Source: Octopus bimaculoides (lineage: Eukaryota). Taken from it: a DNA stretch of 34,191 bases. Shown here piece after piece: positions 1 through 34,191 of the stretch. The number at the start of each line of letters is the position of its first letter. Position 1 is the first letter of the stretch. The stretch covers positions 33,673,157 through 33,707,347 of the forward strand of contig NC_068983.1 in the NCBI RefSeq assembly GCF_001194135.2, in the 5' to 3' direction. A program made the position numbers and the translations under genes. The notes beneath the pieces are model-generated. The model ran no database searches, was not told where the DNA came from, and saw only the letters and a list, made by a program, of their open reading frames with translations.

Positions 1-213
<213 letters not shown>

Positions 214-344
214 ATTTTACTTACCTCAGTGGCGTTAGCTGTAGTTGAGATTACAAACATAATTTGTGGGGAATTTTATATAAAATAGGGTGGGTTGAAA
301 TTAGGCAGGGTTGTTGATAGTCATATTCTATTAATATTTAAATG

Positions 345-1300
345 CCTAATTTCTGTCGTATGCTTCCACTACACTACTGCGCGCTGCTCTGTGTGCCTTA
401 CCTAGAGGTATGTGCTATACTGTGTTTTAGTTTTGTTATTTTCACTAGAGCGAATGTGACCTACGTATAATATGTCTGCAGTGCCAAGCAGTATTGTTCT
501 TTGTATGTTACGTATATTTGTAAGTCCTGAAGTTGCAGTTAAGTAGTTTTTTGCATGTTTTTGGATCAATCCTAAAGTACCAAACTATTATAGGGATTAT
601 CTTTATTTTGAGATACTATTTGTTCAAAGATTTTTACATTAAGATAATCCCTGTGTCTCTTTCGGAGATGCATTATCATCTCATGGGGCTTATACGTTAT
701 TTCAGAAGCAGTCCATTTAGTGGTGGATCTTACAACAATATCTCATTGGTTAGCCATGATCTCCCTGTTTAAGTGTATATATCTGTTTTCTTTCGATAAT
801 TACATAAGCTGGTATAACTTTTAGTATATGTTAGTCCTAACTCTTTCATTTCTGGGTGTATTCTTACTTGGTTAGGACTGGTCACTGATAGACAATGTAA
901 AAAATAAAATAAATGCGCCCCTTTTAAAGCCTAGCCAGGCACATGGGCCCGGTTTCGCGGTTTCAATGGCGTATGTGTTCCCCAGCTGGACGGGACTCCA
1001 GTCCATCGCAGCATTACTCATTTTTGCCAGCTGAGTGGACTGGAGCAACGCAAAATGAAGTGTTTTGCTCATGAACACAACGCGTCGCTCGGTCCCGGAA
1101 TCGAAACAACAATCTTACGATCATAATACTGACATCCTAACCACTAAGCCACGCGCCTCCACAGATAGACAATGTGCCTACTTTATATTTTAATTCATTG
1201 CCACATATTCTGCATTTTGTGCATTCTGCTTCTCTATATGCTTTTGGTGCTTTTTGTCAAGTAAAATTTTGGTCTCCGACTGCAGTCTAGAAGCATTATT
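345..1300 (-). mobile_element. Decayed C-terminal part of a Dong/R4-like retrotransposon (zinc knuckle, restriction-like endonuclease, 3' UTR), interrupted by a SINE at 899-1163
   Basis: Manual minus-strand translation across stops and frameshifts gives, in order: KCRICGNE, HIVYQ*PVLTK*EY, IHLNREIMANQ*DIVVR (PD motif region), CF*NNV*AP*DDNASPKETQGLS*CKNL, KIIPIIVGTLGLIQKH, GLTNIRNIQRTILLGTADIL. This matches the motif order of RLE-type elements. Confidence 0.8.
899..1163 (-). mobile_element. Full-length tRNA-derived SINE (group 1) with 12-bp target-site duplication
   Basis: Head GTGGAGGCGCGTGGCTTAGTGGTTAGG (A box) and GTTTCGATTCC (B box); AT-rich tail; GATAGACAATGT duplicated at 887-898 and 1164-1175. 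Confidence 0.9.
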
Positions 1301-1414
1301 ATTATATAAACATTATCTTGAAATCTGGTAACAAAACGTTTCTTCTAATCTAAAGAATCTTTTATAATATTCGTGTCGAATAGAGGATGACACTATCTGC
1401 ATCTCGACAATGCG

Positions 1415-1553
1415 AATTTCAGTTCCGTCGAGTTTGACTTCGCCTTTCATCTTATCGGGGTCGATGAAATAAATACCGGTTGGACACTGGGGTCAATTTA
1501 ATTGACTTACACCTCCCCCAAATTGCTGGGCTTGTGCCAAAATTTGAAACCAC
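1415..1553 (+). mobile_element. 5'-truncated, diverged SINE (group 2)
   Basis: gagtttgacttcgcctttcatcttatcggggtcgatgaaataaataccggtt matches the core of the copies at 9915-10145 and 29856-30277. Confidence 0.75.
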
Positions 1554-1874
1554 TGCTATTAATAGTAGCAGTATTGCTCCTACGATGTAGACTTATTTTG
1601 CTAATATCGTTACGTTAACCGGAAATGTAATAGTTGTTGATATTACATAGATCTATGTTTACCTGCCTACGGCTTGTGATGTTGATATTCACATTAGTTG
1701 TTATATGAATTTATGCTTCAGAGTCTATTATTTTTATTCCAAATGTCATTCATTGAACAAATCTTATTAGAAACCAGCCCAACCATCACTAAGTAAAAAC
1801 ATGAAAAAAAATATAAGCAACAAATAAACAGGGAATGGTTTAACAATATATTGAAAATATTCTAGAACACATAG

Positions 1875-2030
1875 ATTATATATATATATGAGCGCACGCA
1901 CATATGTATACACACTCACACGCACACACACACACACACACACACGTATGCATATACATATGTAGGCATTATACATATCTTTACGTATATACATACGTAA
2001 ATAAACATGTATGCATTTATACATACATAC
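1875..2030. repeat. (TA)/(CA) compound microsatellite
   Basis: Directly visible. Confidence 0.9.
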
Positions 2031-2269
2031 ATGGTAAAACACAAAACAGGATATATTTGAAATATCACCAGTACTATTTATTCAATATTTGTCTTCAACA
2101 CCTGCAATGATATTTAAGTTTCATATTTTCTCGGTATAGAAAATGGCATCTTTTGAGGTTTCTGCTTTGAGATCTTTAAGTAATTACAAATATAAGAATT
2201 AACCTTCTTTTTCTCTGTGAGGGAAACATCTTGTCATTGACACGAACAGTGGAACAGAATACGAAGTTG

Positions 2270-2465
2270 TTTTCGTTGCTGCTGCTGTTGTTGTTGTTGC
2301 TGTTGTTCAGCTTCTTCTTCTTCTTCTTCTTCTTCTTCTTCTTCTTCTTCTTCTTCTTCTTCTTCTTCTTCTTCTTCTTCTTCTTCTTCTTCTTCTTCTT
2401 CTTCTTCTTCTTCTTCTTCTTCTTCTTCAGTTTCTTCGTCTTCCTCCTCCCCTGCTGCTCCTCCT
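2270..2465 (+). repeat. (CTG/TTG) then long pure (CTT)n microsatellite
   Basis: Directly visible; explains the poly-L/poly-F ORF 2231-2548. Confidence 0.97.
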
Positions 2466-2479
2466 CCTCTTACTTATGT

Positions 2480-3570
2480 CTTCTGTATTTCTTAAATGAC
2501 AACAACTCCTCTATGTCTTATGTATTTTTCACGAAAAACATTTGCTGAAATTGTTTCGTCTTGTTTCACAATACTGGCATTTCAATATCATTCTCATCAA
2601 ATCAGTCTTGGTATTTACGTTCTATTTTCCAGTCGGGATACATGCAAAGTGTCTCGGAATTCGATCCAGTTGTCCTGAATATAGAGATCTGAATCTTGCA
2701 TTGTTACTAATGAGAGCATTAGTGTATCCTCAAGCACACAATGCTTATCTTTGGACCTGGGTTAATGGAGATTCAGAAGAGATTTCAATAATTAGCCTTG
2801 AAGTTGACTGCCGTTCCTAATTTTGAGTTTTCACTTGACTGTCATTAGGCAGTGATCCGCATAGATTTGGCAACGCATATGTCGTACCGAACTTTCTGAT
2901 AACAAAGGATGCTGACAATCAAGTGTCAGTGATTAGCGCGTAGGCGCATCTAAGATGTACGGTTCCTTAAAGGGAGTTTAAAAGTGGTGCTTGTCAGAAG
3001 TGAATGGTTCACGGTGCAAAAATGATGGAGCAAAAGTTTGCCATCAATATTGTAGTTGTTTATTCCATTAGTTACTAACACATTCCACCATGTTCTCCGA
3101 TATGTTTCGACCTGGCCATTGAAGTCGCCTAACAATACGAGTTTTGTCTTTTTTGTGGGAATGGTGGAAATTAGTAATGATTGGTCTTCGTAGGAATTAA
3201 CTTTGGATGTTTGATAAATGCTTATTGAGGGGACATGGCAACTTACAAGGTCGAGAAAATTCTGTTGGTAGTCTCAGAATCTTACGTTAATCATTTATGG
3301 ATTTTTTGAAATCTTTTGCAAAGCAGTTTTACATTAGAAAAGCAAAAACAGATTCCCGCTTGTCATATTTATCCTTCCTTGACGAGTAGAATGTGTAGCC
3401 TGCCCCATTTTCCTTCTGCTGCCCAGTCTTGTTTATCATGAAGGGCTGATCTACTTGCAGTTCTATCTACTTTGTTGCTACCAAGCAAAGCGTGTATATT
3501 CCATCCACCAAGCATCAGTGACATATGTTGTTGCTTAATATTTCGACGGCAAGAATTGAATTCCGTCGTC
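2480..3570 (-). mobile_element. Decayed RTE/BovB-clade LINE: APE endonuclease plus linker, truncated before the RT; likely 5' UTR continues to at least ~3950
   Basis: Minus-strand motifs in order: LMLGGWNIHALL (APE N-terminus), ENGAGYTFY, LGDFNGQV...NGINNYNIDGKLLL...LLTSTTFKLPLRNRTS*M...H*HLI, DHCLM, DNWIEFRDTLH, RKYQD*FDEND. Many stops and frameshifts. Confidence 0.88.
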
Positions 3571-4256
3571 AACCATGTTCTACCGAGCAGGAAGGAATGA
3601 AGTAGTAACGTTTGAGGACGTCTTTTCTAGTTTCTTTCTCGTTCTAGGGAGGTGGGCGTTGTGTTCCTGAATAGGGCCGCTCAGACATCAAAGAATCTGC
3701 AGGAGTTCAGCACCGTCTCGTTTGCCAAGCTACAAGCTAATATTAACATGAGCCTCCTAGAATGGTGATTGCGACTGAAAGCTTTCAGCTTTCCAGATTT
3801 GTTATCGCTGACCCTACATCGCCACAGAATATCCAAAGAAGAAAAAAAACTGTACTGAATTCAGTAATAGTTTTCAGGTGAAGTACAACTGTACAGCAAC
3901 TACTACTCTCTCGTCATGCTCTTCTAGTACCCAGTAGCAAGGTAGAATCATGATAAATGAGAAGTGCCGGATGCAGGAGCTGCCAGATTGAGAAATCGTT
4001 TTACTGTCTGCAGGCGCCTCAAAATTGATTTTCTTTTAGGGTTGATCTCCTTGTCTTATGCTTAAATATGTGCAATTTGGTAAGTAGCAGACATTTTATA
4101 ACAACGTATGTACTTTCCAATGAGAAGAGCTAGCCAAGGTTATTTGATGCAGATCAAGTTGCATGTGTTACACCAGAGTCTTCCTTCTAGAGAGATGTTA
4201 AAACAAAGGGTAGTATTCTTTCATGCCAAGCTAAAGGACGATCGTTTTCTCCATTC

Positions 4257-4310
4257 GCCCTTTGACAAGCTTTGTGTTTCGTACTACAGGGTGTCCTCAT
4301 CAGGAAAAAC
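4257..4310 (-). ncRNA. Degenerate type-I hammerhead ribozyme-like motif
   Basis: CTGATGA-ggac(accctgta)gtac-GAAA-cacaaagcttGTC. Core boxes intact, stem II has one mismatch, 3-bp stem III, weak stem I (mostly G-U). Confidence 0.45.
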
Positions 4311-4393
4311 TCTCCTCATCAAGCAGAATTGTTAGAGTTGCTTGTTTAGTGTCTGGCCGTCCGACCATACGACTGGTTGCACGGGATGAGTTG

Positions 4394-4463
4394 TATATGC
4401 ATATGCATATGTTTGTGTGTCTGTATATGTACATATGTGTGTGTGTGTGTGCGTATGTGGATG

Positions 4464-4512
<49 letters not shown>

Positions 4513-4524
4513 GATATGTCTGTG

Positions 4525-4566
<42 letters not shown>
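4394..4566. repeat. (TG)/(TA) compound microsatellite
   Basis: Directly visible. Confidence 0.95.
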
Positions 4567-4568
<2 letters not shown>

Positions 4569-5096
4569 GCATACATGCATATGGATATGCGTGTGGTGTT
4601 TTCGTACCTGCGTATATGTTGGTATATAGAATAAACTTGTAAACTTGTCGTAGCCTTCCAATGAAATGTGCATTTAAATGAAATATATAGTAAGGGTGGC
4701 GGCGATAGAAATGACCACAGACCTTGAAAGGAGTGCCAAAGAAAACAAGGACCTGTCCGAAAACTGAACCCATTACAAGTATAATTCCAAAGAATTTTTA
4801 AAACCATAATTGAATCATGCTTTACAAATATATAATTTACACAGTTTTATTTCCGATTTTTGTTTGATGCGTTTGATTTTGCTCGTTTACCTGTGTTGTA
4901 TCAAATCAGTATTCATACACACATAGACAAGAATATTAAAAATACGAAAAAATACGATTATTACTCGGCATTGCATTGATCAAGTTTACTAATCATTGAT
5001 ATTTTATGATCTATCTTAGCTATTTATTCCTATATAACATCTATTTCGAATAAATTCCTATCACGTTTTCATACATTTGTATACATCTTTCGAAAA

Positions 5097-5164
5097 GTAC
5101 CTACCTACCTACATACATACATACATACATACAGACATACATACCTACCTACATACCTACCGAC

Positions 5165-5223
<59 letters not shown>

Positions 5224-5280
5224 CGTATGTATCTGTCTGTCTTTCGATCTATCGATCTCTCATGGATCTATGTATACATA

Positions 5281-5318
<38 letters not shown>
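5097..5318. repeat. (TACA)/(CTAT)/(TAT) compound microsatellite
   Basis: Directly visible. Confidence 0.95.
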
Positions 5319-5320
<2 letters not shown>

Positions 5321-5492
5321 ACTTCTTAAACTGTTACTTCTTTGCATAATTGCTATTACTGCTTTGAGATTTTTTCACTCTCACATCGTTAACATAGAGT
5401 TTCGTTAACCTTATACTTCATGAATATATTGTACACACACACACATGCATATTTTATATTTGTATATCTATGTGTGTGTGTGTGTGCGTGTA

Positions 5493-5530
<38 letters not shown>

Positions 5531-5540
5531 NNNNNNNNNN
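5531..5540. other. Assembly gap after a (TG)n run
   Basis: 10 N. Confidence 1.
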
Positions 5541-6557
5541 TACCAATATTATGACGTGTAGATTTTCATCTATTTTCCTGGAATTGAAGTAAAAGAGAAA
5601 AAAAAAATCGCTAACGATATCATTAAAGAGACAATCACTGTTTATTAGAATCAGGCGGTAAAAAATCAGGGGTGCGAATCCCTTCGAGTTCTGTTTGCAT
5701 ACTGGTGTCAGTTAAGTTGCTTAACCAAAAATTTGAAATGTGGAATATACTTTTATATCCACATGGAATTTTAGTGAGTGAAATATAAGAACTTGAACTT
5801 CTTAAACTTTTCCACAATGGAACTTATCTTTTGTTCAGTTAGATTAACATTGTGGTTATAAATTTAACAGGAATTTTACTGTCACACTGGGGCGCCCACG
5901 ACCATTATCTTGTCATAAATTCTTTAAATAAAAGGTCCACCTATTTATGAAAGTGAGTGGACAATGGGCTTTGTGATGTTTGTGCTTCCGCTATCATAAT
6001 AAACCTCACAGAAATGAAGTGTCTTTGTCTCTTCAATTGACAGTCTCAAACACTTCCCAACCTCGGATCCCCGTGAGCATACTGTCAATTTAATGCTGTT
6101 CACAATAATCACATGAAACGATATCATTGTCTTTGATATCTCATCATTAATTCCCTATCATCAGTAAAATATATTTACATGAATTACTTCCCCTTTGATG
6201 AAATATATTTTTTCTATTCATTTACCTTATTTTGTTATTTCTCTAACGTCGAGTAAAGTGATGCAAAGCATATATTGATTCAGTTGTCATTAAAAAAAAT
6301 GTATTTTACCAATATAACCAGAAATAGAAGAATGTGTGAAAAATAGAAAACAAAAGGTAAAAATAATAATAAACTGAATAAATCCAGATCAAACGATCGA
6401 ATATGTTCTAAATTTGGATCGGAATTAATCAGAGTTATAATGGATTTCCAAAGCAAACAAGAATAACAATAACCGCTATAAAGAGCAAAAGAAAAAAAAA
6501 TGGAAATTACAAATATACAACTGAAAATAATACGAACCGCAAGACTAATAACAAGCA

Positions 6558-6611
<54 letters not shown>

Positions 6612-6692
6612 GAAGATCATGATTATGATGATGATGATGGTGATGATGACTATGATAGTAATGATAATGGTAATGATAATCATAATAATAAT
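6558..6692. repeat. (CTA)n then degenerate (GAT/AAT)n microsatellite
   Basis: Directly visible. Confidence 0.95.
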
Positions 6693-6866
6693 TCCTGTTT
6701 TCCACGAGAGGGCTACAAATGAGAGAACATTACAACTCACTCAACTAAACAACCTTTCATAAACGCAAATGATTCAAAGTTCTACTCTGTAGTCATATAA
6801 ATATCATTCAAAATAGCAAGGCATGCTCCCTCTCCTTACCACCACCACCATATATATATATATACA

Positions 6867-6912
<46 letters not shown>

Positions 6913-7009
6913 GATGAGTGTGTGTGTATACAGATACATAGGTATAGATATAAATATAGATATAGATGGATGATAAACTGATAGAAACATTAATAGATAT
7001 CTATATACA

Positions 7010-7170
7010 CATCGGGGGTCCCACGCAGTTTGCTTCAAGCAAATTAACTGATAATACATTAGTTTGATGGAAGCTATAGTAGAAGACTCACGTAGAAGGC
7101 GCCACGCAGTGGGACTGAACCTGAAATTCTGTGTCTTCTAAACGAATGTAATCGCGCAACCATAGCTCTG
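7010..7170 (-). mobile_element. Diverged SINE head (group 3) with its (TA)-rich tract at 6850-7010
   Basis: gctatagtagaagac...gccacgcagtgggactgaacc is the reverse complement of the heads at 31638 and 34001. Confidence 0.6.
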
Positions 7171-8229
7171 CCTAAAAGAAAACTTATTCTCATTCTATCT
7201 CTTAGAAACTCCAGCAAAATCTTCCACCAATCATACGTGGCTAACTTCTAAATGAGAAGGAGAAATTACATTCGCTTACTCCTAAAACAGACGGCATACT
7301 ATAGTCCTTTATAGTTCATTAAATAGTTCAGGATGAAAATGGTAGTATAGAAACGGCAGGACGGAATCGGTCTACAGTGTCATATCTAATCTGAGATTAA
7401 GACGATGCAGCAGCAACCGAGGGTTGAGAGTTCAAAATAGCAAGCAAATATACCTCAATTTACATCCTACGTCATTCTGAACAATTGTATTCATTGATAT
7501 TCAAAAGTTTGTGTTCATCATGACCAGAAAGATGCCCATCATCCTATCGTTAAACGTTAAACAAACACATATACGACTACGGCAATGATAACACCGGAAA
7601 GGTGAAAGATATTTCGACTGCCATAAACTATGTACTTATTTTACAGTAACAAATTTTGCTTCGTTTCTCACATAGTCTCAATGCTACTAAATTGTTAAGG
7701 CAAGGAAAGTGGATTATATTGAAACTTGCATTTGGTTGGTATTTATTTTATTAATCCCTGGGAGAATAAATCGTAATGTTGACACTGGCATTTGAAATTA
7801 GAACTTAAAATGATGGAAGCCAACTGTTGTATGATATTTTATACTTTCTACTGATTACGCCTTTTCTGACTGTACCGTTATTAATTTGATTTTCAAATTT
7901 TCACATTAGAACACATACATAAATTTTTAGGTAAAGGTACTAAGAATGTTAGAATCAGAACAAAATACGTTGTGATACAGAGGCCAATAACTGTACTGTA
8001 AATTTGAAAGATATTCATAGATGAGAAAGAAGCTCATAAATTTCTTTTTTGTTTTTTTTTGGTTTTGGACAGGATCGACATTGTTTTCATAAGTATCGAT
8101 ATATTACTGATCTTACACTTCGTCACAACGCTGCAAATCTTTGAGAAACGAGTAAGACATGTTGAATTGACCTCTCCAAAAGATATCAAGTACTTAATTT
8201 TTTTTTTACTGATGGAATTGATCACGAAG

Positions 8230-8660
8230 CGTATATTAGTGTTGTGGGATGTTGGCAGTGACAGAAAACAAGTGGTGAGGAAAGGAACTGTAACAACATA
8301 GGAACTGTAACAGAAGTATTGAACTTGACCTTGAGATGTGACCAGGCTCTTGTACTAAATACGCTACTTTATGTAGTTAGTATGGTGTTGACTAAAGTGG
8401 GAGACGACAATAAAGGAGAGAAAGGAAGGAAGGCGAGAAGGCAAGCAGAAGTCGTAGAAGAGTACAACAGAATTGGTTGGAAAACAGAGTTGTGGGCGGT
8501 ACAAGTTGAATGTAAAGAACATTCAAGGCTTCCTTTTAAGAAGTGGTGTTGAACTTTGGGCGTGGTTGGACGTAAGATGGAAGGATGGGCGAGGAGCATT
8601 CGTTTCGCAGCAGGGGTTGATTTATAAGGGATAGTATAGAAGTAAGCAAAGAACATTAGT
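8230..8660 (+). mobile_element. Possible decayed restriction-like endonuclease C-terminus of a Hero/NeSL-type non-LTR element
   Basis: LTLRCDQAL...VVSMVLTKVGDDNKGEKGRKARRQAEVVEEYNRIGWKTELWAVQVECK...TLGVVGRK resembles the remembered pattern LRPDIVL...ELTVPWE...ERKxxKY.ELVEE...GW....PVEVGCRG. Catalytic residues are altered; alignment by eye. Confidence 0.5.
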
Positions 8661-9832
8661 GACGTACTTTGTAGAACATCTCAATACAATACCGATAACC
8701 AGAGAGATGGCCTAAATATCGATGGGGCCTTGTGCATCATTGGTAATCCTTCAGTGTTGACAGCAAGGGACTTTACTGTTGATATTTTATTTAATTTTTC
8801 TTTAGAAGTATGAATCCAGGAAACTAGAGGAAAGACATTCAGTTGGTCTACCTGTCGAAAAAGTTGTAGTAACGACGCTCTACCAATCCTGAAATAATAT
8901 ATTATGAAGTTCTTCTCTATAGGAACTCTGTCGTCTGAAAGTAGCATGAAAATCTCTCCCAATTCTCACACTTTAATTATCGTTTATTCAAATTAGGTAG
9001 AATAAATTTGATAATGAGGTAAAATGCCTTGCAAGATTGGATAGTTAAAGTTAAAGGGCCTTTGATCGTAGGTTTACTCGAACGTGGCTGAGCAAGGGTT
9101 TAACAACAACAACAAATAGAACTACTCTAATATTAATCATAAGTTCTTCCATACTAACAACTGCAATAGTCATTTCTCACAATATTCTCTTAAGGCATTG
9201 AACATCAATACACATGTAATCAAGAATTTGAAGTAGGAGAAAAATACCCAGTAGTCCACTCTTTATTTCCAATGTAAAGACGCAATGTATACAGCTATTT
9301 AATTATTCTCCTAGCTCTCACATTTTCACGCTCTCTCTCTCTAACCTTTCTCCCTGTCTTTCATCCATTCACTATTTCACGCAGTGTCTCTCACTTTATC
9401 TTTCTCTAATGAATTACAGCTAGGGGTGAAAGGAAGAATGGTTTGCGGAATGAATGCAATATGTTATTGATTGTAACAACAAAAAACAACCAACTGCTTG
9501 ACATTACTGATCAATAATGTGAGACTCACTCGCCCACATAAACATGGGCCTGTTTATGACGTAGAGACTTTCAGACGTAGAGACTAAGACACAAACTTAC
9601 ACATAAACGCACACCTCAAAGTAAATATGCGTTTAGGTTTATGCATAAAACATCAATCTACAATTGCTGGGCAGCACACACACTCACAGACACTCTCACA
9701 GACACACCCACCCACGCAAAGGCGTGTGTGTGTGAGTGTGTGTGTGTAAGTGTGTCTGTGTGTATGTATATACAAACATGCATATATAGGTATGTACCAA
9801 CACAAACAAACATACACACACAAATACACACA

Positions 9833-9879
<47 letters not shown>

Positions 9880-9914
9880 ATATATATATATATATATGTA
9901 TATGTACGTATTTA

Positions 9915-10145
9915 GAGTAGCGAGCTGGCAGAAACGTTAGCACACCAGGCGAAACACTGAGCGTTATTTCGTCTGTCTTTACGTTGTGAGTCCAAATTCC
10001 GCCGAGGTCGACTTTACCTTTCATCCTTTCGGGGTCGATTAAAGAAGTACCAGTTACGCACTGTGGTCGATGTAATCACCTTAATCCCTCTGTCTGTCCT
10101 TGTTTGTCCCCTCTATGTTTAGCCCCCTGTGGGCAATGAAGAAAC
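9915..10145 (+). mobile_element. Near full-length SINE (group 2) between microsatellites
   Basis: gagctggcagaaacgttagcac...gagtccaaattccgccgaggtcgactttacctttcatcctttcggggtcgat...gtgggcaatgaagaaac; near-identical reverse complement at 30044-30277. Confidence 0.9.
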
Positions 10146-10189
10146 ATATATATATACATATACGTCTTTGGCTTTAATATATGTACGTA

Positions 10190-10227
<38 letters not shown>

Positions 10228-11119
10228 TGTATGTGTGTATATATACGTGCATATATATATATATGTATGTATACATGCGCATGTATGTTTGTATATATAT
10301 ATGTATATAAGATATTTAATTGCATTTATACATGTGTGTTTATTCGAAATTGTTTATATTCCTGTGAAGAATGTGACCGTATGGGGATGTGTATGTATAT
10401 ATGAAAAATCATATTTACGCACACACCGTTATATACGTGTGTGCGCATGTGCGTGTGTGAGTGTGTGTTTGTGTGGTTGAGTCTGTATGTCTACCTGAGT
10501 ATGTATGTTGTGAATATATTTATACAACGTAAACGTATGCGTTCTATGTGAATTTATATATTCTTATAATCGCATGTGTGCATATATGCTTACTTATATG
10601 CTTGTGTGTGAATGTGTATATGATTGATTCATATGTTGTATATCTGTTGATGGATGACTGACGAAAATTACTGAAGTTTGTAACAATTACTTTCATGTTT
10701 CTGTGTTGGTTCCAAATTTCATTAATTAGTATTACATTAATTATTATTATTTATTGTTCTTATGCTTCTGTTGATTCTATTTCTGCTTTTTGATAACTAA
10801 CCCTCCAATGGCGAAAAATATAGTGGAATACAAACACGGTGATTTTATTCTAGCTACGCTTTTTGTTTTCGTTGTATTGTTAAATTTATTTCGTGGTTTA
10901 GTCTCACGATAAATTTGGTGGAATAGACGTGTAAGTTAACGACATTCCAGTCGTGACTATTTAATTTGTTTTATAGAAATATCTAGGATTACCATTATTG
11001 TGTATTTTGAAACATCCTCCTCCTCTCCAGGACAAACATTACTGTCTCGAGTCCTATGACACATAAGACTTGTAACTGGTTTCCATGCCAGATAAATGAT
11101 CAGAAATTCTACAGTTTTA

Positions 11120-11275
11120 CTAAACGGGACACCGGTTCATCGCAGGGTTACACATTTAGATCTGAGCAGACTGGCACAATGTGAAATGAACAACTTTGCT
11201 CAAGAAAACAACTCGTCTCCTAGTCCAGTAGTGGAATATATGATCTTCCGATCGCTTTTGCAATAACATAACAAC
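11120..11275 (-). mobile_element. Diverged SINE (group 1)
   Basis: catcgcagggttac...gactggcacaatgtgaaatgaacaactttgctcaagaaaacaactcg aligns with 1003-1130. Confidence 0.6.
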
Positions 11276-11334
11276 TAGCACATGTGGTTATATTATTTTG
11301 AACGGTTCATGGTTGTCAGTTAAAGATCTGGAGT

Positions 11335-11538
11335 GGGGGTGTTTGTATCTCTGGCCCTAGTGTCGCTTGACAACAGGTGTTGGTGTGTTTACATCTCTCC
11401 ACTTAAGTGGGTCGGCAAAGTATACTGATAAAATAAGTATTAGACCTTGAAAAAAATAATCCTGGGGTCGATTCATTAGACTAAAAGTTTTTCAAGGTGC
11501 TGCTCCAGTATGCCCGCAGTCTGATGACTAAAACAAGT
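11335..11538 (+). mobile_element. 3' module of the composite SINE (group 3)
   Basis: tcgcttgacaacaggtgttggtgtgtttac...cctggggtcgattcattagactaa...gctccagtatgcccgcagtc aligns with 31830-31975 and the reverse complement of 29420-29610. Confidence 0.75.
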
Positions 11539-11568
11539 AACATATAGCATATGTATATATATATATAT

Positions 11569-11606
<38 letters not shown>

Positions 11607-12352
11607 GCATACACATATATATGTATATGTATGCAAATGTATGTGTGTGTGTGTGCATGTGTGTACATGCGTACGTTCATACTATACGTACATAGACATA
11701 TATGGGACGATTCCAATTTCAATTATACGGTATACAACCGGAATTTAGAATTCCAGAAGTATCCTTATAGCTCAAACGAGTAAACTGAGAAAAGAATCCG
11801 TGTATTCTAATTCACGTTTTCATTCATAGTCAGAAAGATTACAAACTCACCGCCAAACCGATGAATTTGTTCACGAACTGTTTTTCTTCCGTCATCTTAC
11901 ATATGTCTCAATAATAATAGTATCCCTTGTTGGAAGAATCTTATAAACGGATTATATGTAATTATATCATGTCTTATGCCCATTATAAATCTTAAAGTTT
12001 ATTTAAGTTCGCTCTGTAGTCTTTAGGGATGTGATAATCTTATACAATTTTATCCCGTTTGTACACGATATTGTTAATTATTATGAGTAGGTAGTTGTAA
12101 GTAAATAATTAACGACCTCTTCATTTTTGTCCCGTTTGTTTGTCTGTTTGCCTGTTCTGTCTGTCTATCACTGTCTCCCTCCCCACTCTCTTTCTATCCT
12201 TGTGTTCAGCCAATTACCACTTGACAAAGATTTGCACACTTTAGCAATTTTATCATATACTGTTTAAATATGAGATCGGTGCATTTTCGTGATGTAGGAA
12301 GAACGACACGATGTAAGTAGCATGTGAAGAGTAACGACGCTGGTAGTCGTAT

Positions 12353-12406
<54 letters not shown>

Positions 12407-15400
12407 GGTATATTTGATCTAGCTTGATTTCGAGTTAAACAGCGCCAATGATTAAATTTTTCACACAACTTTCAAAAGCACGTAATGTCGTAAATGACTG
12501 GTTCAGTAATCTCTAGAATTATCAAAACATTTAAAACCTCTACCACTGATAATGTAGACATCTACAGATGCTGCTTACATTTTCTAGTCTATAGCTTTCC
12601 ATTTCAAACTTGCTGGTTTGCTTGCAGTGATCCGTTCCTCTCAGTATTAGAAAATGTTAGATATGCAAGTTTTTTTTTCCCGATTATTTTGCTTTGATTA
12701 CTGTGCAGTTGTTTGCCAAGATTTATATTTAATTCCGTTAATTAAAGGCTAATCGAACAAACGGAATAATGAAAACAAATAACAAAAGCAGCAAAAATAA
12801 CTATTTCGAAATAAACAATATGTTTGGTATGAGGTATTAATGGAAATAAATAAATAGATGGTAAAGACCGATAAATCTATTTCTAATTAGGAAGGAAGAT
12901 GTTAAGTGTATTTATATATACTTTTATTTTCTGGCCGATATTTTCGATTATCAATAATAAGATATAAATAAAATGGTACAAAATAAAGCAGAGAAGCTAA
13001 ATGAAGAGGCGTAATATAAGAACTGCAATACAAATGGAATAGTAACCTGTGGCTTTAATAAAAGAAAACATGAGAAACGATATGATGAAAATGAATGCAG
13101 CAGATTAAATGAAAATAAAAAGATGAAAGAAAATTATAATATATTATTTAACTACAAAAATTTTCTTTATCAGAAAGGAGAATGGAAATTTATCAAGTTC
13201 ATAGACATGACGTTTTATCAGCAGCAGAAGGACAGTTTAATGTTTTTAAGTGTGAATTGAACACTTGTTAATGATTTAACACCATTAACAATACTTTTGC
13301 ATTCCTCAGCACTCGATAAAGGAGAAATATTATTGTTGTGAGCAGAGATGTAGTCGAACGGAAATTCTTGATTGTGTCATATATTTACCTCATGGATTAT
13401 ATAGTTGTTGTTATTTGATTGCCAATAAATTCTGGTTCAACTAATCTGTAATCAAAGGCATTCCATCCATTGCCATCAATTCATGTTTTGGGGTGTATAA
13501 AATTGAAACGATCAAACTGTAGATGGTGGAGCGATTTGGTTGCTCTTTCGAGCTTTTGATTCAACTACATCGAAACCTTTTCGTGCTGATATGCATTTTT
13601 GTTTGCCGTAAGTTTTAAAGTACATTACTAAATATATGCAATTGAAAATAGAAGCTGGGTTGTGGTTATGGCAGACCAAGGACATTTCTTACTCTAAAAA
13701 GGAGACACGGATAACGTTTTTCTTGTGAATAGGTAGGAAGGCATCATACTTCAGCGAAAACATAAATAATGGTCTTCCTTTACTTCGCATGTGCACCAAC
13801 GGTGAAATTTTGGTGAAATAGCATTACCTGTTGTTTAAAATGCATTGTAAACTTGAATCGCATAGAACCACTCTCATATCTAAGTCTCTTCATCTTCCTC
13901 TAAGGTGCGCATAATTGAAAATGTTTAGTGAAATAAAATATTAGGTCTGTAGGTCGGAGATTGGAATTGAAATAAATGAGTTTCAGTGACATCATCCCAT
14001 CTACTTCCATACATTTTAACCTTATCTCAATTGTATTGTCACTGGAAGATTTAAGCTTGTATGTAATTTTTTAGTAGTTCATTTATAAGAACTGTATGGA
14101 CAAGGTTAAGATATATCTCTTTAGTAATGCATTTTATGCGTTTCTTTGAATTGTATCAGTTTCATATACGCGTAGATAGAAATAGCATTATCTATGAGAT
14201 ATTTCACAAAATAAACCGAAGTGGAAACTATTTGACATACTTTAATATAACTGAATGTATTAAAGGATTTATTTTCCGCCGCATTTAATTTTGTCTAGAG
14301 TCGCAGTTCACTTGTTACATTGTCGATAATGCAATCATCGTATTCCATTACAAAAAAATGAATGTACAAAACGTAAACTTTTACCCGCAAAGGAAGCCTA
14401 AATATGTGTTGGTGTAAGGAATAATATTCTTCCCTTGATAAGCGTAGAAGTGTAGTGTTCAATTTTCGTTTATTTTAACAATTCCGTATTTACATAGAAT
14501 AAAATAGTTACTTAAAAGTTTTCAAAAGTTACAGGAAGAAATATCTGTCTCTTGTAAAGGTAACGTTAATGTTTATATACAATTCACTTCAACATCACAA
14601 AAGCCATCGAGGAACTTCTACGTGGCAGGGTAACTTGCTAGATATTATAGTAAAATCTCCCGCAAATGAAATTTCTGGATATCAAAAGATGAAAGATATA
14701 TTGTATAATGCTTCTGCTTTTTGACATACTGAAAAGATAAGATGGTTGTGGATGGAATAGTTTCTATCATAGAAATACTGACTAATTTATAGATCTTGGG
14801 CTAACAACAAATGTAACTTCACGTTGCTGAGACAAGAAAATTTCCTTGAAAGTGCTATAAACAAGCCGCCAATTAAGATACACATTACTGTCTTGATAAT
14901 TGAAAAGTACATTGAATATTTCAGTGGTGTAGCGAAAACAGGAATGCGAGTTGGCCAAACCTCTGCCAAAGCTTACACTAATTTTAAGAGGTGCGACACA
15001 TACATGCACTTTTGTTTTATTTTTAAGAAAACCAAAGTTTCATCAGAATTAGAACTCTGTGTATTGCAAAACTAACCCAATAAAATAGGTTTAATATGAT
15101 TTAAGATTAAATGGTGTTTTAGCTCTTTTAGCACGAAAGAATAATATTTTACCAAAGATACGGAAACTGTTTGGAAACGAGTTGAAAATTAACTGGCAGT
15201 CCCATTATGACTCTAATGTGCGTGAATTTTCCTATAATTAGTTATCGGCGCAATAAACTATAGAATAAGATTCCATAATTCTATTTCTAGAACTCAAGTA
15301 AACATTCATAACAGATGCCTAATGGGAAATTCGAAGGGGTTCAGAAGACGAAAATTTTTAGTTCACATACCGAAGGAAGGTACAACCGAGGATGGATCAT

Positions 15401-16069
15401 CCTGATGTATAAGATGATTTCACTCATGTTTCTTCAAGTAATTTGATGGTGTTTTCTTTTAAAATAAATAATAATCGTAGATGTCCATAGAATAATTAGG
15501 ATTTTTTTCCAAGTAGTTGTAATTAATTTCACATTGTTACAACAGAATAAATAATACACTAGCGTATAGTGAGGTGAAAATAAGAATTTGATTTCAATTT
15601 TAAATAGCTAATTATAGTTTAATAATTTTAACCATCAATGAGAAGCATTTTAACTATTTCCCTTTAAAATCTAATTACGTTGTGTGTGTGTGTGAGGATT
15701 CTATTTTATTCTTACAAAACCATTGATATGCAGTGTCCATTTTTCATTTATAATTTCAAATATTCAACCATTTAATATCCTATATACAGTAATGCCATTA
15801 TCATATAACTACTTTAGGAATTGTATCAATGTGGGATTTCATCCTAAATCATTGAATTGTGTGAGTGGAAAAGAAAACAAGGAAGTCAATCAATACGATT
15901 GAAATTAAATAACGAATTGAAAATGTAATACCACATTTGTTTAACCAGTAACGCAGGTTCGACATCACTGCGTCGGGTGTTTTGTCAAATCACATTGGAT
16001 TAAACAAATCTTCAAAGTAGAATTTGACAGACACCACTGCCGTCGCCGTCGTCGTCTTCGTCGTCATAA

Positions 16070-16440
16070 CCACCACCACCACCATCATTAACATTTAAGG
16101 TCATTAAGGTGGCATGTTTTGGACGTTTTTGGTAAGATTAGGCAGGCCACAGGGACACAAACCGTTTGAATTTTTCTGTGTCGCATTGGCATGGTTTTTA
16201 CGGCTGGATGACCTTCCTAATACCAACCAATTTACAGCGTGTTCAGGTCCTTTTTCTTTCTGCGTCACCGGCACAAGTGACCTAGTGAGGTCGCCGAGTA
16301 ACTTGGATGACAAAGAAAGACCGCGAAGAAGTAAGACTGAGAGGAGGAGATGGGACGTGATTTCTATGCTAGATATTGAATGACTAAAGTGTGACAGAGA
16401 CAACACCAAGTGTCTCGCTATAGAGGAGATAGATACAAAG
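16070..16440 (-). mobile_element. RTE-type 3' tail repeat (LINE end or LINE-derived SINE)
   Basis: Plus strand shows (CAC/CAT)n-atttaa...ggcatgttttggacg...tggcatggtttttacggctggatgaccttcctaataccaacca, recognised as the reverse complement of an RTE-like 3' end with a (GAT/GGT)n tail. Confidence 0.6.
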
Positions 16441-16561
16441 CTACTGCATATTAAAAACGTGTGGGTGAGAGTAAGAAAGAAATAGACATGGCGCTGACGA
16501 TGAGTATCTCAATATGAAGATGGTTGACTTATGAGGATCATATGATAGGAAGTTTCATAAG

Positions 16562-16631
16562 TGTGAGGGGAGGAAAATATTATAGATGATTAGCGATGTG
16601 AAGGGAGGAAAATATAATAGATGATTGGCGA
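16562..16631. repeat. 35-bp tandem duplication in a purine-rich tract
   Basis: tgtgaggggaggaaaatattatagatgattagcga vs tgtgaagggaggaaaatataatagatgattggcga (3 mismatches). Confidence 0.9.
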
Positions 16632-18413
16632 TGAGGAAAAAAGATGAATATACCGATTGATGAAAAAATATGGGGAAGTGCCTGATGAAAGATGCCAGTA
16701 TGGGAGGCGGATAAGCTGAAAAATATTGGGCTAGATCAGGGAGGGGCAGAATGATGTGCAAGGTGTCGGAGCGGTGAGGAGCCAAATGTAGAGGTACATA
16801 AGTAGGCAATGAAAAGTGGGGCGTGGTGGTAGATACGAGAGATGTAATATTAATAATAAGGTATGACAGGCAAGAGATAACAATGACTGCGGGTAAAGAA
16901 AGGAGGTGGTTAGCGGAAATAGAGTTGGTAAGGATGATAATGAGAAATGGAATTGTCTCAGAGGAGAGAAGAGGGAAATAACTAGAGGCACCCTATTCGC
17001 TGAGAGATTCTGAACTGCATTTTGAAGTGAGAGAGCATTTAAAAAAATGTTATGAAGGTATGATTAGGTTCTTAAAATGCACTCGTTGTAACCATTGTTG
17101 TTTCTCAGTGTTGACAAATTTTCAGTAACGTTTCGCCAATATCCTTATATGATATCGTTAGTATTTCATTTTTATTACTCTCGCACTTGTGGAATGGTGC
17201 GTCAACACCTCATATTGGTGGGGAGTCTGATAATCGTTCCTTATTTCATAATAGTGATTGCTCGACACAATTCTCTCTTATGCCAATATAGGAGTCACTT
17301 GGTGCTATGTTCGTTGTTTAACCAAATCCTCTGACTAAAAGAAGCGGTTTTCTAAATGGATATTATTCCACCTTGTGATTTCCAGCAGAATATTAATTAT
17401 ACGCAGCACGTTAACAGCAAGCATTCACGTTTCATCCATTATTTTCAGTGCAGAATGATTTATTCTTTCACTAAGATCTAATACGAGCAAAACATGTTCA
17501 GAGTTATCTCGCTTACTTCCACAAATGGTTTAATAAACATGATGTAGTTAATACCATTTTCCCTCGATAGCAAAATATTTTTAATTACGCTTTTGACTAC
17601 CTCTGTATTACTGTACTATTGATTTACATACAGATGACATTTCTAAGTAATTAGCATCAATGGTTTATTTATTAACTTTCCTTTGAATCATTCAAGCTGG
17701 AGAGGATAGGCAAGTTTTTTTTTTAATTATCTGACATTTTTTTAAAAATCCAAACTATTCTTTGGGAATTACCTCTTAATGAGCTAAGGCTAAATACTGG
17801 TTCAGTTATAATATGCGTAACGTCTGTCCTAGGAAATATTGATTTAAGAGCACTAAGCTTATCAAAAGAGCTTTAGCAATCCACTTGATCTCTGCAAAAA
17901 TACTTACTCACAGAAGGAGTGCAGAAAATGGATGAATAAGGTGTGCGATACAACGCTACACTTTACTTTTAAAAGCATACACATGCTCCCTTTAATCCCC
18001 TCATTTGATATGATTATCAAATCTGAAGATCAAGTTATTTGGTGTAATTGAAGTATATTTATCAAAACCTGTAATTTAGTCAAATCACGTTGTATGTGAC
18101 TTCAGAAATAAGAAAAGCAGAAACTGAACTTAATAGCCTCTGCTATTACTTCTTAAATAACAAATAAAAAAATTGTACCTAAATAACTTTAAAACTAAAT
18201 GCTCAAGTAATACAACCTAAATATATAGTGTGAGTTTAACTTCCGTTTCTAGCAACCTGTATCATAACAGGAGAAGGGTGCAAATATTTTATGCTTAACT
18301 TCAGTCTCCACTAAGTTCAATGTTGTAATTTTTAATGCACACTTCAGATTGAGTCATGTTTTAGAGTAATGTGAAACAACAAAGTTGTAAGTTGTATTCT
18401 GTAATACAATGTG

Positions 18414-18730
18414 TGGAGGCGTGCGACACATTGGCTAGAGTATTCGGCTTACGATTGTAAGGTAGTGAGTTCAATACCCGGTGATGCGTTGTGTCCTTGA
18501 GCAAGACACTTTATTTCACGTTGTTCCACTCCACTCATCTGCCAAAAATGAATTGTACATGTAATTCAAATAGTCAGCTTTGTTACATTCCGTGTCACAC
18601 TCAATCTTCATAAGTACTACGTTAAGGGTTGCGCGTGTTTGTAGGGTGCTTAGCTACTTGCACGTTAATTTCACGAGCAGGTCGTTCCGTTCATAGGATC
18701 AAGTGGAACCGTTGCCGTCGTAAGCGATGG
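18414..18730 (+). mobile_element. tRNA-derived SINE (group 1 head and core, different 3' tail)
   Basis: gtggaggcgtgcg...gagttcaatacccgg...gcgttgtgtccttgagcaagacactttatttcacgttgttccactccactca matches the 899-1163 head and core; the tail is unrelated. Confidence 0.8.
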
Positions 18731-19110
18731 AGTCCCAAGAAGTAACATATTGTAAAATGTAGAAATTGCTCTTCAACAATAAGTATATAACTGATAAAAT
18801 ACTGGAACCAACGCTCTGAAATGCAGCTTTATTATCTTATGGAACGTAATGTTACATACTGCAAGCTGTGTGATGAATATATAAATATCTCTGTATAGTG
18901 GAGCAGTATAACTTATAAGCTGTATTACAAAGCATAATAATCTGTTGAAAAATATAATCTGTACAAAATTGCGTAATTCCCGAATTATTGTTCGTAAAGT
19001 GTAACATATACTTCACTGCGATAAAAATAAATATATTTTTGCGATCTGCAGAAATATTGTTAATAAATTGTTAATTTAAATCTTTATATGTTTGTGAGTT
19101 TTATTAATAA

Positions 19111-19311
19111 ATTAGGGAACGATATATACTTTCATTCATAAATTTATATTGAAATAAATACTTTCATGATTGTATTAATCGTGATCAGATTTATAAATGA
19201 AATATATATATTAGTGAACGATAGATACTTTCATTCATAAATTTATAATGAAATAAATACTTTCATGATTGTATTAATCGTGATCAGATTTATAAAGGAA
19301 ATATATATATT
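19111..19311. repeat. 99-bp tandem duplication
   Basis: 19111-19209 vs 19210-19308, 4 substitutions, no indels. Confidence 0.97.
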
Positions 19312-19525
19312 CAACCATTTAGACTTTACAAAGAACCCAGCAATAACGATATATATTCCATATAACAACATATCTGATGGCAAGACTAGTTTTGTTGTAT
19401 TTCAATTTTTATACTTTTGGGAAAGTGTTGCAAATACTATTGAGCTTTAGGACAAGTTCAGACTTAATCAAACTGACCTACAACACGCAACATATATTTT
19501 ATTGTCTTATATATAACTACATTAG

Positions 19526-19619
19526 TGAATGAGGTTTTCCTTAATAAAAGAAAAAAGGGCGTGACTGAATGGGGATTTGACTGCAATAACGAGCGGCCAC
19601 AGAATGGCTCCTGGCACCC
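19526..19619 (+). CDS. Candidate coding exon, product unknown
   Basis: attAG|TG AAT GAG..., open frame NEVFLNKRKKGVTEWGFDCNNERPQNGSWH, possible donor CC|GTATGA; GC-richer island in AT-rich surroundings; no homology recognised. Confidence 0.2.
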
Positions 19620-19840
19620 GTATGAAACTGAGATTAATGCAAGCGAATATACATTCTTTTTCACATAGAAAAATAACATTTATGATTTGAGAATGGTGAA
19701 AACTTGTCGAGTAACAAGAAAAGTCTAAATACTGATAGACTGATTTTGATTAATTAAAGAATATAAATATTAAATTAATTACCACAACGAATCCAATGAC
19801 ACAGTCTTCTGTCATCAGCATATTCAATGAAACTTGGATC

Positions 19841-19872
19841 ACTTACCTGAAAGAAGAGAGAAAAGGAATTAA
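19841..19872 (-). promoter_or_regulatory. Strong 3' splice site directly followed by a consensus 5' splice site (candidate recursive splice point or exon start)
   Basis: Minus strand reads aattccttttctctcttctttCAG|GTAAGT, junction 19847/19846. Confidence 0.5.
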
Positions 19873-20130
19873 ATAATGGATATGTAATAAACTATATTAT
19901 TTTTTGATAGTTTCTCAATGTATAATTTCCTAAGAACATTACAAGAAAGCATAAATCCAAATTAAGCTTATTTCTTAATTTACCAATTGCACAACTGTGT
20001 TGGGAGGGGCAATTTGTTATGTATTGAAATATTGCAGTACGGTCTTCTTGCATGAATTATGCAAAGGTATATTAGAAAGGTTTATATATGAATCTATATG
20101 TATACATATTCATACACATACTCATTCACT

Positions 20131-20167
<37 letters not shown>

Positions 20168-20865
20168 ACGCACACAAACACACGTATGTGTGTATGTATA
20201 CATTCACATGAAACTCGGTATTTCGGTTTATATGACGTTACTTTAAACTGTTGTTATAATATATTCCCTTACTAACAATAATATATTCCAATGATTATTT
20301 TTGCATTCTTGCGGTGACGTCCGATAAATTATCAAATATATCTTCCTTCATTTAATAGATATTGTATAATAATGAATAAGTTTATACATGTTAGTGCATT
20401 GATGATATTCAATATGAATACTCTGAATTAAACATAATAACATACCCGTAAATTAATCTTTTAGTAAAATCCCGTTTATAAGAGTTCTCTTTTAAACAGA
20501 TTCGTTTCATTTAAACATATAGATTATAGTAATATTACAAAAGGGTGCATTTCCATTTACCATATATAAATAGATATTCTCCAGTCCTTTTATATTAATG
20601 TACATAGGAGCTGGCAGAAAACATGCACAAACGCATGTGCGTATGTGTGTGTATGCGGATGCGTCTATGTGTAGATGTGTATATATGTATATATATATAT
20701 ATANNNNNNNNNNTATATAGGTTATGAGCGAAAGTGATGTCAATTAGACCCAGAGGTTTTAGGCAATGCTGAGTATGTGCTGTGGATAGACCATAGTCAA
20801 GCTCCAGGTTCGGTGATTATGCGAATAAGGGGTCCAACTTAGGTCATATATCAGCGTGTGAATAT

Positions 20866-20875
20866 NNNNNNNNNN
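20866..20875. other. Assembly gap flanked by an identical 50-bp overlap (20816-20865 = 20876-20925); another gap at 20704-20713
   Basis: Exact duplicate on both sides of 10 N. Confidence 0.95.
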
Positions 20876-20989
20876 ATTATGCGAATAAGGGGTCCAACTT
20901 AGGTCATATATCAGCGTGTGAATATAAGGATTTCGTAATGAGATAAAGAACCAAGGCTGTGTATAATATAGTACATTTATAAATAGAAG

Positions 20990-21036
20990 GTCTTAGAGCT
21001 GTTTCCAGGATATTTATTATACCCCTTCATCGGAGA
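20990..21036 (-). ncRNA. Minimal type-I hammerhead ribozyme (Penelope-type), mutated
   Basis: gtct-CCGATGA-agg-ggata(ataaa)tatcc-tg-GAAA-c-AGCT-cTA-agac. 4-bp stem I, 5-bp core stem II, palindromic AGCT loop. U4>C and G16.2>C relative to the canonical core. Confidence 0.65.
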
Positions 21037-21227
21037 CGGTGTGAGAGGATGGTTAAGCAATAGTTAGCTTACATAAGATAGGAAATAGAGAAAATGAAAT
21101 TAGGAATATTGTATTTTTAAATCCATTGTTTGAGCAGAATGGTATACATATAAGATTTCAATACCTTGGGAGTAAATCCAATAATCTTTAAGATTGGTCA
21201 TTGCATTTGTAAATCCATTATTAAGAC

Positions 21228-21417
21228 TCCAGTTCCCTATGAGTGTAATCCAACAGTCTTTGAAGTTGGTCATTCCAAATACAGAGTTTATACACAGTGT
21301 TATTGAATCAAGGGTTCTGTTTAAAGAGAGCCCTTGATTCAATGACACTGTGTATAGACTCTGTATATGGAATGACCAATTTCAAAGACAGTTGGATTTT
21401 ACTCATAGGCAATTGGA
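21228..21417. repeat. Long inverted repeat: 91-bp arms, 8-nt loop
   Basis: 21228-21318 vs 21327-21417: 81/91 Watson-Crick, 6 G-U (plus strand), 4 mismatches, no indels; partial third direct copy at ~21170-21205. Confidence 0.97.
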
Positions 21418-21671
21418 CGTTTGTGTTCTTTATGTCCTACCTTTGATTTATCTAAGCAGTGCAACACTCAACCTGTTGACTATTTTGTTATAATTCAGAC
21501 ACACATACACACACACACTCACACACATAAATACATACATATATACATACATGCATACATACATGCATACATACATTCATATATATTTGCAATGAGGAGT
21601 TGTTTTGAGTAGACTTTCAGTCATGTCTAGTGGGACCAAAAACTCGTTTTGGTGGTGAAGGAGGACTAGGA

Positions 21672-21932
<261 letters not shown>

Positions 21933-22581
21933 ACTGGAGAAAAATAAAGATTAAAGAAAAGAACAATATTTCTAAAATTTCTGGTTACCAATTAAAAAAA
22001 AATACAGAAATTAAGTTAGCACTTATTTTCTATTTTACGTCTCAAATATGTCTTAGCTTTCTTATCTGTTGTCTATAGACATTGTAAGAGTTTTATTAAA
22101 TTTATTCTTTATAGCTTTAATCCAATTCGGCAGACTCCAAGATATACTTTTACTCTCACATATTATCTTCTGTGTTATAGGATTATGGAGACGGCGTTAT
22201 TTAATAAACTAGAAACCTGATTAAAAATGATTATGTACATATATAAAGAGAAAAAAACCCCAGTCCTGTTTCTTTCTAGAAATATCTCTATTTTGTATGT
22301 TATCTCTTTCACAGTTTTTTTTTCTAGTTTCTTTTTATCTCAATCTAAATCTACATCTTTTAACTATTTACTTCGTAGTTGAAACATTAATAACGTGAAT
22401 GATACTGTTGATGCCTTTTATTCCTCCCCCTCCTCTCCTTTTTCTCCCCGCCTCTTCTTCTCTTCCTCTCCTCTCCCCTCCCCTCCCTTCCTATTACCTT
22501 CCCGCGTTCTCCCCACTCCTCCTCCTCCACCTCGTATCCTTTTCCTCCGCTCCACCATGCTTCTTCATCTTGTATTAAGTG

Positions 22582-22795
22582 GGTAGAATCTTCAGTGCGT
22601 CGAACAAAATGCTTAGCAGTTTTTTTTCAGCTCTTTATGTTCTGAGTTCACTCAAAACGTACAAAAAGTGGTCAGCTGGGTTTCTCTTAATTTTGGGGTT
22701 GATAAACAAAAAGACCAGTTTATTACTAAGCTTGATGTAACCAACTACCCCCATGCCCCTAAAAATGGTGGCTTGTGTGAAAATTCGAAAACTTA
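22582..22795 (+). mobile_element. Old diverged SINE (group 2)
   Basis: ggtagaatcttcagtgcgtcgaacaaaatgcttagc...tatgttctgagttcac...ttggggttgataaac collinear with 9915-10070. Confidence 0.6.
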
Positions 22796-22863
22796 ATTAT
22801 TGTACTACCATTCGGTCAGCTTTGATCTACCATATATATATGTATATATATACGTATATATAA

Positions 22864-22931
<68 letters not shown>

Positions 22932-23508
22932 AAAGAAGTACACAAGCGGGATTCGAACCTCACAGCAGCTGCTTTGAGAGCATTTTATAGATGCATTTTA
23001 TCTGGTTGTCTATACATGTGTGAGTGTGTGTGTATGTGTGTATGGGTGTGTATGTGTGTGTGGTGTTTGCGTGTGTGTTAAAGTACAGTGTGCACTAGCA
23101 AGCGAATACGAATTCTTTTCAATCAGCTTTCATGTAGAAATGTACAGCAGAAAACTGACCACCTCCACCCTTGACCCTCAAGAAATCTAACGCATGTCAA
23201 CTGGGTGAAGAAACTGCTAGAACCGCTCTCAGTTGGTTCTTCTTTCCCAGCAGAGTATCATTAGAAGCTTCTTGATATCCCTTGAGTAAGATATATACAC
23301 TCACATATATTCCACCATTTATCAGTTGACTTTTGAGTAGATAACCGAACACCTAGTAGACCATTAACATCTGGCTTATGTCTGCTTGACATCGAATTAT
23401 TGTAACCTGTGTGATATGCCTCCTGTTTTTCCCTTGTGTCTTGTTCACAAGTGTCTCTTGTTTACACGTTTTCTAATCAAAAAGCAACTGACAAATAGTT
23501 TGGCTTTC

Positions 23509-23560
23509 AGCTTGATGAATAGCGGAATAAATCATTTCCACTAGGAAAACCTGAGTAGCT
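23509..23560 (+). ncRNA. Highly degenerate hammerhead-like motif, probably Penelope-derived
   Basis: agc-TTGATGA-a-tagcggaa(taaatcat)ttccacta-g-GAAA-acctga-GTA-gct. 3-bp stem I, 7/8-bp stem II, C3>T, stem III broken. Confidence 0.35.
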
Positions 23561-23687
23561 CTTTGCAAGGTTTGTTTGTTTTAATTTAATTTTATAATTT
23601 AAATTACTCTGTTAGCTACTCACGTGCTTTTCTACTTGTTGAAACTTTAACACATACCTTTACAAACACACACACACACAAAAGCCC

Positions 23688-23748
23688 GCATACACGCACA
23701 TGCACGCACATGCACGCACATGCACGCACATGCACGCACATGCACACG
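23688..23748. repeat. 10-bp unit tandem repeat (GCACATGCAC)n
   Basis: About five consecutive units just upstream of the mariner ORF remnant. Confidence 0.9.
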
Positions 23749-23749
23749 T

Positions 23750-24517
23750 CATCCGCTGAGGTCGCACTTACACTTGGTGCTTCTTCGTTTTGAAGTGCTT
23801 CTTTCCTATGCATCGCTTTTTGCGATGGCTGACACGAAGGAGCAAAGTGCTTCCGTGAAATCCTGTATTCTGCAGGGGAAAACGGCGGCCGAATCAGTTG
23901 TCATCTTCTAACAGCTTACAAGGACGCTGTCATGAGCAAGTTGCACGTTTGCAGGTGGTTTCCACGCTTTAGGAATGGTCACTTGTCGCTTGAACACCAA
24001 CCTCGTTCAGGACGACCGTCGAACTCCCGAACGATTGAAGAAAGTCAGGAAATGTTATGAACTGAACTTGGAGAACCGTCACCGAACATTTGGCGAACTT
24101 GTTGATATGACTGGTGCCAACGAATTATCAGGGAGTAATTGCGAATGAAAAGAGCTCCAGCAAACTTTGTGCCTCACTTGCTCACGGAAGACCCAAATCA
24201 GTTACAACTGAATGCGTGTCGTGAATTGAAAGAACAGTAGGAAGGTGATCCGGACCTTTCTTCGAAAGTCATCACTGGTGATGGAAGCTGGTGCTCAGGT
24301 TTGCAGTTGTGGAAGAGGTAAAGAAAACAACGATGGAGGCGTTAAAATGCGTCACTTGGCAACAGTTTCGGCACTGCTTCGATCAGAGGAAAACGCGCCT
24401 GGATCGATGCATTGTTTCGAAAAGAGAATACTTTGAAGGCGATAAAAGTGTAACCGTATAAAACTAAGGGAATAAAATTATACTGCAGATTTCCGGTTTC
24501 ATTTGGGTACACCTTGT
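23750..24517 (+). mobile_element. Internally deleted, decayed mariner DNA transposon (transposase remnant 23825-24453)
   Basis: MADTKEQSASVKSCILQGKTAAESVVIF, TAYKDAVMSKLHVCRWFPRFRNGHLSLEHQPRSGRPS, MKRAPANFVPHLLT (WVP-like), KVITGDGSWC, then a jump to RFAVVEEVKKTTMEALK...LDRCIVSKREYFEGD. Probable 3' TIR at 24491-24517; no 5' TIR seen. Confidence 0.92.
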
Positions 24518-25118
24518 TTTTGCATGTATGTATATGCATATAAGTGTATTTCAAACACTCTACTGTTTTGTCAGGAATAATCTTGAACAATGGACAGTCA
24601 AGTAATGCTGTAATATATCTTCTGAATACACCATTTTGTTCATAACATAAATACTTAAATAAAGCATCGTCCGGAATGGTTTTCAACGAAGTAAAATACA
24701 AAATATATCAGAGGTTATAGACTGGTCTCTTTCTAATTTTCCACGTTCAGTATCTATTCCTTGGTTTTAGATTGATTGCCAGCTTTATCTGAGCATTTGT
24801 TAATGATTTATATATGTTAGTAGTAATAATACCGTTGTGATTATTCTCTTAGACGTAATACTAGAAGCAGTTCAGATATATATCTGAAGGGCAAGGAGCT
24901 CTCGAAGTTATTCATTAACATATTTCTGCTGCTTTATTGCAAATACATTTAAACATTGGCTTAAATTATCCTTTGCTCTGCAGTCAATGACAGTAAATGG
25001 TTTTAGGACGAAACGAAACGAGCTCATATATCAGAGTCGTTTTAGCATCTTTAGTCATTAACTTGCATTGAGTCGTCATTAGATATAGACCAATAAATAT
25101 TGTTTAACTCTCAAACAG

Positions 25119-25160
25119 AAAAGTCACAAACTTCAAGAGTGTAAAGCAAAATCCGAATAG
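25119..25160 (+). CDS. Candidate 42-nt symmetric exon, product unknown
   Basis: tgtttaactctcaaacAG|...AATAG|GTAATA; phase 2-2 frame KVTNFKSVKQNPN is open. Confidence 0.2.
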   Translation, partial: KSHKLQECKAKSE

Positions 25161-25944
25161 GTAATAATCAGGGACTGTTTCATTTCATGATTAACGCATT
25201 TCACAAGGCAATCTACAATCACCATAAACCTAGCTATGTTATATGATGTATATTATGATATGCAGATATATTCAACTTACATTATAGGTACACCTATGGT
25301 AGTCTATAAGCAAATTAGCTTCTTTATTGACAAGATGAAAAACGTGTTCTACAAGCTGTTTCTAAGTTCTCAAAAAGAATAATTGAAGTTGCGGTCATCG
25401 AATCGTATCCGAACTACTGTTTCAGCTTAATATGATCTGTAACTTTGCACTACGGCCAGAAAGTATTAGAGTAGTATATCACCAGATATCACAGTAACTA
25501 TTCAAATGCTAAAATATAGTTTATTACTCTGTGGACAGGAAACCAAATCATTAGCGCAAATTTATGATGAAAAGATTTTCATGGGTATGTTAATTATTCA
25601 AGCTGGAATTGAACACACAGTGCCTGAGACAATTAGGCAATTTCTCCGAACATTCTGATTGAATGATGATGTTCCTTCAATGATATTAAGTTCATATTTT
25701 ACTAAAAAATGAAATGCTAATGAAACTCCAAGTCATACTTAGACATCGACAAAGATTTTCAAGAGTCTACGAGAAATCCCTTGCAGACTGAAAGACGATC
25801 TTAATTAGGCAGCTACCAATTTACCTCAAGGGAAGGTTCGTGAGAGTGACTAATTCATTTCAATACTTCAACGCATAAGCCATGAACACATTAGTTCCAT
25901 TGGTCTGTTTCTGTGCGGTGTTTTCGTATATATTCTGTTCACAG

Positions 25945-26029
25945 TTTGTGAAAATACACTGTATTTCTTCACGAATAATCCCACGCTAATTGCACCAGTA
26001 ACAAGTGAACGCAGAAAAATCCTGAAAGG
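25945..26029 (+). CDS. Candidate exon, product unknown
   Basis: ttttcgtatatattctgttcacAG acceptor; open frame CENTLYFFTNNPTLIAPVTSERRKILK; weak donor GG|GTGATC. Confidence 0.18.
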
Positions 26030-26364
26030 GTGATCGGAATCTGGAATTCCTGCTATCAAAATGACTAGAAGAAGCAAGGTTGTGTAACAGAACTCTGTTT
26101 TTGATAAGGACTTAGATCACATAGATTGATTCTAAAGAAAGTTCCCTCATTACCGTAGTTTGTATAGGTAAGACTGCCAAATATCAAGCACCCTAAGTTA
26201 GTTGACTGATTAAATGAGGACAATTTTAATATTTCCTCATTGAATCTTTCATACTGGACAGCAAATAAAAGCAGCGAAATTGAAACACTGCTTTAGAAAT
26301 AATAGCATTCTGTGATAAAACATCAAAGCTAGAGTTTCTCAAAACATATATGTTTTACTTGCAG

Positions 26365-26491
26365 TAGCAAAGATGTCGTAGATTCAATCACACCATCTCG
26401 ATTGTTAACACCAAGTCCGACAAGACCTTTCATTCAGCCGCCAAAACTGGCTGAAACCTTTGAAAATGACAGTCTGAGCTACTTTTACTGA
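26365..26491 (+). CDS. Candidate terminal coding exon, product unknown
   Basis: tgttttacttgcAG acceptor then 41 open codons SKDVVDSITPSRLLTPSPTRPFIQPPKLAETFENDSLSYFY-stop. Confidence 0.3.
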
Positions 26492-27020
26492 TTAAAAGAA
26501 ATTTTGCAGCGCTGACTGCAGAAATAGATCATGTCACATGTGTCAGAAAAATATTTCGAAGCAATAATGTATTTTTTTTTTCGTAGTCCACGTCGAACAG
26601 AAATGTGTGACGACGCTATGTTTCATATTCATATATGAGAAAAAATATATATATATACAAACATACATACGCACACACATTAACACACGCACACACAAGT
26701 ATACACCAACACATATATGAATATATGCATGTATACATATATATGGGCGTGTGTGTGCGTGCATGTGTGTATGTGTGTGCGTGCATGTGTGTATGTGTGT
26801 GTGTGTGTGTGTGGTGGTGGGGGGGGGGTATGTTGTGTTGTAAACATTTAATAACTGCAAAGTATATTAGAACTATATTTTGAATAGAGAGAATGTTCAC
26901 GTTTAATATAAAAAAAACAAACAAAAAGTTTTCAGCTTCTTCAGACCTTTGCTCCAAGCAAAACGGTTAATCCTGGCGAATCTCTAAGTAGACTGTTAGC
27001 AACTGCTTTAAATGTGTGTG

Positions 27021-27085
<65 letters not shown>

Positions 27086-27261
27086 NNNNNNNNNNNNNNN
27101 NNNNNNNNNNNNNNNNNNNNNNNNNNNNNNNNNNNNNNNNNNNNNNNNNNNNNNNNNNNNNNNNNNNNNNNNNNNNNNNNNNNNNNNNNNNNNNNNNNNN
27201 NNNNNNNNNNNNNNNNNNNNNNNNNNNNNNNNNNNNNNNNNNNNNNNNNNNNNNNNNNNNN
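27086..27261. other. Assembly gap with (TG)n on the left and (CA)n on the right
   Basis: N run flanked by oppositely oriented dinucleotide arrays. Confidence 1.
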
Positions 27262-27322
<61 letters not shown>

Positions 27323-28569
27323 GTATAGACACGCACGCGCTCACAGGTTCGTAAATATGCAATGCAAATAGCAAACTCGGCAATAATAAGGGACATTTAA
27401 CTTTTACCAATACCGTATACAACACAGAAAATATTTGGCAGGTGGCATTTTGAAAGCACATGCAAGAAATAGATGTGACTAGCTTTTAAAGTGATAATAT
27501 AGCAGTGAAACTGCAGGTGTACTTCCTCAGGGGTTTCTTCATACAGCTGATGGTGTATAAATATAGATTCTTTAAAGCGCTGCAGTCTAAATTGGTAATT
27601 CAATTGTATCAGAAATCGGTGTGATGCGTGAGAGTTAGAATCTATCGAAGTATTGTATCTCTACTTAAAATACAGCCGTAAACCATAAACTATTTCCGTT
27701 GTCGTTTCCACAGTTATTTGAATTAGTATTACCTCTGTAAATTTTGACATAAGCTTACACAACGCTTCTTCGAATACCAACTTTACCGTCAATAACAAGG
27801 ATCTTAAAACATTTTCCTACTTATATACTTGCTACTTGTTACATCTAGAATCGAAATATACCTTCTCTTGTTTTTTTTTCCTTCTTGTAATGATGATAAT
27901 AGTATATATTGAAAAGTTTGATTTTATAAGATGAGACAATGACCCATGCATATTTTTAGCCTGTCAGCTTTTTATATTTGATATAATCGTTTCTAGAAAT
28001 GTTTTAAATCCAGAACGTAAATCTAAATGCTGTTTAGAGTTTTGGCCACCGCTCTAACGATTCTTTAACTCTTGAAAATAATGGATTCTAACATGAGTAC
28101 CAATTAAAAGAATATTGGTCTGAGGAAGTAACTGATTAAATGCAACCTTAACATGATTTGACTCAGGAACTATAAAGCAAAAATCAGTCATAAAGTCGGT
28201 CACGATAAAGTGACACAGTTCTTTTGTTTGAGTCAAGGCACGTTCTGAAAGGTTTACATGTATGATTGAGCTAGTTTGAGTAAATACATAGGTGCATTAG
28301 TGGATAAAATTCCACTAAAGCACTGAGTGTGCAGGTATGTAGGTTTCATTACTATTTATACGTGTATGCGATATTGGTATATAGTTGTCTATGTGTGCTC
28401 ATTCACGAAAACGGAGAATCACTATATTATCTTAGTTTGTTTTGTTCTCTCCTGGCAAATCCTAACATTTCTAGACATTTGTGCGAATTGTAAATCTGTT
28501 CAATGTACGTATGTATATTTATATGAGTATACCTATGTGTGTGTGTACTTGAGTGTGTGCGTATGTATG

Positions 28570-28610
<41 letters not shown>

Positions 28611-29419
28611 TGTCAAATTATGTTAAATCTTATGTATGGTGTATTTCAAATGAATAAAATTGAATGATGAAATGTAATTTGATAATGATTTAACAGTATA
28701 AGTATCAGACAAGTTTCATGTCGTGAATATTTCAGTTAGATATCAGCGTAGTTAAGCCGGTTAATTTATTGAATAAACAGAGATATTGAAATAAAAGAAG
28801 CATTTCTATATCAGTGAATCGCGAAAGGTTGACTGTTTACATATTTCATTCTAGATGTTGTTTCTTGTCGTTCAGCCCAGTTCAATCCAAACTTAGTTGA
28901 GTAGCCATTCAGCTCAAATCAACACAGACTTGGTTTAACAAACCTACCATGAAAGGTATCTCAGCCGTCGTCAACCACTCTTTTTCCTATGTGCAAAAGA
29001 ACCTAGGACCCTTCCATCTAATGTAGTTTTAAAGAGATATCTAGCTGCTGTTTCTAGTTTCCCAAGTGGCTATATAAAGGCACGCATGTTGGTATATTAA
29101 CTTCAAGTGATTGTTAGATATACGAGTATTGTAGAAGAGGTAATTTCAACGCATAAACACTGCAATTGTCGCTGAAAATCTAAATTCCTACAACACATAA
29201 CAGACTTGCCTTGATACTTATTGAAACACCGACCTAACTTCTCCTTATGGGGACTCAAAATTGTGTGAATTGCAAATGTAGTTTTCTATTTAAAATAATA
29301 TTTTCTTAGTTATAACTAAGAATTGCTGCGTTTAATCGAAAGCTAAACACCATAATATTCTGAGCTATGCCGTGATCGGAATCCTTATCTTAATCTAATT
29401 ACTTGTTCTTTTCTTTCTG

Positions 29420-29648
29420 TTTTTCTTCTTTACGTGTTTCAGTCAATAGACAGCGGCCATGCTGGGGCACCGCCTTCAACAATCTGTTTTAGTCGAATGA
29501 ATCAACCCTAGGACTTATATTTTGTTAAGCCTATTATTTATTCAATCAACCCTTTTCGAATCGCTAAGTCAGACACCAACACTGGTTGTGAAGCGAAGGT
29601 AGGGGACAAACACAGACACAAAAACATACGATATTTGTAAGTATATGT

Positions 29649-29679
<31 letters not shown>

Positions 29680-29835
29680 CGATGGGCTTCTTTCAGTTTC
29701 CGTTTACCAAATCCACTCACAAGTCTTTGGTTGGCGCGAGCCTGTAGTAGAAGACACTTGCCCAAGATGTCACACAGTGAGACTGGAGTCAGAACCATGT
29801 AGTTAGGAATGAAGCTCCTTACCACATAGTCACAG
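29420..29835 (-). mobile_element. Full composite SINE (group 3): tRNA-like head, internal (TA)n, 3' module
   Basis: Reverse complement of the 31638-31975 structure; includes the tail cagtcaatagacagcggccatgctggggcaccgcc. Confidence 0.9.
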
Positions 29836-29855
29836 ATTAATTATTCTTATATTAT

Positions 29856-30049
29856 TTTCTACTCTAGGCAAAAGGCCGGAATTTTGTGGGGAGGGGCCCA
29901 GCCGATTAGATCGACACCCGTACGCAACTGGTACTTAATTTATCGACCCCGAAAGGATTAAAGGCAAAGTTGACCTCGGCGGAATTTGAACTCAGAACGT
30001 AAAGACACGAAATACCGCTGAGCATTTCGTCCGGCGTGCTAACGTTTCT
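29856..30049 (-). mobile_element. SINE (group 2) missing its first bases, alternative tail
   Basis: tcgaccccgaaaggattaaaggcaaagttgacctcggcggaatttgaactcagaacg core; fused directly to the next copy. Confidence 0.88.
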
Positions 30050-30277
30050 TAATTCTTTATTGCCCACAAGGGGCTAAACATAGAGAGGACAAACAAGGAC
30101 AGACAAAGGGATTAAGTCGATTACATCTACCTCAGTGCGTAACTGGTGCTTAGTTTATCGACCCCGAAAGGATGAAAGGCAAAGTCGACCTCGGTGGAAT
30201 TTGAACTCAGAGCGTATTGGCAGACGAAATACCGCTAAGCAGTTCGCCAGGCGTGCTAATGTTTCTGCCAGCTCACC
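30044..30277 (-). mobile_element. Full-length SINE (group 2)
   Basis: Reverse complement of 9915-10145 along its length, including the tail. Confidence 0.9.
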
Positions 30278-30889
30278 ACCTATAACCATTTTAATATTAA
30301 TGATGCAACAATACAGCATATAATTAGCTCAGCTGTATTCTTGTTTCATAGAAAATCCTTGGTTGTGGTGGTTCTTTAATAAAAAGCTAAAGAAATTTTG
30401 TTTTATTTTACAAATCTGACTTCTGTTTAAAAAATAAAATAAATCTATGTTAAAGAATAGATATGTAAAATCACTTTATTTTATATTGAAATATTTTATG
30501 GTAGCTGATGTTTAAATATACAATTCGTACAAGCTATTGAAAACACATGACAAAGATCTCCTGTGGAATGAATTGCTACATCATAAAAAACTACTGTCAT
30601 AGAAAAATAATAGGTATTGCTTTTGTGCAAAACAATCGCTTCTTGCATTCAGCTTTTAGTGTCTACGTAAAAATTGCTGAAAGCAAGAAGCGGAACGATC
30701 CCAGCGAAATAAGAGGTTTCAATTACTTAGAGCAGAAACTACACATTAACATGTTGACGCCGACAATGCCTTGAACTAAGTAGTCACCCATTTAATTCCT
30801 TTTTCTAAATCGTACGTTCTCCAAGATCATTTCTCTCGAATGCTTGCAATGTATAACAAAGGTCTACTGAGGTAGATTTAATTTAGAAG

Positions 30890-30930
30890 TAAACTGTCCA
30901 ATACATTGCGATAAACTGTCCAATACATTG
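30890..30930. repeat. Exact 19-bp direct duplication with a 3-nt spacer
   Basis: taaactgtccaatacattg-cga-taaactgtccaatacattg. Confidence 0.95.
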
Positions 30931-31637
30931 TAAAATATTTCTTATATTAATAATCATTTTTAGATACTGCTCTCATTTAAGGTTTACTTAAAGATATATT
31001 TTCAAACACCGTATGATATGCTCATAAAGGTTGTTTAGTAGAGTGTTTCGATATACTGTAAAACTCGTTTCAAGAAAATAACATAAGGAAAAAGGATAAG
31101 TACTTTATATGTACAATCGATATATAACAGGTAGCAAAATACCGAAATGACATTAATAATTTCATTGATCAGACACTAGTTTTGATCAATATAATTATCA
31201 ACTAAGTGAAAATTACATTACTTATGAGACGTATATGAATCGTTTACCTATCACCCATCAATATTCGGTAAATGAAATTCATTAATTATTATTGAATAAA
31301 TAATTGAATGCAAATATTATACAAGATTCAACAATGCTACATTTATTTATTGATCTTACGCGTGTTATACATTCAACTATACAACAAGCATTTCATATCA
31401 ATATGAAAATAGATACTTATATAAAACTTTATACTTTGAAAGTACTCACATACACATATAGACACCTGTAGCAAATACATTATATAGTCATATTTTTATA
31501 CATTGAGGTAAATTACGTCCACAAAGACAGATCGAGCAAACACACATATAGGACCAGTACTTTATGTTATGCATTTTCTTTATGCGTGTGTGCGTGTGCG
31601 TGTGCGTGTGCGTGAGCGCGCGAATCTATACATGCAC

Positions 31638-31975
31638 GGGTAAGCTTGCTTACCAACCACATGGTCCCGGGTTCAGTCCACTGCGTGTCATCTTGGGCAA
31701 GTGTCTTCTACTATAGACTCGGGCCGACCAAAGCCTTGTGAGTGGATTTGGTAGACGGAAACTGAAAGAAGCCTGTCGTATATATGTATATATATATATA
31801 TATATATGTAGGTGTGTATGTGTTTGTATGTCTGTGTTTGTCCCCCCAACATCACTTGACAACCGATGCTGGTGTGTTTATGTTCCCGTAACTTAGTGGT
31901 TCGGCAAAAGAGACCGATAGAATAAGTACTAGGCTTCCAAAGAATAAGTCCTGAGGTCGATTTGTTCGACTAAAG
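31638..31975 (+). mobile_element. Composite SINE (group 3), ending at a gap
   Basis: gcttgcttaccaaccacatggtcccgggttcagtcc...ggaaactgaaagaagcctgtcg-(TA)n-gtctgtgtttgtccccc...gtcgatttgttcgactaaag. Confidence 0.92.
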
Positions 31976-32185
31976 NNNNNNNNNNNNNNNNNNNNNNNNN
32001 NNNNNNNNNNNNNNNNNNNNNNNNNNNNNNNNNNNNNNNNNNNNNNNNNNNNNNNNNNNNNNNNNNNNNNNNNNNNNNNNNNNNNNNNNNNNNNNNNNNN
32101 NNNNNNNNNNNNNNNNNNNNNNNNNNNNNNNNNNNNNNNNNNNNNNNNNNNNNNNNNNNNNNNNNNNNNNNNNNNNNNNNNNNNN

Positions 32186-32186
<1 letters not shown>
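31976..32186. other. Assembly gap followed by (TA)n
   Basis: N run. Confidence 1.
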
Positions 32187-32231
<45 letters not shown>

Positions 32232-34000
32232 TAGTATGTATCTTTAAAATTCACTTTACTCCAATTTATGTTAGTGGAAATGTATTACATGTAGTTGTCA
32301 GCAGCTAGGTCACTACTGCCAGTTGCCGAATTAATGGCAACTCTTGCACAATGTGCGTTACAGACAGTAGAAATGTCCGTCCTTTGGTTACCTACCTCAA
32401 TGAAATTTAAAACTCCAGAGAACAGTAATCAAAGTTAATGCCTTACAATGCAAAAGGAGATGGTCTAGGTGGCAGCAAAAGAAGATTAATTTTCTTTACA
32501 ATAGATGCACTATTAGCTTAACCTTATTTAACTTGTTGAACACGAGTTAGATAGACCAGATAACCGTGATAATCAAATAATATCAATAAAAAACTCATAA
32601 CGAGAAGAAGGAATATATTCACAGGAATTCTAAACTCACTCAAATATCATCTGAAATATATTAACCCTTTAGCATTCATATAACTCTCTCAATATATAAT
32701 ATCTATTTATTCAAATTGTTTTCAATCAATCTGCCATTATCTCGCAGCTTCGAGGATTCAATGATGAATTTCTCATGTTGTATTGTCGGTGTGACCGTCG
32801 GGGTCTAGCCTGTTTGAACACAAAATAATGTTGAACGCTTGAACCAGATATAACCATCTTAAGTGCTAAATACGTGTCAACAGAAGAACGTTCGATTCAT
32901 TCTTAGCTGTATGTATCTTCATCAAAGCTGCTTTTCACAACTTTAAAATATTACTTAATAGTAGCTTATACGAGAACTTTATATAGATGCAGGAAAATAA
33001 ACTTATCCTGATGCAACCGACATGTAAATCTGGCTGTCTTTACGAACCGGGGAACATTGTATACTTAATAAGACAACACCTCACAAATGTAAATTAATAC
33101 CTCATGATTTTAATATACATAATGTTAATGTGAACTTTATTTGCAAAGACAGTACTGCTTTCATCATCAAATGAAACAAGTAGAGATAAGAAGGGCTGCA
33201 TGTACGATGACTCTACACCGGTTATCTACTCGAATCTACCGAAATCAAACCACCTGCCTACTGAATGGATTCTGCCTTTATAATCCAGTCGACAACAACA
33301 CAGTCTTCTGTCTACTATATGGCTCCCGATAACCCGCATAAAGTTACGGTCAATGCTATAGAATATTCAGCACAATCTTTCGGGTAGTCGGCAGAGAAAG
33401 TTTCACCTCCCTTTTGCATTTTATATGATGGTTCCACGACCAAATACACCCTCCCTTGTCTTCAGATTTAATGTTTCCGATAAAATAGATCACTACTCGC
33501 AGGCAACATGCAAATATCATTATACGCAAGAAGTTGCGTATAATTCAACAGGTCACTACAATCATTAATAAGGAACAATAACTTTTAACTTTATGCCAGC
33601 AAGGGAGATCGATGTTGATTTAAAGTAAAGCAGACAACTTTTGGTATCATTCTATAAGATTTATGAATTTTAAAAAAGATTATCGAGGAATTCAGAAGCA
33701 GGAAGTATCCACAAGGATACCAACTCCAGCGTGTGATCCGCCCCGACCAATGAGATCGAAACTCATCCACTAACCGACGGTAAACAGTCATTCATGCAAT
33801 AGGCACACTGAAGAACATTAAAAAAGAAGACCCCAGAAGATAAACAGACGGTTTTGTACCTTTTAAGATTCGCGTAATGTATTTCTGAGTCAATTGGTTA
33901 TGAGAAATATATACAAAAACATACGCACGCAGGAAAAAAGGCACATACGCACACACACACACACCTGTATAAATATGTAGGCTTGTGTATATCTGTGTAA

Positions 34001-34191
34001 GGTGCAGGAGTGGCTGTGTTGTGGTAAGTAGATTGCTTACCAACCACATACTTCCGGGTTCAGTGCCACTGCGTGGCATCTTGGGCAAATGTCTTCTACT
34101 ATAGCCTTGGCCCGACGAAAGATTTGTGAGTGGATATCGTAGACGGAAACTAAGAGAAGCCCGTCGTATATATATATATATATATATATAT
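34001..34191 (+). mobile_element. Composite SINE (group 3) head plus start of internal (TA)n, cut by the window edge
   Basis: gcaggagtggctgtg (A box)...ccgggttcagtgcc (B box)...gaagcccgtcg-(TA)n. Confidence 0.9.

Follow-up and report, generated by a model that had tools for sequence, protein, structure and literature searches.

A 190-nucleotide palindrome in the Octopus bimaculoides genome that most likely is an old in-situ duplication behaving like neutral DNA

Genomic context of the palindrome

The window analysed here, a stretch of 34,191 nt of the Octopus bimaculoides genome (contig NC_068983.1, positions 33,673,157 to 33,707,347 of the forward strand; all coordinates below are those of the window), has a G+C content of 35% and is dense in microsatellites. 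Within it, positions 21228-21417 form a palindrome of 190 nt that consists of a left arm (21228-21322, + strand), which we read as the native source copy and denote unit B, and a right arm (21323-21417, + strand), which is the inverted copy of the left one. Local alignment revealed, at 21108-21206 (+ strand; unit A), a direct paralogue, older and diverged, of the left flank and of the outer half of the left arm, and the left flank itself (21200-21227, + strand) is part of this older direct repeat. The region contains no recognisable gene, RNA family or mobile-element hallmark. Open frames running through the arms retrieved neither a homologue nor a database record when used as protein bait, two open frames of the window gave no record either, a tRNA scan gave no match, and no Rfam family reached its gathering score anywhere in the window. 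Furthermore, 12-mers from the arms, searched as text strings in the literature, yielded only irrelevant matches, and two IUPAC patterns of the arms matched nothing in metagenome and prokaryote-genome collections, nor did one of them in viral contigs, these collections being unlikely to hold the host genome.

Several other features of the window deserve mention in their own right. Exact 50-nt copies at 20816-20865 and 20876-20925, ~300 nt upstream of the hairpin, surround a gap of 10 N, which most likely reflects an assembly artefact, with overlapping contigs left unmerged at the scaffolding gap. An apparent 160-nt 'palindrome' at 27013-27305, in which a 176-N gap separates a (TG)n from a (CA)n tract, is an assembly gap inside inverted microsatellites and is not comparable to the hairpin at 21228-21417. 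Downstream of the hairpin, three microsatellites follow in a row, namely (ACAT)n at 21499-21585, (AGA)n at 21671-21714 and (GA)56 at 21821-21932. At 19107-19311, a 99-nt unit is present in 2.1 tandem repeats with 95% identity, a young local direct duplication which indicates that small local duplications are active in the region. The most G+C-rich kilobase of the window (16001-17000; 0.43) is strongly skewed toward purines (GC skew +0.33, AT skew +0.18); it includes a tandem repeat of 35 nt at 16562-16633 and gave no match to a protein or RNA family.

Remains of mobile elements are scattered over the window. A decayed, internally deleted remnant of a mariner-type transposase lies at 23650-24460 (+ strand), with an N-terminal HTH_48 match under the Pfam cut-off (E = 1.7e-4) and a recognisable C-terminal '...YFEGD' frame; neither the composite of this remnant, which is too decayed, nor an alignment of SINE frames retrieved a homologue by word index. 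A frameshifted fragment of a LINE endonuclease (2953-3626, - strand; Exo_endo_phos_2-like) has 445 relatives in a representative library, the best of them at 44% identity; those that carry a name are 'craniofacial development protein 2-like' and proteins with an endonuclease domain, from the annelid Capitella, the horseshoe crab Limulus and the tapeworm Schistocephalus. Moreover, two SINE-like families are present in both orientations, one at 9922-10143, 29900-30049, 30053-30274 and 1423-1549, and the other at 29488-29816, 31643-31974, 34020-34191, 11363-11485 and 7073-7133; the copies are 73-88% identical in pairwise comparisons, and one of the families forms a tandem dimer at 29900-30266. 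These SINE-like repeats served as the neutral controls in the comparisons below.

Structure of the palindrome and its predicted fold

The two 95-nt arms abut with a spacer of 0 nt and align in perfect register without a single indel, with Watson-Crick complementarity at 84 of the 95 positions (88%). The symmetry axis falls between 21322 and 21323, and the self-complementary hexamer TTTAAA, read directly from the sequence at 21320-21325, sits on this axis, flanked by a G·G mismatch (21319/21326). Given that the arms differ by 12% through substitutions alone, a chimeric read cannot be the origin of the palindrome, and an assembly artefact is thus unlikely.

For the RNA of the + strand, a hairpin that spans the entire palindrome (21228-21417) is predicted, with 87 pairs, of which 81 are Watson-Crick and 6 are G·U, four 1x1 mismatches and a loop of 8 nt. 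The minimum free energy of this fold is -140.6 kcal/mol (z = -26 against dinucleotide shuffles), so that the hairpin is far beyond chance, and the 190-nt fold-back that had been noticed by a preceding sequence-only reading of this DNA is real. The RNA of the - strand is predicted to form 81 pairs with -120.4 kcal/mol and is hence ~20 kcal/mol weaker. Next to the loop, the stem of the + strand hairpin is unbroken over 40 pairs (arm positions 52-91; 37 Watson-Crick and 3 G·U) and is ended by the G·G mismatch at arm position 92, which shortens the run of 44 pairs that the sequence-only reading had counted there. The hairpin contains a single T4 run (21397-21400).

An older paralogue crosses the left edge of the palindrome

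Unit A is colinear with 21200-21271, that is, with the 28 nt to the left of the palindrome and the outer half of the left arm. The score of this alignment, 36, compares with 16.7 ± 2.5 for shuffled sequences and was reached by none of 1000 shuffles. The left flank matches unit A in 24 of 28 columns, and the pair 21108-21130/21200-21222 is 87% identical. By contrast, the right flank, taken as its reverse complement, agrees with unit A at only 2 of 28 columns, and beyond 21417 there is no significant reverse-complement match to the left flank or the upstream region (score 22, equalled by 186 of 1000 shuffles). The homology with unit A thus crosses the edge of the palindrome at 21228 and has no counterpart in the right flank, which suggests that the right arm is an inverted duplication that arose in situ; the inverted copy directly adjoins its source, with the arms abutting at 21322/21323.

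The divergence among the three copies bears on the order of events. Over the 50 columns common to all of them, there are 14 differences between unit A and the left arm, 13 between unit A and the right arm, and 6 between the two arms. Being nearly equidistant from the two arms, which are closer to each other, unit A can be used as an outgroup, and the direct duplication appears to have come first. Gene conversion between the arms could keep them artificially similar and make them look younger than unit A, which would weaken this argument on the order of events.

Differences between the arms and their strand polarity

Between the arms there are 11 positions that are not Watson-Crick pairs, comprising 6 transitions and 5 transversions. 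The transversions are 21235 (C·C), 21246 (T·T), 21255 (A·A), 21278 (A·A) and 21319 (G·G), the last of which lies within the apical loop, and the count of 10 arm differences given before is therefore a fair one. All six transitions (21232/21413, 21245/21400, 21265/21380, 21288/21357, 21301/21344 and 21315/21330) produce G·U pairs in the + strand RNA and none produces A·C, with G in the left arm at 21232, 21245 and 21265, and G in the right arm, opposite T, at 21330, 21344 and 21357. This one-sidedness, already put at about 1 in 32 by the sequence-only reading, corresponds to a two-sided p = 0.031 (1/32; n = 6), a value from six sites, tested post hoc, at a locus chosen for its polarity.

We considered whether the polarity follows from a bias of the region as a whole. 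In seven control inverted pairs of the 34 kb window, the G·U:A·C ratio is 59:56 (with 86 transversions), and the G+T fraction of the + strand, with tandem repeats masked, is 0.5035 (z = 1.2). These figures give no indication of a regional strand bias, so that 50:50 is the right null expectation, and strand-biased mutation of the region is rejected as the cause of the polarity. Deamination at CpG is likewise rejected, with none of the six sites in a CpG context.

With unit A as the outgroup, three of the six transitions can be polarised, and all three are A>G changes with the left arm derived (21232, 21245 and 21265). The partial third copy of the sequence-only reading, of which unit A is the extended form, had been said to carry A opposite the G at 21245 and 21265; it does so at 21232 as well, which upholds the A>G direction at these outer sites. 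By the same polarisation, the T of the left arm at 21246 is derived, and so are transversions in the right arm at 21390 and 21410. The 5' neighbour of the + strand G is A or T at all six transition sites, as compared with 45% of the 51 unchanged stem adenosines and 48% of 120 control transitions; the excess has P = 0.008 against the unchanged A sites of the hairpin, 0.012 against the window controls and 0.039 against the purine background. In addition, the arm differences are spaced more evenly than random, with a longest identical run of 13 nt versus 22.8 expected (P = 0.018; eight control repeat pairs gave P from 0.04 to 0.96 in the same test). They also show a weak periodicity of 10.5-11.5 nt (Rayleigh p about 0.02-0.05, several periods having been tried).

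Thus, the strand polarity was rightly observed, but it is only nominally beyond chance and its non-randomness is not established. Most economically, the six-for-six outcome can be regarded as one of a small sample. Should the polarity be genuine, its source would be an input of A>G mutations specific to one strand rather than selection on pairing, for reasons considered below, and the signal of such an input is a weak, unproven hint.

Origin of the palindrome

We propose that the palindrome is an in-situ inverted duplication of ~95 nt of local sequence that now most likely is in neutral decay, an explanation that we prefer over the others and hold with middling confidence. In this scenario, an older direct duplication would first have given rise to unit A (21108-21206) and to unit B together with its left flank (21200-21322), after which ~95 nt of the downstream unit would have been duplicated in place in inverted orientation, without a spacer. 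The likely event would be a replication template switch or a fold-back centred on the TTTAAA microhomology, and it is possible that this hexamer served for the strand switch. Afterwards, point substitutions would have taken the arms to 88% identity, without indels and without removal of mispairs. Replication template switching is known to produce perfectly paired hairpins in a single event, with mismatches gathered later (PMC10710096), but the stems described for such events are tens of nucleotides long, as opposed to 95 nt here. Against neutral decay in particular stand the nominal significance of the polarity (p = 0.031 under the neutral null), the A or T upstream of all six G (P = 0.008-0.039), the A>G direction of all three polarisable transitions and the over-even spacing of the arm differences (P = 0.018).

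Under a mobile origin, the locus would be one copy of a MITE of palindromic type or of a foldback transposable element; the element would once have been larger and have suffered partial deletion, and unit A would be one of its sub-repeats, either internal or adjacent. The inverted symmetry over the whole length is typical of some MITEs, a motif of ~31 nt, present at 21175-21205 and 21247-21277 and again in inverted orientation at 21367-21399, is reminiscent of the sub-repeats in foldback arms, and the window is rich in debris of mobile elements, with its SINE-like copies, LINE endonuclease fragment and mariner remnant. Yet target-site duplications are absent, as had been noted, both at the boundaries proper (with AAGAC preceding the left end and CGTTTG following the right end) and at nearby boundaries, there is no second copy within the 34 kb window, and homology with unit A continues past the left end, where an insertion would have its boundary, with no mirror image of unit A on the right. 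Two specific architectures can be dismissed: a Tc1/mariner-type end (CAGT after TA) is incompatible with the flanking bases, which are TC/GA rather than TA/TA, and an IR/DR arrangement fails for want of an outer repeat on the right side. The proposal of a foldback element thus finds no support, and we regard it as improbable. Still less credible, and in our estimate very improbable, is the other insertional scenario, also put forward in the sequence-only reading, under which Penelope or LINE machinery copied an A-to-I edited hairpin RNA into DNA and integrated it at this site. It would explain the one-strand changes of the A>G type with ADAR-like 5' neighbours, and retroelements do occur in the window, for example the LINE endonuclease fragment at 2953-3273. 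The Penelope remnant that was said to lie 130 bp away, however, was found neither by Pfam nor by Rfam: six-frame Pfam searches of 20200-21500 and about 21930-22830 gave no reverse-transcriptase or GIY-YIG similarity nor any other match, and Rfam gave no hammerhead match in 20000-22500 (E ≤ 10). Moreover, neither an A-tail nor a target-site duplication is present, the left arm runs on into a flank for which an older paralogue exists nearby, and the transversions and total transition count look like ordinary decay in place. The tests run thus disfavour a mobile element and a retro-copied edited RNA, as they do selection on pairing.

Selection on pairing versus strand-specific mutation

The polarity itself can be interpreted in terms of either function or mutation. 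According to the functional interpretation, again one of those offered by the sequence-only reading, the + strand encodes a hairpin RNA (a proto-miRNA, a hairpin siRNA precursor or an ADAR-binding RNA) in which selection tolerates only wobble-compatible transitions. The greater number of pairs on the + strand (87 versus 81, with 20 kcal/mol between the strands), the 40 unbroken pairs next to the loop and the polarity (p = 0.031) agree with this proposal, the predicted shape of the hairpin is compatible with a hairpin-RNA or endo-siRNA locus, and there are parallels in engineered G:U transgenes that break the inverted repeat in DNA while keeping the RNA stem (PMC9263138) and in young hairpins born by template switching, which can turn into miRNA genes (PMC10710096). 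Against it, the four transversions in the stem, which break a pair on either strand, occur at a neutral proportion: the transition:transversion ratio is 6:4-5 in the hairpin and 1.34 in the seven control inverted pairs of the window. Hence mispairs are not purged, and selection on RNA pairing is left without support. The multinomial likelihood of the observed outcome (6 G·U, 0 A·C, 4 transversions) is 0.004 under the neutral null, 0.03 under the best model in which all mispairs are purged and 0.25 under a model with transitions on one strand only. In likelihood, a strand bias of purely mutational origin accordingly surpasses the purging model ~7-fold, and the skew, if real, looks mutational rather than selective. 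Furthermore, the stem far exceeds that of animal pri-miRNAs, which is roughly 35 bp (PMC10710096); set against a precursor with a stem of ~35 bp and a loop of at least 10 nt, the hairpin has a predicted stem of 87 bp and a loop of 8 nt. A relaxed Rfam search recovered only plant long-hairpin MIR families, on both strands and at best with 64 versus 99 bits; such sub-threshold matches are generic, given that any long perfect stem yields them. Molluscs also have no detected dedicated endogenous siRNA pathway, and editing has been suggested as the fate of their long dsRNA (PMC12479628). Taken together, these observations make a functional hairpin RNA under selection on pairing quite unlikely.

The mutational interpretation retains the in-situ origin and views the polarity as the footprint of a strand-specific WA>WG input that acts on the hairpin-forming DNA or on a + strand transcript. 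We give it a minor share of probability, clearly below that of neutral decay and above that of the functional and insertional scenarios. One route would be ADAR editing of the + strand stem, with G later fixed at the edited sites, and the other would be error-prone copying of the hairpin template by an enzyme of the polymerase-eta type. DNA polymerase eta has a mutational hotspot at WA, where it causes A>G changes, and the 5' A/T context at the hairpin fits the ADAR motif and this hotspot equally well. The ADAR motif disfavours G on the upstream side and, in invertebrates including octopus, favours A on the downstream side (PMC5625713). The observations in favour are the + strand G·U outcome of all six transitions, the A>G direction at three of three polarisable sites, the lack of CpG at any of the six, the A or T upstream of each G and the superior likelihood of the one-strand model. 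By its predicted fold, the hairpin would be long, near-perfect intramolecular dsRNA of the kind subject to ADAR hyper-editing, with 87 pairs and a longest run of 40. On the opposite side, transitions are not in excess over transversions, and if all six were special, ordinary mutation would have given 0 transitions beside 4-5 transversions; there are only six sites, several of the tests were devised post hoc and polarity was the very reason for choosing the locus; and the region as a whole has no strand bias. Moreover, we know of no established route from editing to germline A>G change at an unselected locus. That the + strand is transcribed and adenosines edited by ADAR have been fixed as genomic G, so that the strand-specific WA>WG changes are tied to dsRNA, is an unlikely special case. 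Equally doubtful, as a corollary, is that a palindrome born by template switching has drifted to a form that is mismatched as DNA and paired as RNA, a natural counterpart of the engineered G:U hairpins.

The only other local pair in the window with the capacity to form dsRNA offers a limited comparison. It consists of SINE-like copies in opposite orientation at 29648-29779 and 31679-31810, 1.9 kb apart, which are 90% complementary over 132 nt and differ on the + strand by 7 G·U, 3 A·C and 3 transversions. This pair leans the same way as the hairpin, with 6 of its 7 G preceded by A or T, but three of the sites are part of a (TA)n tract, and extension to the full 347-nt alignment abolishes the skew (19:15).

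Relationship to known hairpin-forming systems

Among described systems, inverted duplications by template switching (PMC10710096; bioRxiv 10.1101/2021.04.15.439925) resemble the palindrome in having the inverted copy beside the native source, a short self-complementary sequence at the turn and mismatches that came later; the described events have stems of roughly 30-55 nt and usually a loop, whereas here the arm is 95 nt long and there is no spacer. Palindromic MITEs and foldback transposons share with it the end-to-end inverted symmetry and the sub-repeated arm motif, and differ in the points of target-site duplication, copy number in the window and homology across the supposed end that were given above. 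Drosophila hairpin-RNA (endo-siRNA) loci and young plant MIRNA genes likewise are long, near-perfect hairpins that arose by inverted duplication, but there the inverted copies are of target genes and the Dicer products are what defines the locus, whereas the octopus palindrome is anonymous non-coding DNA. In the engineered G:U hairpin-RNA transgenes (PMC9263138), as here, transitions in an arm remain paired as G·U in the transcript of one strand only; there, every C of one arm was changed and true mismatches are absent, in contrast to the six wobbles split over both arms and the four real mismatches of the palindrome.

On the RNA side, the palindrome resembles the substrates of ADAR hyper-editing (PMC5625713), which are long, near-perfect intramolecular duplexes, as is predicted here, and in whose preferred upstream context the six G are found. 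These substrates are mostly dispersed repeats in opposite orientation within transcripts, and it is the RNA that is edited while the genome stays unchanged. If its + strand is transcribed in an animal that has ADAR, the 87-bp stem would be an ordinary hyper-editing substrate. Loci with the capacity for long, near-perfect dsRNA are exceptionally numerous in octopus (PMC5625713), and hairpins of this sort are accordingly common rather than special.

Implications

The locus is thus most likely an old in-situ palindrome that behaves like neutral DNA, and 21228-21417 is probably an ordinary decaying local palindrome in a repeat-rich animal genome. Two points of method emerge from its analysis: transversion mispairs provide an internal control for claims of selection on pairing, and an older paralogue that extends across the edge of a palindrome tells in-situ duplication from insertion. 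The strand-specific WA>WG input is a minority possibility. Only if one-sided A>G changes with A or T upstream proved general would the locus gain wider importance: sense-strand G·U pairs in excess within diverged palindromes could then be read, from genome sequence alone, as the mark of a hairpin that is transcribed and edited, and would also identify the strand concerned. Furthermore, if this held true generally, it would point to a route from RNA editing, or from hairpin-induced error-prone replication, to heritable change.
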